Virus record (IMG/VR): IMGVR_UViG_3300021963_000041
Location: 1 to 64,000 of that record
DNA length: 64,000 bases
Source: a virus
Direction: 5' to 3' (one strand)
In this document: one piece after another, positions 1-64,000 of the stretch
Layout: every line of letters begins with the position of its first letter
Position numbering within the stretch: the stretch's first letter is position 1
The notes under the pieces: model-generated
Database searches by the model: none
Seen by the model: the letters and a program-made list of their open reading frames with translations, nothing else
What the model was told of the DNA's origin: nothing
Program-made: the position numbers and the translations under genes

Positions 1-133
1 TTGTCAGCACTTCGTCAGTATCTACATTAACCTTCTGCACAACGATCTCACCCTTTGCAGCTATCTCATCAATCTTTGGACCTAACATCTTACAAGGTCC
101 GCACCATGGTGCACTAAAATACAAATATTTCAT
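1..133 (-). CDS. trxA: Thioredoxin (runs off window edge)
   Basis: Manual translation from ATG at 133: [38 protein letters not shown]; WCGPC active site. Confidence 0.92.
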
Positions 134-134
134 A

Positions 135-794
135 TTACTCTAATCTTAATTCGTGATGATCATGTGGCAATGCTAGCTTAGCTATTGGCTGCTTCTCCAT
201 GATGTTTATTACTTCTTGTAATGAGATAGGTTCTAAACCATTCCCCTCACAACCAACATCCATTGCCTTACCTTTATGTAATCGTACATCAGGCATTAGG
301 TGAACGTGACCGTGTAAGTGGATCACTCCATTGTTCATGTTATTCCAGCTTGCAATCGGATAGTGCATACAAACAAAATCGTATCGCTCCATAGCAGACT
401 TTGTAGTGACACCAGGACGTACAACATTGAGATACAAGTACTCATGTACTGAGCTGAATAGACTTTGTATACCCTCTTTGTTTCGTTGAATGTGATGATC
501 GTGGTTTCCAAGTACCAAGTGAATATTCTTACACACTAGTCTGTTACGAAACTCAGCAATACTCTCAAATCCACCAAACGACCAATCACCTAAGTGAATC
601 AGTATGTCGTTCTCCCCAACCAATGCATTGATGTTATTCACCAATGCATCGTTCATATGACTAAGGGATTTGAACTCTCTGGTCAATCGTTGAGCATTAG
701 TCCACTTAGTAGTGGCTGAGCAGATGTTTGCGTGGTTGTAGTGAGTATCACTCGTAAACCATAACCTTTGTCCTTTTTCTAATACTAATTTCAT
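135..794 (-). CDS. Calcineurin-like metallophosphoesterase
   Basis: DTH, HLGD, GNHD and HGHVH motifs. Confidence 0.9.
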
Positions 795-798
795 AACC

Positions 799-829
799 TA
801 AAGATAACAACTTTATTTCGATTTTGCAA
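799..829 (-). promoter_or_regulatory. Bacteroidota-type promoter TTG-N20-TATCTTTA, ATG 4 nt downstream (leaderless)
   Basis: Minus strand GTTGCAAAATCGAAATAAAGTTGT-TATCTTTA-GGTT-ATG. Confidence 0.75.
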
Positions 830-837
830 CAGCTTTG

Positions 838-1968
838 TTAAAAAACTAACGAAGCTCTTGTGCCTTGTTCCTTCAAGCGATACTGAACTCTAGGAAACCC
901 AGTAGGCTGAATCATGATGGTTTTGCCTTTGCGATCCACGATATCGTACTCGTGTGGGTCAAGTGATAACTCCCAGTAACCTGGTAAAACTAATTCTGGA
1001 TCCTCTGCGCTAGGCTGCTCTGGGGACTCGCTGTTCAATAGTCTCTCTACCACCGACTGCTTCTCGTTAAGTTTCTTAGACTTCTTCTCTGGTCTAGTAG
1101 CCTCAACGTGATCCACAGCCTTACGAGAAATCTCTATGTCATTCCCAGGTACCCAGCTTGTTGGATAACACTCAAACTCATGTCCGTCAAGGACTTCAAC
1201 TACATTGTAGTACTTAGACTCCGCTTTAAGATTCAGGTGTCGTCCACATGCAATCGCATCCTCATTGAACAAATTCATCTCCTTGATGAGATTTGTCAAC
1301 AAGTCGAATGTACGCATGTTCACTTTCTCAAAGAATTGATGAATAGACTCTCGGTGGTCTTTGTTGATCAACATATCGTCAATCACCTCATCGACTAGTT
1401 CGAACTCTAAGTCGCCATACGCTTTGCGGTACTTGATTCGATTAAGTCGGTTGATCAAGTACTCGTTGATACGCTCCTCGTTCACCGTCAGTAAGAAGAT
1501 CAATCGAGTGCTATAGTTACCATCCATCAACGATAACATATCGTACTGGTTGTCTCTATTGTACACCTTCTCGAACTCATCGATAAAGATGATGCACTGT
1601 CCCAACTTAGGATTCGTAAGGAAGTCCACAAACTCAGAACCTTCATAAGGCTCACCAACAATGATCACCGGCAGCTGAGAGTCCATACAGAACTTCTGTG
1701 CTGTAATTGTCTTACCGGTACCTTTCAGTCCCGTTAGTAAGATACCTAGGTTCTTGTTGCTGTTGTGCTTCCAAGACTCTAACCATCGATCTACAATCGA
1801 ATGATCTCCATACACCTTCTTAGGCATTACGAAGTCTTCCTTCTGTACTAGATAGAACTCTCCACTGCGTGGGTCTCTCTTTAGCATGTAGTTACCTGCT
1901 GGCAACTTGTCATACGTTGCATCTACATCCGTGAATGTTAAGCGATGCCCTGATTGAATTATACTCAT
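838..1968 (-). CDS. AAA+ ATPase
   Basis: Walker A GLKGTGKT, Walker B IIFIDEFEK, sensor LTVN, RLNR arginine finger. Confidence 0.85.
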   Translation of the reverse strand: MSIIQSGHRLTFTDVDATYDKLPAGNYMLKRDPRSGEFYLVQKEDFVMPKKVYGDHSIVDRWLESWKHNSNKNLGILLTGLKGTGKTITAQKFCMDSQLPVIIVGEPYEGSEFVDFLTNPKLGQCIIFIDEFEKVYNRDNQYDMLSLMDGNYSTRLIFLLTVNEERINEYLINRLNRIKYRKAYGDLEFELVDEVIDDMLINKDHRESIHQFFEKVNMRTFDLLTNLIKEMNLFNEDAIACGRHLNLKAESKYYNVVEVLDGHEFECYPTSWVPGNDIEISRKAVDHVEATRPEKKSKKLNEKQSVVERLLNSESPEQPSAEDPELVLPGYWELSLDPHEYDIVDRKGKTIMIQPTGFPRVQYRLKEQGTRASLVF

Positions 1969-1984
1969 GTAACTTATTTACTTA

Positions 1985-3106
1985 TTAGTGTGAATCTCCT
2001 ATATCATGTTTCTCTCCGTAGATTAGGTAATCTGGATTGATCACCTTCGCTACCTTATTACGCTCTCCAGTAAAGTACTTGATCACAATACCTTCGTGTG
2101 GTACTTTTGAATCCTCAATGTAGTTGTTGAATGTGTACTGATCTTGAACCTCTTGTGACCAATCTCCATAGTGAAGGATTGGAACATAAGGTAATGTTAA
2201 TTCGCGAGTAATGATTATCCAAGCATCGTAGGTTGACATATACTCTCCATTCCACTTAACATCAAAACCATTAAACTCTATGTCAGTCAAACCATAATCA
2301 TAGTTCTTCTGAATACCAGCTCCAAAGATTTCTCCATAAAGGATGATACCTTCACCAATCTCTTTAGTACCATACCCCTTTGCTAATGCCCAAAGCTTGG
2401 CTTTGATATCTAGTTTCTCAGCAATAGTAGCCCATACATCTGTATCATAGAATCCTTGTGAGTCAGAACCTTTCTCTACGTTATGAGATCCATATACATA
2501 CTCATACTCAACCCACTCATTACCAAAGAACTTTTTCACCTTATCCCAGATCGACAACTTAGACTTCTTAACAATACCATAGCGAGCATTTGTACCATGA
2601 ATCTTTCTAGTAATCTCAACTAGATCATTCTCAGTAAACATTCCAGCTACGTTCTTCAAGTTAGGGAACTTGTAGTAGATATGGAAGTTAGGATTATCTT
2701 GGTATCGGATCTTACGACCTGATGATAATTGTACCTGACGTACTGGTGGTTCATACTTGTAGATGTTCATTGCGTACATCATGTCCTTACCATCATAGTA
2801 GTTTTCCATGAATGGAATGTATTGTACTGGAATGATCAAGCACTCAGAGTATACACCTCTCAGCTTAACAGTACGCACACGTCCACCTTTACGCAGGTAG
2901 CTAGTCACGTTCATATCGTCTGAAAGCTCTTGAGGAATGACAGCATCTGTAGTAGCTATCACAACCAAGTCATTCACCTCGTATGCATCCTTCTTGATGA
3001 TAGCTTGCCAGCCACCCACCAATGCAAGCTCGATATTGTCTGCTCCTGCTATTGGTAAAATCTCTCCGATTGTACCAACATAACATACACTGTTATTATT
3101 TTCCAT
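1985..3106 (-). CDS. RNA ligase (Rnl2/DRB0094-like, N-terminal OB domain)
   Basis: Motif I KIHGTN, GEIFG, FDV, EGIVIK, K..N..YL; N-terminal PIAGADNIE OB fold. Confidence 0.88.
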   Translation of the reverse strand: MENNNSVCYVGTIGEILPIAGADNIELALVGGWQAIIKKDAYEVNDLVVIATTDAVIPQELSDDMNVTSYLRKGGRVRTVKLRGVYSECLIIPVQYIPFMENYYDGKDMMYAMNIYKYEPPVRQVQLSSGRKIRYQDNPNFHIYYKFPNLKNVAGMFTENDLVEITRKIHGTNARYGIVKKSKLSIWDKVKKFFGNEWVEYEYVYGSHNVEKGSDSQGFYDTDVWATIAEKLDIKAKLWALAKGYGTKEIGEGIILYGEIFGAGIQKNYDYGLTDIEFNGFDVKWNGEYMSTYDAWIIITRELTLPYVPILHYGDWSQEVQDQYTFNNYIEDSKVPHEGIVIKYFTGERNKVAKVINPDYLIYGEKHDIGDSH

Positions 3107-3380
3107 AGTCTGAATATTTTAAACCCCATTGTAAATTAAACCACATCATTTCGTTCTCTGCTCTCTTAGCTGACATTCGAAATGTATTGATAAGATACTT
3201 CTTACCCCAATCTCTAAACTCCTCCGACTGCTTCATAGTCATTGTGTACTGTTGGAACCAGTTGTCCACCCCTAAGATATCATTGTAGGTAACCTCATGT
3301 CCAGCAATCTCAAACATCTTGTTGATAAGATCGACAACTGCTTGCTCTTGCTTTTGTTCTCTAGTCAATCTCTTCGCCAT
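3096..3380 (-). CDS. Hypothetical protein
   Basis: 94-aa ORF overlapping its neighbours in operon fashion. Confidence 0.7.
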   Translation of the reverse strand: MAKRLTREQKQEQAVVDLINKMFEIAGHEVTYNDILGVDNWFQQYTMTMKQSEEFRDWGKKYLINTFRMSAKRAENEMMWFNLQWGLKYSDYGK

Positions 3381-3729
3381 CGGTTTCTAGTGTTAATGAA
3401 TACTTCTCCTGCACTCCTGGAATTGCTGTGAAGATTGGTGTTACTTTGTAGACTGAGTTGAGTGTGTGTAATAAATCATAACCCTCAAACTCCTCTTGCT
3501 TCTGTACTTGCGAAGTAGCAAACCAGCGATCTCCATAAGTCACAAACAAAGAGCAATACTGGTTGCTAGTCAATAAGCTGACCATGCATGCATCAATCAC
3601 AAATCCTGGATTATATCCATTCGGATGATTGTTATCAAACTTCGTATCTTCGATCTTCTCAACCTTAACGGGAATGTTTGTATACTTTCCAAAGTTGATA
3701 TTGTTTATATTATCTCTAGGTCCGTTCAT
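3361..3729 (-). CDS. Hypothetical protein
   Basis: 122-aa ORF in a packed operon. Confidence 0.7.
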   Translation of the reverse strand: MNGPRDNINNINFGKYTNIPVKVEKIEDTKFDNNHPNGYNPGFVIDACMVSLLTSNQYCSLFVTYGDRWFATSQVQKQEEFEGYDLLHTLNSVYKVTPIFTAIPGVQEKYSLTLETDGEEID

Positions 3730-3732
3730 ATC

Positions 3733-4131
3733 TTATAGTTTTACTTCAAAACGATCTTTCATTTGTTGTAGCTTCTCTTCTGGAACACCATGCTGATTAA
3801 CTCCCTCATGACGATTCTCAACAATCACAGAGTACACTCTATAACCCCAAGCCTTTGCCATATCATAGTAAGGCTGCATCTCCCACTCCTGAGTGAATGT
3901 ATTAGACACTACAATAGTCTCATGCATTCCAGTTGTATGATTAACAATCATAGCTGTGTTGACCCAATTCTGACACGACTGGTGTGCTTCTTTGATCTTG
4001 GTTGGATCAAACTTATACTCACCTTTGTCCATAAAGAACTCGTCAGTCTCAAAGTGTGTACCACCTAATGACTTAGCGAATGTTGACTTGCCTGCTCCAG
4101 GCACTCCTCTGACTAGATATAAAGCTTTCAT
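3733..4131 (-). CDS. P-loop polynucleotide kinase-like protein (AAA_33)
   Basis: RGVPGAGKST, VSNTF and HGVP motifs typical of Pnk/N4BP2-like kinases. Confidence 0.8.
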   Translation of the reverse strand: MKALYLVRGVPGAGKSTFAKSLGGTHFETDEFFMDKGEYKFDPTKIKEAHQSCQNWVNTAMIVNHTTGMHETIVVSNTFTQEWEMQPYYDMAKAWGYRVYSVIVENRHEGVNQHGVPEEKLQQMKDRFEVKL

Positions 4132-4135
4132 ATTG

Positions 4136-4166
4136 TAAAGATACTATATTTGTTTTGATTAGACAA
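4136..4166 (-). promoter_or_regulatory. Promoter TTG-N20-TATCTTTA-N4-ATG (leaderless)
   Basis: Minus strand GTTGTCTAATCAAAACAAATATAG-TATCTTTA-CAAT-ATG. Confidence 0.75.
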
Positions 4167-4767
4167 CATCTGGGACAAATAAAATTGTTGGATTGTCCTT
4201 ATGGATTTCTGGAACGTCTCCTTGTAACGATAAGTACTTGTTGAACGACATAACATCAAACTTCTTAGTGATTAAGTGATAGCCATTCTTAGTTGGAATG
4301 CAAGATATTATCTTCGGTCCATCTGGCTTCATAATCGAGTCAATAATGTGAACAATCCTATGAACAACAATCTCATCCTTAGTATCAATATCGACAATCC
4401 AAGTCTTTGTATCATTTGGCTCATGATTGTTTCGACCAATAACTGTCTCCAAGCTAGACTTGATTGCCTCAGGTTGACCACTAGCAATTAACTCAGCATT
4501 GTGTCGTAAGCACTCTAGAGCAATTTTACTCCAGCTACGTCTGTTTAGATGGATGTACGCTCGAGCGTTAAACGTCTTACACAATAGCTTTATCTCCTCT
4601 ATGTTCTTGTCGAACTTCTCAAGACTGCTAATGTTATACGAGCGTATGATTCGGTTATTGGATCCTAGATTAGGAACCTCCTTCTTACGCTGAATGATCT
4701 GGACGAAGTAGAAGTAATCTCCCTTGAAGTTCAGCAGCGATCTTATTTGTTCAGTGTTATCTGTCAT
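4159..4767 (-). CDS. Putative AEP (primase-polymerase) superfamily protein
   Basis: WIVDID (DxD) and TKNGYHLI (sxxGxH) motifs. Confidence 0.5.
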   Translation of the reverse strand: MTDNTEQIRSLLNFKGDYFYFVQIIQRKKEVPNLGSNNRIIRSYNISSLEKFDKNIEEIKLLCKTFNARAYIHLNRRSWSKIALECLRHNAELIASGQPEAIKSSLETVIGRNNHEPNDTKTWIVDIDTKDEIVVHRIVHIIDSIMKPDGPKIISCIPTKNGYHLITKKFDVMSFNKYLSLQGDVPEIHKDNPTILFVPDVV

Positions 4768-5030
4768 AACCTATTTGCAATTTTTCTGATTAAATCCTCT
4801 TCCTCAGTAGTCAACGACAAGCGAGCATTACCACTCAACTTATTGATTACCTCAGCCCACTCAAAATCCAAGACATTCATCTCCTGAGTTGGAATTAGGT
4901 TCTCACCGCTTCCGTTGTTAAGGTGACCCTCCTCTCGAAGGTATTCAATTATATCATGGATCTCACCTGGAGTACACTCACTTAGGAAATCCTCAACTTC
5001 AATATCTACTTCTGTGTTAAAATATGGCAT
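4764..5030 (-). CDS. Hypothetical acidic protein
   Basis: 88-aa ORF, ATGA overlap with the next gene. Confidence 0.65.
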   Translation of the reverse strand: MPYFNTEVDIEVEDFLSECTPGEIHDIIEYLREEGHLNNGSGENLIPTQEMNVLDFEWAEVINKLSGNARLSLTTEEEDLIRKIANRL

Positions 5031-5044
5031 ATTGTATTAATTTA

Positions 5045-5128
5045 CTAAGCGAATAATGAGGCAATGATTCCAATGACAATGAACCAACCAATGACTAGCA
5101 AAGCTATTTTTAAATCGTCTTTTTTCAT
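5045..5128 (-). CDS. Small membrane peptide (27 aa)
   Basis: Manual translation MKKDDLKIALLVIGWFIVIGIIASLFA; fills the gap right after the upstream stop. Confidence 0.5.
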   Translation of the reverse strand: MKKDDLKIALLVIGWFIVIGIIASLFA

Positions 5129-5129
5129 A

Positions 5130-5942
5130 TTAAAATTTTAAATTGTTTAACTCGTTTATTAACTCGACAGCGCTTACTTTAGGATACTCAATCTTCATTC
5201 GCTCTAAACTCTTATCAGCGTACACTCGGTACTCCATACTGATACCATTCTCCAACTTAACAACAACTGCATCATACTCAGTGTATTGATGGTTGCGACT
5301 AGCATATTGATTGTAGCGATAGTTTCTACCTGAAGTAACTTCAGCTGTTGGGAATTGTGCAGACAACTCAGCAACAACCTGCTCCACCGCGCTCTTTTGT
5401 TTATTCTCGTGAGCTTTCTTAGCTTCGATAGATTCGATAGTTTCAGTGATTAACTCATCAACCTTCTTGGTATTCTTGTAACCACGATTCGAAGTCTTGT
5501 AATCAATACCAGCACCACTCACATACATCTTGTATCCGTGGCTCTTACCAAAACGTGACCAGCCAGCATAAGATACGTGTTCTTGAACTCTGATGGTATA
5601 ACCTGCACGAACAATCTGAGCGAAAGGATACTCACAAGTAGCTTCATACTGCTCTAAAATCTCACGTGAGTTGTAGTCACGTTTGTAAGCTTTTTCACTA
5701 GCAGTTCTGATCTCAGTTTTGAGAGTGTAACCAGAACCTAGCGCAGCAGCAAATTCCTTAGCAGCTTCTACCTGAGCGTTACCTTCACCGGCGATCTTAG
5801 CAACACGATTATCAGCAGCAAGTTTATCCTTACTAAACTGAACCTCAACAGCTTCTTGCTTCTTAGCTTCAAGCTCAGCTTCTGCCTGACGTTGTTTAGC
5901 AATCATCTCTAATTCTGCGTTTGTTAATTCCATAGTTTTCAT
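5130..5942 (-). CDS. Hypothetical early protein (coiled-coil N-terminus)
   Basis: 270-aa ORF downstream of a promoter module. Confidence 0.75.
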   Translation of the reverse strand: MKTMELTNAELEMIAKQRQAEAELEAKKQEAVEVQFSKDKLAADNRVAKIAGEGNAQVEAAKEFAAALGSGYTLKTEIRTASEKAYKRDYNSREILEQYEATCEYPFAQIVRAGYTIRVQEHVSYAGWSRFGKSHGYKMYVSGAGIDYKTSNRGYKNTKKVDELITETIESIEAKKAHENKQKSAVEQVVAELSAQFPTAEVTSGRNYRYNQYASRNHQYTEYDAVVVKLENGISMEYRVYADKSLERMKIEYPKVSAVELINELNNLKF

Positions 5943-6009
5943 ATTGTGTGTGTTTTAATTGTTTCCCTTTTACTTTGTAAAGGTCCTACCAATTTCTCGA
6001 GTTTGCAAC
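5943..6009 (-). repeat. Promoter-leader module copy 1 (TTG-N20-GACCTTTA plus CA-rich leader)
   Basis: GTTGCAAAC..GACCTTTACAAAGTAAAAGGGAAACAATTAAAACACACACAAT-ATG; closely similar to 7037-7101. Confidence 0.8.
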
Positions 6010-6044
6010 TATTCCTTTAATTTTTTTTCAAAGTTATGAACAAG

Positions 6045-6281
6045 TTATGAACCGATGTTTAACTCATATGAGTATCGTGGTTTGCAGTCGTCCTCTTCAT
6101 AACGATCTTCGTAGAAGACAATACCAGCATTGGCTAGTTTGAAATGCGCATCAGGATCGATCTCATTCCAGAAGCCTATTCTCATGTAGAGTATATCACC
6201 CTTCATCCAAAACTGGAGTTGGCTCTCTTCGTAGCCACACTCCAACATCTTGTTCTTTATGTCTAAAATGATATCGCTCAT
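6045..6281 (-). CDS. Hypothetical protein (start revised to MSDII)
   Basis: The longer track ORF overlaps 6284..6475; ATG at 6281 follows that gene's stop. Confidence 0.6.
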   Translation of the reverse strand: MSDIILDIKNKMLECGYEESQLQFWMKGDILYMRIGFWNEIDPDAHFKLANAGIVFYEDRYEEDDCKPRYSYELNIGS

Positions 6282-6283
6282 AA

Positions 6284-6475
6284 CTAATTCTTTAAGATGG
6301 CAATAATTCCAACTATGATTAAAACCATAGCTAACGGGATCCAAAGTGGAGCAGTCACCCACCACCATGACCAGTATTGTACTGGGCCAATCTCAGCTAG
6401 CTTTAAGGTTAAGAAGATTAAAAATAATACAGTCCCTAGACCTATTCCGTTACTTGATGATTTATTTTCTGACAT
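6284..6475 (-). CDS. Small two-TM membrane protein
   Basis: LFLIFLTLKL and WSWWWVTAPLW motif seen in phage membrane proteins. Confidence 0.7.
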   Translation of the reverse strand: MSENKSSSNGIGLGTVLFLIFLTLKLAEIGPVQYWSWWWVTAPLWIPLAMVLIIVGIIAILKN

Positions 6476-6476
6476 A

Positions 6477-6854
6477 TTATATAGCTTGAGTTAACATGAT
6501 ACGATTATTTTCTTTGCTCATTGTTAGAGTAGGCACGTTAGCCAACCAACGATTGAGACGATCAAACTCCCAAAAGAAGTAAGGAGCATTGCACCAAGGA
6601 CCTGAGTTCCAACCACTACCAGTGAACCCTGAATCCACATAGTAACTTTGTGCTTCTAGTACACGAGGATTTCCAGACTTACGCTCCTCGTTAAGCCACT
6701 TCTTAAACTCATGGAGCTTGACTTTGTTGTTAGACTTTTCTTTCATGAAACGCAACAATAAGTTGTGAATGTACTGTCTCATGTTTTCGCGTTTGAGTTT
6801 CCAAACTAAACTCTTCAATTCTGATACTGAATTTGATTCTAATGTGTGTGACAT
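6477..6854 (-). CDS. Hypothetical protein
   Basis: 125-aa ORF. Confidence 0.65.
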   Translation of the reverse strand: MSHTLESNSVSELKSLVWKLKRENMRQYIHNLLLRFMKEKSNNKVKLHEFKKWLNEERKSGNPRVLEAQSYYVDSGFTGSGWNSGPWCNAPYFFWEFDRLNRWLANVPTLTMSKENNRIMLTQAI

Positions 6855-6880
6855 ATATCTATTATTTATTGATTACAAAA

Positions 6881-7036
6881 TTAAGCTCTACCACTGATGA
6901 TTGCATCTAACAATGCAGCAGCATAGAAACTACCAAACATTAATACTACGAAAGCGATACCACCGTAAAACTCTTTCGGATCTTCTTTGCGAGCCTGGTT
7001 AAGAACTCTGAACATTTCTAAAACTTCGTTTTTCAT
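6881..7036 (-). CDS. Small membrane protein (51 aa)
   Basis: Manual translation MKNEVLEMFRVLNQARKEDPKEFYGGIAFVVLMFGSFYAAALLDAIISGRA, directly after a promoter module. Confidence 0.7.
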   Translation of the reverse strand: MKNEVLEMFRVLNQARKEDPKEFYGGIAFVVLMFGSFYAAALLDAIISGRA

Positions 7037-7101
7037 ATTGTGTGTGTTAATTGTCTCTCTTTTACTTTGTAAAGGTCATACCTTATTTTCGTGTTTGCAA
7101 C
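7037..7101 (-). repeat. Promoter-leader module copy 2
   Basis: GTTGCAAAC..GACCTTTACAAAGTAAAAGAGAGACAATTAACACACACAAT-ATG. Confidence 0.8.
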
Positions 7102-7124
7102 AGTTAGGCAAACTTTTTTTTAAA

Positions 7125-8093
7125 TTATTTTACCTTGATCTCAACTTTGATCGGATCTTCTAGACCAGTAGAGGTGTAGAGCATGATACCATCAGTTCTA
7201 ACTGCAGTGTGTAGAAAGAATGTAGCCACAGTTCCAGTACGTGAACTACGCACTCCAATGATAAGCGGCATCTCATTCATTATTGGTGTAAAGAATGGAA
7301 TCTTGAATGATGGAATACTAAGTACTCTGAGGGTTGGATTCCAATCGAAGTGTTGGAAAGGAATGATGTGATCTTCTGATACAGCTGGAAGCTCGATCTT
7401 AGAAGGTGTAGCATTCTGAACGAGGTGGTTAAGACCATTCATACCCTCCTTCAAGTGCCACTTCTTAATATAAACCTCAACCTCACCCATGCTAGTAGCA
7501 AGCTGTTTAATCTCCTGCTGGAAACGAGCTACATCGGCTTGGTTACGCACATAGCTGATACCAGTACCTCTCACACAGATTGGACCTACACCAGTAGCTT
7601 GAGACCTCCAGTCAGTTAATGACTTTGCACAACAACGGCATACCGATACGTTACTATCCCAGTCAGGTTTTACTCGTAGAGTCATTCCACGATGATCAAC
7701 AGACTTGATCTGAGTAACAGTTAATGTACATGGATTCATTGGCCACTTGTGCACCTTAGCAATATAACGAGCTGAGGTAGGACTAACCACAATAGGAACA
7801 TGACATGAGTCAACCAATATAGTAGTTGGATCTGCAGCCTTCTTAGTCAGCTCCTCACGTCTCTTACATCTATCGATTGCACCCCACTGCTTATCTGACA
7901 GCTGGCCGTACTTCAACAACTTACTGCGTAAGTCTAGTAATAAGTTAAACATCCCATTATACTTCATCAACCAGGCATGAGCCTCGTTCATGTGAGATGG
8001 GACCTGAATCTGTACAGGTACTGTAGGTTTCTGAGTTTGTGGTCTATTGTAGCTTTTTGTGCGGTAAGCTGAACCGGCCATTTGATATGCCAT
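7125..8093 (-). CDS. Zinc-finger (DUF6011-like) domain protein
   Basis: CRCCAKSLTDWRSQATGVGPIC motif. Confidence 0.6.
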   Translation of the reverse strand: MAYQMAGSAYRTKSYNRPQTQKPTVPVQIQVPSHMNEAHAWLMKYNGMFNLLLDLRSKLLKYGQLSDKQWGAIDRCKRREELTKKAADPTTILVDSCHVPIVVSPTSARYIAKVHKWPMNPCTLTVTQIKSVDHRGMTLRVKPDWDSNVSVCRCCAKSLTDWRSQATGVGPICVRGTGISYVRNQADVARFQQEIKQLATSMGEVEVYIKKWHLKEGMNGLNHLVQNATPSKIELPAVSEDHIIPFQHFDWNPTLRVLSIPSFKIPFFTPIMNEMPLIIGVRSSRTGTVATFFLHTAVRTDGIMLYTSTGLEDPIKVEIKVK

Positions 8094-8123
8094 AGTGTGT
8101 GTGATTGTGTTTCTTTAACAGTG

Positions 8124-8154
8124 TAAAGATACAACCATAAAACCGTTTTGGCAA
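8124..8154 (-). promoter_or_regulatory. Promoter TTG-N20-TATCTTTA with CA-rich leader
   Basis: Same spacing as the other promoters; upstream A/T tract. Confidence 0.75.
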
Positions 8155-8199
8155 CAGTTTAGGCAAATATTTTTTAAAAAAAATGTAACTGACTGATTA

Positions 8200-8685
8200 T
8201 CAGTTAGTTAGAGTTCCACTAATAATGAGGGAATCGCTTATCAATCCTAGTTTTTTCAGCTGTTTCTCCGAAAAACTCTTATGACCACTGATGCTTGCTG
8301 TACCAGTCGCCTTTGATTCAATTAAGTGCTTCAACTTACTACACTCAGATGGCATTAGCTGATAACTTCGTACGATACGATAACCATCATGTACAGCCAA
8401 GATCATTTGCTCAGTATCTCTAAGCTTCTGCATCTTGTTGTTTGACAACCAATGAAACTGCCAACTACCTCCTTCACGACAACATTTAATCTCAATGTGA
8501 CCCTTCGTGATTGGATTGTAAGCATCTGGACCTTGAGGTTCTGGATTATAGGATACACCATGTTTCTCAGCTGCTAGTAGTTCTAAGTACTTCTGATTGT
8601 ACAACACATCACCTATTCCATTCTCGTCACAGAATTGCTTTATCAATTCCAAACCTTCTAACAACTTTACTGTATCCATTAACAT
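8200..8685 (-). CDS. PD-(D/E)xK endonuclease, PvuII-like restriction enzyme
   Basis: GPDA..IEIK catalytic motif; length and motif order (KLLE..GIGDV..GxDA..ExK..ILAVHDG..SYQL) resemble R.PvuII as recalled. Confidence 0.55.
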   Translation of the reverse strand: MLMDTVKLLEGLELIKQFCDENGIGDVLYNQKYLELLAAEKHGVSYNPEPQGPDAYNPITKGHIEIKCCREGGSWQFHWLSNNKMQKLRDTEQMILAVHDGYRIVRSYQLMPSECSKLKHLIESKATGTASISGHKSFSEKQLKKLGLISDSLIISGTLTN

Positions 8686-8999
8686 CCAAAATCAAAATAA
8701 TCTTCCCAAACCTCCTTTAGCTTCTGACGAGCTTGAGCAGGAGTTAGCTCTTCTAGTAACCAACTATCTAAGATAGCTTGCACATCATTGTACGCCCACT
8801 CGTTATCTAATGAAATGGGATCGAGTGTATCGAATACCCATTGGAGTACTGAGTTATCTGAGTGGTCAGGATAACCTTGCATTCGTTCTTTTATTGTCGC
8901 AGTGTCTTCTCCGTAGATCACTGGACTGAGAGATTTACCATACTCGATGGATCTCATTAGTTGATCATAATCTGTTGACATATTACCAGGTTGGTTCAA
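8679..8999 (-). CDS. Hypothetical protein
   Basis: 106-aa ORF overlapping neighbours. Confidence 0.6.
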   Translation of the reverse strand: MNQPGNMSTDYDQLMRSIEYGKSLSPVIYGEDTATIKERMQGYPDHSDNSVLQWVFDTLDPISLDNEWAYNDVQAILDSWLLEELTPAQARQKLKEVWEDYFDFGC

Positions 9000-9504
9000 A
9001 GTTATATACAGCTAGAGCATAACCATTAACACAAGGTCGACCTGTGTTGTAGCATCCGAAGACAGTCTTCCAGTCACCATACTTGTTATACAAGTTACGC
9101 AATAACTTCATACTAGTTCTAACATTATATTCTATATCGCTACGCAACGTTGCCACTGGAACACTCTCTCTATTGATATAGCTAGCTGTTGATGGCATGA
9201 TCTGCATAGGACCTACTGCACCTGCACTTGAGGTTTGTTTGTGATTATACCTCCAGTCAAATGGACCTCGATATCTTGTCTCAGCATACGCTATGCCATA
9301 AGCATACTTTTTTGGTATGTTAAAGCTGTCAGCATATTGCTCGATGTTGTGATACATCTGCAAGCAGGGTGGGTCGTTTGGTTGTACGCTTTTGTGAGCA
9401 TCTACTAATGATAGCTCGGTAGTAGCGTTTTCGTTGATTGTCTGAGAGAAAGCTAGCGCAGCCAAAGCTGCAGCTAGCAATCCTAATAGTTTTACTTTAC
9501 TCAT
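8983..9504 (-). CDS. SLT-domain lytic transglycosylase with N-terminal signal peptide
   Basis: Catalytic AET, GAVGPMQIMP and YNTG motifs; hydrophobic N-terminus ending AFS-Q. Confidence 0.88.
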   Translation of the reverse strand: MSKVKLLGLLAAALAALAFSQTINENATTELSLVDAHKSVQPNDPPCLQMYHNIEQYADSFNIPKKYAYGIAYAETRYRGPFDWRYNHKQTSSAGAVGPMQIMPSTASYINRESVPVATLRSDIEYNVRTSMKLLRNLYNKYGDWKTVFGCYNTGRPCVNGYALAVYNFEPTW

Positions 9505-9836
9505 TACTTACCGGGTTCGTTAATATTCTGATAAATCTTTCCTGCATAGAGCTTGAAGATCATCATACCAACCGAATCCGAGTAAACTTGATAACTGCCA
9601 GTACTTCGATCAATGATCAACATCTCGTTAGCGTCATTGACAGCTACAGAGATTGTTTGTGGGTACTTGACGTTGTGATAGGGATTGGTATCCTTACTCA
9701 CATGCTCTTTGCTTTTGAACATATAAGTATAATAACCAATCGTGAAACCTAGTCCTAGAGCGACAACAATGAGTAAGTTGTTAAGGAATTTACTAAAGAA
9801 GTTCTTTACTTTTTCTGAGTTAATTGTGTTTTTCAT
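9504..9836 (-). CDS. Single-TM membrane protein
   Basis: TM segment LLIVVALGLGFTIGYY; coupled to the SLT gene. Confidence 0.65.
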   Translation of the reverse strand: MKNTINSEKVKNFFSKFLNNLLIVVALGLGFTIGYYTYMFKSKEHVSKDTNPYHNVKYPQTISVAVNDANEMLIIDRSTGSYQVYSDSVGMMIFKLYAGKIYQNINEPGK

Positions 9837-9847
9837 AACTTTGGTTT

Positions 9848-10240
9848 TTAATTTATTGCTTTTTTGATTTTACGTGATACTTTGATTGATTGTAGTCTGA
9901 ATCTACGAGTGAGACAATTCCATTCGATTGCAACCGGAGCAAGGTCTCTTACGGAACAAGTGAGTCGTTCTAATATTCGACGTACTGCACTCTGATACTG
10001 GTAAGCTTTAACATATGACCAATACAATTCAGCATTGCGAGAGTTGGGAGATGTCCATCGTCCATTGTGGAATGTAGCTAGTCTTGTGGTTGAGTGGGTA
10101 TGATTGTCATGTAATTTAACTTCTACTGCATCCGACTTAGTACCTTTGTGATACTGATCACGCTCAAACACTAACCACATATCATCACCTACTGAAATAC
10201 TATCTCTGAAGTACTTAGAGAACTTTTCTTCTACTCTCAT
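9848..10240 (-). CDS. Hypothetical protein
   Basis: 130-aa ORF. Confidence 0.6.
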   Translation of the reverse strand: MRVEEKFSKYFRDSISVGDDMWLVFERDQYHKGTKSDAVEVKLHDNHTHSTTRLATFHNGRWTSPNSRNAELYWSYVKAYQYQSAVRRILERLTCSVRDLAPVAIEWNCLTRRFRLQSIKVSRKIKKAIN

Positions 10241-10241
10241 C

Positions 10242-10595
10242 TTAGTTTAGATTAACGTTGAATAATTCATCTACATGACTGTTGATCTTCTCTTTACCTT
10301 TAGCTGTAACAAAGACATATTCAATATCGTCGTCACCTTCAATGCTATCAATAAAACCTCGATCCTGGAGTTCTTGAAAGATACTCTTAGCTACAGCTAT
10401 CTTCATAAGTCTTTCAAAGCCTTCCTCATCCATCGGTGGTTCATCACTACCTGTGAGCCAATGTTGAAATAATGCCTCTCCGAAGACTTCTCTTACAAAC
10501 TCTTCTCTGATTGGATACTGATCGTCGATGGTCTCTAAGACTGCCTCGACAATAAAATCGAGCTTCTCCTCGATTGCTTGTGGATAATTTGTCAT
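10242..10595 (-). CDS. Hypothetical protein (possible winged helix)
   Basis: 117 aa; L.DRGFI..YVFVTAKG C-terminus. Confidence 0.6.
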   Translation of the reverse strand: MTNYPQAIEEKLDFIVEAVLETIDDQYPIREEFVREVFGEALFQHWLTGSDEPPMDEEGFERLMKIAVAKSIFQELQDRGFIDSIEGDDDIEYVFVTAKGKEKINSHVDELFNVNLN

Positions 10596-10621
10596 AACCT
10601 TTGTGTGTTTATTAATTTATC

Positions 10622-11374
10622 CTAAATATACAACCTCTTTTTCGTTTTTGCAACAGGTTCATCCCAAATAATTTGATTTGTTGCTTGATCCCAGGTAAAC
10701 ATGAATGGAAGATTGGCATAATTATATCTCTCATCCAGTATTGATGCATTGAAAAAGTGAGTGTGCCCATTAAAGTAGTAACCGTGACCACCGTGAATGT
10801 GTCCACATACGTGAATCTTAGGTCTAATTAGCTCAACACGCTCCTTCAATAGCTCACACCCAAGTAGCGGTGTGTTGTATGGAGCACCTGATGTATCTAA
10901 ATACGTCTGAGCAGGACCGTGTGTGATAAGGATATCTGTATTCGGTGGAATCAAAGACCACTTCTCTCGTAAGTCTTCACCATTGCGAGGAAGATTGAAA
11001 GCCCAATTGTAAAACTCAGGTTGCCAAGGCGTACCCCAAATACGAACATTGTCTTCTGGATAATCACCATTAGGACCATCGTAGTATAGTGTTAGATTCT
11101 CATCTTGCAGATACTCAATAGTCTTGTACCCAGTCAATACACCTCTAGCCCACTCAGGATCAGTCTCCATTATACGATCATGATTACCTGCAATGAACAC
11201 TTTTGTATCGTAGTGATCAATTGCATCAAACCATTTAAAGAATTCTTCTGCTTCATATGGACTATATCCAGAGTTCATGAAATCACCAGCATGGATCAAC
11301 AAGTCACCACCTGGTAAGTCTTCCTCGCAGTGACGATGCTTCGTATGCGTGTCTGATATTAGTGTAATTTTCAT
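10622..11374 (-). CDS. Metallophosphoesterase (MPPED/239FB-like)
   Basis: SDTH, HAGD, GNHD, THGP and GHIH motifs. Confidence 0.9.
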   Translation of the reverse strand: MKITLISDTHTKHRHCEEDLPGGDLLIHAGDFMNSGYSPYEAEEFFKWFDAIDHYDTKVFIAGNHDRIMETDPEWARGVLTGYKTIEYLQDENLTLYYDGPNGDYPEDNVRIWGTPWQPEFYNWAFNLPRNGEDLREKWSLIPPNTDILITHGPAQTYLDTSGAPYNTPLLGCELLKERVELIRPKIHVCGHIHGGHGYYFNGHTHFFNASILDERYNYANLPFMFTWDQATNQIIWDEPVAKTKKRLYI

Positions 11375-11378
11375 GAGA

Positions 11379-11409
11379 TGAATATAGTCACTTATTTTCG
11401 ATTAAACAA
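11379..11409 (-). promoter_or_regulatory. Promoter TTG-N20-TATATTCA-N4-ATG (leaderless)
   Basis: Read directly from sequence; 20-nt spacer. Confidence 0.7.
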
Positions 11410-11497
11410 CGCTTCATACAAACCCACAAAGGCAGTTAGTATGATGTTGAGTGATCCAATAATGAAGGCAGTAATTCCGTTTAGTAGTCGCATCTTG

Positions 11498-12706
11498 TTA
11501 GTTTGATAGTGGTGCTTTAATTGGTGGGTGTGATTTGTAGTTCATAAGCTGCAAGTCTTCCTCCAACAAACATTTACAGAAGTTATCATTGCTGAAGCCA
11601 TTGAACAGAGCAACAGCATCGATCGGACCTACTCCACACTCTCCAGACTCTGTAGGCCAAAACTCTGTATTGATGTTTAGCTTTGGTAACTTGTAAGGAC
11701 TTCTAGAGTGGTAAGGTATCTCGTGCCAATCAAAGTGCTGAGACATACCACCACTAAATGGCATCAACTCAGATACAGCCAACTGATAAGCATCAACTCC
11801 CATCGCTGCCATCAACAAGTCGGTACGCTCATCAGGAGATAACCTTCTACCAATCTGCTCCTTCGCTTGCTCAATGTGGTTGTTGTATAAGTGTACGTCA
11901 CCGAGATTACCAATCAACTGATCAGGAATCATATTAACCGCTTTGGCAATAATTTCTAACAACAATCCGTAGCTTGCGATATTAAACGGAAGACCTAAGA
12001 ATGTATCTACTGAGCGTTGATTCCACATTAAGGAAATATACCGCTTACCATCTCTTTCTTGAGTATAAACTTGGAAGCCGTAGTGGCAAGGTGGAAGTGC
12101 CATTTGATCTAGCTCACCCACATTCCAAGCATTGACCATCAATCGTCTTGAGTCTGGGTTTGCTTTAAGTTCTTTGATTAGGTTTGCAATTTGGTCTATG
12201 TACATAGAACCAGCTTCATATATAGTTTCACCGTTATCTGCTTTCAGAGTAGTTTCAATTCCTTTACCTACTCGCCAACCTCTCCATTGAGCACCATAGA
12301 TGGGACCTAATTCACCAAACGCTTTAGCATGCCAGTTATCAAGACTCATTGCTTTGATAAACTCATCTTGTGTAAATTTTCTAGGTACCTCAAACATAGT
12401 AGTCTTACTCATGTTTTCATACCACCTCTCATAACTCTTGTATGCATCACCATCCCAGATGTGACAGTTATTCTCATTGAGAAACTTAATGTTAGTGTCA
12501 CCTCGTAGGAACCAAATCAACTCTGTTGCAATAGTCTTGAACGGCATCTTCTTTGTAGTCAGCAAAGGAAATCCATCACTCATATTGTGACGGATCTGCT
12601 TTCCAAATACCGAGATAGTACCAGTGCCAGTTCGATCAGCTTTCTGTACACCATTCTCTAAAATGTCTTTGAGTAGGTTTATGTACTGGGTATCTAGTTT
12701 GTTCAT
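11498..12706 (-). CDS. thyA: Thymidylate synthase (start revised to MNKLD)
   Basis: DRTGTGT, FPLLTTKK, LPPCH, QRSVDTFLGLPFNIASY, GDVHLY; Asn specificity residue indicates dUMP substrate. Confidence 0.95.
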   Translation of the reverse strand: MNKLDTQYINLLKDILENGVQKADRTGTGTISVFGKQIRHNMSDGFPLLTTKKMPFKTIATELIWFLRGDTNIKFLNENNCHIWDGDAYKSYERWYENMSKTTMFEVPRKFTQDEFIKAMSLDNWHAKAFGELGPIYGAQWRGWRVGKGIETTLKADNGETIYEAGSMYIDQIANLIKELKANPDSRRLMVNAWNVGELDQMALPPCHYGFQVYTQERDGKRYISLMWNQRSVDTFLGLPFNIASYGLLLEIIAKAVNMIPDQLIGNLGDVHLYNNHIEQAKEQIGRRLSPDERTDLLMAAMGVDAYQLAVSELMPFSGGMSQHFDWHEIPYHSRSPYKLPKLNINTEFWPTESGECGVGPIDAVALFNGFSNDNFCKCLLEEDLQLMNYKSHPPIKAPLSN

Positions 12707-12804
12707 ATTAGTTTTTACGCTTAAAAAATTCTTTCGCTCTATCAAAGAGTAGTTCGAAATACAATTGCACTTCAAACAATCTGTAGCGGACTAAGTCGAT
12801 AAAT

Positions 12805-12972
12805 TTATTGATCATGTTCATCTTGTATGTTTTTATGAATTTGTGTTTCTAGTATTGCAATCATCTGATCAAGTTCTTCACAAAGCTCATCTTGCTCCCA
12901 ATCGGTAAGACCTCGAGATGATAGTAGTTCTGATATCTCACAGACTCTTTGGTATATCTCTTCTGTCGTCAT
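12805..12972 (-). CDS. Small acidic protein (55 aa)
   Basis: Manual translation MTTEEIYQRVCEISELLSSRGLTDWEQDELCEELDQMIAILE... Confidence 0.55.
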   Translation of the reverse strand: MTTEEIYQRVCEISELLSSRGLTDWEQDELCEELDQMIAILETQIHKNIQDEHDQ

Positions 12973-12975
12973 AAT

Positions 12976-13599
12976 TTAATCCCACCAACCTCTTAATCCT
13001 GAACCATCGAACCAATTGTTCCATGCACCATTCTTATCTTCAGCCTTATCTAGAAACACATCAAAGTGTGATGCCTTCTGACCTTCTAGAATAGTCCACA
13101 GCTCAGTCCACATTTGGCTCTCAATCTCATGAGCTCGAGCAAACACTTTACGATTGTGAGCTTGTTGCTCTGGAGTATCTGAGTCTTTTAGTCTCCAGTA
13201 ACCTTCTTCGTCCGCTGGTTCAAATTCAAACTTGGTATTCTGAAGTTCTCCTAACTCAGCTTCAGCTAATTCAATAAAGTTATCTTCAATGAAGTGTTCC
13301 ATTAACTTTGCAGCACGCCACATTTTCATCACCTTCTTAGACCTAGAACGATCTTCCTCCATACCACGCTCATCAATTTTTGCTGCCATATCCATCAATG
13401 CAGTTTTCATAAATGGTAGTACTGCATTATGACCCGAATACCAACGATAGTTGTATAAATCCTTTCTGAACAACCAAAGGTTTTTAAAAAACCTAGGCAT
13501 GTCATGTCTTAGAAAGTCCCAAGACTTCCAATACCATCTCTGTCTATTGATCATTCGTTCAACGCTATCGAAGAATGTATCTGCTGCTTTTATTTTCAT
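12976..13599 (-). CDS. Hypothetical protein
   Basis: 207-aa Trp-rich ORF. Confidence 0.7.
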   Translation of the reverse strand: MKIKAADTFFDSVERMINRQRWYWKSWDFLRHDMPRFFKNLWLFRKDLYNYRWYSGHNAVLPFMKTALMDMAAKIDERGMEEDRSRSKKVMKMWRAAKLMEHFIEDNFIELAEAELGELQNTKFEFEPADEEGYWRLKDSDTPEQQAHNRKVFARAHEIESQMWTELWTILEGQKASHFDVFLDKAEDKNGAWNNWFDGSGLRGWWD

Positions 13600-13602
13600 A
13601 AC

Positions 13603-13893
13603 TTATGCTTCTCCCATTGGTCCTCCATATGGATATGTCGGAAATGATTGTGATTGTTGTTGAATTAGGTGATTCTGAAGCTCCCTGATTGCCAATCCCA
13701 AATCTCTACTATACTCCAGAGATCGAGTGATCATTTCATCCTGCTCCTCGTCAACTTGATTAAGAGCTTCTAACTCTCTTTGTATGGCTCGTATGTGAAT
13801 TATTGCTCCGGTCAAGCCTAAGCCTAATAAGAACACAAGTGCCATTAATGCTACTACGATTGCTTCCATTATGCTGTATGTGGTACCAACCAT
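13603..13893 (-). CDS. Membrane-anchored coiled-coil protein
   Basis: N-terminal TM followed by a heptad-like region. Confidence 0.6.
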   Translation of the reverse strand: MVGTTYSIMEAIVVALMALVFLLGLGLTGAIIHIRAIQRELEALNQVDEEQDEMITRSLEYSRDLGLAIRELQNHLIQQQSQSFPTYPYGGPMGEA

Positions 13894-14297
13894 CTACCAC
13901 AATCTTGTGGCAAGCGATTAATGTGTTTATAGTTATTAATATAGCCCATCATGTTAGCTGATCCAATAGCGTTAGCGGAGTGAACCATTACTCGACATAC
14001 TGGAGCTCCATCCATCCACTGCTGTACCAACCACTTAGTACAATCCATTCCAGTTTTCTCTGTAATGTTGTCGTAGTTGATTGTGTAGTTCTTTGTAACA
14101 CCATACAACCACTCGTTCATTGCACTATCACCTAAGTCATGATCCAAAGAGATGAGTTCAACATTCTCCAAGCCAACTTCAGTAATCTTGTCTACAAACT
14201 CATCGTAACTTCTTACGACTGTCCATTGTGGCGCATCTACTAGCTCCTCGGCTAGTGGTGTGCGCACGTCATCTAAATAAATGTAATATCTTTCCAT
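13869..14297 (-). CDS. Cyclic-phosphate-processing receiver-like domain protein
   Basis: YLDDVR, ISLDHDLG, TGMD and VHSAN motifs. Confidence 0.75.
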   Translation of the reverse strand: MERYYIYLDDVRTPLAEELVDAPQWTVVRSYDEFVDKITEVGLENVELISLDHDLGDSAMNEWLYGVTKNYTINYDNITEKTGMDCTKWLVQQWMDGAPVCRVMVHSANAIGSANMMGYINNYKHINRLPQDCGRWLVPHTA

Positions 14298-14310
14298 AGC
14301 TTCAAAAAAT

Positions 14311-14329
14311 AAATGCAGGTTCTTGTGAC
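14311..14329. repeat. Inverted repeat arm in 3' UTR of 14338..14670
   Basis: + strand AAATGCAGGTTCTTGTGAC; reverse complement of 14694-14711 with one extra base. Confidence 0.85.
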
Positions 14330-14337
14330 GGGTTAAT

Positions 14338-14670
14338 TTATCCGTTTAATTGTTTCTTGGTTTGTTTTTCAGCTTCTTTTACCATAAAGTAGGTATCGAT
14401 CAGCTTGTCGATTCGTTTGTCTGTATATGAATTGCATGCAGTAACTGCATCCGTGATTTGATTATTCACACCCCTGATTCGATCGTCAATAGCTTTGTAG
14501 ACTTCGTTATCTTGGTGGTGCATCTCTCTATCAACATTCAAGAGCCATTCCTCTAGTTGTTGAATACGTGTTTGTTGCTTGTACGCCTTCACAATGCTCA
14601 CAATAATAAGAGCAGCAAATGCCACTCCCACCATTGTTAACACTCCAAAAGCAAATGATAGTGTTTCCAT
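14338..14670 (-). CDS. Membrane-anchored coiled-coil protein flanked by inverted repeat
   Basis: N-terminal TM, then coiled coil with YTDKRIDKL. Confidence 0.7.
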   Translation of the reverse strand: METLSFAFGVLTMVGVAFAALIIVSIVKAYKQQTRIQQLEEWLLNVDREMHHQDNEVYKAIDDRIRGVNNQITDAVTACNSYTDKRIDKLIDTYFMVKEAEKQTKKQLNG

Positions 14671-14693
14671 ATCGTTTTCCTTTTTTTGAATAT

Positions 14694-14711
14694 GTCAAAG
14701 AACCTGCATTT
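14694..14711. repeat. Inverted repeat arm in 5' UTR of 14338..14670
   Basis: + strand GTCAAAGAACCTGCATTT, starting 2 nt after the tRNA-Arg discriminator. Confidence 0.85.
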
Positions 14712-14712
14712 G

Positions 14713-14785
14713 TGATCCGATCAGGACTCGAACCTGAAACCTACAGCTTAGAAGGCTGTTGCTCTATCCATTGAGCTATCGAACC
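14713..14785 (-). tRNA. tRNA-Arg(TCT)
   Basis: Cloverleaf: GGTTCGA/TCGGATC acceptor, ACAGC-CTTCTAA-GCTGT anticodon arm, GTTCGA T-loop; no encoded CCA. Confidence 0.93.
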
Positions 14786-14791
14786 GATCCG

Positions 14792-14863
14792 TAGTCCCAC
14801 GGGGAATCGAACCCCGCTTTCCAGGATGAAAACCTGGCGTCCTAACCGATAGACGATGGGACC
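14792..14863 (-). tRNA. tRNA-Glu(TTC)
   Basis: GGTCCCA/TGGGACT acceptor, CCAGG-TTTTCAT-CCTGG anticodon arm, GTTCGA T-loop. Confidence 0.93.
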
Positions 14864-14869
14864 ATTAGT

Positions 14870-14900
14870 TGAATATACAACTTATTCCTCAGACTTCCAA
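14870..14900 (-). promoter_or_regulatory. Promoter TTG-N20-TATATTCA for tRNA-Glu/Arg
   Basis: Element ends 6 nt upstream of the tRNA-Glu 5' end. Confidence 0.65.
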
Positions 14901-15100
14901 ACACTGAGAAGTTGATTTTTCCAATACTCAGCTGCTGGTCGTAGGATCAGATAACCCATGAATCCTATAACAAAACCAACAATACTAAAACCATCCTCTT
15001 TGAGCCATATCATTAATAACTCTGCACCCAATGTCATCATTGAGAAACCTAAAAACCAATATAAAAAATTGGTTGCAAACTTTAACACTTTACTCCACAT
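14882..15100 (-). CDS. Two-TM membrane protein within tRNA cluster
   Basis: 72 aa with two hydrophobic segments. Confidence 0.6.
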   Translation of the reverse strand: MWSKVLKFATNFLYWFLGFSMMTLGAELLMIWLKEDGFSIVGFVIGFMGYLILRPAAEYWKNQLLSVWKSEE

Positions 15101-15115
15101 ATATAATTAATTTAG

Positions 15116-15201
15116 TACTACTGGCCGGAATCGAACCGGCACGGCCATCACTGGCCAAGGGATTTTAAGTCCCTCGTGTCTACCTATTCCACCACAGTAG
15201 C
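15116..15201 (-). tRNA. tRNA-Leu(TAA)
   Basis: GCTACTG/CAGTAGT acceptor, AGGGA-CTTAAAA-TCCCT anticodon arm, long variable arm. Confidence 0.93.
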
Positions 15202-15206
15202 ATTCG

Positions 15207-15284
15207 TGCCCCCTGCAGGACTCGAACCTGCACCCGAAGACTAGATCCTAAGTCTAGCGCGTCTACCAGTTCCGCCAAGGGGGC
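15207..15284 (-). tRNA. tRNA-Leu(TAG)
   Basis: GCCCCCT/AGGGGGC acceptor, CTAGA-CTTAGGA-TCTAG anticodon arm, short variable hairpin TC-TTCG-GG. Confidence 0.92.
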
Positions 15285-15289
15285 TAATA

Positions 15290-15401
15290 AAAAAAGGTGT
15301 AGTTGATTTTATCAGGAATCTGGGATCTGCCTCAGCAGCGCTTCACACACCATAAGAGAGTTACTAAGTGTGTACCCTTGCGACACGTCTCTCCACGTCT
15401 A
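15290..15401 (-). ncRNA. Candidate structured ncRNA upstream of tRNA-Leu
   Basis: GC-rich non-coding ~110 nt with GGAGAG/CTCTCT and ACACAC/GTGTGT pairings, ending in a U-tract. Confidence 0.3.
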
Positions 15402-15617
15402 TCAACCTACGCTTTTTAGCACCTTCTTTCTTACTGACTTCTTCTTTGTAACCTTTTTCTTTGATGTTGCTCTCGGAAGATTCTTGTAAGTAATTTCAAC
15501 ACTAACGGGACCGGTCTTTGTCACTGAATAATCATATGTCCAAACTGTCTTAGCATCTTCATCTTCATAAACCCTTGTAAACTTCTCAAAGACCGGTTCT
15601 TCCCTTTTTTTAGCCAT
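15402..15617 (-). CDS. Hypothetical protein with Lys-rich (histone-like) tail
   Basis: C-terminus KKKVTKKKSVRKKVLK. Confidence 0.65.
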   Translation of the reverse strand: MAKKREEPVFEKFTRVYEDEDAKTVWTYDYSVTKTGPVSVEITYKNLPRATSKKKVTKKKSVRKKVLKSVG

Positions 15618-15769
15618 TAACGTTGCTTGTTGAATTTAGTTCGGTTTGGTTTACCAAACTTCACATCAGTCTTTGGTTTTTCCGATTTCTCACGAAACAA
15701 TCCTTTTCCAGTTGTTGCCTTCATCCACTGATCAAGACATTCGATTTTTAACTTCCAGTTACCTGCCAT
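15617..15769 (-). CDS. Small basic protein (50 aa)
   Basis: Manual translation MAGNWKLKIECLDQWMKATTGKGLFREKSEKPK...; TAATG coupling; promoter at 15788-15818. Confidence 0.65.
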   Translation of the reverse strand: MAGNWKLKIECLDQWMKATTGKGLFREKSEKPKTDVKFGKPNRTKFNKQR

Positions 15770-15821
15770 ATGTTTGTTTTATTTCTTTAAATATACTACC
15801 GTTTGTTCGTTTAGACAACAG

Positions 15822-16229
15822 CTATTCCTCAAAACTTTCAATGTCACCTTGGATTAGTATTGTCACATACGATGTACCATCTTCACCTACTGTAGTGTAC
15901 TCTGCATGAGCGATCTCCTCTTTACGAGTCTCCACCATCTGCTTGTAGCTCTCAATCTCCTCAGGTGCACCAAAGCTACCAACCTCATATGCATTGAAAC
16001 CTTTTGCACGGATCCTATAAGATCCATGTCCAACAAGCTCTTCTAGCTCGTACTTAGGGGTCCACTCATCACCCTCACTCTCTTTGGTATCCCAATTTGA
16101 TATGTAGAACTTACGACTGTAACCGCAATGCAAACATAAGATATGTTCTTCTCCAGTCTTATACTGGAACTCCTGGTGGGCTTCATTACCACACTTAGGA
16201 CATTCTATGTAATCTGATATTGATCCCAT
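15822..16229 (-). CDS. Zinc-ribbon protein
   Basis: CPKC...CLHC. Confidence 0.7.
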   Translation of the reverse strand: MGSISDYIECPKCGNEAHQEFQYKTGEEHILCLHCGYSRKFYISNWDTKESEGDEWTPKYELEELVGHGSYRIRAKGFNAYEVGSFGAPEEIESYKQMVETRKEEIAHAEYTTVGEDGTSYVTILIQGDIESFEE

Positions 16230-16603
16230 TATTCTTCTTTACTTCCTGTGTTAAAGTTTTTGACGTAGTTGTAGAATTGAATGAGTGCGTTGAAGAGTTC
16301 AGCACTTGCACTATTCTTTGCAGTCTCTATATACTCCTCAACCCACTCATCGATTGGAAAACCTATATCATACAAATCATAGATTGCATGTGATACGGTT
16401 TTGTCCTTTGTAGTCTTCTTCAGATATTTAAACAACTCCTCGCTCTGACGAATACGATTATCTAGAAAAGGTACGAAGCTGAGTTTGATTGTAGCATCTG
16501 TCTCCACTCCGTAGTAGATTTTGAAATAGCCTCCAGCAACTTTATCAAAGTCGTAGACTGGTTCAATTCTAGTTATCTTTTCTTGCAGCTCGCTCATCTT
16601 CAA
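16229..16603 (-). CDS. Hypothetical protein
   Basis: 124-aa ORF, TAATG coupling. Confidence 0.65.
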   Translation of the reverse strand: MKMSELQEKITRIEPVYDFDKVAGGYFKIYYGVETDATIKLSFVPFLDNRIRQSEELFKYLKKTTKDKTVSHAIYDLYDIGFPIDEWVEEYIETAKNSASAELFNALIQFYNYVKNFNTGSKEE

Positions 16604-16784
16604 AAAATTTGATGGCTAACTGAATGATATGAGCTACTGAGCTATCTGGATGTTCATGCTTTATCTCTAGCAACCTATACGCTATGTATCCGGTTGGATA
16701 GGATTCACCATACTTACTGAACAATCTACTGAGTTCAGTTGTTCCAAATAACATTCGGTACGCTTCGTGTCTATCGTCAGCCAT
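16569..16784 (-). CDS. Hypothetical protein
   Basis: 71-aa ORF, TAATG coupling. Confidence 0.55.
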   Translation of the reverse strand: MADDRHEAYRMLFGTTELSRLFSKYGESYPTGYIAYRLLEIKHEHPDSSVAHIIQLAIKFFEDERAARKDN

Positions 16785-17011
16785 TACTTGTAATTGCCTT
16801 GTTGTTGTTTATACTGATTAAGTGTCTCCAAAGCTTTCGGATCACGAATTACCTCAACTTCTTGATATCCGTCATCTTCCAGATTACCAACCTGCACTAT
16901 ATTGTGACCAAACCTTGATGTGGTTGAATGCTCCACGCAAGTAGTTGCTGTTGGTAATGCTTTCAATCTTCCAGCTGGAATTTCAATTCCGCAAACTTTA
17001 CAATTCTTCAT
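16784..17011 (-). CDS. DksA/TraR-type zinc-finger protein
   Basis: CKVCGIEIPAGRLKALPTATTCVEH. Confidence 0.8.
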   Translation of the reverse strand: MKNCKVCGIEIPAGRLKALPTATTCVEHSTTSRFGHNIVQVGNLEDDGYQEVEVIRDPKALETLNQYKQQQGNYK

Positions 17012-17037
17012 ATGCTCTGTGTTTTTAAATGTTAGGC

Positions 17038-17068
17038 CAAAGATACGACCATAATCTTAAATAGACAA
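17038..17068 (-). promoter_or_regulatory. Canonical Bacteroidota promoter TTG-N20-TATCTTTG
   Basis: Exact match to the TAnnTTTG -7 consensus. Confidence 0.8.
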
Positions 17069-17081
17069 CAGCTGTGAAAAA

Positions 17082-17423
17082 CTATTTCCATTTACCGTTC
17101 TGCACAATCTGTGCAATGATACCATAGATTGATAGGTCCTGGAAAGTGTCCTGAGTAGATTCAGTAGTCACTTTAGGGTTCTGGTTCAACAATACAAGAT
17201 TCTTCAAACGATTCATCTTATCATTCATTCGGAACCATAACCCCGTAAGTGATAACTTAACTTCCTCGGGAGTTTCTAGATTAGTGCCAACACTAATGTT
17301 TCCTTTCCCATAGTCAATCATTTTGCCTGCGAACAGATCATACTGCTCGGCAACAATACGCTCAAACTCTTGAGCGATTTCAGGGTACTTCTCCTTTAGT
17401 TCAGTGACATTCTTACTTGCCAT
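17082..17423 (-). CDS. Nucleotide-modification-associated domain 1 (DUF1599-like, all-alpha NTP-PPase fold)
   Basis: K..DYG, R.NDK..RL.NL and ES..DT..DL..Y motifs. Confidence 0.7.
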   Translation of the reverse strand: MASKNVTELKEKYPEIAQEFERIVAEQYDLFAGKMIDYGKGNISVGTNLETPEEVKLSLTGLWFRMNDKMNRLKNLVLLNQNPKVTTESTQDTFQDLSIYGIIAQIVQNGKWK

Positions 17424-17640
17424 AAACGTCAGGAGTAGTTGCTGGGTGAATAACCTCTACGATGCGAGATTGGCTTGCTGAGCTGATTTCGAAATCTGCC
17501 ATTGTGCCTTCCATGAATTTTACAACACGGGTTTCTGCTTCGGTTACTGACATTGCATCAACTAGGTAACGCTCTGTTTTAGTTTTCACCTTTCCTTTGT
17601 CATCTTCAAATTTTACTTTGACTGCTACTGTGTAGTTCAT
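17413..17640 (-). CDS. DUF4494-like protein
   Basis: E.YLVDA.S.TEAE motif. Confidence 0.7.
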   Translation of the reverse strand: MNYTVAVKVKFEDDKGKVKTKTERYLVDAMSVTEAETRVVKFMEGTMADFEISSASQSRIVEVIHPATTPDVYGK

Positions 17641-17650
17641 ATTATATTGA

Positions 17651-18568
17651 TTAAATTGTTTCTACTAATATACCATTCTTTTTACGATATTCCAACAATG
17701 CTGCCTCTTTTGCTTTACATTCTAACATAATATCGATGTCATGTCCATAAGTGTCAATACACTCGTAGATGAAGTCAGCATGCGCTTGTATCTTGGCTTT
17801 AGGATCTTCTATCTGTCTCGCAGACGAATAATGGACCACCGGCTTAATGCCTTCTGGCCACGTGGAGATAGCCAACTCCAGAGCCTCAGCGTGGGATAAA
17901 TCACCAGGATGGCAACTGTGGTGGTGATAATCGAAAACAATAGGAACACCAACCATCCTATGTATGCCATGATACAAATCGTAAGTAGTGTAAAGGCTTT
18001 GCTTATCGTCATTTTCGATCGTAAGTCTTTTCTTAGTGTTCGGATCAAGTTTATCATAACTCTCGCACCAGGTTTGTAGTACAGCATTCTTATCATTGTA
18101 TGCTGCACCGACGTGAATATTAATTTTATTGTACACACTAGGCTCAAATCCCATCAGGTCAAATAACTCTGAGTGATGACGTAAGTCAATCATAGTGCGT
18201 CTAACTACATCCGGATTAGAAGATCCTAAGATGTTGAATGGTCCAGGATGGAATGTAAGTCGTTGGCCTACCTTAGTAGCGTAGTCACCAATAGCCTTAC
18301 AATACATCTTTATCTTATCGTACTGAGGGAGATCCTCATACTCGTACTCACTGCTCCATGGGAATATGTCAGAGCCAATACGGTAGAACTTGATACCGTT
18401 ACGCTCATTCCACTGAACAATTTGAAATAAATCTCGTAGGTTCTGTAATCCCAACTCCCCTACATATTCTAAGCCCAACTCAGTGAACTTAGACTTACGG
18501 CAAGTACGTCCAGCAAAGATATTCTGCTTACGTAGTTCCGTATTGATACATGCATAACCTAGATTCAT
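17651..18568 (-). CDS. uvsE: UV damage endonuclease
   Basis: LGYACIN, FHPGPF, IENDDK, FDYHHH, HADFI and MLECKAKE motifs. Confidence 0.93.
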   Translation of the reverse strand: MNLGYACINTELRKQNIFAGRTCRKSKFTELGLEYVGELGLQNLRDLFQIVQWNERNGIKFYRIGSDIFPWSSEYEYEDLPQYDKIKMYCKAIGDYATKVGQRLTFHPGPFNILGSSNPDVVRRTMIDLRHHSELFDLMGFEPSVYNKINIHVGAAYNDKNAVLQTWCESYDKLDPNTKKRLTIENDDKQSLYTTYDLYHGIHRMVGVPIVFDYHHHSCHPGDLSHAEALELAISTWPEGIKPVVHYSSARQIEDPKAKIQAHADFIYECIDTYGHDIDIMLECKAKEAALLEYRKKNGILVETI

Positions 18569-18572
18569 ACCG

Positions 18573-18603
18573 TAAAGATACGGTCTTATCTTCGATTATG
18601 CAA
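18573..18603 (-). promoter_or_regulatory. Promoter TTG-N20-TATCTTTA-N4-ATG (leaderless uvsE)
   Basis: Read directly from sequence. Confidence 0.75.
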
Positions 18604-19186
18604 CAAGATAGTCGGAAAATTTTGCTTTGGTTGGTTTGATGTTGGGAAAGTAGTACTTGTAGGTCTTCTTAGACTTCTCTAGTGTGATTATCTTATAGAA
18701 TCCAGCTGGTATTGTTGCGCCAGTTGGTAGCTTCTTTGACGTCTTATCGAATACAACAACAATCTTAACTGATACCGGTTCTGCTTTTGCCCACTCACGC
18801 TCTTGTATCTCTAACATACGCCACACACCTCTGTTTAGATATTGATCTTGTAGTGCGCAGTTTAGATAGCTGAAGGTTTGACGTAGCATTGGTGTAGTAC
18901 AATTGAAGTCTGCAGCAGGAGCCATATGACCTTTGTCATATACATTGTTAGCGTAGTCAGCATTGTCTGAAGTCTTAATGGAATCGCATGTGTAGAAGTC
19001 CATTCCTGAGCGAGATGCTGTACCAGCTGGACACTGTACTGTGTACTTTACCCATAAAGGACTTTCTAGCTTTTCGCTATACATAACTTCGTAGATAGAT
19101 GTTTTGACTTTAACTGAGTCTCTTAAAGGTTTTTGTCCAAAGACCAGTGTTGGAATTAATAACAGTAGTAATAATAGTTTTCTCAT
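18596..19186 (-). CDS. Secreted DNA/RNA non-specific endonuclease (NucA/EndoG family)
   Basis: YDKGHMAPAA, N..LQ...LN.G.W..LE; signal peptide MRKLLLLLLLIPTLVFG-Q. Confidence 0.9.
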   Translation of the reverse strand: MRKLLLLLLLIPTLVFGQKPLRDSVKVKTSIYEVMYSEKLESPLWVKYTVQCPAGTASRSGMDFYTCDSIKTSDNADYANNVYDKGHMAPAADFNCTTPMLRQTFSYLNCALQDQYLNRGVWRMLEIQEREWAKAEPVSVKIVVVFDKTSKKLPTGATIPAGFYKIITLEKSKKTYKYYFPNIKPTKAKFSDYLVA

Positions 19187-19452
19187 ATTGGTAGTAATTT
19201 AGCAGGGACTTCCTGGTCTATAAATAGTTGTAAAATTGTTCTAGCCTTCTCCATCTCAGATACTTTAAAAGTCTTAACAACATACTCACCACGATTAACT
19301 ACCATGTGAGCACAGTTGTATGATTGAGTATCCTCATAACCTAAGCAGTACTTGATCACCTCTGCTACAAGTTCTAGTTGATTGAGTTCGTGATGGTATA
19401 CGACAAGCGCTACTTGTGTAGCCTTCTTTCTTACCATTTGCCTTCTGGACAT
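19183..19452 (-). CDS. ClpS-like adaptor (degenerate)
   Basis: LVVYHHELNQLELVAEVI..C...Q...CA..V..RG..VVK follows the ClpS pattern. Confidence 0.55.
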   Translation of the reverse strand: MSRRQMVRKKATQVALVVYHHELNQLELVAEVIKYCLGYEDTQSYNCAHMVVNRGEYVVKTFKVSEMEKARTILQLFIDQEVPAKLLPI

Positions 19453-19862
19453 TGATCGTTTAAGCTTCGTACTTTTGCGCTAAGTGGACATCCACACTTA
19501 CCACACTTCATACCTCGAATCTGTTTTGTCTTATTGTCTACAACAACTGTATGCAATCCAGTTGACATTTGAGCAAAAGGACAGCCAGCACATATTGATG
19601 CTCTAGCTAATGCAATCTCCTCTGCTACTGGATCATCAATTAGTAGATTGGTCCAGCCATCTACAATGTGTTGCATCTTATTGAAGATTGTAGATTTTGG
19701 TATACGCTTGTTTTTCAGTTTTAAGATACCAACTTGTATGTAATAAGCTGGAACTAGAAATGGTGTCAATATGATTGCTTTTGTAATCTTGTACCACTTC
19801 TTCCTTCTTACATTTGGTAAGTGCTTACGCTCTTGTCGAGCAATCCATTCTCCAGTTTTCAT
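19431..19862 (-). CDS. Membrane-anchored Cys-rich zinc-binding protein
   Basis: R..IC..CP, KCGKCGC...KVR....CP..KW. Confidence 0.65.
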   Translation of the reverse strand: MKTGEWIARQERKHLPNVRRKKWYKITKAIILTPFLVPAYYIQVGILKLKNKRIPKSTIFNKMQHIVDGWTNLLIDDPVAEEIALARASICAGCPFAQMSTGLHTVVVDNKTKQIRGMKCGKCGCPLSAKVRSLNDQCPEGKW

Positions 19863-20491
19863 ATGTCATGTAATCCTTTTAATAGTTGTTGTTTCTCTTC
19901 CTCTGTTAATAAGTCTAGTGAACTTAATGCCTGAGCATGCTCCTCACTAGTCATCATTTCATCTAGTGTATTACGATAGTCCTCAGGACGATCATATGCT
20001 GTTGTCTTGAAATCCTTTCTACTAATATCTCCAACCAATACAAAGTAGCAATTGTAGCATAGCACCTCTAAGTTCTCTCTTCGGTGATCAGTTGCATTAC
20101 CATTAAGGTGGTTTAGTATTAGTGGTGTCTTGAGATCGGTTGGTCTCTTTGTACAGTACCCACAGTGGTTACACTTCTCCTCAATGTATCCACTGATGAT
20201 CATTCTACGCAGTAGTCTGTCTTTAGGATATTGTGGATACTTTCCTAATAGGATATCATCTAACTGAAATCTTTTCTTTGATACGTGTGTCTTGGATATT
20301 CCTAATCCTGATTGGTTTAGGTGTGCTTCAAATAAGCTAATACCTTCATCGTTCTTGTATAGCTTTGCGAATCGCTTATACAATCCATAACTAACACGAA
20401 GGTACTCTGCGGCAGCTCTATTGCTGCGAGTAACCTTCATCGCTTGTTCTATTTGCGATTGTAGTAGTATTGATGTTCTTGCCTTCTTCAT
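19859..20491 (-). CDS. HTH plus HNH endonuclease-like protein
   Basis: CNHC, LNHLNG, ENLEVLCYNC; preceded by AAGGAGG. Confidence 0.7.
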   Translation of the reverse strand: MKKARTSILLQSQIEQAMKVTRSNRAAAEYLRVSYGLYKRFAKLYKNDEGISLFEAHLNQSGLGISKTHVSKKRFQLDDILLGKYPQYPKDRLLRRMIISGYIEEKCNHCGYCTKRPTDLKTPLILNHLNGNATDHRRENLEVLCYNCYFVLVGDISRKDFKTTAYDRPEDYRNTLDEMMTSEEHAQALSSLDLLTEEEKQQLLKGLHDI

Positions 20492-20505
20492 GTAACCTCC
20501 TTGTG

Positions 20506-20988
20506 TTATAGCTTAAGCATCAACTGCCTAGCTACAATACATTTACTATAATCTTCGATTGATATGAAGTACTCTAATGCTTGCTGCACTCCATTCTTCC
20601 AATCTGCTTTTTTTGATGTTATATATACTCCAGTACCATTAAGTTCAAACAATCTAATAGACTCTGTATTCTGAACAACTCCTTCGGCAACCGCTTGTAA
20701 GATTCTGTCATACACAAACTCACTGTTGCTCTCAAAAAACTCATCAGCCTCCTCCTCCTCTAGCACCGGAATCGATGGTATCTCTGAATACTTGAATGTG
20801 TCTACTTCTTTCTCAACATCAAGGATTTCAATATCATCTACATTATATAAGTCTGCTAGTTTCCACACCAACTCATCGCGATCCTGAATACTCTTCACAG
20901 TTTCGTTGTGAACAGTGTTTGTACCATCAAAGACCTTCACCACATACGTCTTTTTCCTTTTGCCTGCAGACAGCACTATTATCTTCAT
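20506..20988 (-). CDS. Hypothetical protein
   Basis: 160-aa ORF after a TATTTATA motif. Confidence 0.7.
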   Translation of the reverse strand: MKIIVLSAGKRKKTYVVKVFDGTNTVHNETVKSIQDRDELVWKLADLYNVDDIEILDVEKEVDTFKYSEIPSIPVLEEEEADEFFESNSEFVYDRILQAVAEGVVQNTESIRLFELNGTGVYITSKKADWKNGVQQALEYFISIEDYSKCIVARQLMLKL

Positions 20989-21002
20989 AACGCTTTCTTT
21001 TA

Positions 21003-21010
21003 TATAAATA
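21003..21010 (-). promoter_or_regulatory. TATTTATA class-2 (putative late) promoter motif
   Basis: Same octamer at 19219, 36123, 40592, 51711 and 54699, with a variant at 59906, each just upstream of a minus-strand gene. Confidence 0.55.
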
Positions 21011-21011
21011 G

Positions 21012-21167
21012 TTACCTGCTGACAACATATAGTTCTAGAAATTGTTTTAGACTGAGACGCTTGACTTGAGCAAAATGGGTTGCTGCTTTATATCTTGATA
21101 GAGCAAATACTCTGAAGATTGGCTCTTTGTGTTTGTCGGTTCTTGAGTAGTAGTGATAGTATTTCAT
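21012..21167 (-). CDS. Small basic protein (51 aa)
   Basis: Manual translation MKYYHYYSRTDKHKEPIFRVFALSRYKAATHFAQVKRLSLKQFLELYVVSR; ATGA overlap. Confidence 0.65.
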   Translation of the reverse strand: MKYYHYYSRTDKHKEPIFRVFALSRYKAATHFAQVKRLSLKQFLELYVVSR

Positions 21168-21409
21168 CTTGAATATCTTACTTGTAATTTTTGTATATCT
21201 GTTAGGAATTGCTCTAAAGTTAAAGACTTATTTGTGTCAGTCTTTACTCTAGCAATAACTAGTAGTTCTGGATTACTATCGATGATTGACATAAGCGTTT
21301 TTAAAGCTTGACCTCCCCAAAAAACTCCAAATGAAGATTCTCCTAATAGGTTTGCTTCATTAAGAGCATCTTGCTCTGTATCACCTGGCATTAGTAAGAA
21401 GTACTGCAT
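21164..21409 (-). CDS. Hypothetical protein
   Basis: 81-aa ORF, TAATG coupling. Confidence 0.6.
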   Translation of the reverse strand: MQYFLLMPGDTEQDALNEANLLGESSFGVFWGGQALKTLMSIIDSNPELLVIARVKTDTNKSLTLEQFLTDIQKLQVRYSR

Positions 21410-22731
21410 TAGTGTATTGAATATAGGTGTTCTGGTTTTACTGTTGGGTTTACCACAACCATTTTCTCAGGTGCTCTGTCAATCTTTCTGTTGACAGTGA
21501 TCGTGAAAGGTCCGTATTCAAAGGCTCCTGGCTCATCCACATTCTCATGGATGATGTGCTGCAGATTCACTAGGAACTCATTGAGTAGTTGATTGGTTAT
21601 GTCTTTTAACTTAAACGATATTAGAATATCATCCTCTCCTGGTACAAACTCACTAGCTAACTTGAATCGATCAGCAGCCTTTAGTTGATTGTACATATAA
21701 CCATACTCCTTCCATGTCTCATCGGAGATGTTCAGCAGATTGTTTGCAGCATTGTGAAACGAGTCATAATACTCCTGCATCTTTTCTATAAAAGACTCCT
21801 CCGGAACATACACCTTTGTGAAGAAAGGCTCTATGATAGGAAATACTGTTTGTATATCAGCGCCTTCTAAATCCATATTTGCTGCAACATTGTAGTAATA
21901 TTGCTTAATGTACCCATCAGGAGTTAATGCACCATGACTAAAAGCTCCCCACAATACAGTGAATCGTGTAAGCTCATGTTGGTCAGCTAATTGCTGTACT
22001 CGAAGTCTTTCTTGTGCTGCTGTATTATTTTTATCAAACCAGTTTGGGCCTCTACTAGATGTACAAGTAAAGTGATAAGCTAATGCTCTCCAAGTTTGGA
22101 CTATTTTGGTTCCGTTGAGAACCATTCGGATCAACATATCGCTATCCTCTCTCGATCGTCTGAATATAGTATCATGACCTCCAACTGATAACCACTCTCT
22201 CTTGTACATTGTAAATGGTGCAAAGAAGTACATAGACCATCGATCTTCTTTATGCTGCTCAGCAAATTCAGTCCATCCCTCCAAGTCAAATGTAAGCGGA
22301 TCTAATCCAAAATCCTTAGTAATCTTTTCAGGACCATCTGGGTGTAATGGTGGTTCTACTCTTGTTGAACAGACCATCATACCAGGCTCTAAACCTTTCA
22401 GCACTTCTAAATCGTAATCCTTACAGATCACCATATCCGACTGCAAATAAGATACAATGTCGTTAGAAGCTTGCTCAAACATCTCATTAATGTTCCTAGC
22501 ATAGCCATAGCAGATAGGTAACTCGTTTCTAAGAATCTTTAGATTAGGGAAGGTTTCTTTTTGTGTTAAAAGCCACTCAAAGGTTCCTTGATTATCACTA
22601 TCAATGAATACAATGATCTCATGATCTCGTCTTGATAGGTTTTGCTCTAACGATTTGAATAGTAGCTTAGTGTGATTAATCTCATTACGAGCTGTATTTG
22701 TACAGAAGGTTATTTTTCTTGTGTCGTTCAT
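21409..22731 (-). CDS. Glycosyltransferase, GT2 family, with C-terminal extension
   Basis: IIVFID, DIVSYLQSDM, GGHD..F....EDSD and YHF motifs. Confidence 0.85.
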   Translation of the reverse strand: MNDTRKITFCTNTARNEINHTKLLFKSLEQNLSRRDHEIIVFIDSDNQGTFEWLLTQKETFPNLKILRNELPICYGYARNINEMFEQASNDIVSYLQSDMVICKDYDLEVLKGLEPGMMVCSTRVEPPLHPDGPEKITKDFGLDPLTFDLEGWTEFAEQHKEDRWSMYFFAPFTMYKREWLSVGGHDTIFRRSREDSDMLIRMVLNGTKIVQTWRALAYHFTCTSSRGPNWFDKNNTAAQERLRVQQLADQHELTRFTVLWGAFSHGALTPDGYIKQYYYNVAANMDLEGADIQTVFPIIEPFFTKVYVPEESFIEKMQEYYDSFHNAANNLLNISDETWKEYGYMYNQLKAADRFKLASEFVPGEDDILISFKLKDITNQLLNEFLVNLQHIIHENVDEPGAFEYGPFTITVNRKIDRAPEKMVVVNPTVKPEHLYSIH

Positions 22732-23504
22732 TATTTTAATTTTGCGTAAACATTTCTTATTCCTTGCTCCAATCCAATAAGTTGAATTGGCATACCAAAG
22801 TAATTACCTGTATAGTCTTTTGATGCATCTGTGTTGGTATCATTTATCATGATTCCAACTTTATATTTACCAAGTCCATTGATAATACTAGCAACGTCAC
22901 TTAACTTGTATTTCTCCAAGTAGCAACAATCTATCGATGCAGGTGGATCAAGAGCTCTGATGTAGTAGTCGACTAGCGATACCAAATCTTCCATATAAAA
23001 GAAATCCCAGAACTTATCCATATGAATACTCATATCCTCTTTATCTAGGTAACGTAAGATATTAGCTTTGATAAATCTAGTATCCCACTCATTCTCATCA
23101 AACACTGAATAGATTCTTAGATTGTAATAATTCTCTCTATCCTCCATAGCACGTGCTATAACCTTCTTACTAAGACCGTATGGTTGATTAGCAGCATGTA
23201 TCTCAGCTCCTGATCCAAACGTAATGAATCTACCAAAGTGCTCTTGATTATCTACAAGATTCCAAAACATATTGATATTGTCTGACAATGTTGTATCGCT
23301 ATCAGGTTTCAATCTGCTACCTCCCGATACAGCTGTATGTATCACTACATCAAAATACTTTCCTTTGAGGAATTGGGAAGTTGCTACATAGTCAGTCAAA
23401 TCAAAATCCTGTCTAGTTGCTAGAGTTATGTCATACTTTGTTGACAATCTGGAGTGTATGCTCTTTGCTATATAACCATTACCGCCGGTGATCAGTATCT
23501 TCAT
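22731..23504 (-). CDS. NAD-dependent nucleotide-sugar epimerase/reductase
   Basis: ITGGNGYIA and YGLSK SDR motifs. Confidence 0.88.
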   Translation of the reverse strand: MKILITGGNGYIAKSIHSRLSTKYDITLATRQDFDLTDYVATSQFLKGKYFDVVIHTAVSGGSRLKPDSDTTLSDNINMFWNLVDNQEHFGRFITFGSGAEIHAANQPYGLSKKVIARAMEDRENYYNLRIYSVFDENEWDTRFIKANILRYLDKEDMSIHMDKFWDFFYMEDLVSLVDYYIRALDPPASIDCCYLEKYKLSDVASIINGLGKYKVGIMINDTNTDASKDYTGNYFGMPIQLIGLEQGIRNVYAKLK

Positions 23505-23977
23505 CGCTTTAAGTTGATGTAGGTTGGGTGTTTCTTAGTTAATGAGTATGCCATTGCTGCGTCAAGATCATCCAAATCATCTGGATGAAAACTCTTTACA
23601 TTATCGAATACACTCATGATGCGCTTATCATCATCTGACCAGTGTGAGAACCCTAGGTAGCCATACTCTCTATCTCTACCACCACCAACAATATTTACTG
23701 GTATATTCTCATGATCGAGATAATTGCGGATCATCTCAAAAGGTCTATATATTGCAAATGGAGTGATTGAGTAAACGTATGGAGTCTTTCCGTCCATAGC
23801 TAATCCTATTGCCATTCCCATCATAGCCATCTCTGATGAACCTACATTAAAGAATCTGTCAGGATAGTCATCACGAACTTGATCCCAAAGTCCATAACCC
23901 AAGTCGCCAGTGATTAGATAGATGTCTGGGTTTGTAGACATCTCTCTGTGTAACATCTTTGCAAAGTCTCTTCTCAT
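23501..23977 (-). CDS. Transketolase-like protein, pyrimidine-binding subunit (short)
   Basis: TGDLG, FFNVGSSE, GLA..G, F...RPFE.IR and G.SH motifs. Confidence 0.88.
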   Translation of the reverse strand: MRRDFAKMLHREMSTNPDIYLITGDLGYGLWDQVRDDYPDRFFNVGSSEMAMMGMAIGLAMDGKTPYVYSITPFAIYRPFEMIRNYLDHENIPVNIVGGGRDREYGYLGFSHWSDDDKRIMSVFDNVKSFHPDDLDDLDAAMAYSLTKKHPTYINLKR

Positions 23978-24591
23978 AATTCAGTTGCTTGTTTGTAATT
24001 TTCTTCAGACATGACGTGGTAGTGTGCATTCAATCCTTTTAAGAATGGATACTGCTCTACTGTCGTGTATCGTAAATTAATTGATGGTAAGAATGCTTTT
24101 AGTCTTGTTGAGATGTAATCGACATCAACCTCTTTATAGGCACACAATCCGTTAACATTAACATAGACCTCAATGTTATTGATACCGAGTTCTTGTATAG
24201 TCTTCAGTGACTCCCAAATACTTCCTTCGGCAGCTTCACCATCACTAATCATAACCCAAACCTTTCTATTAGGATTAGCTACCGCTCGACCTAACGCTAC
24301 AGTCAGACCTAATCCTAGACTGCCGGTTGAACAGTATATCTTATTCTCCTCATCACGATGTGGATGGCCTCCATGCTTCTGGAATAGCATCTCAGCATCA
24401 ATGCCATGATACTTTTCTAAGCATACATAAAGAGCTAATGCACAATGGCCTGCAGACAAGATGAATATATCATCCTTATCCATCTTAGAAAACATTTCGT
24501 CAACAATCTCAACACTCGATAGATAGCTACCAAGATGTCCTAGTTTATTTTTGTAGGCAATCTCTACTATTCTTTTTTTAAGGTCTACCAT
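23974..24591 (-). CDS. Transketolase-like protein, TPP-binding subunit
   Basis: GHLGS, LSAGH, TGSLG and SDGE..EG..WE...N ThDP motif. Confidence 0.88.
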   Translation of the reverse strand: MVDLKKRIVEIAYKNKLGHLGSYLSSVEIVDEMFSKMDKDDIFILSAGHCALALYVCLEKYHGIDAEMLFQKHGGHPHRDEENKIYCSTGSLGLGLTVALGRAVANPNRKVWVMISDGEAAEGSIWESLKTIQELGINNIEVYVNVNGLCAYKEVDVDYISTRLKAFLPSINLRYTTVEQYPFLKGLNAHYHVMSEENYKQATEL

Positions 24592-25553
24592 ATAAATCGC
24601 TTTTTGTAATACTGTACTATACCATTAATCTCATTGGAAAACAACTTTTTTGGTTCCCAACCTAAACTTCGAAGTTTGGAATCATCTAAGGCATAACGAA
24701 CATCTTGACCAGGTCTACTATAAGAAAAGTCAACATACTGATCAATATCATGAAAGTCTTCCCAATTCTCAATCTCAACAAATTTAGTAATCACCTGCTT
24801 GATTGTATCGATGTTTGATTGTTCAAACCCACCAGCAATATTGTATATCTCACCACTCTGTCCTTTTTCCATTAAAGTAATAATAGCTTCTGCTGTATCA
24901 TCAGCATGTAGCCAGTTTCTGTATGGTGTACCGCCATTGTGTAGTGGAATCTTGCGACCTAGACTTAATAACTTTACAGCCTTTGGTATTAGCTTCTCAA
25001 CATACTGACCGATACCATAGTTGTTAGTGGGTCTAACAATCATGTAAGGTACTTTATGAGTTCTACCCCAAGCCATGATTAGCATATCAGCTGCAGCTTT
25101 TGTAGCTGAGTATGGATTACTTGGCTTTAATAAGTGCTCCTCATCATGAGCTCCCTCCTCAATATCACCATACACTTCATCAGTGCTGAAATGGATTAGT
25201 GTAGGTTTTTGTGCATTCTCACCTCTATGGTTTTTAATCAACTCAAGTAGGTTGTGTACGCCATCTACATTAGACTTTACAAACTCTTGGCTACTAGCAA
25301 TGCTATTACCTACGTGGGTCTCTGCTGCTGTGTTGATTACAAAATCACAATCATAGAGAAACTTTAGTTCATTGATATCACAATGTACAAAAGAAAAGTT
25401 ATCATACTTTCTAAATTCCTCTAATAAACTTTTATTAGATGCGTAGGTGATTCTATCAACACCTTTCACATACCAACCCTTATCTAAACACTTTCTTGTT
25501 ATGTAGGATCCAATGAACCCTAGACACCCAGTTATGTAAACTACTCTTTTCAT
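24585..25553 (-). CDS. rmlB: dTDP-glucose 4,6-dehydratase-like
   Basis: TGCLGFIG, AAETHV, STDEVYG, YSATK, NNYG..Q..EK. Confidence 0.85.
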   Translation of the reverse strand: MKRVVYITGCLGFIGSYITRKCLDKGWYVKGVDRITYASNKSLLEEFRKYDNFSFVHCDINELKFLYDCDFVINTAAETHVGNSIASSQEFVKSNVDGVHNLLELIKNHRGENAQKPTLIHFSTDEVYGDIEEGAHDEEHLLKPSNPYSATKAAADMLIMAWGRTHKVPYMIVRPTNNYGIGQYVEKLIPKAVKLLSLGRKIPLHNGGTPYRNWLHADDTAEAIITLMEKGQSGEIYNIAGGFEQSNIDTIKQVITKFVEIENWEDFHDIDQYVDFSYSRPGQDVRYALDDSKLRSLGWEPKKLFSNEINGIVQYYKKRFIW

Positions 25554-25556
25554 ATG

Positions 25557-26456
25557 CTAATTTGTATTATCAATGTTAATCCAAGTTGGTGGATAATAGT
25601 TACCATTCATCCAAGATGATGGATGATAACTTCTTAACCAATTTGTTGGACAAATTATCTTCTTTTCAGGATTCTTACATAGATAAGCTCCCCACCAAGA
25701 GTATGAACTATTTGCTGTGATGTGATGATCACATAAGCTCATTAAAGCTAAATCCTCTTTCTCAGAATCTGTACAGACTTTCTCACCACCTAGCGGATCA
25801 ACAAACCATATATTATCTCCAACCAATATCTCCTTACAATAAGCAATATCATTTGAAAAAACAACAAAATTGTAATCCTCAGCTGGCAAAAAGTTTTGTG
25901 TGATAGCCTCAATGTAGTAGTCGCTATCCAATATTGCAAAGTGGTGATTTGGCATAAGGTAATCTCCTCTACGCAAATGTATACTCACTGTTGGCTTATC
26001 TCCCAAAGACGTTTTAATCTCAGCCATTCTACGTTCGGCTTGTTGTTGGAGGTCTTGTTTGTATTGCCAACCAGCAACTTCATTTCCAATATCATTATAC
26101 CAATAGACATATGTATCAAAACGACCTACTAAATTGTAGTTTGTATTTGGGTCTAATTGAAATAAGCTTCTATCGTAGTTGGTGGTATGAAAATCAATAG
26201 GTCTATTTACAAAGTCTCTAAAGAACTCCTTTGGCTTTACAATAACTGGAACATCCAGCAAATCAAATATGCGGATATGTGTGTTAACCATTTCACCAGT
26301 GGATAGGTAATCTACCACACCACCATCCAACATCTCTTGTGAGAATACTATAGTTTTATTATTCGCCTTCGCTACAGCAGCTAGACTAGCATAAATCTGC
26401 AACTGAGAGCATAACCCTCCTGAAGACCCCATATCAGCTAGCGTAATGTAACTCAT
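25557..26456 (-). CDS. GT11 alpha-1,2-fucosyltransferase-like
   Basis: HLRRGDY, FSND and NSSYSWWGAYL motifs. Confidence 0.9.
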   Translation of the reverse strand: MSYITLADMGSSGGLCSQLQIYASLAAVAKANNKTIVFSQEMLDGGVVDYLSTGEMVNTHIRIFDLLDVPVIVKPKEFFRDFVNRPIDFHTTNYDRSLFQLDPNTNYNLVGRFDTYVYWYNDIGNEVAGWQYKQDLQQQAERRMAEIKTSLGDKPTVSIHLRRGDYLMPNHHFAILDSDYYIEAITQNFLPAEDYNFVVFSNDIAYCKEILVGDNIWFVDPLGGEKVCTDSEKEDLALMSLCDHHITANSSYSWWGAYLCKNPEKKIICPTNWLRSYHPSSWMNGNYYPPTWINIDNTN

Positions 26457-27430
26457 TTGCTGTAAATGTTTAACCAGTACTCAATCATCTCATCCATCAT
26501 ACTCTCAAAAGTGTATGTTGGAGTCCATCCCAACTCTGTACGGATCTTTGTTGAATCTCCTTTAAGATAAGGTAACTCTTCAGGTCGCAAGAACTTCTGA
26601 TTCTGTACCACATACTGTTTGTAATCCAGACCCAACTTACCAAATACGTACTCACACATATCGCGTACGGATCTTGTCTCGCCAGTAGCTACTACCCAGT
26701 CACCAGGTTGATCCTGCTGTAGGATTAGATGCATTGCTCGTACGTAATCGTAGGAGTGACCCCAATCACGATACGCATCCATGTTACCTAACTCTAACTT
26801 ATCTTCTAAGCCCAAACTAATCAACACCGCTGCCTTCACCACTTTGTTTGTTACAAAGTTGGATCCTCGTCTAGGTGATTCGTGGTTAAATAAAATACCG
26901 TTGCTAGCATGTAGTTTGTAAGCATTACGATAGTTACGTACAATATTGTAACCAAACACCTTAGTACATCCATATGGAGATACTGGATTCATTGGTGTGG
27001 TTTCTCTTTGGTATCCATCAGAGTCAACACTACTACCAAACATTTCTGAGCTACTAGCTTGATAGAACTTTGCTTGTGGACATGAGCGTCTATAAGCTTC
27101 TAATATATTCAACACTCCTACCGCATTTGTTTGAGCTGTAAATTGTGGAATGTCATAGCTGATTCGTACATGACTCTGTGCTGCTATGTTGTAGATTTCA
27201 TCTGGCTGAATCTTATCTAGTAAGTGCTCAAGACTCGATTGGTCTAGTAAGTCACCATAATAGACATTCATATCATACTTGATGTTCTCAATTCTACTTT
27301 GTTGATGCTCAGGTACGGAATTTCGTCTAACGATTCCATGAACCTCATAGCCTAGACTCAAAAGGTACTCGGCTAAATAAGATCCATCCTGACCTCCAAC
27401 TCCTGTAATAAACGCTTTTTTCTTACTCAT
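26453..27430 (-). CDS. gmd: GDP-mannose 4,6-dehydratase
   Basis: ITG..GQDGSYL, AQSHV, QASSSE, GILFNHESPRRG, RDWG. Confidence 0.95.
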   Translation of the reverse strand: MSKKKAFITGVGGQDGSYLAEYLLSLGYEVHGIVRRNSVPEHQQSRIENIKYDMNVYYGDLLDQSSLEHLLDKIQPDEIYNIAAQSHVRISYDIPQFTAQTNAVGVLNILEAYRRSCPQAKFYQASSSEMFGSSVDSDGYQRETTPMNPVSPYGCTKVFGYNIVRNYRNAYKLHASNGILFNHESPRRGSNFVTNKVVKAAVLISLGLEDKLELGNMDAYRDWGHSYDYVRAMHLILQQDQPGDWVVATGETRSVRDMCEYVFGKLGLDYKQYVVQNQKFLRPEELPYLKGDSTKIRTELGWTPTYTFESMMDEMIEYWLNIYSK

Positions 27431-28026
27431 ATCTGGTTTGTCTTAAAAATTTTCATTTGTGTGAGGTCTGGCCAATCATTAACGGTCCATTGTACTGGCG
27501 TTGTTGCTATTGCTTGTGGCAATTTGTCTAAACCTAGCTGAGCTGTTTCTGGTGTCATATAGTAATGATAACCCATCGTATCTATATCTTGATCTCTCCA
27601 TAATACATCAGGCTCTCTCCCATCATACGACATTTTTTTCAATATTCTCGCAGCTTCTAGATTATCTGTTAAAATAATACCACCTCTACCGAGGTTGAGA
27701 TGCTTACGAAATTGGAAACTGACGTTCATAAACGTACCAGGAATGTAGCTATCCTTTTTCCACAATACTGCAGCATCAATGACATTGTCAGTGACGTAGT
27801 AATAATCAAGCCACTCCTCATTTCTCCACATCAAATCTATACCCAATTTATTTGCTAACATTGGAATCGATAGGTATGTGTGTTTTGGTACGTCTATTGA
27901 CTTAGCTTTGGTGTAGCGTAAGCATAACTCTACACCATGAGTACAGCTATCTATTGCGATTGCATAAGGAGCTCCGTAGAACTCTGCAATTTGTTTTTCA
28001 AACTCCTTTATAGTATTAAAGCTCAT
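27427..28026 (-). CDS. Truncated DegT/DnrJ PLP-dependent aminotransferase
   Basis: SCT, IDAA and SFQFRKHL..GRGG (catalytic Lys); only 199 aa. Confidence 0.8.
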   Translation of the reverse strand: MSFNTIKEFEKQIAEFYGAPYAIAIDSCTHGVELCLRYTKAKSIDVPKHTYLSIPMLANKLGIDLMWRNEEWLDYYYVTDNVIDAAVLWKKDSYIPGTFMNVSFQFRKHLNLGRGGIILTDNLEAARILKKMSYDGREPDVLWRDQDIDTMGYHYYMTPETAQLGLDKLPQAIATTPVQWTVNDWPDLTQMKIFKTNQI

Positions 28027-28546
28027 TTTCTAATATTTTTGCGCTCTCTAAAATTCTTTCTCGTTCACGAGGTTTGATTGGTCTAGCTGGACTGCCAGCG
28101 TATATCATCCAAGGTTCTGTATCCTTCGTTACTACTGAGTTTGCTCCAACAATACATCCTTCACCCAAAGTTACACCAGGAAGTACTGTACAGTTAACTC
28201 CTAAGGTGGCAAACTTTTTGAAGGTTATAGGTTTGTTGATCACAGTCCTATACTCAATAGGGACTACTGGTGAAATAAGACCTTGTGTAAAGTCGTCTGA
28301 AGCACATACAATACGACCACCTGATCCTATATTAGAGAAGTCCTCCATAGTCAGTAATGCACTTGCTCCTCCAATAATAGAAACGCTAGGAGCAATATGA
28401 ATATAGTTACCAATCTTTGCTTGAGTTGATAGGTACACCCACATATCAATTGCAACGTGGTTTCCAATCTCAACTAATTCCGGTCTAGTGATGATAGCCT
28501 GCTCATGCACTCTAACATCATAACCAATGTTCTTGAAATTTGTCAT
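28016..28546 (-). CDS. Hexapeptide-repeat acyltransferase
   Basis: Left-handed beta-helix repeats, VLPGVTLG..VGANSVV, AGSPAR. Confidence 0.88.
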   Translation of the reverse strand: MTNFKNIGYDVRVHEQAIITRPELVEIGNHVAIDMWVYLSTQAKIGNYIHIAPSVSIIGGASALLTMEDFSNIGSGGRIVCASDDFTQGLISPVVPIEYRTVINKPITFKKFATLGVNCTVLPGVTLGEGCIVGANSVVTKDTEPWMIYAGSPARPIKPRERERILESAKILENEL

Positions 28547-28550
28547 AAGT

Positions 28551-29498
28551 TTATTTTTGATAGTTTACCAAAACTGATCCCCATGTCCATCCAGATCCAA
28601 TTGCTGTAAGCATAATCTTATCTCCAATCTGAATTTCGCCGTTATTTAGAGCATCTTCCAAAGCAATTGGAATAGATGCACCGGCAATATTTGCATAACG
28701 ATCCATTACAGTCTTCACCTTATTCATAGGCAATCCGACCTCTTCTGCGACTATTTTGAGAATGTTTATGGATGGTTGATGTGGCACTAGCATTGCAAGA
28801 TCGCTTGCTTGTAAGTCTGCTTCTTGTAGCACATCTTTGATGGATGGTGGTAACACTTTGATTGCTTGATTCCACACCTCCTTACCTCTCATTACAAACG
28901 GCTTATCTAGGGATAGATTGAAACCGGTCATTCCAGTTCCATTACCATTTGCTTGGAGTTGTGTTACAATATAACCTTCCTCAGATGAGCTCAACACTAC
29001 TGCACCAGCACCATCTCCAAAGAAGACACAATGCTGATCATTCCAATTGGTTACCTTACTATAAGCTTCTGTAGCAATTATCAATATATTTTTACAAGCT
29101 CCTGAGCTTATTAGAGGTGCTGCTATAGACATAGCGTAAACAAAACCAGAGCATACTGCGTTTATATCAAACGCTGGTACATTCTTTTCAATATTCAGTT
29201 TATTATGAATGATACACGCCGTACTTGGTGATATCTGTTCTGGGCTTGATGTGGCTACAATAATCATATCCAAATCTTCCTTAGATATGTTGGCGCTCTC
29301 TAAAGCTCTTACTGCCGCTTCGTAACCAATAATTGAGGGTGTCTCTTGATCAGACGTAACTCTCCTTTCTACGATTCCCAACTTAGATTGTATCCACTCA
29401 TCTGTTGTACCAACATTTGCTTCAAGCTCTTTGTTTGTAACGATCCTAGATGGTAGATAGGAACCTACACCTTTAATTGTAACCCTTTCATGCTTCAT
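28551..29498 (-). CDS. fabH: 3-oxoacyl-ACP synthase III (KAS III)
   Basis: Cys-His-Asn triad (AVCSGF, PHQPS, YANIAG), FGDGAGA, G.G.TWG. Confidence 0.92.
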   Translation of the reverse strand: MKHERVTIKGVGSYLPSRIVTNKELEANVGTTDEWIQSKLGIVERRVTSDQETPSIIGYEAAVRALESANISKEDLDMIIVATSSPEQISPSTACIIHNKLNIEKNVPAFDINAVCSGFVYAMSIAAPLISSGACKNILIIATEAYSKVTNWNDQHCVFFGDGAGAVVLSSSEEGYIVTQLQANGNGTGMTGFNLSLDKPFVMRGKEVWNQAIKVLPPSIKDVLQEADLQASDLAMLVPHQPSINILKIVAEEVGLPMNKVKTVMDRYANIAGASIPIALEDALNNGEIQIGDKIMLTAIGSGWTWGSVLVNYQK

Positions 29499-29499
29499 A

Positions 29500-29910
29500 C
29501 TAGATGAATGTTTTGTCTAATGATTGTCCTTCATATGGACCAGTTTTATATTCGTATACTAATGTGTTATCCTCTTGAATCTCGTAATTGTGACCTCCTT
29601 CCAGAGTAAATGAAGCGTCGCCTGGATATAGGATTGGTGTAGCAATGATCTGATCATCTGTATCGTAGAAGATACATTTTACACTTCCTTGGATAACAAT
29701 CCAACTTTCCTGAGCTATCACATTGCGTGTACGCTCTTTCCAGATGTGCTTATGTGGTTTGAAGGTTTTACCCTTCTCCATATTAAGCAAAGCACACTGG
29801 ATGAAGTGATCCTCAGGGACCACTTCAACTCTTCCAGGTGTTAAGTCTTCTTTTCGAACAATTACGTGTAGTAATTTATCTGGATTAACTTTGCTATATA
29901 TCTTCTCCAT
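29500..29910 (-). CDS. WbuC-like cupin
   Basis: PHKH, QE...V..G, GGH and YEYKTGPY motifs. Confidence 0.75.
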   Translation of the reverse strand: MEKIYSKVNPDKLLHVIVRKEDLTPGRVEVVPEDHFIQCALLNMEKGKTFKPHKHIWKERTRNVIAQESWIVIQGSVKCIFYDTDDQIIATPILYPGDASFTLEGGHNYEIQEDNTLVYEYKTGPYEGQSLDKTFI

Positions 29911-31055
29911 TACTTTGCAAAAAACTCTTTAATCTTGTCACAAACGTAATCAACATCTTCAATAGTCATACCATGATGCGCTCCCAATAAGAATCCATTT
30001 TTCATGATAGTGTCTGAGTTTTCAAACTCTTGTAAGTATTCACGATAGACAGGATGTCTTGTAACATTACCTGCAAAGGTAACTCTCGTTTGTACTCCAT
30101 TCTCCTCTAAGAAGTGTAGTAGTTCGTATCGTTTGTTAGACTGTAATGGGATTGCTAACCAGTTTGGTTTAATAGAATCATCAGGTAATACTAAATCACC
30201 AACACCTTGCAAGTTTTGAATATAACGCTCTACATTTGCTCTGCGGATTCCTTCAAACTGCTTGAATCGTTCTAATTGAACTAGACCAAATGCTGCATTC
30301 ATCTCAGAAGACTTAAAGTTGTATCCTAACACTCCATATAAGAACTTGTGGTCATATGGAATACCATCTACACTGTGGTTGAAGCGGTCTGACATAATTT
30401 CAGAGTTATCACCCATTCGTCCCCAATCTCTAAACTGAAGACAAACATTACGTAACTTCTCATCGTTGAACATTACCATACCACCTGCACCACCTGCTGT
30501 AATAACGTGACTTGCGTAGAAGCTTGTTGTAGCAATATCGGTCTCTGCTGTGTGAGTTACAGTGTCTGCTGAGTCTTCAATTAGAATAATATCCTCACGG
30601 CCCATTGCAACCAAGCCATCCTTCAACGCTTTCCAGTTTGGTTTGTTTCCAATTAAGTTTGGAATCATAAGAACCTTAACCTCATCGGTTACTGCTGCTA
30701 ATACCTCATCTACCTGAGCAACATAGTCATCTAATCCCACGTCTACAAATACTGGATCTAATCCCAACTGAATAATTGGAGCGAGTGTTGTAGAGAATGT
30801 GCATGCAGGTGTAATGACCTTTGTTCCTTTTGGAAGTCGCAAGCTAGCTAACGCTAGTAAACATGCAGAAGATCCTGAGTTAACAAACACACCATACTTC
30901 TTACCGAAGAATGCTGCTACCTTTTCTTCAAATTCAATTGATCGAGGACCGAATCCGGCTAACCAACCAGAACGTAAACACTCCTCAACAGCCTTAATTT
31001 CTTCTTCCCCATAAGACTCAAATTTATTAGGGGCATACCAAATTTTCTTTTCCAT
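29910..31055 (-). CDS. His-type DegT family sugar 3-dehydratase (RfbH/ColD-like)
   Basis: NSGSSA, IEDSAD, SFYASH (His in place of Lys), FRDWGR, YDHKF..LGYN. Confidence 0.82.
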   Translation of the reverse strand: MEKKIWYAPNKFESYGEEEIKAVEECLRSGWLAGFGPRSIEFEEKVAAFFGKKYGVFVNSGSSACLLALASLRLPKGTKVITPACTFSTTLAPIIQLGLDPVFVDVGLDDYVAQVDEVLAAVTDEVKVLMIPNLIGNKPNWKALKDGLVAMGREDIILIEDSADTVTHTAETDIATTSFYASHVITAGGAGGMVMFNDEKLRNVCLQFRDWGRMGDNSEIMSDRFNHSVDGIPYDHKFLYGVLGYNFKSSEMNAAFGLVQLERFKQFEGIRRANVERYIQNLQGVGDLVLPDDSIKPNWLAIPLQSNKRYELLHFLEENGVQTRVTFAGNVTRHPVYREYLQEFENSDTIMKNGFLLGAHHGMTIEDVDYVCDKIKEFFAK

Positions 31056-31095
31056 AAATGTTTATTTCTAATAATATACCTAATATTGTCGACAA

Positions 31096-31728
31096 TTACA
31101 ACGTATTATAGTAATTGTTTTGCTTTTCTTGTTTCTCAATCGTCTTTGGGTGATACAAACAAAAAGCTTGAGTATCAGCTGGTAGCATTGTATATGTTTT
31201 GAATCCCTCAAGTTTTTCGTGGACCTTATTGATCCACTTAATCTCTGGTTTGTTTTTCCAAATCCTCCACTGATAATCTGGCCAGTTGATATGCCCATTA
31301 GCCATCACATGCCAACCCCATTTCTGAACATGCTCTTCAGTCAGTCCCTCTACCGTATTAGCACGAGGTACCAAGTAAACCTCAGTATCTGGATTAAGTT
31401 CTAGTACATCAGGAAGATGACTGATCAACAACTCATTAGGTATTTCGTCTGCATCAATCTGAAAGATATAATCTCCTTTACACGATTTGGTAAGAAGGTT
31501 TTTCCAGTCAGCAAAGTGATTGTCAAAGTTGTTCTCGGATAGAGTAATGTAGTTACTGCTACTCAGTCTATGTAAGTAACCTAGCAACTCTGATGTTGGT
31601 TCGTTCTTAGTCATATCAACTAATACTACTATCTCATCCTGCGGTCTTTTGTTTTTTAATAAGAATGTAATGAGTCGTTGGATTTCAACGAACTCATTGC
31701 AAACTGTAATAGCGTAACTTATTCTCAT
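31096..31728 (-). CDS. Glycosyltransferase, GT2 family
   Basis: YIFQIDADE, WPDYQ.R and VHE motifs. Confidence 0.88.
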   Translation of the reverse strand: MRISYAITVCNEFVEIQRLITFLLKNKRPQDEIVVLVDMTKNEPTSELLGYLHRLSSSNYITLSENNFDNHFADWKNLLTKSCKGDYIFQIDADEIPNELLISHLPDVLELNPDTEVYLVPRANTVEGLTEEHVQKWGWHVMANGHINWPDYQWRIWKNKPEIKWINKVHEKLEGFKTYTMLPADTQAFCLYHPKTIEKQEKQNNYYNTL

Positions 31729-31729
31729 G

Positions 31730-32200
31730 TTATTGTATAAATCCTAAAAATTTACAAGCTGTATAAAAATTCTCAGATGCAAACATCTGTCCTTGACTCA
31801 TGTCAACCCTTCTAGCGTAAAACTCTCCTGGTTGACCTGGTACTGGATACTTTTGCTTATCTTCCTCAGGAATCTCTACAGCAGGTGCTGCTCTCCAACC
31901 CCAACTCTCTTTACTAGTACCATCTGGGAAGATGATTCCGTATGATGGAAAGTTGAGTACAACTGGGTACCATACTAAATTTGTCTTTGGGTCTACCCAA
32001 CGCAAGTCTTTGATCAATTCAGCTGTACCCTCTTCAATTCGCTGAACCATTGCAGAACCTTCTATGTTTAGAGTTGAGGTTGTGTAACCACACTCTAGAC
32101 ACATAGAACTATCTACGACTGTTCCGTCAGGTATTTGCTCCACTTCTGTAAAGCATTCGTGTGATCCGCAATGCGGACATATTACTTTAATAGGCTCCAT
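31730..32200 (-). CDS. Zinc-ribbon protein (start revised to MEPIK)
   Basis: CPHC...CLEC. Confidence 0.65.
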   Translation of the reverse strand: MEPIKVICPHCGSHECFTEVEQIPDGTVVDSSMCLECGYTTSTLNIEGSAMVQRIEEGTAELIKDLRWVDPKTNLVWYPVVLNFPSYGIIFPDGTSKESWGWRAAPAVEIPEEDKQKYPVPGQPGEFYARRVDMSQGQMFASENFYTACKFLGFIQ

Positions 32201-32420
32201 ATTGCAATGTGATTGACGTTCCGTTATTAAGTTCCACAATATCTCTCAGTATCTTATAGGCTTCCGAGTCACTATAGACTTCGAAGCGGCTGTAAGATTC
32301 TTCGTTTTCAAGCTTTTCGAATCGAAATTCCAAATTGCGAGATGTGAGTTCCTGAATAAGGAAAGTGTGTGAAAACGCTGAGTGCGTAATCAAATTGTAG
32401 CGGATGTGTTGATTATTCAT
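32187..32420 (-). CDS. Hypothetical protein
   Basis: 77-aa ORF overlapping neighbours. Confidence 0.55.
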   Translation of the reverse strand: MNNQHIRYNLITHSAFSHTFLIQELTSRNLEFRFEKLENEESYSRFEVYSDSEAYKILRDIVELNNGTSITLQYGAY

Positions 32421-33726
32421 TTTCTACTTTTTTAAGTTTAGGTAATTCAATTTTCTTTAATGTTGGAAGTTTTAATCCAACGTTTTGTGCAAACTTAACA
32501 TGCTTTTCCATAAGCTCACTCAGTTGTGTATCCATGTTAGCTAAGCTAAAGTTTGTCTTTGTGAAATATGCCTGCTTCTTACAACTATCTTTATAGTTTT
32601 TAGGGTTTTCAAACACATCACGCATAATATTCACTGCGTAACCATAGTCTACAGTAAACCATTGTGACTCTTGTAAGATGACATCTTGCCAAGCAGCAGA
32701 TGGATGTACATTAGTCAATTGTCCAGGAAGTAAAACCGACTCTTTTAGGAAGTCAATATGTCCAGACCAATTAGGAGCAATTACTGGCTTCAATGATAAG
32801 CTAGCTTCTGCTAATGGTCTTCCAAAACCTTCACCCTTAGTAAAAGTGATGTGTGCTTTGATCTTTGGATGATTGTATAAAGAGTTCATTTCTTCATCAG
32901 TAAGATCACCATGAATTAGATATACATTAGGTGTATTAGTAGATTTTACTGATTTGATAATCTGATTAATCTTGTTAAATATCTCTTCACGATCAAGTGG
33001 ACTAAAGTCTGCTGATGATGTTTTTAAAACCAATGCTGGTTGATTCTTTGGCATCTTATTCTTGAATGCTTCCAAGAAGGTTCTAATCAAACCGGATACA
33101 TTCTTACGATCCTCACCAAAGTCTCCTTGCAACCAGTGACCAACAAATAAGAATGCAGAATCCTCTTTAACTTCTTTCAACTGATCATCCACAGTCTTGT
33201 TGATCTTGTTAGTACTTTGGTACACATCTAAATCGACACCTTCAATCAACACTTCAATTGGTGTTGTTAGCTTTAATTCACCCTCCGGCTGCTTTGTTTG
33301 TTGGTTATGTCGCATCCATACAGACTCTTCTAAAACCCTTTTAGAGTGCTCAGATGAAGTCAACACTAAATCCATTCTGTTACATCCCTCAATCCATGGA
33401 GCTGCTGCAATTGTTGTTTCAATACCAGCTGTGATACCAATATTATACTTACCTAGACGTTGAAACTCATTAGGTACTGTAATTTGGATAAAGATGTCTG
33501 GTTGGGTTGCTAATTGAGGTTCTGTCAATAAACAATTCAAAATTGCTTGATGCTTTTCATTGTTTGGATCGAGAGCATTCATTGGAGTTCCTCCCCAACG
33601 AGTGTTCCAAATCTTAACATCATACTTATCTGATTTGATAAGTGAGTATGCTATGTCTCGTGATCTCGCTCCGTAACCTGATAGCGTGGCAACTGGTGCC
33701 ATTAATAATAAAACTGGCTTATTCAT
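32413..33726 (-). CDS. Glycosyltransferase, GT4 (GT-B) family
   Basis: SGYG, RKN..LI..F and EGFGRPLAEA motifs. Confidence 0.88.
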   Translation of the reverse strand: MNKPVLLLMAPVATLSGYGARSRDIAYSLIKSDKYDVKIWNTRWGGTPMNALDPNNEKHQAILNCLLTEPQLATQPDIFIQITVPNEFQRLGKYNIGITAGIETTIAAAPWIEGCNRMDLVLTSSEHSKRVLEESVWMRHNQQTKQPEGELKLTTPIEVLIEGVDLDVYQSTNKINKTVDDQLKEVKEDSAFLFVGHWLQGDFGEDRKNVSGLIRTFLEAFKNKMPKNQPALVLKTSSADFSPLDREEIFNKINQIIKSVKSTNTPNVYLIHGDLTDEEMNSLYNHPKIKAHITFTKGEGFGRPLAEASLSLKPVIAPNWSGHIDFLKESVLLPGQLTNVHPSAAWQDVILQESQWFTVDYGYAVNIMRDVFENPKNYKDSCKKQAYFTKTNFSLANMDTQLSELMEKHVKFAQNVGLKLPTLKKIELPKLKKVENE

Positions 33727-33729
33727 AAC

Positions 33730-35220
33730 TTATAGCTTAATGCTGATTCCCGATTTCTTGTTGTTAAATTTATTGACTTGATTCTTCACATTGTAAATTG
33801 TAAAGCGTTTTGGTGGTGTCCAGTTTTGCATGACTGTATCAACACATTCTGCAAATTTATTAGACATCCTCTCAGCTGTAAAGCCAGACTCAGTGCTAGT
33901 AGCCCATTCACGACCAGCATTGCCACATTTCTTACGGTCAGCTGGTGACATCGAATACCAATACATCATAGCTTCTGCTACATCACGGATATCACATCTG
34001 TCATCGAAGATATACGGAGTAGGGATAGAGCCTTGTAGATTGATTGCTGCTGGGAATACTGGTTTAACCCAAATACCACACTTAGTATACTTACCTCCGT
34101 GGTTAGTAGCAAAACTTTCATCAAACTTAATCCAATTACCATCCTCATCCTCAAAGCGACACTGATCTTGTAGACCTCCAGTTACATTATTGATTAGTGT
34201 ACGTCCGGTCATTAAAGCTTCTGTACTACTCAATCCCCATCCCTCATTAGAAGCAATATTGATTACTGTATCACAACAATTATACAATACATTCATATCT
34301 TCTGGTGATAGTCTTGCATCTGTGATTAAGATTTTATCCACCAACTCTGGGCAGATAGCATCAATCACAGCTGGTAAGTCTGTACCATTCTCATCGACTG
34401 GTTGAGTATGTAATACAAAACGTACATCATCTACAAAACCTGACTCAGTCATTTTATCATAAAACATCTTGAAAGCTAAAATAGCATCTGATGTCATCTT
34501 ACGACGAATGTTTCGGTTGTTGTAGAACACTACATAATCAGGATTAGCTTCACCAAATAGTTTCTTACGCATCTCAACTACACGGTCATCCTCTCTATCG
34601 ATTGGATAGAACACTTCGTGATTGATTCCGTGAGGAACGTATGAAGTCTTTGGTAGTGATTTAGCAATCAACTCATTAGCCGGCTTAGTGTCTAGGTCGA
34701 TATAATTCCCTTCACCCAATACCAATTTAGCAATGTTATCTGATTGCTTACTAATACCCATCAACAAGTCACAAGACTCGTAGTAAGGGCGATTGTAGTG
34801 TGGAGCTGGAAGATCGTCCCAAATGTGATAATAGAAGATTGGAACTCGCTGTCTCAATTCTGCTGACATACGATATAACCAAATCCAGTAACGTGGATCA
34901 GTAAAGTGTACAATAGCATCTACGCTATGACGCTCAATGATCAATCGTACCAAGTCTGGATCACCATATCCGTTTGTTGGGTATATTAGGACGCTCGGGT
35001 CCTCAATATTGAATTGCTTGCCAATCTCTTCGCTAAGATCCATAATCTGACCAGCTTCTGGATGTTGAACTGCTCCACCAACGTGGACGAAGTTATAGCG
35101 ATGTGCATTGCCTAGAATCAATTCTCGCGTCATTGTACCGATACCGCTAGGCAAGCGCATATCATCAGCAAGAAATAAGATCGTTTTTCGATCTGCTTTT
35201 GGGATGTAACCTTCTCTCAT
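33730..35220 (-). CDS. Glycosyltransferase, GT4 (GT-B) family (start revised to MREGY)
   Basis: VPHGI, RNIRRK, EGWGLSSTEA and TGGLQD motifs. Confidence 0.88.
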   Translation of the reverse strand: MREGYIPKADRKTILFLADDMRLPSGIGTMTRELILGNAHRYNFVHVGGAVQHPEAGQIMDLSEEIGKQFNIEDPSVLIYPTNGYGDPDLVRLIIERHSVDAIVHFTDPRYWIWLYRMSAELRQRVPIFYYHIWDDLPAPHYNRPYYESCDLLMGISKQSDNIAKLVLGEGNYIDLDTKPANELIAKSLPKTSYVPHGINHEVFYPIDREDDRVVEMRKKLFGEANPDYVVFYNNRNIRRKMTSDAILAFKMFYDKMTESGFVDDVRFVLHTQPVDENGTDLPAVIDAICPELVDKILITDARLSPEDMNVLYNCCDTVINIASNEGWGLSSTEALMTGRTLINNVTGGLQDQCRFEDEDGNWIKFDESFATNHGGKYTKCGIWVKPVFPAAINLQGSIPTPYIFDDRCDIRDVAEAMMYWYSMSPADRKKCGNAGREWATSTESGFTAERMSNKFAECVDTVMQNWTPPKRFTIYNVKNQVNKFNNKKSGISIKL

Positions 35221-35282
35221 GTTGTTTTTAGATATAACTTTAATATAACAAATTTTATAGTGGTTTCCCACTTTCATTCAAA

Positions 35283-35708
35283 TTATCTTGGTCTTCTATT
35301 GCAATGTTTATCACCAGTCAAATAAGGCTTACGACAAGTTGTACCTTTAACATGGAATCGTCCACAACGACCACAACAAGTGCTTAACGGATTAGGCTTT
35401 GATTCGTCTAAGTCCTCTTCCTCATCATCTTCCTCTTCTCTCTCGTGACCACAATCTGCACACCCTTGATGTTGACCACCAAACATATGCTCATCGTATA
35501 CTGCATTAATGTAATCAGCAGACTTTGTGATCTTCGATTGCACCCATCCCTCTAGTTGAGTGATACCCTCCTTTTCAAGATGATCAGCTAATTGCTGTGC
35601 TCTTTGAGCAATTGATCGCAAATCTGTAAGTGCCATTGACACTTCATGGTCATCATGCTGCTGTTGAGGATAACCTGTAATGTTTTCTAGAAGTTTTCTG
35701 AGTTTCAT
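35283..35708 (-). CDS. Hypothetical virion-associated protein with Cys-rich tail
   Basis: MKLRKLLE start, WVQSKIT..ADY, acidic run, CCGRC..H...C. Confidence 0.6.
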   Translation of the reverse strand: MKLRKLLENITGYPQQQHDDHEVSMALTDLRSIAQRAQQLADHLEKEGITQLEGWVQSKITKSADYINAVYDEHMFGGQHQGCADCGHEREEEDDEEEDLDESKPNPLSTCCGRCGRFHVKGTTCRKPYLTGDKHCNRRPR

Positions 35709-36118
35709 TATTTATATTTTCTATTGTCAGCCCAATCTCTGAACATCATGTTACCACGTAAGTATGCATCCTCTTCCAACTTTCTTAAATGATCGTTATT
35801 CTGTGCATACTTTGGATCACTCGTATCACCTACTAACTCCATCTTCAATAAACCATTCATATTCTGATCATGGTGAATCATCTCATGAGCAAAGCTGCGT
35901 AAGATGTCTTTGATGTGTCTTCCGTGAGTGTATAGTGTAATCGACTTTTCTACTGGACTATAGTGTGCAGTAGGGTTGAACATTGGTTGTTCTATATCTT
36001 GTGGTTGCTTGTTGAGAATGACTCTAGGTGCAGGGTTAACGGATACACCGTTACTTCCCATGTACATAGTCAAGTCACCAAGACACTCACGTAATATGTT
36101 TAATTCTGGATCGGTCAT
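35708..36118 (-). CDS. Zincin-like metallopeptidase
   Basis: HEMIHHDQ plus downstream E.DA. Confidence 0.7.
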   Translation of the reverse strand: MTDPELNILRECLGDLTMYMGSNGVSVNPAPRVILNKQPQDIEQPMFNPTAHYSPVEKSITLYTHGRHIKDILRSFAHEMIHHDQNMNGLLKMELVGDTSDPKYAQNNDHLRKLEEDAYLRGNMMFRDWADNRKYK

Positions 36119-36130
36119 TTGATATAAATA

Positions 36131-36550
36131 TCACGGAGTTAGAATGATCGCCTTTTTTCTAGCCTTTGTAAGCTGTTTAATTAAGTTAACAACCTTCTTA
36201 TCTGTCTGATTTGTGTCATCAAATACAACACACTTATTCACATATTGACAAAAGATTGTATTTCGTGTAAACATATTTTTATGGCTATAAGGTTGAGCAT
36301 AATAACCCTCTGACATTAAGCTGTACAGATTCTTATTTGTATGTGGTGCGTTCATCTCACGATACGTGTAACCTAACTCCAGTGCATACTTCTTTACATA
36401 CTTATCTGCTCCATGCAAGTCTCCCAAACCAACTATCACTAGTTCATCTTCTGGTGAGACATGCTCCTTCAACTTATGTATAAACGTCTTGATAATTTTC
36501 TTATTCTCAAACGTCTTTGTTCCCGTAATTCCTATTACTAGCTTGCTCAT
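36131..36550 (-). CDS. SLOG/YspA-like (DUF2493) protein
   Basis: IGITG...F, GAD...YA and RN motifs. Confidence 0.6.
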   Translation of the reverse strand: MSKLVIGITGTKTFENKKIIKTFIHKLKEHVSPEDELVIVGLGDLHGADKYVKKYALELGYTYREMNAPHTNKNLYSLMSEGYYAQPYSHKNMFTRNTIFCQYVNKCVVFDDTNQTDKKVVNLIKQLTKARKKAIILTP

Positions 36551-36980
36551 ATAAATCTAGAACTGTATAACCTAATAAATTTTGTACATGACCTGGTTCA
36601 AAGCTTGGCCATCGCCATCCCGATTCCCAACCCTCTTCTTCAAAAAACCTCACTACCTTTAACCACTTGTTGCGCCAATAGTCTCGTGGATAACAATCTT
36701 CCCAACTCATCAATGCTCCATTGAATAGGAGACAAAAGTCTAAAGCCAATCCATAATTGTGAGCACTATAGCCACCCCTCTTTGTTGTTTGGAGTGGTCC
36801 TGGAGCAGTTCGTCCTAACCGAAACAACACATCTTGCTGTTCTACAGTACGACTACCCCAAACAACATAGACTGGGATCTTCTCTTTATGGCAGCGCTCA
36901 AATACTCTCGTTGCTGATGGAATCAACTTAGTGTTCAATGTATTGATTCGCTGCATTGAAACATCTAACAACGTACTCAT
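36507..36980 (-). CDS. M15 L-Ala-D-Glu peptidase (endolysin-like)
   Basis: R..EQQ..L, SAHNYGLALD, W.SG..W and E.GH motifs. Confidence 0.88.
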   Translation of the reverse strand: MSTLLDVSMQRINTLNTKLIPSATRVFERCHKEKIPVYVVWGSRTVEQQDVLFRLGRTAPGPLQTTKRGGYSAHNYGLALDFCLLFNGALMSWEDCYPRDYWRNKWLKVVRFFEEEGWESGWRWPSFEPGHVQNLLGYTVLDLYEQASNRNYGNKDV

Positions 36981-37858
36981 GATTTAAGTCTCTCCTTTTT
37001 AGGACACAAAACCTCTTCACTAGCATATGGACAGTACTTACAAGCTGAACACGCAATTGCTGGATATTGACCTTCCATATTGTAGGTTCCATCCTCATTG
37101 AATGCACTCTGTACAAAGTCAATAAACATCTTACCAATCTTGTTTCTTGTAGGTTTACCACTAGCCGGAACAAATGTTTGAATACGCTTCATTGGGAAGT
37201 CACTATTCTCATTAATATTTCGACGTACAATTATATACTCCACATCTATCAGATCAGGATCAATACCTAACTGCTTTGCATAGAACTCCTTATATAGGAT
37301 TAGCTGAGCTGTCTTTGTTTGGTCAGCCTTTTGATATTTGTTCCACCCTTGGTTACTAGTCTTCAAGTCGATTATTTTATATCGTCCTGTGTTAGTTTCC
37401 TTAATAACAATATCAATGAACCCATTGAACTCAATGTTATTAATCAACCCCTGGTTTAATGGAATCTCAATACCAACTAACTCTGTATTCTTAGTACTGA
37501 AGTATTCTCTACGATGTCGTTGAAAGTACTTGAGGATAGCTGCTCCCTCCATATAAAACTGAGCGAGCTCTTGAGGTGTTGAGTAATGCACTCCACCATT
37601 CTTGGTAAGTGACTCCTTGTACTCCTCAAACAACGCTTGTTTAAGAGCCTCCTCTAAATCTATTGAGTCAGCCTCTTTGACTGACTTGAAGTATAAAACT
37701 TGTAAATAATCTTGGACAGTTTTGTGAAAGGCAGTACCAAAACAAGTGTTAATGGTTTGCTCATACTTTCTAAGACCATCGATATAATCAAGTTTCCATC
37801 TTCTAGGACAATTCGCGTATAGAGAGAATTGTGAATATGAAACTGTCTTTTTTGCCAT
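36977..37858 (-). CDS. Cas4-like PD-(D/E)xK exonuclease with Fe-S cysteines
   Basis: SYSQ..CPR, FGTAFH, GFID, IIDLKT, QL.LY, C..C.YC......C; leaderless promoter at 37863-37893. Confidence 0.85.
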   Translation of the reverse strand: MAKKTVSYSQFSLYANCPRRWKLDYIDGLRKYEQTINTCFGTAFHKTVQDYLQVLYFKSVKEADSIDLEEALKQALFEEYKESLTKNGGVHYSTPQELAQFYMEGAAILKYFQRHRREYFSTKNTELVGIEIPLNQGLINNIEFNGFIDIVIKETNTGRYKIIDLKTSNQGWNKYQKADQTKTAQLILYKEFYAKQLGIDPDLIDVEYIIVRRNINENSDFPMKRIQTFVPASGKPTRNKIGKMFIDFVQSAFNEDGTYNMEGQYPAIACSACKYCPYASEEVLCPKKERLKS

Positions 37859-37893
37859 ACAATAAAGATACTAAATTAATTTTAATCTAGCAA

Positions 37894-38112
37894 CTAGAGT
37901 GTATCGTTTTCTGGCAAGAAATCTTTATTAATATGACCACAGTGAGCGCAAGCAAATGCTTGGACAGGAGTCAGCATTTCTTGACCAGTAGGCGATACGA
38001 TAGGTGAGAATCTTTTGATAAGGTAGTTCACTACAAACTTCTCACTACCACACTCTTCGCAAGTATATGTGTCAGCTTGCGAGAAATCTAATTGTTGTTG
38101 TAATTGTTGCAT
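37894..38112 (-). CDS. Zinc-ribbon protein
   Basis: CEEC...CAHC. Confidence 0.7.
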   Translation of the reverse strand: MQQLQQQLDFSQADTYTCEECGSEKFVVNYLIKRFSPIVSPTGQEMLTPVQAFACAHCGHINKDFLPENDTL

Positions 38113-38117
38113 AGTTT

Positions 38118-38139
38118 AAAAAAGGGGGCCGAAGCCCCC
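38118..38139 (-). terminator. Intrinsic terminator after groEL
   Basis: GGGGGC-TTCG-GCCCCC-TTTTTT. Confidence 0.9.
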
Positions 38140-38148
38140 GTTTATTGA

Positions 38149-39756
38149 TTAATAGTATGCCGGTGCAGACCCTTTCTCATCCTTCTCTTCAGGATCAAAA
38201 CTAATCACACACTCGGTTGTTAATAACGTACTAGCTGCTGATGTAGCTAACTCGATTGCTGTTCGTGTAACCTTAGTTGGATCAATGATACCAGCTACAA
38301 ACATATCAACAAAGCGATCATTACGAGCATCATAACCCCAAGTATCACTATCAATGTTTGCTACTAAAGCTTCAGCACTCTTTCCTGCATTCTCTACGAT
38401 TGCTTTGAAAGGTGCAAAGCATGCTCTCTTAACAATCTTAACTCCAACCTCTTGGTCTTCGTTCTCGACCTCAACATCAATCTGTGAGGCATTGTAAAGA
38501 GCAATACCACCACCTGGTACGATTCCCTCTTCAACAGCTGCACGAGTTGCATGCAATGCATCGTCTACACGATCTTTCTTCTCTTTGAGTTCAATCTCTG
38601 TTGCTGCTCCAATATTCAATACTGCAACACCACCGATCAACTTACTCATACGCTCTTTCAAGAATTGCTTCTCATAATCGCTATCAGCTTTCTCATACTG
38701 AGCTTTGATTTCTTCGATACGAGCCTTGATAGCTTCTGTATCACCAGCACCGTCAACGATGATAGTCTCATTTTGTGAAACAGTCACTGTACGTGAAGTA
38801 CCTAGCATCTCAATTGTCAGTTTCTCCAACTTCATTGCCTTTTGTTGAGCAACAACAGTACCACCAGTTAAGATAGCGATATCTTCTAGGTTGTGAATCT
38901 TACGATCACCAAATCCTGGAGCTTTGATTGCAACCACATTCAAGATACCACGAGCTTTGTTGAGTACTAATGCAGCTAAAGCTTCACCATCTACATCGTC
39001 AGCGATGATTACGAGTGGTTTGTTTTGCTTACTGCAAGTTTCCAATAATGGTAAGATGTCCTTGACAGAGCTAATCTTACGGTCGTAGATCAAGATGTAC
39101 GGATTCTCCAATGTAGTCGTCATTGTGTTGTTGTTTGTTGCAAAGTAAGGTGAAACAAATCCACGCTCAATCTGCATACCTTCAACAATCTCCAAAGTAG
39201 TCTCTGAGGTCTTAGACTCATCTACTTGGATTACACCATTCTTACCAACACTTTCCATAGCTTCTGCAATGATTGCTCCGATTGTAGAATCATTGTTAGC
39301 TGAAATAGTTGCTACTTGCTGAATCTCTTCATTTGTAACTACATCACGACTCATCTCACGAAGATTGTCAATAACCGCTGCAGATGCTTTATCCATACCA
39401 CGCTTAAGCTCGATAGGATTGTGACCAGCATTGATTGCTTTCAAACCTTCATTGTACATATAAGCTGCCAATACGGTTGCTGTAGTTGTACCATCACCAG
39501 CCATTTTAGCTGCTTTCATTGAAACCTCTTTTAAGGCCTGTGCACCTGCATTCTCTACTGGATCTTTTAGATAAATCTCCTTCGCTACTGATACACCATC
39601 CTTTGTGATAACTGGACCACCATGCTCACGTTCAATCATTACGTTACGTCCTTTTGGACCTAAAGTTGCTTGAACTGCTGATGATAACTGATTAACACCA
39701 CTACGCACTTTGTCGCGCGCTTCTGAATTGAAACTTAAAACCTTTGTCTTGCTCAT
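38149..39756 (-). CDS. groEL: Chaperonin GroEL
   Basis: [44 protein letters not shown]; lacks GGM tail. Confidence 0.97.
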
Positions 39757-39758
39757 AT

Positions 39759-40055
39759 TTACTTTTTGATTTTTGTTAGTAAGTCGCGCTCTTGTACGAT
39801 ATGATAGTCTACACCATCATACTCCATTACTTGGGCTGCGAAACGTTGGTAGATTACAATGTCTCCAGGTTTGCAGGTTGTTTCTACAAACAGACTAGGA
39901 GCTGCCCAGAAACCTTTACCGGCTTCTACTACCTCTGCTTTTAAAGTTTTTTGATCATCCACTTCAGGTAATAAGATACCACCTGAGCTAATTTCATCCT
40001 GTTCGACAGGTTTGCATACTAGCTTATCGCTAATAGGTTCGAATACACTACTCAT
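39759..40055 (-). CDS. groES: Co-chaperonin GroES
   Basis: P..D.., SSGGILLP, GD.V and ERDLL; adjacent to groEL. Confidence 0.9.
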   Translation of the reverse strand: MSSVFEPISDKLVCKPVEQDEISSGGILLPEVDDQKTLKAEVVEAGKGFWAAPSLFVETTCKPGDIVIYQRFAAQVMEYDGVDYHIVQERDLLTKIKK

Positions 40056-40093
40056 AATTATATAACTGTTGTTTTAATTAATATACGAAAAAA

Positions 40094-40109
40094 AGACCCA
40101 AGAGCAAGC
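40094..40109. repeat. 3' UTR arm complementary to hsp20 5' UTR, followed by U-tract
   Basis: mRNA GCUUGCUCUUGGGUCU-UUUUUU pairs over 16 nt with 40573-40588. Confidence 0.8.
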
Positions 40110-40115
40110 GTTGGT

Positions 40116-40526
40116 TTATTTAATTTGTAACTTTTTTGGTTTAGCTTCTTCTGCAAATGGAATAGTAATGATCAATAGACCATTCTCCATAGCCGCTGTA
40201 CTCTCTGATAAAGTGTACTTTGGTGAGATTTTGTAAGCTAGATTAAATGATCGACGAGCAATACCTCTACACTGATATGTGCGAGCTTCTTCTTCTCCGT
40301 CATGCTGCTTTGGTTTGTTGTAGGACACTTTGAGTACATCAAGTTCGATATCAATATCGACTTCACCTTTACTCAAACCGGTACAAGCGATCTCAAATAC
40401 AAGACCGTCTGAATGTTCGTAAATGTCTACTGGGTGTGGAATTTTGATCTCTGAAATAGATCCGAAACGCGAATGTGCGTTAAATAGGTCCCGGAATAGG
40501 ACGTCAAAAGTGACTTCTGTGTTCAT
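40116..40526 (-). CDS. Small heat-shock protein Hsp20
   Basis: PVDIYE, RGIARRSF and A.MENGLL.I alpha-crystallin motifs. Confidence 0.92.
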   Translation of the reverse strand: MNTEVTFDVLFRDLFNAHSRFGSISEIKIPHPVDIYEHSDGLVFEIACTGLSKGEVDIDIELDVLKVSYNKPKQHDGEEEARTYQCRGIARRSFNLAYKISPKYTLSESTAAMENGLLIITIPFAEEAKPKKLQIK

Positions 40527-40572
40527 AATGTTTACCTCCTTAGATGGTTAATAAAAAATAATTCGTAACTGA

Positions 40573-40588
40573 GCTTGCCCTCAGGTCT
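40573..40588. repeat. 5' UTR arm of hsp20 long-range stem
   Basis: mRNA AGACCUGAGGGCAAGC, 3 nt after TATTTATA. Confidence 0.8.
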
Positions 40589-40613
40589 GTATATAAATAG
40601 GGAGGGATTCGTT

Positions 40614-42857
40614 TTAAACGTGTCCCTCTCCAAAATTTAATGCGATGTTTGGCTCAGCAATCAATCCAGTTGGAATAGTTACTGTGTTCTCCATGTGATG
40701 CTTAACGATCTTAGATACCTCTTCAGCAATTTCTGCCGGTGCATTCACAACAAACTCATCATGAATCTGCAGCATGATATATGCATCCAATCCCTTCTCT
40801 TTGAACTCTTTGTGGATTGCAATAGCTGATCGGTTCATAATAGATGCAGCTAGTGATTGAATCTGGAAGTTCTTTGAGTTGTTAAGACCGTTCTTATACT
40901 CCATACGCAGTTGCATAATCTTCTGAGTCTGCTCAGGAGTCTTACACATACTCTTCATCATCTTAAACGATCTAGGTTCAATCAAGTTATCCTCGAACTT
41001 CTCATAAATCTGCTTCACACGATCCAAGTGACGAATACGTCCAGTCTTGTTCTTGATATACCCAAACGATTGAGCACGCAAGTGAGTATCACTCATCCAC
41101 TTAGCTAGCTCAGGAAAACCCTCAAGATAACCATCGATCAACTTCTGTGCTTCATTCATGTTAATGTTGAGAGATTGACCAATCTGCCAAGCTCCAGCTC
41201 CATAAGGAATTGCAAGTGCAATACCTTTAGCTCTCTGTCTCAACTCAGGACGCAAAGTCTTCACGAAGTTAGGATCACTCTTCTTAGCTGACATTCCTTT
41301 TAGTTTGAACGCTTGAATAGCAACACGACTATAAAGGTCCTCGTTCTCTAAGAATACGTTGATTAGGTTAGGGTCATTACTTACAGATGCAAACACTCGT
41401 GGCTCTAGTGAAGATTGGTCACAAATAATCAATCGACGACCATCCTCTGCTTTTAAGAAGCTTCGTAGAATATTGTTATACTTTAGTACCAAATCACTCA
41501 CCTCTCCTGGTTCTAATACACGAGGCATTTGCTGACAGTCAGAACTAAAACGTCCTGATGTAGTACCATGCTGCTTAAAGTACCAATAGTAACGACCGTT
41601 CTCGTTCCCATCTAGGAATCGATCAATGTATGCTGAGTTAATCTTGGTCAGTTTGTTGTAGTCACGCAACTTTGCAGCCCATGAATGATCTTTACTAAGA
41701 TGCTCAATCATATCATCGTTGAATTGATCGGTACCTTTGCGAGTCTGACTCATAGGTTTGATCTTCATGTACTTAAATACGATCTCTGCTAACTGCTGCT
41801 TACTACTGATGTTGAGATAGTTTCCTTCTTTCTCTTTCCACATATCCAAACTAATCTTAACAGCATCTCTAGTATCTAAGTCAGCTGGATCACCAGTAGA
41901 TAAGAATCGAGCTACACCATCCGGGTTCTCTGGATTCTCATACTTTTTCAATCGCTCAGCATAGTTACCTCGCTTCTTAGGTGGAAACGACTTTGTTGCT
42001 TTGAACATTACCCACTGCTTAGCAGCTGGAATAGTCATCAGGTCAGATATAATCTCTTGCTCAAGTTTAGCAAGCTCGATGGTGATATCGTTCTTTGTTT
42101 TCTGAATCAACTCCATATCGAGTTCAGTACCCTTCTCTTCCATCTGAATAGTAACAGTCTTGTACAGAGGCATCACCTCATCAACAAAGAAGAAGTCCCA
42201 CAACTCCTGCTCTTTTAGGATTGGTAGGTAGTAAGTCATCACACGAAGAGTTAAGTCAGTATCGGCTGCTGCATAGTTTCCTAGTAGCTGCATATCTGCT
42301 TTGTAAATCTCGTAGTTGTCTTTTGTAGTACTACCACCATTAGCTTTGATATTCTCCTTCATTAGGATCTGCTCCTCGTTGGCTTCTTTCTCGGCATTAA
42401 TACCAAGTTCAGCTTGCAACTCGATTGCAATATCTTTCAAACCAAATGGACCATCCTCTTTGAGAGTATGTCGCAGTAACATCGTATCGCAATAGAGGTC
42501 ATCACGAAGATCAATGCCATAGAAGTTCTTCGTGAACCGAATATCGAACGATCCGTTATGCATTACTAGCTTTTTGCCTTTAAGTAAGTTGATTAGTTGC
42601 TTAGCAACCTCATCACAACTCTTACCATCAATGTAAGAATCTACTAATGCCTGACTATCAGTATCCCAGTATCGTGTTGGGAAGTAATAACCCTCATCGA
42701 TATTTGCAGATACAGAGAAACCAATGATCATTCCTGTTCGAGGATTGACACTGGTTGTCTCAATATCGTATGCGATAATGTTTCCGTTCTTAATATAATT
42801 GGCTAGTTCAACAACACCAGCCATGTCTGTGATAATTTTATATGTTTTCTCCATCAA
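40614..42857 (-). CDS. polA: DNA polymerase family A with 3'-5' exonuclease
   Basis: ExoI YDIETT, ExoII HNGSFD, ExoIII YAAAD; TTSGRFS, motif A CDQSSLEPR, motif B RQRAKGIALAIPYG, motif C IHDE. Confidence 0.95.
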   Translation of the reverse strand: MMEKTYKIITDMAGVVELANYIKNGNIIAYDIETTSVNPRTGMIIGFSVSANIDEGYYFPTRYWDTDSQALVDSYIDGKSCDEVAKQLINLLKGKKLVMHNGSFDIRFTKNFYGIDLRDDLYCDTMLLRHTLKEDGPFGLKDIAIELQAELGINAEKEANEEQILMKENIKANGGSTTKDNYEIYKADMQLLGNYAAADTDLTLRVMTYYLPILKEQELWDFFFVDEVMPLYKTVTIQMEEKGTELDMELIQKTKNDITIELAKLEQEIISDLMTIPAAKQWVMFKATKSFPPKKRGNYAERLKKYENPENPDGVARFLSTGDPADLDTRDAVKISLDMWKEKEGNYLNISSKQQLAEIVFKYMKIKPMSQTRKGTDQFNDDMIEHLSKDHSWAAKLRDYNKLTKINSAYIDRFLDGNENGRYYWYFKQHGTTSGRFSSDCQQMPRVLEPGEVSDLVLKYNNILRSFLKAEDGRRLIICDQSSLEPRVFASVSNDPNLINVFLENEDLYSRVAIQAFKLKGMSAKKSDPNFVKTLRPELRQRAKGIALAIPYGAGAWQIGQSLNINMNEAQKLIDGYLEGFPELAKWMSDTHLRAQSFGYIKNKTGRIRHLDRVKQIYEKFEDNLIEPRSFKMMKSMCKTPEQTQKIMQLRMEYKNGLNNSKNFQIQSLAASIMNRSAIAIHKEFKEKGLDAYIMLQIHDEFVVNAPAEIAEEVSKIVKHHMENTVTIPTGLIAEPNIALNFGEGHV

Positions 42858-43104
42858 TGTGTGTTTCTATACGTTTTTGACATGCAATTAAAGCTTCTAA
42901 CTGACCGTAAGTTAAATCAAACTTAGTCTCCCGGTGATTGAAGTTGATAGTAACTTCATAACCCTCTCCGTTAGACCATTCTGTAACTTCAAGAAAGTCT
43001 CCTCGCTCAGCTTCTTTACCCATAGAGAATGTACACCAATCCTTGAGTGGTACAAATGCGCTAGGGCGTTGTGAGAAATCAATCTCTCTTTTCTTTCCTA
43101 TCAT
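42838..43104 (-). CDS. Hypothetical protein (leaderless promoter 43109-43139)
   Basis: 88 aa; EVTEWSNGEG motif. Confidence 0.7.
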   Translation of the reverse strand: MIGKKREIDFSQRPSAFVPLKDWCTFSMGKEAERGDFLEVTEWSNGEGYEVTINFNHRETKFDLTYGQLEALIACQKRIETHIDGENI

Positions 43105-43140
43105 AAAGTAAAGATACTACCTTTTTTTCGAAAAACCAAC

Positions 43141-43287
43141 TTAAAAGCCAGCCATACTGAGAAACATCTCATATAAAGCATCTTCCAGATAGTGAACACA
43201 CTCTTCGTGCGTACCCTGGAATAACACAGCGTTGGTTGATGAATCTACTACTTGGTACGTGTTGTTAATTAAGTGAAAAATTTCCAT
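43141..43287 (-). CDS. Small protein (48 aa)
   Basis: Manual translation MEIFHLINNTYQVVDSSTNAVLFQGTHEECVHYLEDALYEMFLSMAGF. Confidence 0.6.
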   Translation of the reverse strand: MEIFHLINNTYQVVDSSTNAVLFQGTHEECVHYLEDALYEMFLSMAGF

Positions 43288-43301
43288 AGCTTATTTTGTT
43301 T

Positions 43302-43517
43302 TTAGAATAATTTAGTAGCGTGTGTCCGACGACCGAATCGTAACACTGGTATAGCAGCGTTCTTCTTTTTGAAGTAGTAGTTCAATAGACGATTGTAAGT
43401 CCAGAACTTCTCACGAGATTTAGTTTTCTCGTTGTTATTAAAACTACCTGGTTTCTCATTAAACTCGGTAACTAGTGCGTTGATAATCTCTTCGCGGGTT
43501 TTAAATGTATTTATCAT
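43302..43517 (-). CDS. Hypothetical protein
   Basis: 71-aa basic ORF. Confidence 0.55.
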   Translation of the reverse strand: MINTFKTREEIINALVTEFNEKPGSFNNNEKTKSREKFWTYNRLLNYYFKKKNAAIPVLRFGRRTHATKLF

Positions 43518-43522
43518 ATTTC

Positions 43523-43792
43523 TTATTTATCTTTACGTTGTCCTAATTTGCGAATGCTGTACTCAACCGTAACGGAAGTGACTGCAACCTCATTCAAAAA
43601 GTCATACTTATCAAATGTAATCCAACCTTCTCGAGTTGGTCTTTCAATAGTGTTTCCTGACTGAATCATATTAAACATTTCCTCATCAACTACCATTACA
43701 TCACCAGGACGATAATGTACTGCCGTTCTGCCGAGTCCAGCATCTTCGAGGATTTCATTCTTAACTGTCAATTTAAACTCTCTGTGTGTCAT
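43523..43792 (-). CDS. Hypothetical protein
   Basis: 89 aa, after TTG-N20-GACCTTTA promoter at 43811-43841. Confidence 0.65.
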   Translation of the reverse strand: MTHREFKLTVKNEILEDAGLGRTAVHYRPGDVMVVDEEMFNMIQSGNTIERPTREGWITFDKYDFLNEVAVTSVTVEYSIRKLGQRKDK

Positions 43793-43850
43793 ATCTCTTA
43801 ATCTTATACCTAAAGGTCGTCACTTAATTTCGTATTTGCAACAGTTTGAC

Positions 43851-43891
43851 AAAAAAAAAAATAAAAAAAGCCAACTTTTTATGGTTGGCTT
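43851..43891 (-). terminator. Intrinsic terminator closing the deazaguanine operon
   Basis: AGCCAAC-cataaaaa-GTTGGCT followed by a long T tract. Confidence 0.8.
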
Positions 43892-43912
43892 CTTGACAGG
43901 GTAGAGGTCAGC

Positions 43913-44707
43913 TTATTTGCCGGTCATGCAACTTAGTCGCAAGTACTGCACATTCTTCTTTACTAGCTCCATATCAACATTACTCATGTCGTATGTCTCT
44001 AGGAAGTTGTGTGGAGTTGGAATCCGAGTAGTATGATCTACTCTAAAGTCCTGACCATGTGCAGCCGCTAGTACTGGGAATACTGAGTCTGTGCTGCGCA
44101 TTGCTGGATGATCGTAGTAGGAGAACTCTGTTGGATCACCTTGACCTAAACAGTGGATCGGTTTCAGTAATAGGTTGTGCTCTTTCAAATAGTCATAAGC
44201 CATCCAACGAGCTTCCTTAATACCTTGATCATCTTTGAAGTCTTCTAACCACGCCTGAGGAATTGCAATCTTAGAGAAACCAATTGTGCTAATCCAATCT
44301 TGCTCTAATCCCCATTTGTAAGCTTCTAGCCAATCCTCTTTAGTTTTACCTTGAGGACAGAAGAAGATTTCAGTGCTATCTAACAAGCCTTCAGCTTCCA
44401 TACGGTCGCGGAACTTGATAGCGTTAGCAATCGTAGCATCTTTATCAAACAATACATCTGGTGCGATTACTTCACTAGGTGCTAACTCTTTCACTACGTT
44501 GATCAACACATCTTCAGTCACTAAGGCACGCTCAGCTGCTGAATTGTCTAGTGTGATCCAGCGATCAAGATCCTCATCAATCTGATCATAGATGAACTGT
44601 CTGTACTCTGGTGATTGTACCCACAAATGGGCTAGTACAAACAATCTATCGCCAAGCTTCATCGGCTCTAAATTACTCAAGGGCGATATAACGTATACGT
44701 CCATCAT
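43913..44707 (-). CDS. dpdA: TGT-fold TIM-barrel guanine transglycosylase (DpdA3-like)
   Basis: ITLDNSA, VIAPDV, PQG, IHCLG and STDS motifs in TGT/DpdA order; last gene of the folE/queD/queE operon. Confidence 0.65.
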   Translation of the reverse strand: MMDVYVISPLSNLEPMKLGDRLFVLAHLWVQSPEYRQFIYDQIDEDLDRWITLDNSAAERALVTEDVLINVVKELAPSEVIAPDVLFDKDATIANAIKFRDRMEAEGLLDSTEIFFCPQGKTKEDWLEAYKWGLEQDWISTIGFSKIAIPQAWLEDFKDDQGIKEARWMAYDYLKEHNLLLKPIHCLGQGDPTEFSYYDHPAMRSTDSVFPVLAAAHGQDFRVDHTTRIPTPHNFLETYDMSNVDMELVKKNVQYLRLSCMTGK

Positions 44708-45066
44708 TATAGAGTGATTGAGTAGATTTGTTTGATTACAATTTCGTCTGCATCTACATCCTCTTCTAGTTGTTTTGCTACCGCATAGTCTAGAGATTTT
44801 CCTGGTGTAAGTTCAATCCACATCTCCTCTAAGAATCTAGAAGATTCAATGTTACCAAACTCATCACGTGTTACTTGGAACACTGCTACTTTTACTTGCT
44901 GTCTATTCATATTATTACTTGGATTAAAAATTAAGGAAGTACCACTACTGATAGTAGACCAATTTGTGTTTGGATTTATTGTGGTGGTGTATCCAGCTGT
45001 ATTTGTTGTAAGGATGCAACCGCTAGTGAGGTCACTAGTGGTTCCATAGTGAATTTTAGGCTCCAT
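44707..45066 (-). CDS. Hypothetical protein with Thr-rich N-terminus
   Basis: 119 aa, coupled to folE and the DpdA-like gene. Confidence 0.6.
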   Translation of the reverse strand: MEPKIHYGTTSDLTSGCILTTNTAGYTTTINPNTNWSTISSGTSLIFNPSNNMNRQQVKVAVFQVTRDEFGNIESSRFLEEMWIELTPGKSLDYAVAKQLEEDVDADEIVIKQIYSITL

Positions 45067-45703
45067 AACGACTTTGATCTATAAGGTTAAAAAATTCTTG
45101 TCTTGTACCAATCTCGTTAGTCCAGAAGTATCCTGACATTTGAGATGTCTTCATTACTGATTCATGTTTGATACCACGACACTTAACGCAGTTGTGTTGT
45201 GATTCAATAACTACAGCTACACCGCGATTACCAATACACAAGCGATCAATATGATCATGAATCTGCTTAGTTAATGATTCTTGGATATTTGGACGACGTG
45301 AGTAGAAATCTACAATACGATTCAACTTACTCAATCCAACAACCATATCATCCTTCTCTTTACCTGGAATATATGCTACGTGAGCTACTCCTGAGAATGT
45401 TAGGTTGTGATGTGCACACATACTCATTACTGGAATACGTGTCTGACAAATCAATCCAGTATAACCCTCATCATTAGGGAATGCAGTGATTTCTGGTTCT
45501 GGTGAGATTGATCCTGCGATCAAATCATTAACCCAAGCTTTAGCTACACGATGTGGTGTACGATCACTATGTGGATCAGCTTTCCAATCGAATCCTAATG
45601 CTGTTAAGAATCCACCATAATACTCAGCAGCCTTTTCAATCATCTGCTTTTTCTCCTCTTCTGTACGAGGAATGTTTCCATTTGCTTTTTTAATTAACTC
45701 CAT
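45056..45703 (-). CDS. folE: GTP cyclohydrolase I
   Basis: TPHRVAK, SMCAHH, GLSKL.R, RPNIQE.LT, HNC..CRG. Confidence 0.95.
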   Translation of the reverse strand: MELIKKANGNIPRTEEEKKQMIEKAAEYYGGFLTALGFDWKADPHSDRTPHRVAKAWVNDLIAGSISPEPEITAFPNDEGYTGLICQTRIPVMSMCAHHNLTFSGVAHVAYIPGKEKDDMVVGLSKLNRIVDFYSRRPNIQESLTKQIHDHIDRLCIGNRGVAVVIESQHNCVKCRGIKHESVMKTSQMSGYFWTNEIGTRQEFFNLIDQSRYGA

Positions 45704-45709
45704 CTCTTA

Positions 45710-46177
45710 TTAGTTATTTACTTTAATATACCAATTCTCAAACGCTTTTGCAACACCTCCAAGACCTAACTCCTCATCTCTTGCATCTGCTTCCTCAAAG
45801 CTAAGGTCATCCTTTGCAATCGATCGATCATAGAATCTATATCTACGAACATCGTCAGCAGCTTCTAGCCAAATCATATCAATGTTATCAAAACCAAATT
45901 CATTTACTAAACCCCATACAATACTTGCCTGACGAATACCATCAACAACAACTCTCTCATACTTCTCAATCTCAGCGATTAGTTCTTGAGCAATCTGCAT
46001 ATCAAGGTTCTGTGTGTTTTGTAACTCACTGCGAGTATTCTTACCAGAAACTCTTTTTACAATATCCGACACAGTAATTCGCTTTGCTTTTGTGATGTAA
46101 CATAAAGCATCTGCGTAAGTACTTTTGCCACTGCAGATTTTACCAAATAGTAAAACGATTCTCTTTGTTTGTAACAT
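45710..46177 (-). CDS. Nucleoside monophosphate kinase-like P-loop protein
   Basis: GKICSGKST, VSDIV, VVDGIR, lid RR.R; leaderless promoter at 46182-46212. Confidence 0.75.
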   Translation of the reverse strand: MLQTKRIVLLFGKICSGKSTYADALCYITKAKRITVSDIVKRVSGKNTRSELQNTQNLDMQIAQELIAEIEKYERVVVDGIRQASIVWGLVNEFGFDNIDMIWLEAADDVRRYRFYDRSIAKDDLSFEEADARDEELGLGGVAKAFENWYIKVNN

Positions 46178-46192
46178 GATACGAATATACGA

Positions 46193-46534
46193 CTAAATTT
46201 CTACAATTCCAAAGAATTCTCCATCCTCTGATACAGAACATCTACACAAACCAAAATAGTTTAATAAATCTTCTGCAATCATCTCACAACTCATTGCTCC
46301 AAAGTTGCAGCATCCATAAGCTGGATCGTACCAAGTCTTCGCAATGTGCTGTTTGATTTTATGTTTGAGATCGATAAACTCAATGTCACGATTCCCATGC
46401 GATACCTCCGCTCGGCAAAGGATTTGGAATGTGTGACGATGCAGATGTGCTAAGTACTCTACGTGTGGTAGATTACAATCAGGCCAGTGATGCAGACCTT
46501 CAATATCTAAACGAACTTCTACGAACTTCCTCAT
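46193..46534 (-). CDS. dpdL: QueD paralog, DpdL-like (predicted CDG decarboxylase)
   Basis: T-fold with LxxxHRHxF (LAHLHRHTF), RDIEF, SCE.IA and VSEDGE. Confidence 0.65.
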   Translation of the reverse strand: MRKFVEVRLDIEGLHHWPDCNLPHVEYLAHLHRHTFQILCRAEVSHGNRDIEFIDLKHKIKQHIAKTWYDPAYGCCNFGAMSCEMIAEDLLNYFGLCRCSVSEDGEFFGIVEI

Positions 46535-47016
46535 TACTTTAAGTCTTTATTACCTTGCCATTGGCCGTTATACAATTCTGCTTCATTATTCTCAAACATA
46601 ATGATTTGAGCTACACGAGCACCTTTCTCAATGATGATAGGCTCAGTAACAATCATTACACCACCCATCTCATCTACTTCGAATCCTGGATCATACACAC
46701 CACTAGTGATAATTGCTCCACAACGAAGTACGCTAGAACGATGGCGAATAAAAGCTGTCATATTATTTGGTAACTTACATCCTTGCTCAAATGTTAATGA
46801 GTATGCTCCTGCACTAAGTTTGTAGATGAACTTTCCATCTGCATTAATCATTGGTGCTACTTCGTGGTAATCCTCAACTGCTGTCTTATCTGACATAACA
46901 GCTCCACCCATAATTCGTTTCACACCTTTCAGAGTAAGGTCATACCCTACCTGAGCTCTTGAGCCTTTATTATTAGTTTGTAGTAGCTCTTCTACTTGGA
47001 ATGCGTTTTGTAACAT
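46534..47016 (-). CDS. dCTP deaminase/archaeal-type dUTPase-fold protein
   Basis: GYDLT, RSS..R.G, YDPGF, RVAQ and Y.GQWQ; no obvious deaminase catalytic Glu. Confidence 0.8.
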   Translation of the reverse strand: MLQNAFQVEELLQTNNKGSRAQVGYDLTLKGVKRIMGGAVMSDKTAVEDYHEVAPMINADGKFIYKLSAGAYSLTFEQGCKLPNNMTAFIRHRSSVLRCGAIITSGVYDPGFEVDEMGGVMIVTEPIIIEKGARVAQIIMFENNEAELYNGQWQGNKDLK

Positions 47017-47140
47017 AGTATTTAATTGTGTTTAAATCAATATAAGATAAATTTGGATAGTTTGCAACAAACAAATCTAGAAGATCGAAGTGAGCAAAGC
47101 TATCTGGACATAGTCCTATAAAGTGTAGGATTTCGTGCAT
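46973..47140 (-). CDS. Small protein (55 aa), TAATG-coupled to queE
   Basis: Manual translation MHEILHFIGLCPDSFAHFDLLDLF...; overlaps a promoter and the next start. Confidence 0.35.
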   Translation of the reverse strand: MHEILHFIGLCPDSFAHFDLLDLFVANYPNLSYIDLNTIKYYVTKRIPSRRATTN

Positions 47141-47922
47141 TATACTCCTCGTTTTGTGTCGAATGCAATGATATGCTCACGACCGGTAAAATTATATCCA
47201 TTCTCTGTGCAGAAGTCAATCACCATTGGATAGACTCTGACCAATTCCTCACGATTATCTCCTGGAGGCATGATCCAAGTTTTATTCTTAGGAATACCAA
47301 GCTCAACTCTAAATGCTTCAATCTGTTCCCAAATCTCTGGCATCTCAACTGGATTACATACCGGCTTGAAGTGGTAGTTTGTATGGTATGCGATTGATTG
47401 TTTCATAGCTTCGTAATTCAAACGTAAGCTGTTATGCTTGTCGATCATCTTTTGATCAACTGCGATACCTTTCGGTGTAAGTACTCCCAACTTAGGTACG
47501 CTATTGCTAAACTTAGGACTGAGAGATATGAGACCGATTGGGTAATCTGTTTCAATGAAGTGACTACCTTCTGTCTCCATCGTAATAACAATACCTCTTT
47601 CATTTGCTAGGTGGGTTAATTCGTTAACTAAATCTGGGTGCATTGTTGGTGATCCACCCGTCAACATCATCTCCTTAATGTCTGGACGTTCGTCATACAT
47701 CTTGATGATATCGTTAAAAGTGAAACCACCCTTCTCTGGATGGATACTTGTATACCAAGAGTCACACCAACCACCTTCACCAAACCAACATCTGTGAGTA
47801 CATCCAGTTGTTCTAACTGCTACTGTTGGAAAGCCCGCTCTGGAGCCTTCACTCTGCACACAATAGTATAGTTCTACTATTGGCAGTTTCTTATCGTAAT
47901 CTGTAATTCTTCCTGCTTTCAT
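47140..47922 (-). CDS. queE: 7-carboxy-7-deazaguanine synthase (radical SAM)
   Basis: QSEG, R..GC..RC......WCDS, LTGG.P, ETEG, SPK. Confidence 0.92.
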   Translation of the reverse strand: MKAGRITDYDKKLPIVELYYCVQSEGSRAGFPTVAVRTTGCTHRCWFGEGGWCDSWYTSIHPEKGGFTFNDIIKMYDERPDIKEMMLTGGSPTMHPDLVNELTHLANERGIVITMETEGSHFIETDYPIGLISLSPKFSNSVPKLGVLTPKGIAVDQKMIDKHNSLRLNYEAMKQSIAYHTNYHFKPVCNPVEMPEIWEQIEAFRVELGIPKNKTWIMPPGDNREELVRVYPMVIDFCTENGYNFTGREHIIAFDTKRGV

Positions 47923-47923
47923 A

Positions 47924-48166
47924 TTAAAATGGTAATTCGTCGTCTAAAATGTCTTGTACCGTTGGCTGCTCTGGTTGTGCAGTTTTACCAAAATACTGAT
48001 CCAGAAAGTCTACCGGATACATCATCACTGTTCCGCTATATTTTGGATTACTAATTTCTTGCGATTGTATAACAACTCCTTGAGCTACTGCTGCTGTTGC
48101 TACTCTTTTACCTAGGTCTGAACCTGCTGCATGCCCTAGGTATTCATAAAGTGACTTAAATTCCAT
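47924..48166 (-). CDS. Hypothetical protein
   Basis: SLYEYLG.AAG motif; DDELPF tail resembling an SSB C-terminus. Confidence 0.65.
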   Translation of the reverse strand: MEFKSLYEYLGHAAGSDLGKRVATAAVAQGVVIQSQEISNPKYSGTVMMYPVDFLDQYFGKTAQPEQPTVQDILDDELPF

Positions 48167-48183
48167 AACCTGTGTTTTTTATT

Positions 48184-48462
48184 TTAACTATTTTCTTCAA
48201 TATACTCCAAAACTTCCATATAAGACCCTCTGTGTATATAGATTGGTGTTCCCTCTCCCACATAGGTGTTCCAGACATTATATTCTAGATATTCGATGGC
48301 ATCCTCTTCAGTCATCTCGTCACGCTGCATTAGAACTGTTACCATCCTACTTGCATCATATACCACCTTGCGAGTACCATTTGTATAAGTAATTCCTATG
48401 ACAGCCTCATCAAAGCCGTCAGCGAACATTGTTTGATCATTTGTTGAGCTTTCTGTCGTCAT
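48184..48462 (-). CDS. Conserved phage hypothetical protein
   Basis: ADGFDEA.IG, YD, EEDA.EY.EYN....YVG..TP. Confidence 0.7.
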   Translation of the reverse strand: MTTESSTNDQTMFADGFDEAVIGITYTNGTRKVVYDASRMVTVLMQRDEMTEEDAIEYLEYNVWNTYVGEGTPIYIHRGSYMEVLEYIEENS

Positions 48463-49015
48463 ATTCTAATACTCCTTTTGATTTAGCGTAATTAACAATA
48501 TCCGTAAGATTGGTAGCGTAAAAGTTTTCACGCTCTGCATCTGTAATACTTTCGTGGAATGCCTCCGTAAAACAGTTTGGTGTTTCGTAAATCTTTACAC
48601 CATGAATCTGTAAGCCTGTTTTTGCATCACCATATAGCTCATTTGTGAGCACTTCCATTGCTAAGTAAACTTCTTTAGCAATATTCTCCACTGAAGGGTT
48701 GCAATACTCTCCGTTACCATTCAAACTCATTAACCACAACTTAGTACCATAGTCTCTAGTCGTTTCGATTAGCTTTGTATCATGTGGATTAAGAATCATT
48801 CCATGATCTAGTATATCATCAATCCATTGACAGAATACACGCTTGATCTCTTTGAAGTCGATGGCATAACCAATCTCCTCCATATTTTCAAATGCAAACG
48901 TAAGTTCGTATAAATAAGTGTGTCCATGAATGTTGTAGCATTTCATAAACTCATTCATAACTCGATGTCCTGAATCGAAGTTACCCTTTCTTGTGATGTA
49001 TTGTATTTTGCTCAT
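48437..49015 (-). CDS. queD: 6-carboxytetrahydropterin synthase
   Basis: FDSGHR, C..IHGHTY, IDF, LDH, PSVEN and YET motifs. Confidence 0.92.
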   Translation of the reverse strand: MSKIQYITRKGNFDSGHRVMNEFMKCYNIHGHTYLYELTFAFENMEEIGYAIDFKEIKRVFCQWIDDILDHGMILNPHDTKLIETTRDYGTKLWLMSLNGNGEYCNPSVENIAKEVYLAMEVLTNELYGDAKTGLQIHGVKIYETPNCFTEAFHESITDAERENFYATNLTDIVNYAKSKGVLEYDDRKLNK

Positions 49016-49018
49016 ATC

Positions 49019-49255
49019 TTAAACTAATTCTTCAAATATACCAACTAATTCTGAAACTACCAACAATCCTACAGCTAAACCTAAATTAAAAGGTATAGCA
49101 ACGTATCCGACAATACGAATTGCCGACTTAACGAAACTCACTAGTTGATGCTTCTTTGGATCTGGGTGTTTGAAATCTTCTCGTACCTCACGTGGTGGTA
49201 CTTGTATAACCTTCTCTGGGTCAATTACTACATTCTTGTGTTTGATGTTGTACAT
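49019..49255 (-). CDS. Small membrane protein
   Basis: H...SF.KS.IRI, TM segments, E..G..EELV. Confidence 0.65.
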   Translation of the reverse strand: MYNIKHKNVVIDPEKVIQVPPREVREDFKHPDPKKHQLVSFVKSAIRIVGYVAIPFNLGLAVGLLVVSELVGIFEELV

Positions 49256-49691
49256 ATTGTAACTTTTTATTTGCGATTTTTTTGTAATTGTGGTAGAGTT
49301 GGATTAGGTCTTGGTTTGGATCAGCTGCTAAAGCTTCATCCCAACAATCAATACCAAACTCAACTGCCAGCTTGTCTCGAAGCAATGCTAGCAACTTAGT
49401 TTCCTCCTCGTGATAATCCTCCATGAGTTTGTTGTAACGCTTTATGTATTTACGTTCAACTTCAATTAACTTTTCTTGCAAACTCTCAGCACTAGCAACC
49501 CATTTGCTGGTCACCTTCTTTTGCTCTTGTTTGCATAAAACTAACTCGTATTTTGCTTGACGTAGATAATCGCTATGGTCAAAGTCACCATGCTCTATTT
49601 GTTGTAACAAAAACGATCTGCCTTTCAAGGCATCTTTTCTTTTGAGTAGTGGTTTTTTCCTACCTCTTCTCCACCAATTGAAACGACTCAT
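49221..49691 (-). CDS. Hypothetical protein
   Basis: 156 aa, after promoter 49714-49744. Confidence 0.65.
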   Translation of the reverse strand: MSRFNWWRRGRKKPLLKRKDALKGRSFLLQQIEHGDFDHSDYLRQAKYELVLCKQEQKKVTSKWVASAESLQEKLIEVERKYIKRYNKLMEDYHEEETKLLALLRDKLAVEFGIDCWDEALAADPNQDLIQLYHNYKKIANKKLQYVQHQTQECSN

Positions 49692-49724
49692 GTGTATGTA
49701 TTGTAAGTGTATACGAATATACTG

Positions 49725-49753
49725 AAAAAGGCTTACGTTAGCAAGCCTTTTTT
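49725..49753. terminator. Bidirectional-type hairpin overlapping a promoter
   Basis: AAAAAGGCTT-acgttagc-AAGCCTTTTT. Confidence 0.6.
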
Positions 49754-49770
49754 AAAATTTATTTTATCTC

Positions 49771-51174
49771 TTATTTGAGAGTCAGTCCAACTACAACACC
49801 CTGTAAACCAGAACCATCTGTAAAGGATGGTAATACTATTTTAAGTTTGTCATAAAAATTTGCTAAGCCAGCTCCTGATGCTGGTACTATAAGAATGTTA
49901 TCTTTATTAGCTAATACGAAATGTTCTGGGCCAACACCCTCTCCACCTTCATCACCCCCTTGCGACATATAGTAATCAAAACTAAAAGACACCAATTCTT
50001 TATAGAATCCAGCTCGATCAAGTGAGCCATCTTTTTTAATGTACTTTGCAATCCAACTATAATCGGTAGCTGTTGTTTTTTCAAACAACCCCATAAAACC
50101 TCTTCCAATTGCTTGAGCCAATTCCTCGTTAGATGGTTCACCACCCAAATCTATAAATTGCTTGTTAACTTCTTCAATCACAGTCGGCCATCCAGTTGTC
50201 TGAGAGTTACCATATCTAGCAGTCTCAGTTGGTACCTTTATGCCAGGTTTTTGTTTAGCAGTACCTGATAACGATGTTGTACCTAAACCTAGTTTAGTTG
50301 CTAAAGCCATATAGCCTTTATACAAACCTTCACGGAATCCTTTTGCTGTTCCAAAGCCTTTTTGTCCTCGAAGTCTTTTATTAACACCTCCAACTTCAAA
50401 AGGTTTACCTCCAACAACTAAGTCTCCCATACCGGTTGGTCGTGCACCACCTTTAAATAACATCGCCAACATCACCTCTACAATTCCCAGAGCTGGTGTG
50501 TCTTGCCATTTGTATACGACAAGCTCTTCAAAAGCCTTGTCTGAGAGACCCGTAGGTCCTTGGAAAGTACCTTTGATACTAGCCACTTTATTTAAAAAGC
50601 TTGTATACGATATCGAACGATCTGATAGGTATGCAGCTAACTTCATTTGATCGGTGTTGCCTGCATACATCTTATCAACCACAGCATCCACGTGCTTTGC
50701 ATCTGGTCCTAAAAATTCTGTTATCTTTTCTTCAATGACCTTCTCATAGTTACCCTGTCTCTTGAGTAGGGAAGCTACGCGATCTAATGTCTTTTGTGAA
50801 AAGTTAGAATCAGGATTACCTAGTAACTTTACCAAGTCAGAAGCTGTAATTTGCACATCTTCCTCCTCCCGTATTGGAGTAGGTGATTGCATCTTAATTG
50901 GTGCAACGTTATTGAAGTCCGGCATCTCTGTGATACCATTCTCTTTTAAAATCTCTTGCAGAAGTTTCAATTCTTTTTTACTAGAGAATTTACCATCCAC
51001 CATTGTTGGATACCCCTTTGGCAATCTGTAACACCATTCAGAAAGGATCTCATCATAATCTACATTCAAGGGTTTGCTATAGGTTTTAATCTCCGTAGCA
51101 ATCTTACTCGGTTTGATAGTCTTAAAATGAGAATCCAAATCTATGATGGATTGATTAGAAGTATCTCTCTTCAT
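49771..51174 (-). CDS. Large hypothetical protein, degenerate PD-(D/E)xK-like domain
   Basis: G.VE.ML...GDL.....FEVG (Gly at the Lys position); N-terminal EWCYRLPKGYP module. Confidence 0.55.
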   Translation of the reverse strand: MKRDTSNQSIIDLDSHFKTIKPSKIATEIKTYSKPLNVDYDEILSEWCYRLPKGYPTMVDGKFSSKKELKLLQEILKENGITEMPDFNNVAPIKMQSPTPIREEEDVQITASDLVKLLGNPDSNFSQKTLDRVASLLKRQGNYEKVIEEKITEFLGPDAKHVDAVVDKMYAGNTDQMKLAAYLSDRSISYTSFLNKVASIKGTFQGPTGLSDKAFEELVVYKWQDTPALGIVEVMLAMLFKGGARPTGMGDLVVGGKPFEVGGVNKRLRGQKGFGTAKGFREGLYKGYMALATKLGLGTTSLSGTAKQKPGIKVPTETARYGNSQTTGWPTVIEEVNKQFIDLGGEPSNEELAQAIGRGFMGLFEKTTATDYSWIAKYIKKDGSLDRAGFYKELVSFSFDYYMSQGGDEGGEGVGPEHFVLANKDNILIVPASGAGLANFYDKLKIVLPSFTDGSGLQGVVVGLTLK

Positions 51175-51697
51175 AGTGTAATAAGTCTAGTTTGTTTGAT
51201 ACATCAACTAATTGTGCAGCGTTCAATAAGTCTGAATACTCTGCGATTGATTGTACTTGAATTGTTCTGAACTCAGTTAAGAAATCGAATGTAGGTAAGT
51301 GAGCTGTGAACATAGCAGTTGAAATTTTGTTGTATTTGTCTCCCAAATCAAACTCCATCTCATAAGCTTTATTTACAATATCAATCAAACCATCAAACTT
51401 GCCTGAGAATTTAACTGCTGGTATTACTGGATTCGCATTCCAATCTACTAAGTAGTTTTGAATCTTTACAGCGTGCTCTAATTCTGCATTAGCTTCAGCT
51501 TCAAAGAAGGCAGCTGCTTTTAGATAAGCAACTCCTTTACACCAGTTGGCAGCGTTTCTGTAAAAATAATGTGCTGCATACTCTTCACCTAATGTGCTAT
51601 TCAAAGCATTGACAACATCCTCGTTAAGCGTCTTTGGTAAGAGAACTTGCGATTGTTCGGACGTTACTTTTACTACTGTTGATTGTGGTAATTCCAT
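51155..51697 (-). CDS. Ferritin
   Basis: EE.AA..Y, E...E..HA, E and Q..S..E ferroxidase pattern. Confidence 0.85.
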   Translation of the reverse strand: MELPQSTVVKVTSEQSQVLLPKTLNEDVVNALNSTLGEEYAAHYFYRNAANWCKGVAYLKAAAFFEAEANAELEHAVKIQNYLVDWNANPVIPAVKFSGKFDGLIDIVNKAYEMEFDLGDKYNKISTAMFTAHLPTFDFLTEFRTIQVQSIAEYSDLLNAAQLVDVSNKLDLLHYEERYF

Positions 51698-51720
51698 TTC
51701 TTATGTTTAATATAAATAGT

Positions 51721-52146
51721 CTAGTTTCCAGAAGATCCAAAACCACCTTCACCTCTTTCGGTTTCTGATAGTGTATTCATCTCCACCAACTCAATATCTG
51801 GATAAGGCATGATAATCATCTGACCCACTCTATCACCAACGCCATAGCGTCTTGATGGAATGCCTGACAATTTGTTAAAGGTGAACTCAATCTCTCCTCG
51901 ATAACCTGAGTCAATAACTCCAACACAATTTGATAGCATGATTTGCTGATTGCGTACTGAGCTTCTTGGAAAGATCAATCCAACATAACCTAGTGGAATC
52001 TCAAACGCCAATCCAGTCTTGTATGTGATTTGGAATCCTTCGTCATTGATGACCTCGACAGCTGTTAAGTCTAATCCAGCATCTCCTGGTTTAGCGTATG
52101 TTGGTATAACTGCGTTGGGGTGTAATTTTTTAACTGCTACTTTCAT
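51721..52146 (-). CDS. dut: Trimeric dUTPase
   Basis: DAGLDL, RSS, GVIDSGYRGE, Q and RGEGGFGSSG motifs. Confidence 0.97.
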   Translation of the reverse strand: MKVAVKKLHPNAVIPTYAKPGDAGLDLTAVEVINDEGFQITYKTGLAFEIPLGYVGLIFPRSSVRNQQIMLSNCVGVIDSGYRGEIEFTFNKLSGIPSRRYGVGDRVGQMIIMPYPDIELVEMNTLSETERGEGGFGSSGN

Positions 52147-52334
52147 AACTTAATTTGGTCTTCTATAAATTCTCTGAGTTTTGATAGCTCATAATTCAAC
52201 CAGTACTTACCTTTGTCATTGTATAACTTGACAAAGGTTTCTTTGTTTCCTGGTACGTAATAAAAATCTTCAATCTTAAATAAGGTGTCGTTGATTACAA
52301 CGTGCTTACCTACTAATGAAACTGCGTCTCTCAT
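52143..52334 (-). CDS. Hypothetical protein
   Basis: 63 aa, ATGA overlaps. Confidence 0.6.
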   Translation of the reverse strand: MRDAVSLVGKHVVINDTLFKIEDFYYVPGNKETFVKLYNDKGKYWLNYELSKLREFIEDQIKL

Positions 52335-52615
52335 TCTTCTGATACTGGTCTTTCGAAAGGTGTTCCTTCTTGTACCATACCATCACCATCCAAGTCCTTT
52401 GCTTTGGGATTAAATTTTGTTTTTGTAGATGGAAGTGATCCGAATAATTCGATCCACATTGCTTCATCTACCTCACCATTTGCTGGTAAACCTCTCTCTA
52501 ATTGCCAACCCAATATTGCTAGCTGTGTAGCTCTATCGTACGACCCATTGGCTTCTACATTTAACTTAGCTTGCAACTCCGTTACAAGTGGTCCTTCTGT
52601 CATTCCTAGTATCAT
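52331..52615 (-). CDS. Peptidoglycan-binding domain protein with Ca-binding motif
   Basis: LQ..L..NG.Y..AT..AI..WQ...GL..NG.V...W; DLDGDG.VQE. Confidence 0.7.
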   Translation of the reverse strand: MILGMTEGPLVTELQAKLNVEANGSYDRATQLAILGWQLERGLPANGEVDEAMWIELFGSLPSTKTKFNPKAKDLDGDGMVQEGTPFERPVSEE

Positions 52616-52799
52616 TGTTGTACTTTATTTTCTTTGTAGGGGCAGTGTCTGCAACCATTGTTGCAGCACCGTCCTCTACGTTTGTGATATGTTTCTGTCA
52701 TTACCATTCTACCATCCTCATAGTAGAAATCGTCAGGTTGTAGTTTCGGCTTTGAAAGCTTCTCTACATACAGCTGGAAGATCCAGTCCTCACTCGGCG
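52612..52799 (-). CDS. DUF5522-like Cys-rich protein (start uncertain)
   Basis: FYYEDG..V.T..YH.RRG.CC.NGCRHCPY. Confidence 0.7.
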
Positions 52800-52807
52800 A
52801 AACCATC

Positions 52808-54667
52808 TTACACGATTTCGCATGCACCACCTGCACAAGCTGCCTCACCTTTGAGGTCTGTTGTGTCATCTAACTCAATCACTTTGGATAAGTCGATGCT
52901 GTGCAATGATTTCATCATCTCTTCGTAAACCTCCTCCGTACAATCTTCAAAAGGAGCTTGAGTGTATGTACCACCGTTGAAAGGTAATACTGATAGACCG
53001 TTGTAGTGATCGCGGTTCTCCCACATCCACTCACCAGCCATATCCCACTCCTCATCTCTCAATGATACTGTAGCAGATACATTGTGTGTATTGTTTCCTG
53101 AACGATGTCCTGGTTTAACCCACTCCAAGTGTACTTTCTTAATACGCTCTAGCAATTGGAAAGGTGATTCTGTTCTTAGGATCGCTCCTTCTGGTGCTTT
53201 TTGTGGAATAGAGATTACTGCTGTGTCATGCGGACGGAAGTACTCATCTTCAATTAACTCTGGGTGATTGATTGCAAGGTAGCTGTAAATTGCTTCATTC
53301 TTTCCTACGCGAATACGACGGATGTAGAAGTCATTATGCCATGCGTGAATACCTGAGCTTGTTCCTAATGTCAGTGATGTAGTACCAGCTGGTTTAACAG
53401 TTGTCGTACGAGCTGACTTGTTGATACCGATCAACTCTGCTACACGAATGTTTTCTTCCTTAACAACTTTAGCTGCTTCTTTCATGTTGTATCCTAATAC
53501 TGTACCAGATCCGATACCAGTCATAGATACTCCGATCAACGCATCCTTCTCAGTTGTACGTCTCCATACGTCACGTAGATAATGGAAGTTTGTGTAGCCT
53601 GCTTGTAGTGTTCCAATAAATGACGCTGCTTTCACACGAGCATTCAAGTCTTCTTGTGATTCAATATCCGATACGTTTACCTCACACAAGTTACAGAATT
53701 GGAATGGACGTAGTGCAATCTCGCAACATGGGTTGGTTCCCCAGTCTTTGTCGTTAGTCAAATAGATACCTGGCTCTCCTGCTCCTGATAACTCAACACG
53801 CTTCCAGATATCCATAAAGAACTCTTTGGTAAGTTTATGTCTCATTAATACAGCTGAGTTGTTTGCACGTCCACGTTGTGGATTGGTTTCCCACCAGTTA
53901 CCTGATTTGCAAGCGATCATTTCATCGTCGTCAGCACTAAACAAGCTAATAAGAGCTGCTCTACGAATACCTCCGGCAAGGACTGCATCCGCAATATGAC
54001 ATACGATGTCATGTACTTCAATTGGTGATAATTTGTCTCCATTTTCTTTTGCATCTAAAATACCTTGAACTTTCACAAGACACTCTTTCAGTGGTTGTGC
54101 ACCTGGAGCTTTACCACCTGATGTAACTAGACGAGCACCTTTTGGACGGATGTCTGAAAAGTCAAACTCCATACGAGATGTTCCGTGAAAGTAACTTTTA
54201 ATAAGAGCCTTAACTGCATCTGCCCATCCTTCGATAGAGTCAGCAATCAAGAATCGTTTTGTACGTTTAACGCTTGGTTTACGAATCTCCGGTAGAGCTT
54301 CTACGTGATGTTTTTGTACTGAGTACCCAACACCTGTTCCTCCAAGCAATAGGAACATTGCTTCACCAAATGCACGATAGTCATCGATTGGTAAGTAAGC
54401 ACAATTGTAAACTCTGTTAGGAGAAATCTCAATTGGCTTTCCTGCAAACTGCATAGACCTCATTGATGGCAAAATCTTTTTAGCATACACCATTTTGTAA
54501 ACTTCTTCTATCTCTTCCGCTAGGTTAGGATATTTTTTAAGGTGCATGTTCTTGTTGCGTGTTACCAACTCTTCCCATGTCTCTCTTCGTTGTAGCTCAG
54601 GAATGTACTTGGCGTATTTCATAAAAACCGTGATCTCACTAAGGATCTCGTTAGATAATGTCATCAT
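52808..54667 (-). CDS. nrdJ: Adenosylcobalamin-dependent (class II) ribonucleotide reductase
   Basis: YNCAY, GTGVG, GGIRRAA, TNPCCEI, CNL, TVKPAGT, C-terminal CAGGAC; no beta subunit nearby. Confidence 0.92.
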   Translation of the reverse strand: MMTLSNEILSEITVFMKYAKYIPELQRRETWEELVTRNKNMHLKKYPNLAEEIEEVYKMVYAKKILPSMRSMQFAGKPIEISPNRVYNCAYLPIDDYRAFGEAMFLLLGGTGVGYSVQKHHVEALPEIRKPSVKRTKRFLIADSIEGWADAVKALIKSYFHGTSRMEFDFSDIRPKGARLVTSGGKAPGAQPLKECLVKVQGILDAKENGDKLSPIEVHDIVCHIADAVLAGGIRRAALISLFSADDDEMIACKSGNWWETNPQRGRANNSAVLMRHKLTKEFFMDIWKRVELSGAGEPGIYLTNDKDWGTNPCCEIALRPFQFCNLCEVNVSDIESQEDLNARVKAASFIGTLQAGYTNFHYLRDVWRRTTEKDALIGVSMTGIGSGTVLGYNMKEAAKVVKEENIRVAELIGINKSARTTTVKPAGTTSLTLGTSSGIHAWHNDFYIRRIRVGKNEAIYSYLAINHPELIEDEYFRPHDTAVISIPQKAPEGAILRTESPFQLLERIKKVHLEWVKPGHRSGNNTHNVSATVSLRDEEWDMAGEWMWENRDHYNGLSVLPFNGGTYTQAPFEDCTEEVYEEMMKSLHSIDLSKVIELDDTTDLKGEAACAGGACEIV

Positions 54668-54738
54668 AGATTTTGAATGTTGTATAAATTAGTATGTGTA
54701 TAAATATTGCGAAAAATATGTCTCAATGCGTTTTTTTC

Positions 54739-56106
54739 TCAAATTAACGTGTTTAATTCAGAAAATTTATTGGCCAAGGCTTTTCTTACTACCTCATCTT
54801 CATTCTGCATCAATTGCTTAGCTTCTTTACCCATTACTGTGTTTTCCGCATAGATATCAATCTTAGCTGTAGCCATATTCATCTTACTTGGGAAGGTCAA
54901 TCCATCTGGTCCGAATCGATTCTTGATAACGTGCCATCTACCAGTACCGCTAATCTTATCAGCCGTCTTACGAGATAGTGATACTACAAAGTCAGCAACC
55001 ATCACCTTAGCATACGATTCAGCAATCTTATCTGCTTCAATAACATCCTCTTCAAGAGCTGATCGGTTTGCTTGCGATGCTGTATACAAAGGTACTTGAT
55101 ATGTTCCAGCTAATCCACGCAACTCTTCATAAATGTTTCCTAGCATGATGTCATTTCGTACCGACCCCTTCACACCAGTATCTCTCAACAAGTCAGCGTA
55201 GTCAACAAGAACAACATCTGGTTTGATACCCTGCATGATACACTTATCTAGATGTGCTGATATTGTATTAACTGATGCAGTCTTAGTTGGGTAATACTTT
55301 ACAACTAACTTACCCTTAACTCCTTTGATAGCTTCAATAACCTCTTCCTGATGGTACTTTAAATCTTGAGAAGGAATACCTGAGTAGTGAGAGTCAAAGC
55401 GAGCTCCCACATAAGTCTCAGAAAGCTCTAGCGTGTAGTAAATAACATTCAGTCCTTTCTTAGCTGCATAAGCAGCAATGTTTACTAATGCCATCGACTT
55501 ACCAATACCAGCCGGAGCTACAAACACTCCCATCTCACCAGTACCCAATCCACCATCCATAATCTCATTAATCACATCCCACGGTGTCTCAATGGTGTTT
55601 CGTTTATTCTCAACAAAACGCAAAGCAATGTCATCAATGTAATCGTGACCGATATTCTTATCAGCACCTGCCTTCATTGCCTCATCAATACCACTTTTGA
55701 TCTCATCGTACTTCCCTGACTTGAGAAGTTCAACAGACTTCAGGATAGCTGCTTTTAGTTTTTGATTCTTACAAAAGTCTAGAGTCTTGTCTTTAATATA
55801 CTCACTATCTTCTGCATCTGCGAATTTCAAAACCTCTCGGATATTCTCTACAACGGTTGTTTTCAATAAGTCAATATCGACCTTATCCAACTCCACCTTC
55901 AACACCTCTAAAGTAGGTGGTGACTTGTATGTGTTAAAATATTCTAAGGTAGTCTTCGCAAGCCATTGAGCAGATTCAGATGAAAAGAATCGAGGATCGA
56001 TAATATCATGAACCTGCTGTAGGAAAGTTCTGTCTTTAATTAATATGGATAGGACTTTGTTTTGAAACGCTGATCCATAAAACTGTAATGTATCTTCTAC
56101 TTGCAT
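54739..56106 (-). CDS. dnaB: DnaB/gp41-like replicative helicase
   Basis: APAGIGKS, TLE, VDYAD, ASQANR and KNRFG; promoter 56111-56141 with ATG 4 nt downstream. Confidence 0.92.
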   Translation of the reverse strand: MQVEDTLQFYGSAFQNKVLSILIKDRTFLQQVHDIIDPRFFSSESAQWLAKTTLEYFNTYKSPPTLEVLKVELDKVDIDLLKTTVVENIREVLKFADAEDSEYIKDKTLDFCKNQKLKAAILKSVELLKSGKYDEIKSGIDEAMKAGADKNIGHDYIDDIALRFVENKRNTIETPWDVINEIMDGGLGTGEMGVFVAPAGIGKSMALVNIAAYAAKKGLNVIYYTLELSETYVGARFDSHYSGIPSQDLKYHQEEVIEAIKGVKGKLVVKYYPTKTASVNTISAHLDKCIMQGIKPDVVLVDYADLLRDTGVKGSVRNDIMLGNIYEELRGLAGTYQVPLYTASQANRSALEEDVIEADKIAESYAKVMVADFVVSLSRKTADKISGTGRWHVIKNRFGPDGLTFPSKMNMATAKIDIYAENTVMGKEAKQLMQNEDEVVRKALANKFSELNTLI

Positions 56107-56129
56107 ACTGTAACCTTACGAAATTTTTT

Positions 56130-57173
56130 CTAATCTTGCAAACAATATTGATCAAGTTTCGTAGTAGTTTCTCGTAGCCACAATTCGACGTTCTTTATTG
56201 CATTAGTCATACCGTCGAGCATAAGCATCTGGTGGAATTTGATCTTAGCCAACTTGTCGGTAGGCTGCTCCATCATATCCATGATCTTCATCTTACTGCT
56301 CGTGTTGATGTTACTAACTCCAAGCTGTACAATCTCAAAGTACAATCTTAGGTCAGCTTCTGCTTGAAGTACTTTATCGTATATCTTAGCTTTGCTTTGT
56401 GCTTGAAGCTCTCTTGTATATTCGATAAAGTCATCCACAGTCATTACGTCTGTTGCTATTTTAGGAAACTTGTCTAGTAACGTCTTTGTACCAACTCCAT
56501 TTACTCCAGGAATGTTATCACTATCATCTCCAGTCAACGCTCTATACAAAGCAAAGTTCTGAGGAATGATTCCATACTGCTCAACAACGTCATCTACATA
56601 ATACATCTGTTTTTTTGTCGGACTCCAGATATGTACACGGTTATCTACTAACTGCATAAAATCTTTATCCGATGACATGATGAATACCTGAGAATCTTTA
56701 TTTGCTAGGTAATCATTGGAAAGATATGCAATGACGTCATCAGCTTCAGCTCGATCAATAACAATAGTATTAACTGGCATGATATCCAAGTACTCTGTCA
56801 ATCGCATTAACTGCTGCAGTTGGTTATCTTCTTTATCGACTGTCTCAGATCGATTCAATCGAATCTTGACTTTACGGTTTCCTTTGTAATCAGGATACAG
56901 AGACCTTCTACGTGCAGAGCCATCCTTTCCATCAAACACTATCACCAACCGAGTTGGATTGATCGCTTTGATAGCATGACCTACACTAAGTAGAAATCCT
57001 GAGATTCCTCCTACATGCTCACCGTTAGTATTTGTAACCGGACTTGCGGCATAAGCTCGTATGAAAGTGTTGAGGCCGTCAACAATCAACACTCTTGAGT
57101 TTTTGTGAACGGCCTCACTTTCATTCTGTCGTAACTTGAGCTCGTTTATTAATGCTTGGTACTTATTTATCAT
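56130..57173 (-). CDS. 5'-3' exonuclease / RNase H (FEN family)
   Basis: IVDG.N, VFDG, YKGNR, EADD, SSDKDF.QL, GD.SDNIPGV.GVG.KT. Confidence 0.93.
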   Translation of the reverse strand: MINKYQALINELKLRQNESEAVHKNSRVLIVDGLNTFIRAYAASPVTNTNGEHVGGISGFLLSVGHAIKAINPTRLVIVFDGKDGSARRRSLYPDYKGNRKVKIRLNRSETVDKEDNQLQQLMRLTEYLDIMPVNTIVIDRAEADDVIAYLSNDYLANKDSQVFIMSSDKDFMQLVDNRVHIWSPTKKQMYYVDDVVEQYGIIPQNFALYRALTGDDSDNIPGVNGVGTKTLLDKFPKIATDVMTVDDFIEYTRELQAQSKAKIYDKVLQAEADLRLYFEIVQLGVSNINTSSKMKIMDMMEQPTDKLAKIKFHQMLMLDGMTNAIKNVELWLRETTTKLDQYCLQD

Positions 57174-58321
57174 TAGTCAGTTAGCTCTTCATCATCTACT
57201 GATATCTCGTCTGGATTGATGTGATCTTGATCACGATACTTCATAACGAAGATATTGCAGATTTTATTGTAACAATATTGTTTTAGATTTTCATCTTTTT
57301 CTAACATTCCTCTCCAATCTTTGGACATGAACTTAATCTCTTCACCAGTCTCTTCATTAACTAGAGTATAGTAAGCACCTGCTTGTTTTAGTGCTCCATA
57401 GTCTTTCATCAAAGATAACCAGCTATTGTAATCGTCAATACCAGAATTGAAGTAGATGTCAAATGTAGCTTTCTTGAATGGAGGTCCCATACGGTTCTTG
57501 ATAACCTGAGCTTCTGTCTGTACTCCAATGATTTGTTCAGTCTTTCCAGATCCACTTTTCAGTTTACCAACTCCCTTTAATCGAATGCGACAGCTTGCAT
57601 GGAAACCTAAAGCCTTACCACCTGATGTAGTGTACTTGTCTCCAAACATTACTCCCATCTTCTCACGCAACTGAGATGTACATAATAATAGTACTCTCTG
57701 CTTTGCAATGATGTTTGTAATCTTACGCATTGCTTTTGACATCAAGATAGCTTTTGTAGTAGCCCAACCATCTTTTTCATAGTCAGCATCTTGTTCCACT
57801 TTTGTGGTAGCTGCTGATACAGAATCCAATGCAATTGTTACTAATCTGTCTTTTGAACTTTTGCGAACTGTCTCGATAATATTCTCGATTGCTTCAAACG
57901 CATCTTCAATTGTCTCAAGTGGCACGTATAGCATGTTAGCAACATCTACACCTACTGCACGTAAGAACTCTTCACTCAATGCATTTTCAGTATCAATGTA
58001 AACCGCAAGTCCACCTTTCTTTTGCGTATTCGCTAGTGTATGAGCTACAATCAAACTCTTTCCTGAAGCTTCCATACCCTGAAGTTCAACAATACGACCT
58101 ACTGGAAATCCACCATCAGGTCTGTTTGAGATTGCCAGGTCTAACAGAGAGGAGCCGGTACCGACCCACTCTGTTAAATCTGTTGGAGTTTCTTCCTCAC
58201 CACTTAGGAAATGCGCAGCCTTAAAGTCTTTGAACTTTTTGTTTAAGCTATCCGCTAGTAAGGAAGCTAGTTCGTCCCTTCCCGAAATTTCATCGGGTGT
58301 CTTATTAGTCTGCTTTGCCAT
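57173..58321 (-). CDS. recA: RecA/UvsX recombinase
   Basis: G.EASGKS, YIDTE, DSV, QLREK.G..FG, GG.AL.F, KNR. Confidence 0.95.
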   Translation of the reverse strand: MAKQTNKTPDEISGRDELASLLADSLNKKFKDFKAAHFLSGEEETPTDLTEWVGTGSSLLDLAISNRPDGGFPVGRIVELQGMEASGKSLIVAHTLANTQKKGGLAVYIDTENALSEEFLRAVGVDVANMLYVPLETIEDAFEAIENIIETVRKSSKDRLVTIALDSVSAATTKVEQDADYEKDGWATTKAILMSKAMRKITNIIAKQRVLLLCTSQLREKMGVMFGDKYTTSGGKALGFHASCRIRLKGVGKLKSGSGKTEQIIGVQTEAQVIKNRMGPPFKKATFDIYFNSGIDDYNSWLSLMKDYGALKQAGAYYTLVNEETGEEIKFMSKDWRGMLEKDENLKQYCYNKICNIFVMKYRDQDHINPDEISVDDEELTD

Positions 58322-58326
58322 AAGTT

Positions 58327-59106
58327 TTAGGTATTAAATAGTGAGTCAAATGCTGAAGTGATGTCGTCTGCTTTAGTAGCAGTAGTTGCTCCAGTGATTG
58401 CAGCAGCTGGCTTAGTACCATCTGTAGCTGTTTCACTTGAAGGGTCTAACCACTTCTGCAAAGCCTCAGTCATTTCTTCGTAGCTCAATTCTGTAAACAA
58501 CTCTGTGATGTTCTTTTGGTTGTTTACAATCATCTCTGCAACTTCTTTATCAGTTGTTGCTGGAGTTGTGTTTGGTTTCACACGTACTGTGAATGATGGG
58601 AAGGCTCCCTCTTTCTCTGCAGCAACGTGCTCTACAGTCAAGTCACGACCATTCATTAAGTCTGTGATATCACCATAATCTGGGTCAGCAATTACAGATA
58701 ACAACTCTGTGTAGATTTGCTTACCGAATGACCAGAACTTAACACCTTCATGTTCTGCACCACGTACAATAACTGGTACATACACTCGGAATTTAGGTTC
58801 GATCTTTTTTCCCAACTTCCAATCGTCTTTATCTCCAGACTTCTTCAACTTCTCAGCAAACTCAACAATAGGATCAGGTCGGCCATAAGAAACCGGTGAT
58901 ACCATTGTGCGCTTCCCAATCTCGTAGTGGAAGTACATTTCAATGAAAGGATTGTTTTTGTCGTGTGCGTAGGGTACGATACGTACTTGGGATTTTCCTA
59001 CTGGTGGTTTCCAAAGAAACTCGTTTGCTTTGTTTCCACCCCCGCCAGTGCTGGCTTGTTGCATAGCTTGCAGCTTTGCTTTGATTGCGTCTAGATTGAT
59101 CGCCAT
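58327..59106 (-). CDS. gp32-like single-stranded DNA-binding protein
   Basis: WKP..G...VRI.P, DPI, YGDITD...GRD, acidic tail ending FDSLF. Confidence 0.8.
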   Translation of the reverse strand: MAINLDAIKAKLQAMQQASTGGGGNKANEFLWKPPVGKSQVRIVPYAHDKNNPFIEMYFHYEIGKRTMVSPVSYGRPDPIVEFAEKLKKSGDKDDWKLGKKIEPKFRVYVPVIVRGAEHEGVKFWSFGKQIYTELLSVIADPDYGDITDLMNGRDLTVEHVAAEKEGAFPSFTVRVKPNTTPATTDKEVAEMIVNNQKNITELFTELSYEEMTEALQKWLDPSSETATDGTKPAAAITGATTATKADDITSAFDSLFNT

Positions 59107-59146
59107 AACATTGTTTGTTTTTAATTGTTTAACTTAATTGACTCTT

Positions 59147-59264
59147 CGAATATAGGGAACTTTTCTTAAACTGACAACTACGTGCCTAAACTTTTTTAAA
59201 TCCTCCCTGGACTCTTATAGCCTTACCTGTTATATAATATACGCAACCTTTCTCGATTAAGCAA
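59147..59264 (-). promoter_or_regulatory. Tandem promoters upstream of SSB (59147-59177 and 59234-59264)
   Basis: TTG-N20-TATATTCG and TTG-N20-TATATTAT. Confidence 0.65.
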
Positions 59265-59265
59265 C

Positions 59266-59646
59266 TTATACTGCTAGCTCTTTTATTTGAATCATCTTGC
59301 AGTTGAACTCGCCATCAGCTAAAAGGAGTGTGTCCTTGTAGTTTGGCCATTCGATCGCAAACGACTTATCTAGTACGCCGTTATTTAGAACTCTAATTAA
59401 GCTGTTAAGTGCATTAATGCTATAAAAGGTATTTGTATCTTTCTTTCTGTTTATCGATATCGTATCTTTCAATCTTCTTTCGCTAGTCGATACGTTGTAT
59501 ACACAAATCACGTTGTTAGGTACCTGGACATAGGAATACACCTTCATGTTAGAAACATCGTCAGCGTTATACGCTTTGTATATCTGACCAATGCTAACAG
59601 TAAGTTTATCTACGTACGTGAATGTGCACAATAATTGTGGTCTCAT
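59266..59646 (-). CDS. Conserved phage hypothetical protein
   Basis: QLLCTF, RKK.TNT.YSINALN motif. Confidence 0.7.
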   Translation of the reverse strand: MRPQLLCTFTYVDKLTVSIGQIYKAYNADDVSNMKVYSYVQVPNNVICVYNVSTSERRLKDTISINRKKDTNTFYSINALNSLIRVLNNGVLDKSFAIEWPNYKDTLLLADGEFNCKMIQIKELAV

Positions 59647-59649
59647 TTG

Positions 59650-59892
59650 TTACTTCTTCTCTATCGCGTCAATCTGCTGTTTGAGTTTTGCAATCTCAGC
59701 ATCATTTTGTGCAGCTTTTTTATCTAGGTCCGCTTTCTTTTGTTTTAACGCTGCCACCTTTTGATCATCCGCAGCATTAGTAGTTGACTCAAGTTCATTC
59801 AATCTTTTGAACTTAATTTTATTCTCGCGTAAGTATGCTTCAAGCTCCTTGCGGATCAAGCTTTCTAATACGTCCAACTGTCCTTTTGCCAT
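59650..59892 (-). CDS. Coiled-coil protein
   Basis: 80 aa heptad repeats, after TATTTATT motif. Confidence 0.6.
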   Translation of the reverse strand: MAKGQLDVLESLIRKELEAYLRENKIKFKRLNELESTTNAADDQKVAALKQKKADLDKKAAQNDAEIAKLKQQIDAIEKK

Positions 59893-59926
59893 GATATCTT
59901 TTGCTAATAAATATCACGAGTTGGGA

Positions 59927-61228
59927 TTAAACGCTAAGGTTTTTGTAAGTGGTACCGTGCTTTATCTTGATTGGGAACTTCTCGAGATCAATTGCTTGAG
60001 GGATAACTTCCTCCAACAACCACGGAATCTGATCTGCTGGTGTATCGAATAGAATACTATCGTATGTGTATAGTACTGGCTTTACCTCACTATTCTCCAA
60101 TAGCTTATGCATCTTATTTAAGATAAGTACGTTTGTCTCAGTCTCATACATCTGCACAAAGTAATTGAATAATGTATATAAGGTTATGTCCTGATAATTG
60201 CTTAGTATCAGTCTTCTACCTGATATTGGACTTTCAATGTAGCCATCCTCCTCAGCCTTACTCCATAGATACTTTGCCATGTCGTTTGTCTTACTAAAGA
60301 ATGGAATGTGTAGGTATTGTTGTTGGATACCGCCATACAATTGTCTGAAGGTTCCTTCCTTAGCTTCTTCAATCTGTTCCTGAGTTGGATTATCTGTGTT
60401 ATGATAGTGACACGCTAAGTGTTCATATACATTATCGCTACCAAAGTCATAACCAATAATCTGAGCAATCAATCTTGGGTGATAAGAGTTAAAGTCAATC
60501 TCTACTAACGTACCTGGATCATATCTCGTTTGAAATACTGCTCTTGTCTCATCTTCTTTATTCAATGCTGCAAAGTTGATTCCACCAAAGCGATTACTAG
60601 GTCTTCCCGTTGTTGTGTAGAAGTTGTACTGAGTGTAGCAATACTCCTTATTCAGACTTAATGTTTGTCCAAACCGTTCTACAAACTTATCACGATTGAC
60701 ATTGATACCATTACTTTCTATACGATAGAAGGCCTCAGCTAATTCGTTTTGATAGAAGCTTAAACCAGGTTGAGTAATTTTAACCCAACTATCTTCGAAG
60801 ATTGATAATGCAATCTCTTCATGCTTGTATAGAGGTACTAAACTATTGACCTTATAGAAGTTTTGGTATTGTCTATTGTAGTGGTTTATGATAGTTGGTG
60901 TATCAGGTGTATATGGTTGGTTGGTATATAGGTAATACTGCATATTGCAATCTATAAATTGAGATACATCATAACCTACATATCTCATGCTCATACAGTT
61001 ATAGCAATATACTTTACGATCTTTTAGAAAGGATAGGTCATTGGAATTGTAGATGCCTTCAGGGTGTCCGTTGCTGATTGTTATAGTGTTACGGGTGTCC
61101 GTATCAATCAACACAAAACCAATAATCTTATTGAAGTGGTTGTGTAATCTACTATCCTCCACAATAGGATATAGGAATACAGACTGAGCTGTAAAATCCT
61201 GTAACTGCTGAATAGTATCCATAACCAT
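59927..61228 (-). CDS. Second, minimal family-A DNA polymerase-like protein
   Basis: TTTGRPSN, motif A IDFNSYHPR, motif B AKEGTFRQLYG, motif C TYDS; only 433 aa with a degenerate exonuclease region. Confidence 0.8.
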   Translation of the reverse strand: MVMDTIQQLQDFTAQSVFLYPIVEDSRLHNHFNKIIGFVLIDTDTRNTITISNGHPEGIYNSNDLSFLKDRKVYCYNCMSMRYVGYDVSQFIDCNMQYYLYTNQPYTPDTPTIINHYNRQYQNFYKVNSLVPLYKHEEIALSIFEDSWVKITQPGLSFYQNELAEAFYRIESNGINVNRDKFVERFGQTLSLNKEYCYTQYNFYTTTGRPSNRFGGINFAALNKEDETRAVFQTRYDPGTLVEIDFNSYHPRLIAQIIGYDFGSDNVYEHLACHYHNTDNPTQEQIEEAKEGTFRQLYGGIQQQYLHIPFFSKTNDMAKYLWSKAEEDGYIESPISGRRLILSNYQDITLYTLFNYFVQMYETETNVLILNKMHKLLENSEVKPVLYTYDSILFDTPADQIPWLLEEVIPQAIDLEKFPIKIKHGTTYKNLSV

Positions 61229-61259
61229 ATGGACAACTATACGTAACTTATTTCAATTA

Positions 61260-61832
61260 TCAAACTAAAGTGATACGGGCAAACTCTAAAAAGTTTCGAA
61301 CTGCATAGTTTACACTAGGTACTCGGAGAGATGCTTTGTATAGCTCCATCTCATTGTGTGATATAATGTCCGACCTTTTGCCAGTCAACTTCCACCGAAC
61401 TACAACCGACGGATATAAACCACCATCAATTCCACCCCTCTTTCCAATAAGGTTGTATTGATCTTGATTAATTTCTATTGCATAACTCATGTCATCCTCA
61501 AGCTTCTCAACAAAGTATCTGTTATCATACCCTACAGTATAATCTTGTTCAGTAGGTATGTAGAGGTATGGTTTTGGTTCTACGTAGTTTAAAACAGTGA
61601 CATCAAAATTCTTTAAACGATCATATACGTAGTGGTCTGGATTAGTGTACAGTCTCTGCAACACACGATTACCAGGATTAGCAACTGGTCCCGTCTTAGG
61701 AACAGACCCAATAAGATGATATTCACCAACATATTCAACACCATCCAAACTAAACTCACCACCCTTCGTATAGAGATGGGTGTTGTCATTTCGACCTGGT
61801 GAAAATTCGCTGACTCTTCTATTGACTGCCAT
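61260..61832 (-). CDS. Putative baseplate-associated protein
   Basis: LYTKGGEF...EYVGEYH; coupled to the upstream structural gene. Confidence 0.5.
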   Translation of the reverse strand: MAVNRRVSEFSPGRNDNTHLYTKGGEFSLDGVEYVGEYHLIGSVPKTGPVANPGNRVLQRLYTNPDHYVYDRLKNFDVTVLNYVEPKPYLYIPTEQDYTVGYDNRYFVEKLEDDMSYAIEINQDQYNLIGKRGGIDGGLYPSVVVRWKLTGKRSDIISHNEMELYKASLRVPSVNYAVRNFLEFARITLV

Positions 61833-63799
61833 TACTTATATCTCATTACTGTGTTTACTGTAGTAGTCCAATCGTTTGCTGTGATGCTATGCTCTACAGC
61901 TGTAACTTGCCAATCGTAAGCGCTTCTCACTTCGGATGGAATACGATCACTAGATACCATCTGACCAAAGGAGAAACCACCAATCCCATCTGTTGTGAAG
62001 CTAAACTCAAATGGAACAATCATACCTTTGCAATGATCATCGTCGCCAGCATTTACAGATTTTCCATAAGCTTCAATGATAGCCGACCTTGCAGCTGATG
62101 CTGTTGTGTCATTTACCTCCTCACCAAGATTATCAAACAATTCGGCAAACGAAGGTTTCTTTTCATTTGGTGCAGCTCCCTCACAATCACACTTTGGTGG
62201 ATCTGTTGCCGGTGGTGCTGCTAAATTCTTGTAACTGTTTCCCATTGTAAATCCTTTCAACGCATTTGCTCCACAGTTTCCTCCGGACTCTGTTTTTGCC
62301 TTTTGTTGTTTAGATCCACCCGCATACAGTGCCTGAGTTTTCATATTCTCAGTCATCTTCATATCCAGTTTCATTTCACGTAACGCAGAAGCCTTACCAC
62401 CAATGGCTTTTGATGGTACTTGATAAGCTGGAGCTGGATCATAGATTTTTGCATCTATCACAGAGATGGTTGGTACTTTCTTTGGGTCTGAGCAATCCTC
62501 ACTAGTAGACACTACTTCAAACTCCCACAAGTTTCCACAACAATCGTTAATTTTTCTCAATACGTTTTGTAGGAATGTCGTTAGTTTTGGATCGCCTCCA
62601 CTTTCAACAGAATCCAATTCAAGCATAAGAAAAACCGTATTAATCATTATGTTATCTAGTATAACCTTATTCCCCTGAATAGCTGACGCTCCTCCTCCTC
62701 CAACTGGTTTAGCTATTGTGCTGGCTTTGGACGTACCTGGAATAATACAAATTCTTGGGTCTGATGATTCTAAACTTGGGTGATTTGATATTAGCATGTC
62801 ATTGCTCGAAAGCTTTCCAATAGTGTATTTACCTCCCGTTGTAGGAATACAAAATCTATTAATTGCCGCTTCTAGTGTGGCATACGATATGTATCCTTCT
62901 GTAGCGTCAACCTCATTACCTATGACAGCACCAACTAGACCACCCTCGTACCAGCTAGAATCATCACCACCCTTATCTGTACGTTGTGGACCTAAATAGT
63001 TGTATTGTGCTATTACAGCAGTCTTACCATCTTGGCTTGCAACAGTTTGCAGGCCTGGCAAATACTTAGGTTTAGCTGTTTCAAAGTTTTCCCACAAATC
63101 ATGAAAAAACGTATACAAATCTGACTTATTTTCTACAGCGCTTTTTTCTTCTCCGTTTTCTTCGTTTTTATATTCTCGAGCACAATCTGGGCAATTATAT
63201 GTTGCTACCTTACTTCCACCAACAGCCTCTGATGCAGCTATCACCTCAATACTACAATCCCAAGTATTATCCCTAGTTAAGCTATATGAGAAGTTTGCTA
63301 CAATTCCTTGAATACCTGCGTAGTGTGTTTGTGATTCTGCTCGCTTATTCATTGCGCAAATTGCAATTGGATCGGCTGTATCCCTTCCTAGACCAATTGG
63401 ACCTAAACTCTTTGTTCCAGCTGCATCCACATTCCATCCCCATTCAACTCTACAACCCATTCCAGGAATAAAGTAGCATTTTTGCAACTCCCTAAGCTGA
63501 TCGTCTGAGAATGCTGTTAGCTTAATTGTAGCTTTTCGTGTTGTACCCAACTCACCTTGCTTTTTAACATCAACACCAGTTACTACTGGAAGTGGTCGAA
63601 CATAATTTGTTTCATAAAGAGGTCCGTTAGCTTTACTCGATAGTGTTACAAATTTACCGCCACAACCACCCGACAAGCTAGTGACATGAATCCATGGCAT
63701 GCGTTTTGCAGCCCAGGTAACACCCAACTGTGTACCACGACGATCAAGCTCAGCCTGCGTTGATCCAGGCACTGATTTTTTTCCAAAGGGACTACCCAT
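61832..63799 (-). CDS. Putative baseplate hub/tail protein
   Basis: PG...VEWGW, GIV.NFSY and V..VEH.I....WTT pattern; follows a LysM baseplate gene. Confidence 0.55.
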   Translation of the reverse strand: MGSPFGKKSVPGSTQAELDRRGTQLGVTWAAKRMPWIHVTSLSGGCGGKFVTLSSKANGPLYETNYVRPLPVVTGVDVKKQGELGTTRKATIKLTAFSDDQLRELQKCYFIPGMGCRVEWGWNVDAAGTKSLGPIGLGRDTADPIAICAMNKRAESQTHYAGIQGIVANFSYSLTRDNTWDCSIEVIAASEAVGGSKVATYNCPDCAREYKNEENGEEKSAVENKSDLYTFFHDLWENFETAKPKYLPGLQTVASQDGKTAVIAQYNYLGPQRTDKGGDDSSWYEGGLVGAVIGNEVDATEGYISYATLEAAINRFCIPTTGGKYTIGKLSSNDMLISNHPSLESSDPRICIIPGTSKASTIAKPVGGGGASAIQGNKVILDNIMINTVFLMLELDSVESGGDPKLTTFLQNVLRKINDCCGNLWEFEVVSTSEDCSDPKKVPTISVIDAKIYDPAPAYQVPSKAIGGKASALREMKLDMKMTENMKTQALYAGGSKQQKAKTESGGNCGANALKGFTMGNSYKNLAAPPATDPPKCDCEGAAPNEKKPSFAELFDNLGEEVNDTTASAARSAIIEAYGKSVNAGDDDHCKGMIVPFEFSFTTDGIGGFSFGQMVSSDRIPSEVRSAYDWQVTAVEHSITANDWTTTVNTVMRYK

Positions 63800-63803
63800 A
63801 ACC

Positions 63804-64000
63804 TTAACTATTTAATGTTTCGTATTCTTGAATGATTGTCGCTATGTTTCTTGGTATTCTTAATTGTATGCCTATTGGTAAATTTAGATCACCCTTTCCA
63901 ACTTCGTTAGCTTGTGCAATAATCCACCAGTAGCCTACATTGCCATAGTACTTGTTAGATAATAAATCCAACCTATCACCAATAGTGGTGATTATATACG
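63804..64000 (-). CDS. LysM-domain baseplate wedge protein (gp53/gpX-like), partial
   Basis: Manual translation YIITTIGDRLDLLSNKYYGNVGYWWIIAQAN...GIQLRIP. Confidence 0.8.
   Translation of the reverse strand, partial: YIITTIGDRLDLLSNKYYGNVGYWWIIAQANEVGKGDLNLPIGIQLRIPRNIATIIQEYETLNS

Follow-up and report, generated by a model that had tools for sequence, protein, structure and literature searches.

The first nucleotides of the predicted mRNA of a 110-aa phage gene are complementary to a segment shortly behind its stop codon, and comparison with related phages indicates that this pairing is a selected RNA device, kept through matching mutations. The pairing potential, its position, its compensatory conservation, the strand on which it acts and the abutment of the stem to tRNA ends are directly visible in the genomes compared. 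From these we infer an end clamp, to which we assign a probability of roughly 55%: the stem would join both ends of the mRNA, supply the terminator hairpin at this locus and shield both ends. This reading predicts where the RNA ends lie, that transcription stops at the U-tract and that nucleases are held off.

The window, i.e., the whole 64,000-nt stretch of DNA analysed, covers the first 64 kb of a phage record with a total length of 127,149 bp, and the minus strand of this record carries 151 of its 154 called ORFs. Read along this strand, the gene order is tRNA-Leu, tRNA-Leu, a 72-aa ORF, tRNA-Glu, tRNA-Arg(UCU), the 110-aa ORF and a gene with a cREC_REC domain. The elements of this locus and of a second instance around an hsp20 gene are as follows:

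14712..14785, minus strand: tRNA-Arg(UCU) with no encoded CCA (ARAGORN; Rfam RF00005, 70.5 bits, 14713-14785)
14694..14711, minus strand: 5′ arm of the closing stem (AAAUGCAGGUUCUU + UGAC), from inverted-repeat search, minus-strand reading and relatives; pair probabilities 0.77-1.0
14671..14693, minus strand: unpaired leader with an AGGA ribosome-binding site (minus-strand reading; relatives)
14338..14670, minus strand: 110-aa ORF, whose product has a membrane anchor at the N-terminus and then a single long helix (ORF call; AlphaFold model)
14585..14652, minus strand: conserved hairpin of 28 pairs in the part coding for the membrane anchor (MFE fold; RNAalifold on alignment A1)
14311..14329, minus strand: 3′ arm (GUCA-C-AAGAACCUGCAUUU) with a bulged C at 14325 (inverted-repeat search, minus-strand reading, relatives)
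14304..14310, minus strand: A + U6 tract immediately 3′ of the stem (minus-strand sequence)
13869..14297, minus strand: downstream gene with a cREC_REC domain, a cyclic-phosphate processing receiver domain (Pfam PF20274, E 2.9e-21)
40573..40588, minus strand: 5′ arm of the hsp20-enclosing stem (AGACCUGAGGGCAAGC; flank scan, hsp20 relatives)
40094..40109, minus strand: 3′ arm of the hsp20-enclosing stem (GCUUGCUCUUGGGUCU), then U7 (flank scan, hsp20 relatives)

The end of tRNA-Arg is placed at 14713 by Rfam and at 14712 by ARAGORN, and a search of 13800-15400 with Rfam returned tRNAs only. At least 387 homologs of the 110-aa protein were found, and their names in the source records are spurious. 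No family in Pfam or PHROG matches the protein and, to our knowledge, no function has been assigned to its family. AlphaFold models it as a single helix covering residues 2-109 (pLDDT 90.6). The cREC gene with the cassette directly upstream was also found in locus L064 and in 5 of 80 metagenome loci.

An inverted-repeat search returned core arms of 14 nt (14311-14324 and 14698-14711), which are 100% complementary and have 373 nt between them. On reading the minus strand, the stem extends by four further pairs, 14694-14697 with 14326-14329, across the bulged C. The 5′ arm starts at 14711, 2 nt past the discriminator of tRNA-Arg. On the other side, 8 nt separate the stop codon of the ORF from the 3′ arm, which is followed by A and T6 at 14310-14304. 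The original prediction, made from the letters of the DNA, had described this anatomy: its 14 + 4 pairs with one bulge, enclosing the 110-aa ORF, proved exact in the repeat search and the minus-strand sequence, its 2-nt distance to the discriminator is borne out by the tRNA end calls, and the AUUUUUU it had seen after the 3′ arm is present as the A + U6. Both the MFE and the centroid fold of the region form the stem (z −5.1). Its pair probabilities are 0.77-1.0 in a model RNA from 14711 to 14304, and it is still formed in a precursor model that includes the tRNAs.

On its own, a perfect 14-mer inverted repeat is near chance in a 127-kb phage; genome-wide, 26 inverted repeats without mismatch reach ≥12 nt at distances within 3 kb, and two of these have ≥14 nt. 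The placement and the conservation of the stem are beyond chance. The upstream 70 nt were scored for pairing against the downstream 60 nt for each of the 151 minus-strand genes. The 110-aa gene ranks first of 151 with a score of 30, which is matched by 3.1e-4 of 19,477 non-cognate flank pairs, and hsp20 (40116-40526) ranks second (27.5; 6.2e-4). A scan for inverted repeats in gene flanks had been suggested together with the stem; among the 151 genes, only these two stand out.

Conservation was examined in a homolog set of 62 loci on viral contigs with 24-95% identity, which leaves 35 groups once near-duplicates are removed. An ORF-enclosing stem with a score of ≥22 occurs at the same place in 25 of the 35 non-redundant groups, L031 being borderline, and nearly all stem-bearing members have perfect duplexes of 17-27 bp. 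The sequence of the arms differs between lineages, with at least 15 distinct versions. From the end of the 5′ arm to the ATG there are 15-32 nt across relatives (mostly 19-25), and from the stop codon to the 3′ arm mostly 1-15 nt, with 20-27 nt in L017 and L026. The 10 stemless groups are all distant homologs and have ordinary local GC hairpin terminators instead; in L022, the 3′ arm alone is retained. The arms have also changed more slowly than the coding DNA between them: arm identity to the window reaches 94-95% in L258 and L247, with 65-69% in the enclosed ORF and 69-72% in the next gene, and the sole difference between their 3′ arm and that of the window is the bulged base. The inner core of the 5′ arm, GUUCUUUGAC, is kept in most of the 110-aa family, and pairing alone does not account for the invariance of the inner core GUUCUUUGA of the stem.

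The mean arm score is 31.6 for cognate arms versus 16.5 for non-cognate ones, and the observed sum was reached in none of 20,000 partner permutations. RNAalifold applied to alignment A1 (22 sequences), in which the arms are out of register, did not return the long-range stem. Alignment A2 holds 15 core-sharing sequences in register and was tested with the window's own 14 pairs; the seven sequences left out of it have unrelated arms and are covered by the partner permutation test. Standard pairs fill 90.0% of the cells in A2 versus 69.6% after shuffling, both sides are changed in 50 cells versus 16.2, and the covariation score is 0.619 versus 0.215 (0 of 500 shuffles in each case), for a structure that was taken from one of the aligned sequences and is, therefore, somewhat favoured in the test. 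When the partner is slid by 1-3 columns, pairing falls to 33-49%. A compensatory change is present in 9 of the 14 pairs. The shuffled and slid controls, together with the independent partner permutation, argue for a real covariation signal.

The design recurs in the hsp20 family, as the match in architecture between the two stems had led the original prediction to expect. From 58 loci with hsp20 homologs, 22 distinct ones were analysed, and these 22 have covarying arms around a common CUUAGGG/CCCUAAG core. The mean arm score is 29.0 for cognate versus 18.7 for non-cognate arms, and none of 20,000 permutations reached the observed total. The idea of a “recurring phage strategy” holds insofar as two families share the design, but it is too broad: when 4,691 ORFs across all loci retrieved were scanned, the design was found almost only around the 110-aa and hsp20 families, and the few other matches were AT-rich or duplicated terminators. 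The stem is a property of particular genes, not a genome-wide habit. As a side observation, the two gene families which have the design in common are unrelated, and the long-range stem is the only predicted terminator hairpin at the present locus.

The surroundings of the stem give hints of where the RNA may begin. ARAGORN predicts, for 10 of the 23 stem-bearing loci, a tRNA (Met, Leu, Ser, Glu, Arg) or tmRNA whose end is 0-6 nt ahead of the 5′ arm, and Rfam adds insert-bearing tRNAs ending 5 nt (L002) and 1 nt (L006) before the arm, raising the total to 12 of 23. CCA is absent from all ten tRNA flanks examined. With the 5′ arm so close to a tRNA or tmRNA 3′ end in these loci, tRNA processing would generate an mRNA that begins at the base of the stem, which strengthens the earlier suggestion that tRNA 3′ processing defines this end. 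In L017 and L037, the cassette is wedged between tRNAs, with the second tRNA 2-4 nt past the 3′ arm and no T-run. The tRNA-less loci have the terminator of the upstream gene and a short A/T-rich, promoter-like spacer before the 5′ arm, and 17 of the 22 hsp20 loci have a −10-like hexamer whose end lies −4 to +7 nt from the start of the arm. Judged by this gene anatomy, the 5′ arm would lie at the expected physical start of the RNA in every context. The TTGACA within the 5′ arm was also considered as part of a sigma-70 promoter, an idea that was rejected; no such promoter appeared in the scan, and its geometry would place the start of transcription inside the ORF.

On the 3′ side, a consensus scan of the minus strand found no local terminator hairpin at the A + U6. 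About one in three stem-bearing relatives lacks a T-run behind the 3′ arm (23 flanks, judged by eye), and some hsp20 loci continue straight into the next gene. Therefore, termination is not a universal role of the stem. Expression data consisted of assembled Logan metatranscriptome contigs from four runs with approx. 95% identity over the ORF. One RNA contig spans 14332-14691, exactly the loop between the arms, although an assembled contig cannot show ends, strand or level; two further assembled contigs, which likewise cannot show RNA ends, stop at 14329 and 14315. Three of the runs contribute these contig ends at 14315-14332. Another contig (14221-14583) runs across the 3′ arm and enters the next gene; termination, if occurring, is therefore incomplete. 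Depth and gaps in coverage of the contigs were given no weight. Taken as a weak hint, given that RNA libraries may hold DNA, the contigs suggest a discrete RNA with some read-through.

If the end clamp operates as we propose, the first approx. 18 nt of the sense mRNA would pair with approx. 19 nt beginning 8 nt past the stop codon, and the 110-codon message would be closed into one large loop. The mRNA 5′ end would arise from 3′ maturation of the CCA-less tRNA-Arg, whose end is 1-2 nt ahead of the arm, and the U6 tract would set the 3′ end, with the long-range stem acting as terminator hairpin. Both termini of the monocistronic mRNA would then be buried in one helix. RNase Z-type cleavage past the discriminator leaves a 5′-phosphate on the trailer, and a 5′-monophosphate activates RNase E and RNase J; burying the end in a helix would, therefore, counter their attack. 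More generally, buried ends may keep off 5′-end-dependent nucleases (RNase E or J, RppH) as well as 3′ exonucleases, and the gene would become a self-contained unit regardless of its surroundings. Several points count against the clamp. A terminator hairpin with a 373-nt loop is unorthodox, a perfect duplex of 18-27 bp is a textbook substrate of RNase III and may be cut instead of kept, and 10 of the 35 homolog groups manage without the stem, using local terminators.

Arms that flank a single gene might also be the DNA-level ends of a mobile or recombining cassette, i.e., terminal inverted repeats, an inversion switch or a recombination hot spot, which we consider very improbable. The neighbourhoods are indeed as varied as such an element would have them: the cassette stands behind tRNA-Met, -Leu, -Ser, -Glu or -Arg, behind tmRNA or behind its own promoter, and of the cREC loci examined, no more than 1 of 80 from viruses and 5 of 80 from metagenomes have it upstream of the cREC gene. 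However, the lineage-specific arms remain complementary, whereas a transposase or recombinase would require a conserved sequence; no terminal repeat is conserved among the copies, and non-cognate arms fail to pair. The mismatches are also unevenly distributed between the strands. In arm alignments scored with transitions symmetric (25 groups, including two near-duplicate pairs), 18 mismatches are G.U on the sense strand versus 4 A.C, which are G.U only on the antisense strand, and the hsp20 family has 24 G.U versus 8 A.C. This excess argues for pairing in the sense transcript, so that the sequence comparison points to selection on an RNA element rather than a DNA element. Moreover, orientation and spacing to ATG and stop codon are constant across loci with no inversion seen, there is no transposase inside, and no consistent direct repeat was recognized outside the arms in the flanks of 23 loci inspected by eye. 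Relatives having the flanks and lacking the cassette were sought, and no usable empty site was obtained: the 72-aa upstream neighbour matched only one close relative contig, and the cREC gene led to unrelated contexts in 79 of 80 viral and 75 of 80 metagenome loci. Transposon-like ends, inversion or target duplication, named beforehand as the case that would speak against the original prediction, find no support among the relatives, and its pairing between the two UTRs is upheld as a selected sense-strand structure by covariation and G.U bias.

Among the readings at the RNA level, a processing site for RNase III is rather unlikely in our estimate. Both strands of the stem would be cut, the mRNA would be excised from the tRNA precursor and the downstream RNA, and a remnant of the stem may cap the ends. 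RNase III cuts long-range stems in this manner to free 16S and 23S rRNA, or intervening sequences of rRNA that bear ORFs, and perfect duplexes of 17-27 bp in nearly all members would be suitable substrates. The position of cassettes inside tRNA arrays, two of them wedged between tRNAs with no T-run, the lack of a terminator tract at some hsp20 stems and RNA contigs which end in or at the arms (14315, 14329, 14332, 14691) fit as well. Against this, the phage encodes no RNase III (0 matches to PF14622 in the genome), and the processing enzymes of the flanking tRNAs already define the ends there. RNase III processing and the end clamp are compatible, not exclusive. A role of the stem as translational switch, after the manner of hok tac/fbi or icaR, is improbable in our view; in it, the pyrimidine-rich core of the 5′ arm would serve as anti-Shine-Dalgarno sequence in nascent or 3′-truncated RNA until the 3′ arm captures it and the complete transcript is translated. 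The arm core (GUUCUU; GUCUC in L011) pairs with AGGA/AGGAG in about 13 of 22 leader-only folds, a count made with no control, and these local helices have low stability (in most loci −1 to −5 kcal/mol) and are absent from L008 and L019, which have other arm sequences. An invariant core (GUUCUUU) beside a covarying outer stem is what a segment with two partners would show; the small membrane protein as product and the second conserved hairpin in the mRNA also resemble such systems, and the hok mRNA combines 5′-3′ closure with a metastable 5′ hairpin (PMC9841398). Yet no antisense RNA was found at the locus in the consensus scan or with Rfam, the product has 110 aa, not <60, and hsp20, which is no toxin, has the same design. 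Finally, we find it hardly credible that the paired ends are substrates of the phage's RNA ligase and kinase and become sealed into a circular mRNA. The phage does have an Rnl1-type ligase (1985-3106) and a PNK-like ATPase (3733-4131), and a 5′-phosphate from tRNA processing beside a 3′ U-tail at the foot of the stem would resemble a broken hairpin loop. However, promoter-driven members would carry a 5′ triphosphate, and among five large cassette-bearing records Rnl1 is present in two, Rnl2 in none and RtcB in none. Three of the five thus have none of these ligases, including a stem-bearing relative rated 100% complete, which speaks against the end joining by ligase and kinase that had been suggested at the outset. 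The back-joint 14304-14711 was not seen in the RNA contigs, a weak test in which absence carries no weight.

The stem shares features with several known systems. Like rRNA processing stems and 23S intervening sequences, its arms lie hundreds of nucleotides apart and enclose a unit in a stable-RNA operon; unlike rRNA intervening sequences, the unit is an mRNA in a tRNA array which codes for another protein family, and the arms contain no heptamer repeats. The S23p four-helix bundle does not apply to the 110-aa protein, which has no Pfam match and a single-helix model. As in intrinsic (Rho-independent) terminators, a stable 18-bp stem is directly followed by a U-tract (A + U6, and U7 at hsp20). 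In contrast to these, the loop is the whole gene (373 nt versus 3-8 nt), and several relatives lack the U-tract.

Pairing of mRNA ends is already known in bacteria from a few cases. In the hbs mRNA of Bacillus subtilis, the nearest experimentally tested parallel, a 14-bp pairing between 5′-UTR and 3′-UTR limits RNase cleavage, as compensatory mutants showed; icaR and hilD are cited there as related long-range cases (Braun, Durand and Condon, 2017, PMC5737220). The hbs case and the present one have in common a fully complementary 5′-UTR/3′-UTR stretch in one short mRNA beside a terminator (14 nt in hbs, 14 + 4 here), and complementary segments of the UTRs flanking the ORF occur here together with natural compensatory changes, whereas those of hbs were engineered. 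The hbs pairing modulates nuclease access, for which the present case offers a prediction from sequence. The 5′ partner in hbs lies inside a structured leader; here, it would be the extreme start of the RNA, next to a tRNA or a promoter. In hbs, a separate local terminator hairpin follows, whereas here the U-tract comes directly after the long-range stem. Support for hbs is experimental, and here it consists of conservation across about 20 lineages and two gene families. A report on hok tac/fbi (PMC9841398) describes a further likeness: the extreme mRNA ends pair, and the otherwise highly structured RNA codes for a small membrane protein. Unlike in hok/Sok, the SD lies outside the stem, the product has 110 aa compared with a toxin of typically <60 aa, and the design also occurs around hsp20. 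The aapA1 mRNA is another case of end closure in a type I toxin mRNA. With regard to an antisense RNA, a consensus scan of 14300-14720 found no plus-strand promoter, and the sole terminator-like hairpin on the plus strand in this interval (14327-14346) has no promoter paired with it.

Specific to the present case are the flush junction with a tRNA 3′ end, the stem as the only predicted terminator hairpin, its occurrence in two unrelated families and the conserved intragenic hairpin. No phage example of an end-pairing stem enclosing an ORF was found in the full-text collection searched, which omits most subscription journals, and a review on post-transcriptional control in T4 (PMC3014915) has no match for “long-range.” In bacteria, mRNA end pairing has been shown experimentally for a handful of cases only (hbs, icaR, hilD, hok), to which the two families add a natural comparative data set of about 20 lineages for the 110-aa gene and 22 loci for hsp20. 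The system bears on the formation of terminator hairpins over hundreds of nucleotides, on the release and protection of tRNA-operon mRNAs by end pairing and on the coupling of translation to transcript completion. More tentatively, and as a possibility that we would not favour, the stem-closed mRNA may be a portable module which accompanies the gene wherever it is inserted, be it a tRNA array or a position between operons; an end-locked message would be released by the tRNA-processing enzymes of the host, or by a promoter and U-tract, and the invariant core would also serve as an anti-ribosome-binding-site and thereby restrict translation to messages that are complete and closed (an integrity checkpoint). 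If true, bacterial viruses would have an equivalent of the closed-loop mRNA of eukaryotes, and this would explain why the stem occurs in two unrelated families, a membrane-anchored helix protein and hsp20, across many lineages. For synthetic bacterial mRNAs, the stem suggests a simple natural design for stabilisation or insulation. For annotation, it advises caution, as inverted repeats flanking phage ORFs may not be transposon ends.

A second RNA structure is conserved inside the loop. In the hairpin 14585..14652, 92.7% of the cells pair versus 79.8% after shuffling (0 of 500), with 34-55% in the slid controls.

The cassette, i.e., the gene of the 110-aa membrane protein together with the closing stem that pairs the two mRNA ends, contains two further elements of predicted RNA structure, and another short ORF lies within the neighboring tRNA array:

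14694-14702 and 14676-14684, minus strand: 5′ arm of the closing stem (its inner core) and RBS purines of the same leader, complementary with G·U pairs included
14585-14652, minus strand: intragenic hairpin of 28 pairs in the 110-aa ORF, within the stretch encoding the membrane anchor
14882-15100, minus strand: 72-aa ORF in the tRNA array, flanked by tRNA-Leu and tRNA-Glu

The intragenic hairpin is kept across 22 homologs in the alignment. Pairing was found in 92.7% of the pairing cells compared to 79.8% after shuffling (reached in 0 of 500 runs), a baseline which is raised by the G/U-rich hydrophobic codons at this site, and the structure was predicted from the very alignment used to score its pairing. 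Double-change cells numbered 90 versus 37.5 in the shuffled alignments, and slid controls, in which the pairing partner was shifted, gave 34–55% pairing.

In the leader, the 5′ arm has an invariant inner core, GUUCUUU, that complements the RBS purines, and this pairing is present in leader-only folds of about 13 of the 22 cassette family members. Based on this predicted pairing, the core may act as an anti-SD.

Genes preceding the closing stem vary in kind. ARAGORN predicted tmRNA genes on the phage contigs L056 (2559-2939) and L057 (2559-2940), as well as on L031, L042 and L044; in L056 and L057, the 5′ arm begins approximately 6 nt after the tmRNA end, with the tmRNA in the place of the tRNA. 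Rfam called long tRNAs of 102–108 nt, about 30 nt above normal length, in three homologous loci (L002:2849-2956, L006:1599-1702, L036:1661-1762), which are absent from the ARAGORN output. Two of them terminate directly 5′ of the closing stem. These may be phage tRNAs carrying an insert or intron.

The 72-aa ORF appears hydrophobic by eye, and was found in one relative contig only in the homolog search. Flank duplex scoring indicated no enclosing stem of its own, and its high duplex score is due to the flanking tRNAs.

An RNA-repair-type gene set (135-4131 plus 13869-14297) was found on the minus strand of the window:

within 135-4131, minus strand: phosphoesterase
1985-3106, minus strand: Rnl1-type RNA ligase
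3733-4131, minus strand: PNK-like ATPase
13869-14297, minus strand: cREC_REC protein

The cREC gene is located immediately downstream of the cassette in L064 and five metagenome loci, as it is in this genome. Upstream of many cREC homologs (L064–L143), TAnnTTTG-like motifs occur 5–10 nt 5′ of the ATG, e.g., TATATTTGTAAAAATG, which would fit Bacteroidota-type promoters as well as leaderless or short-leader starts.

A stem also encloses the hsp20 gene:

40094-40109 and 40573-40588, minus strand: stem of 16 bp with three G·U pairs, followed by U7

It is kept in 22 distinct homologous loci (from L144–L201), whose arms covary and share a CUUAGGG core. Its 5′ arm in the window could alternatively form a local hairpin, CUGAG-GGCAAG-CUCAG. 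The genes for GroEL, GroES and Hsp20 are consecutive (38149-40526, minus strand) and adjoin the phage DNA polymerase gene.

Follow-up and report, generated by a model that had tools for sequence, protein, structure and literature searches.

A phiST-type 7-deazaguanine gene block couples DpdA3 to kinase-fold and DCD-fold proteins and may deliver its base through the nucleotide pool

The window, a 64,000-nucleotide stretch of a viral record, carries on its minus strand a block of 7-deazaguanine genes. The block begins with a 192-aa QueD (CPH4 synthase; 48437–49015; Pfam PTPS, E 1.5e-26; PHROG QueD-like, E 1.4e-27), followed by a 92-aa ORF (48184–48462) that matches PHROG 13182 (E 7.6e-24) and no Pfam family, with phmmer homologues in 9/90 loci, and an 80-aa ORF with no family match (47924–48166; homologues in 21/90 loci). 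The radical-SAM CDG synthase QueE comes next (47140–47922; Radical_SAM, E 6e-8; PHROG QueE-like, E 3e-46), then a 55-aa entry of the ORF list (46973–47140; homologues in 18/90 loci) that overlaps the start of a gene for a candidate nucleotide pyrophosphatase of the DCD/dUTPase fold (46534–47016; Pfam DCD, E 1.1e-13; dUTPase, E 3.7e-6). Downstream lie the QueD paralogue DpdL (46193–46534), an NMP-kinase-fold P-loop protein (45710–46177; AAA_18, E 4.8e-8), FolE (GTP cyclohydrolase I; 45056–45703; Pfam GTP_cyclohydroI, E 5.3e-44), a 119-aa ORF (44707–45066) with no family match and homologues in 10/90 loci, close relatives only, and a 264-aa DpdA3-type TGT-fold transglycosylase (43913–44707; PHROG 20335, E 2.8e-51).

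Directly 3' of the DpdA3 stop, a hairpin of 11 pairs and a T run (43894–43865) closes the block in the manner of an intrinsic terminator; 14 such sites were observed in the region against 3.1 expected from shuffled sequence. The gene for a family A DNA polymerase with a 3'-5' exonuclease (PolA; 40614–42857, minus strand; DNA_pol_A, E 9.8e-62; DNA_pol_A_exo1, E 1.3e-11) starts 1056 bp from the block. A canonical trimeric dUTPase is encoded at 51721–52146 on the same strand (PF00692, E 1.8e-23), so 46534 is a genuine second gene of the dUTPase/DCD fold. These observations bear out the original prediction, which had described a block of QueD, QueE, FolE, a second QueD paralogue and a TGT-fold protein, closed by a terminator about 1 kb from the polymerase and with the NMP-kinase-like and second DCD-fold genes inside it.

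The FolE, QueD and QueE families have an established chemistry, the conversion of GTP to 7-carboxy-7-deazaguanine (CDG). The QueD motif CxxxHGH is present in the translation as CYNIHGH; the window QueD is a divergent allele, and a 99%-identical relative (L003) has a phiST-type 156-aa QueD at the same position. QueE is 62% identical to its phiST counterpart, and FolE is 48% identical to that of phiST and 63% (62.9%) to that of Chryseobacterium phage MA9V-3. DpdL carries LAHLHRHTF, an instance of the LxxxHRHxF motif by which PMC10516641 defines the family, and the motif residues H32, R33, H34 and F36 are invariant among 23 aligned homologues. Its identity is 36.6% with phiST CGPG_00067 and 48.6% with the homologue in MA9V-3. 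Cellulophaga phage phiST DNA is described in PMC10516641 as fully substituted, with 2'-deoxy-7-deazaguanosine (dDG) seen and no dG peak. DpdA3 (38.5% identical to CGPG_00065, E 1e-48) and the kinase-fold protein (32% to CGPG_00066) complete a gene-for-gene match that ties the window block to such DNA. Judged from sequence, the block is very probably a phiST-type module for full replacement by dDG, as its original naming had it.

The original prediction also held that QueC and QueF were missing, and this extends beyond the window: QueC, QueF, canonical TGT, MazG and phosphoribosyltransferase (PRTase) gave no match anywhere in the record (127,149 bp, estimated completeness 75%). QueC was likewise found in 0/20 related records, of which 11 reach a completeness of at least 90%. 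Since preQ0 cannot be made without QueC, it is very improbable that the cluster leaves DNA unmodified and boosts queuosine-precursor supply for host tRNA, an idea once considered, according to PMC6884629, for phages with preQ0-pathway genes and no recognised DpdA. The homologous phiST cluster moreover accompanies fully dDG-substituted DNA (PMC10516641), and the TGT-like enzyme has 264 aa against about 375–386 for the tRNA enzymes and lacks their zinc subdomain.

DpdA3 has no Pfam match, to TGT or otherwise. Its AlphaFold2 model (pLDDT 96.1, pTM 0.93) aligns with Z. mobilis tRNA-guanine transglycosylase in Foldseek at probability 1.00 (TMq 0.59–0.69), and the family profile recovers CP220 CPT_0056 at E 3.4e-41. 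Y35, D54, D84, R167, H185, G188 and D207 are invariant across 73 homologues; three of these are Asp, and three Asp are required by TGT and DpdA (PMC10164549). The charge of the protein is not informative on the route by which the base enters DNA: its pI is 4.67 in the window and spans 4.5 to 9.6 in the family. The conserved fold and Asp residues favour the published post-replicative model, in which PolA makes DNA with normal G and DpdA3 goes on to exchange all guanines of this polymer for 7-deazaguanine. To our knowledge, all TGT and DpdA enzymes with a measured substrate, including the characterised relatives of DpdA3, act on a polymer, tRNA or DNA, and we know of none that uses a free nucleotide. 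The authors of PMC10516641 take the presence of DpdA in every modified phage as a sign of post-replicative exchange. Against this model stand two of the results given in the same paper: E. coli with DpdL and DpdA3 alone yielded no dDG, and 100% replacement is limited to the DpdA3 subfamily, the remaining subfamilies reaching 30% or less.

Under post-replicative exchange, the kinase-fold and DCD-fold proteins would serve nucleotide supply or house-cleaning, or the P-loop protein would be a helper ATPase, which is conceivable because bacterial DpdA requires ATP hydrolysis by DpdB (PMC10164549). The model of the P-loop protein (pLDDT 89.4) points elsewhere. In Foldseek it best matches 3lw7, an adenylate-kinase-related protein with bound AMP (E 1.4e-9, TMq 0.73), and then adenylate, UMP/CMP and thymidylate kinases, so that it resembles small-molecule kinases, unlike the ParB-like DpdB. 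Invariant residues are G12, C15, G17 and K18; G80, R82 and Q83; and R114, R118 and D123. CGPG_00066 was left unassigned in PMC10516641, which reports it as having no homologues in other deazaguanine phages; we find homologues in most DpdA3/DpdL loci. In two DpdA3 clusters (19 loci), the kinase and DpdL form one ORF of about 300 aa, and two distant DpdA3-like proteins (P0220 and P0267) carry an N-terminal thymidylate-kinase-like domain, with Pfam matches below gathering scores.

The DCD-like family profile finds as its best PDB match a 'probable dUTPase' (9w59; E 1.4e-20), and R93-S94-S95, R98, D109, Q137 and Y149 are invariant across 25 sequences. A deaminase function was rejected, as this family has Gly/Ala opposite the Glu in the TLEL stretch of 4xjc, a dCTP deaminase. 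We propose 46534 as a candidate nucleotide pyrophosphatase that would convert dGTP to dGMP. The usual ligands of this fold are pyrimidines, and the present analysis gave no indication of a purine pocket in the DCD-like protein.

The original prediction would have been undermined had the kinase and DCD-fold genes failed to co-occur with the cluster; instead, their linkage to DpdA3 is tight and reciprocal. Our sample comprised 82 non-redundant DpdA3 loci in nine clusters at 60% identity, of which the 69 with at least 3 kb upstream were evaluable. Of these 69, 65 have a kinase-family member no more than 3 kb from DpdA3 (7/9 clusters) and, searching from the kinase, DpdA3 lies within 5 kb in 63/68 evaluable loci, with two more having DpdA3 elsewhere in the record; many of the loci in these counts are mutually related. 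The kinase family is not near DpdA3 in 3/69 loci (L047, L048 and L089; 2/9 clusters), which hold DpdA3 and DpdL, and a homologue was not found in their records (36–68% complete); these three favour post-replicative exchange. Among the loci of the DCD-like family, 78/80 hold QueD, QueE, FolE or DpdA3 and 66/80 hold DpdA3.

The hydrolase beside DpdA3 varies among unrelated folds: DCD-like, MazG, PRA-PH or HD. A DCD-like or phiST-type MazG gene is inside the locus in 5/9 DpdA3 clusters, and in a sixth MazG adjoins QueD-QueE-FolE elsewhere in the genome. In two clusters no hydrolase was found within 8 kb of DpdA3, and in the T4-like cluster a DCD-family gene occurs only in the one complete genome, distant from DpdA3. 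One distant DpdA3-like protein has MazG on one side and a YhhQ/Vut_1 transporter on the other. Swapping by non-homologous analogues is more in keeping with a generic chemical role than with that of a specific partner protein. All three phages with reported 100% G replacement combine DpdA3 with a P-loop kinase and a hydrolase: MazG and CGPG_00066 in phiST, an HD::P-loop fusion and an AAA_28 P-loop protein in CP220, and PRA-PH and an AAA_28 kinase, with a PRTase in addition, in immuto_2-6A.

We favour a pre-replicative, T4-like reading, somewhat probable on the gene evidence, in which the base reaches DNA by way of the nucleotide pool. FolE, QueD and QueE would make CDG from GTP and DpdL, as proposed in the literature, would remove the carboxyl group. 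The DCD-fold pyrophosphatase would cleave dGTP to dGMP, removing the competitor and supplying the acceptor, and DpdA3 would exchange guanine for deazaguanine on the free deoxynucleotide. The NMP-kinase-fold protein would then phosphorylate 7-deaza-dGMP, host NDP kinase would make the triphosphate and the adjacent PolA would incorporate 7-deaza-dGTP. Hydroxymethyl-dC in T4 and the modified base of Z-genome phages enter DNA in an analogous way. This route is favoured by the linkage of kinase and DpdA3, the kinase fusions, the displacement of hydrolases, the triad in 3/3 fully substituted phages, the added domain or gene neighbours of distant DpdA3-like proteins and, from PMC10516641, the free ADG nucleoside in CP220 infection and the lack of dDG in E. 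coli given DpdL and DpdA3 alone. Post-replicative exchange offers no obvious job for a dedicated nucleotide hydrolase or an NMP-kinase fold, yet both are linked to DpdA3, with the kinase fused to DpdL and with non-homologous swaps that extend to three P-loop kinase types; we hold it to be rather unlikely. Counting against the pool route are the polymer substrates of all measured TGT/DpdA enzymes, the kinase-less loci, the two clusters with no hydrolase within 8 kb and the abundance of kinases and NTP hydrolases in phage replication modules. Its weakest link is the dGTPase role given to a pyrimidine-type fold.

A mixed route, in which most dDG would arise as 7-deaza-dGTP by another path and DpdA3 would replace residual or host-derived guanines in DNA, appears improbable. 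It gives the kinase and hydrolase roles while leaving DpdA3 on DNA, and one such path (base plus PRPP through a PRTase, then kinase and ribonucleotide reductase) is suggested by PRTases in fdPreQ1-type DpdA3 clusters (immuto gp211, E 1e-8; L207, Pribosyltran E 5e-26). A PRTase is, however, neither found in the 127-kb record nor annotated in the phiST cluster, so a host enzyme would be needed, and a ribonucleotide path would also place the deaza base in RNA.

The interpretation in the original prediction is hence partly supported: co-occurrence strengthens the pre-replicative proposal, which stays an inference from sequence. The original prediction called this route undescribed; that is not wholly so. 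For Campylobacter phages, a modified dGTP as polymerase substrate had been put forward in 2019 (PMC6884629); the idea was later set aside for post-replicative exchange in PMC10516641, which also reports ADG as a free nucleoside in CP220-infected cells. Added here are the identification of the kinase as a CGPG_00066 homologue, its linkage to DpdA3 and fusion to DpdL, the swapping of hydrolases and the triad.

The block most resembles that of phiST (CGPG_00064–00071), where QueD, QueE, FolE, DpdL, CGPG_00066 and DpdA3 are co-oriented near the polymerase, QueC is absent as in the window, and identities are 32–62%. The two differ in gene order, FolE lying between kinase and DpdA3 in the window phage, and phiST has a MazG-type pyrophosphatase in place of the DCD/dUTPase-fold protein. 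Among isolates in the phage collection, MA9V-3 (PV245944.1) comes closest (DpdA3 42.6%, DpdL 48.6%, kinase 33.6%, DCD-like 38.1%, FolE 62.9% identity), but its genes, all annotated hypothetical, occupy some 8 kb interspersed with thyA and recA, and its DpdL makes up the C-terminal portion of an ORF of 293 aa. CP220 and immuto_2-6A also flank DpdA3 with nucleotide phosphohydrolase and P-loop kinase-like genes, and hhalign shows the P-loop domain of CP220 CPT_0055 to be a distant relative of the kinase in the window (probability 68%, E 4.8e-5). Both differ from the window phage in their final bases, in lacking DpdL and in an AAA_28-type second kinase; as hydrolase, CP220 has an HD domain joined to a kinase and immuto_2-6A a PRA-PH protein, and immuto-type clusters additionally hold QueC, QueF, the DpdN formyltransferase and a PRTase.

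Bacterial DpdA/DpdB/DpdC of Salmonella Montevideo likewise relies on a TGT-like TIM barrel that exchanges guanine for a 7-deazaguanine, with Asp residues as nucleophile, acid/base and base-recognition groups, but acts on DNA at low level and at specific sites, inserts preQ0 and needs the ParB-like ATPase DpdB (PMC10164549). The window DpdA3, by contrast, is pared down to a barrel of 264 aa and is partnered by a protein with the NMP-kinase fold. T4 employs the dCTPase gp56, the dCMP hydroxymethylase gp42 and the dNMP kinase gp1, and S-2L the set DatZ, MazZ and PurZ. As in the route proposed here, both destroy the canonical dNTP, modify the monophosphate and re-phosphorylate it for the polymerase, with complete replacement of one base. 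The difference lies in the modifier, which is thymidylate-synthase-like or adenylosuccinate-synthetase-like in T4 and S-2L and would be a TGT-fold base exchanger in the window phage.

The record that contains the window is 127,149 bp long with an estimated completeness of 75%, the window being its first 64 kb. From 49015 to 43913 every gene lies on the minus strand. In transcription order the block runs from QueD (48437-49015) through two small ORFs of 92 and 80 aa, QueE (47140-47922), a 55-aa ORF, a DCD/dUTPase-fold protein (46534-47016; DCD-like), DpdL, a 113-aa QueD paralogue recognized by LAHLHRHTF in its translation (46193-46534), a P-loop protein (45710-46177; the window kinase), FolE (45056-45703) and a 119-aa ORF to DpdA3 (264 aa; 43913-44707), its last gene, and is closed by a terminator-like hairpin (43894-43865). 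Pfam and PHROGs support the assignment of QueD, QueE, FolE, the P-loop protein and the DCD fold. A family A polymerase with a proofreading domain starts 1056 bp past the block end, and a canonical dUTPase is encoded at 51721-52146. The original prediction's account of the genes, terminator and nearby polymerase was borne out on each point checked. QueC and QueF, which it had reported as absent from the window, have no match in the whole 127,149-bp record, nor do Pfam TGT, MazG or PRTase.

The surroundings and variants of the block hold other observations. A ferritin-like protein (51155-51697, minus strand; PF00210, E 2.3e-20) adjoins the canonical dUTPase. A 161-aa ORF (8200-8685, minus strand) matches no Pfam family at E up to 0.05; were it a nuclease, it could degrade host DNA, which contains G, and leave a deaza genome intact. 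In the related locus L003 tblastn finds no counterpart of the window QueD (192 aa), and a phiST-type QueD of 156 aa (L003:5816-6286) occupies its position between flanking genes of 95-100% identity; by sequence this looks like cassette replacement within the operon.

The model of DpdA3 (AF2, 72 homologues) is a TIM barrel with pLDDT 96.1, and all 50 PDB matches listed by Foldseek are TGTs (probability 1.00, TMq 0.57-0.69). Y35, D54, D84, R167, H185, G188 and D207, three of them aspartates, are invariant in 73 DpdA3 sequences. TGT and DpdA enzymes are described in PMC10164549 as defined by three invariant aspartates, serving as nucleophile, acid/base and in base recognition. Alignment with E. 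coli TGT by hhalign, which has a probability of 2% with this single-sequence template, places D207 on the FDC aspartate (residue 264 by count) and pairs PQG and HxLG with IIQG and YLMG, consistent with the motifs. We take residue 264 of the E. coli enzyme to be its nucleophile; from their positions, D54 and D84 would be the remaining active-site aspartates. The window protein is shorter than E. coli TGT (375 aa) and is without the zinc subdomain found at the C-terminus of that enzyme.

DpdA3 is 38.5% identical (E 1e-48) to CGPG_00065, the founding DpdA3, of the Cellulophaga phage phiST. Its family profile also finds CPT_0056 of phage CP220 (E 3.4e-41), and the locus-built HMM finds gp206 of phage immuto_2-6A (E 1e-25). 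Only six records of the phage collection hold a DpdA3 relative, the Chryseobacterium phage MA9V-3 (42.6%) and the phiST group, and megablast of the block against that collection gave no match. Fold, aspartates and homology thus indicate that the 264-aa protein belongs to the DpdA3 subfamily, with a predicted base-exchange activity. Neither DpdA3 nor DpdL has a Pfam family. Against PDB sequences the DpdA3 profile did not reach TGT; its sole hit, weak at E 0.006, was the guanylate-kinase-like domain of Dlg and was put down to chance. Among the DpdA3-like genes P0181, P0122, P0123 and P0172, some contain an intein (P0181: Intein_splicing, E 2e-22) and others are joined to, or split by, LAGLIDADG homing-endonuclease domains; inteins and homing endonucleases are usual in essential replication and nucleotide-metabolism genes.

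The LAHLHRHTF stretch of DpdL conforms to LxxxHRHxF, which replaces the CxxxHGH of QueD and is given as the DpdL signature in PMC10516641; L28, H32, R33, H34 and F36 are invariant in 23 homologues. DpdL is 37% identical (tblastn) to phiST CGPG_00067 and occurs with FolE, QueD, QueE and DpdA3 but without QueC (QueC in 0 of 20 related records). In phiST the neighbours of CGPG_00065 are QueD, QueE, FolE, the MazG-like pyrophosphatase CGPG_00068, the DpdL CGPG_00067 and CGPG_00066, a gene left without an assignment there. The analysis of phiST DNA in PMC10516641 reports 2'-deoxy-7-deazaguanosine (dDG) and no dG peak; the same paper proposes that DpdL decarboxylates 7-carboxy-7-deazaguanine (CDG) and that DpdA3 is a post-replicative transglycosylase. 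The window block is a further member of the phiST type, and from this homology we predict dDG as its product, with full replacement of G. The two clusters differ in that the window has a DCD-fold hydrolase where phiST has MazG.

DpdL varies in its context. In MA9V-3 (PV245944.1) it makes up the last third of an annotated CDS of 293 aa (L002:6647-7528), whose N-terminal 175 residues match no family; a similar 354-aa ORF (L034:5001-6065) may be an artefact of mechanical ORF calling. ACP17 was left uncounted, as it has DpdL and a DpdA that is only weakly DpdA3-like (E 9.6e-4), with no kinase-family homologue.

The window kinase model (44 homologues; pLDDT 89.4) has as its best Foldseek match 3lw7, an AMP-bound adenylate-kinase-related protein (probability 1.00, E 1.4e-9, TMq 0.73), followed by adenylate, UMP/CMP and thymidylate kinases. 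Walker A (GxxCSGKS/T), DG(I/V)RQ, R114, R118 and D123 are invariant in the family. We presume that DG(I/V)RQ and R114/R118/D123 resemble the DGFPR (NMP-site) and short-LID RxxxR..DD motifs of adenylate kinases. The modelled structure has an NMP-kinase fold, and phosphoryl transfer to an NMP is predicted. By tblastn the window kinase is 32% identical to phiST CGPG_00066 and 34% identical to the MA9V-3 gene directly upstream of DpdA3.

Linkage of this kinase to DpdA3 was assessed across metagenomic loci. Searching 1.84 billion representatives gave 1047 DpdA3 relatives at E up to 1e-3, and a profile scan of IMG/VR gave 80 DpdA3 loci at 37-99% identity. The set for linkage counts, with 8 duplicates taken out (L014, L015, L016, L018, L021, L022, L041 and L042) and phiST and MA9V-3 brought in, comprised 82 loci, grouped into 9 clusters by single linkage at 60% DpdA3 identity; the compared loci themselves served to build the HMMs, and ORFs were called mechanically. 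The original prediction had proposed examining whether the kinase co-occurs with the cluster across homologues, and it does so in both directions. Once loci with less than 3 kb upstream are excluded, 65 of 69 loci, from 7 of 9 clusters, have a kinase-family gene no more than 3 kb from DpdA3; the exceptions L047, L048 and L089 have no kinase homologue in their records (36-68% complete). The reverse scan of IMG/VR, made with this kinase family, gave 73 loci, 5 of them too short; DpdA3 is within 5 kb in 63 of the other 68, a count that applies to the subfamily covered by peptide patterns from cluster-linked members, as do the reverse counts for the DCD-like family. Two of the remaining kinase loci have DpdA3 elsewhere in the record and three are fragments (5-19% complete). 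Hence the kinase family is essentially confined to DpdA3 phages. Homologues of CGPG_00066 are said in PMC10516641 to be absent from other deazaguanine phages; given the metagenomic sequences, that statement no longer stands.

In 19 loci, from two clusters, DpdL and the kinase are fused into a single ORF of ~300 aa. Walker A lies at residue 142-189 in 16 of 21 long DpdL::kinase ORFs, those matching the pattern. These fusions hint that DpdL acts on a nucleotide. A complex prediction for DpdL and the window kinase scored 0.00, which gives no answer and is neutral on binding. Within the window's own clade (L004, L006, L009, L011 and others) the kinase gene is of two very different types, 59-99% identical to that of the window in some relatives and 34-45% in others, while the neighbouring FolE keeps 86-94% and DpdL 64-88% identity.

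Conserved in the DCD-like family are the motifs by which its fold binds phosphate and sugar, namely RSS, DPGF with D109, AQ (Q137) and a C-terminal YxGQ. R93, S94, S95, R98, D109, Q137, Y149 and G151 are invariant and F112 nearly so, and the best PDB relative of the profile is 9w59, a 'probable dUTPase' (E 1.4e-20). We rejected a dCTP deaminase assignment: the Glu in the TLEL stretch of dCTP deaminase 4xjc, which we take to be catalytic in the deaminase, aligns with Gly/Ala. Since the fold motifs are kept and this Glu is replaced, the sequence marks the DCD-like protein as a candidate pyrophosphatase rather than a deaminase.

The DCD-like protein is 38% identical (tblastn) to an MA9V-3 gene and has no tblastn match in phiST. 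Either its family or a phiST-type MazG is found inside the block in 5 of 9 clusters, and the two never occur together in the 10 records screened for both families. A sixth cluster has MazG directly after QueD-QueE-FolE, ~30 kb away (complete genome, MazG E 1.4e-44), with a Pfam MazG match in 5 of its 6 records. In the T4-like cluster the picture is less clear, with a DCD-family gene present, though at a distance from DpdA3, in the sole complete genome and none in the fragments. The original prediction had also raised co-occurrence of the DCD-like gene, and this too is seen: the reverse search gave 80 loci, of which 78 hold QueD, QueE, FolE or DpdA3 and 66 hold DpdA3. DpdL and the kinase family are missing from 28 of those 66. 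Two of these 28, L207 and L213, are fdPreQ1-type clusters with DpdA3, formyltransferase, an AAA_28 kinase, QueF, QueC, QueE (not seen between QueC and FolE in L213), FolE, the DCD-like gene and then a large ORF; a PRTase was found in L207.

All three phages with measured 100% replacement have a kinase and a nucleotide hydrolase beside DpdA3. phiST (dDG) combines MazG, DpdL, a kinase homologue and DpdA3. In CP220 (dADG), CPT_0055, upstream of DpdA3, is an HD phosphohydrolase (E 8.8e-8) fused to a P-loop kinase domain (AAA_33, E 8.1e-13). This P-loop domain is a remote relative of the window kinase, with which it has CSGKSTY and SDI(V/W)R in common (hhalign probability 68%, E 4.8e-5), and CPT_0057, downstream of DpdA3, is an AAA_28 P-loop protein. 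The immuto_2-6A cluster (fdPreQ1) comprises a PRTase, FolE, DUF4494, a PRA-PH (MazG-superfamily) hydrolase, DpdA3, the DpdN formyltransferase, an AAA_28 kinase annotated as thymidylate kinase, QueF and PolA.

Further out, in the representatives P0220 and P0267, the DpdA3-like part is C-terminal and is preceded by a thymidylate-kinase-like N-terminus, whose Pfam hits are below gathering scores. Their N-termini have no BLASTP homology to the window kinase, and hhalign finds none between it and immuto gp203 (probability 0.8%); as judged from these comparisons, all three are analogues of the window kinase, not orthologues. P0267 has no relative in viral contigs. A relative of P0220 (L096:7533-9480) has a MazG gene on one side and a YhhQ/Vut_1 transporter on the other, with a Pol III alpha polymerase adjacent. 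Import of queuosine precursors is the function of Vut_1/YhhQ proteins, and this locus, which has no biosynthesis genes close by, would be a version of the salvage type.

Two further families recur near DpdA3. DUF4494 directly follows DpdA3 in one lineage (L072:8774-9202, E 3.8e-17), lies between FolE and the PRA-PH hydrolase in immuto_2-6A (L094:12610-12807) and has a partial match in the window at 17437-17628 on the minus strand (E 2.3e-13). A type I PRTase is found inside fdPreQ1-type DpdA3 clusters (L207:4726-5262, E 5e-26; L094:11421-11816, E 1e-8), where its role could be to salvage the guanine set free or to form a deaza-ribonucleotide.

The published model has DpdA3 exchanging bases on DNA after replication. 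Hydrolases of four unrelated folds and P-loop kinases of at least three types have been recruited beside DpdA3, some of them fused to pathway enzymes, which is the pattern expected of generic chemical steps on free nucleotides; this pattern of recruitment and fusion favours a pre-replicative route through the nucleotide pool, which we regard as slightly more probable than not. The DCD-like enzyme would hydrolyse dGTP to dGMP, and the base on dGMP would be exchanged by DpdA3, with DpdL decarboxylating before or after the exchange. The kinase would phosphorylate the exchanged product, host NDP kinase would supply the triphosphate, and PolA would incorporate it; released guanine could return via GTP into FolE. 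The two kinase domains and HD domain of CP220 would fit exchange at the nucleoside level too. The literature lends indirect support: PMC10516641 reports free ADG nucleoside in CP220-infected cells, no dDG from DpdL and DpdA3 expressed together in E. coli, and 100% replacement, among the phages it covers, in those with DpdA3 only; a modified dGTP had been suggested for Campylobacter phages in PMC6884629.

Other considerations tell against the pre-replicative route. We know of no TGT-fold enzyme that uses a mononucleotide, the dUTPase fold is a pyrimidine fold, and kinases and hydrolases of such kinds are frequent in replication modules. Three loci are without the kinase, two clusters are without a linked hydrolase, and many of the counted loci share common ancestry. 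Moreover, bacterial DpdA is described in PMC10164549 as needing an ATPase partner. The charge of DpdA3 is uninformative for either route, and we dropped the acidity of the window protein (pI 4.67) as an argument against DNA binding, the family spanning pI 4.5-9.6 with a median of 5.8. Post-replicative exchange on DNA we consider rather unlikely, and a mixture of the two routes improbable.

A conserved, reciprocal and partly fused DpdA3-kinase-hydrolase package was not found in print, and it argues against the current model. The literature searched, with the supplementary homologue lists S1, S7 and S8 of PMC10516641 outside it, held no paper describing a nucleotide-level DpdA3 route; those lists may already include some of the neighbours described here. 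The package supplies a testable reason for the failed DpdA3 and DpdL reconstitution and names the missing genes. Full replacement of a canonical base is rare. If true, the pre-replicative reading would add a fourth pre-replicative base-replacement logic and a new TGT-fold substrate class, and would explain why 100% G replacement is reached in DpdA3 phages only, whatever the final derivative (dDG, dADG or fdPreQ1). It would also give a minimal gene set for producing, in vivo, DNA in which all guanine is 7-deazaguanine. DNA of this kind is refractory to many restriction enzymes and has uses in sequencing and synthetic biology.

The chances are about even that DpdA3 is not a DNA transglycosylase but the first TGT-fold enzyme whose base exchange takes place on a free deoxynucleotide (dGMP, or perhaps a nucleoside in CP220). 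Together with an interchangeable dGTP hydrolase and its own NMP kinase it would then form a T4-like pre-replicative pathway. T4 uses a dCTPase, a dCMP hydroxymethylase and a dNMP kinase, and Z-genome phages use DatZ, MazZ and PurZ. As in the T4 hmC and Z-genome types, candidates for a dNTP hydrolase, a monophosphate-level modifier and a dNMP kinase adjoin in the window, and this gene trio is conserved or analogously replaced across DpdA3 phages.
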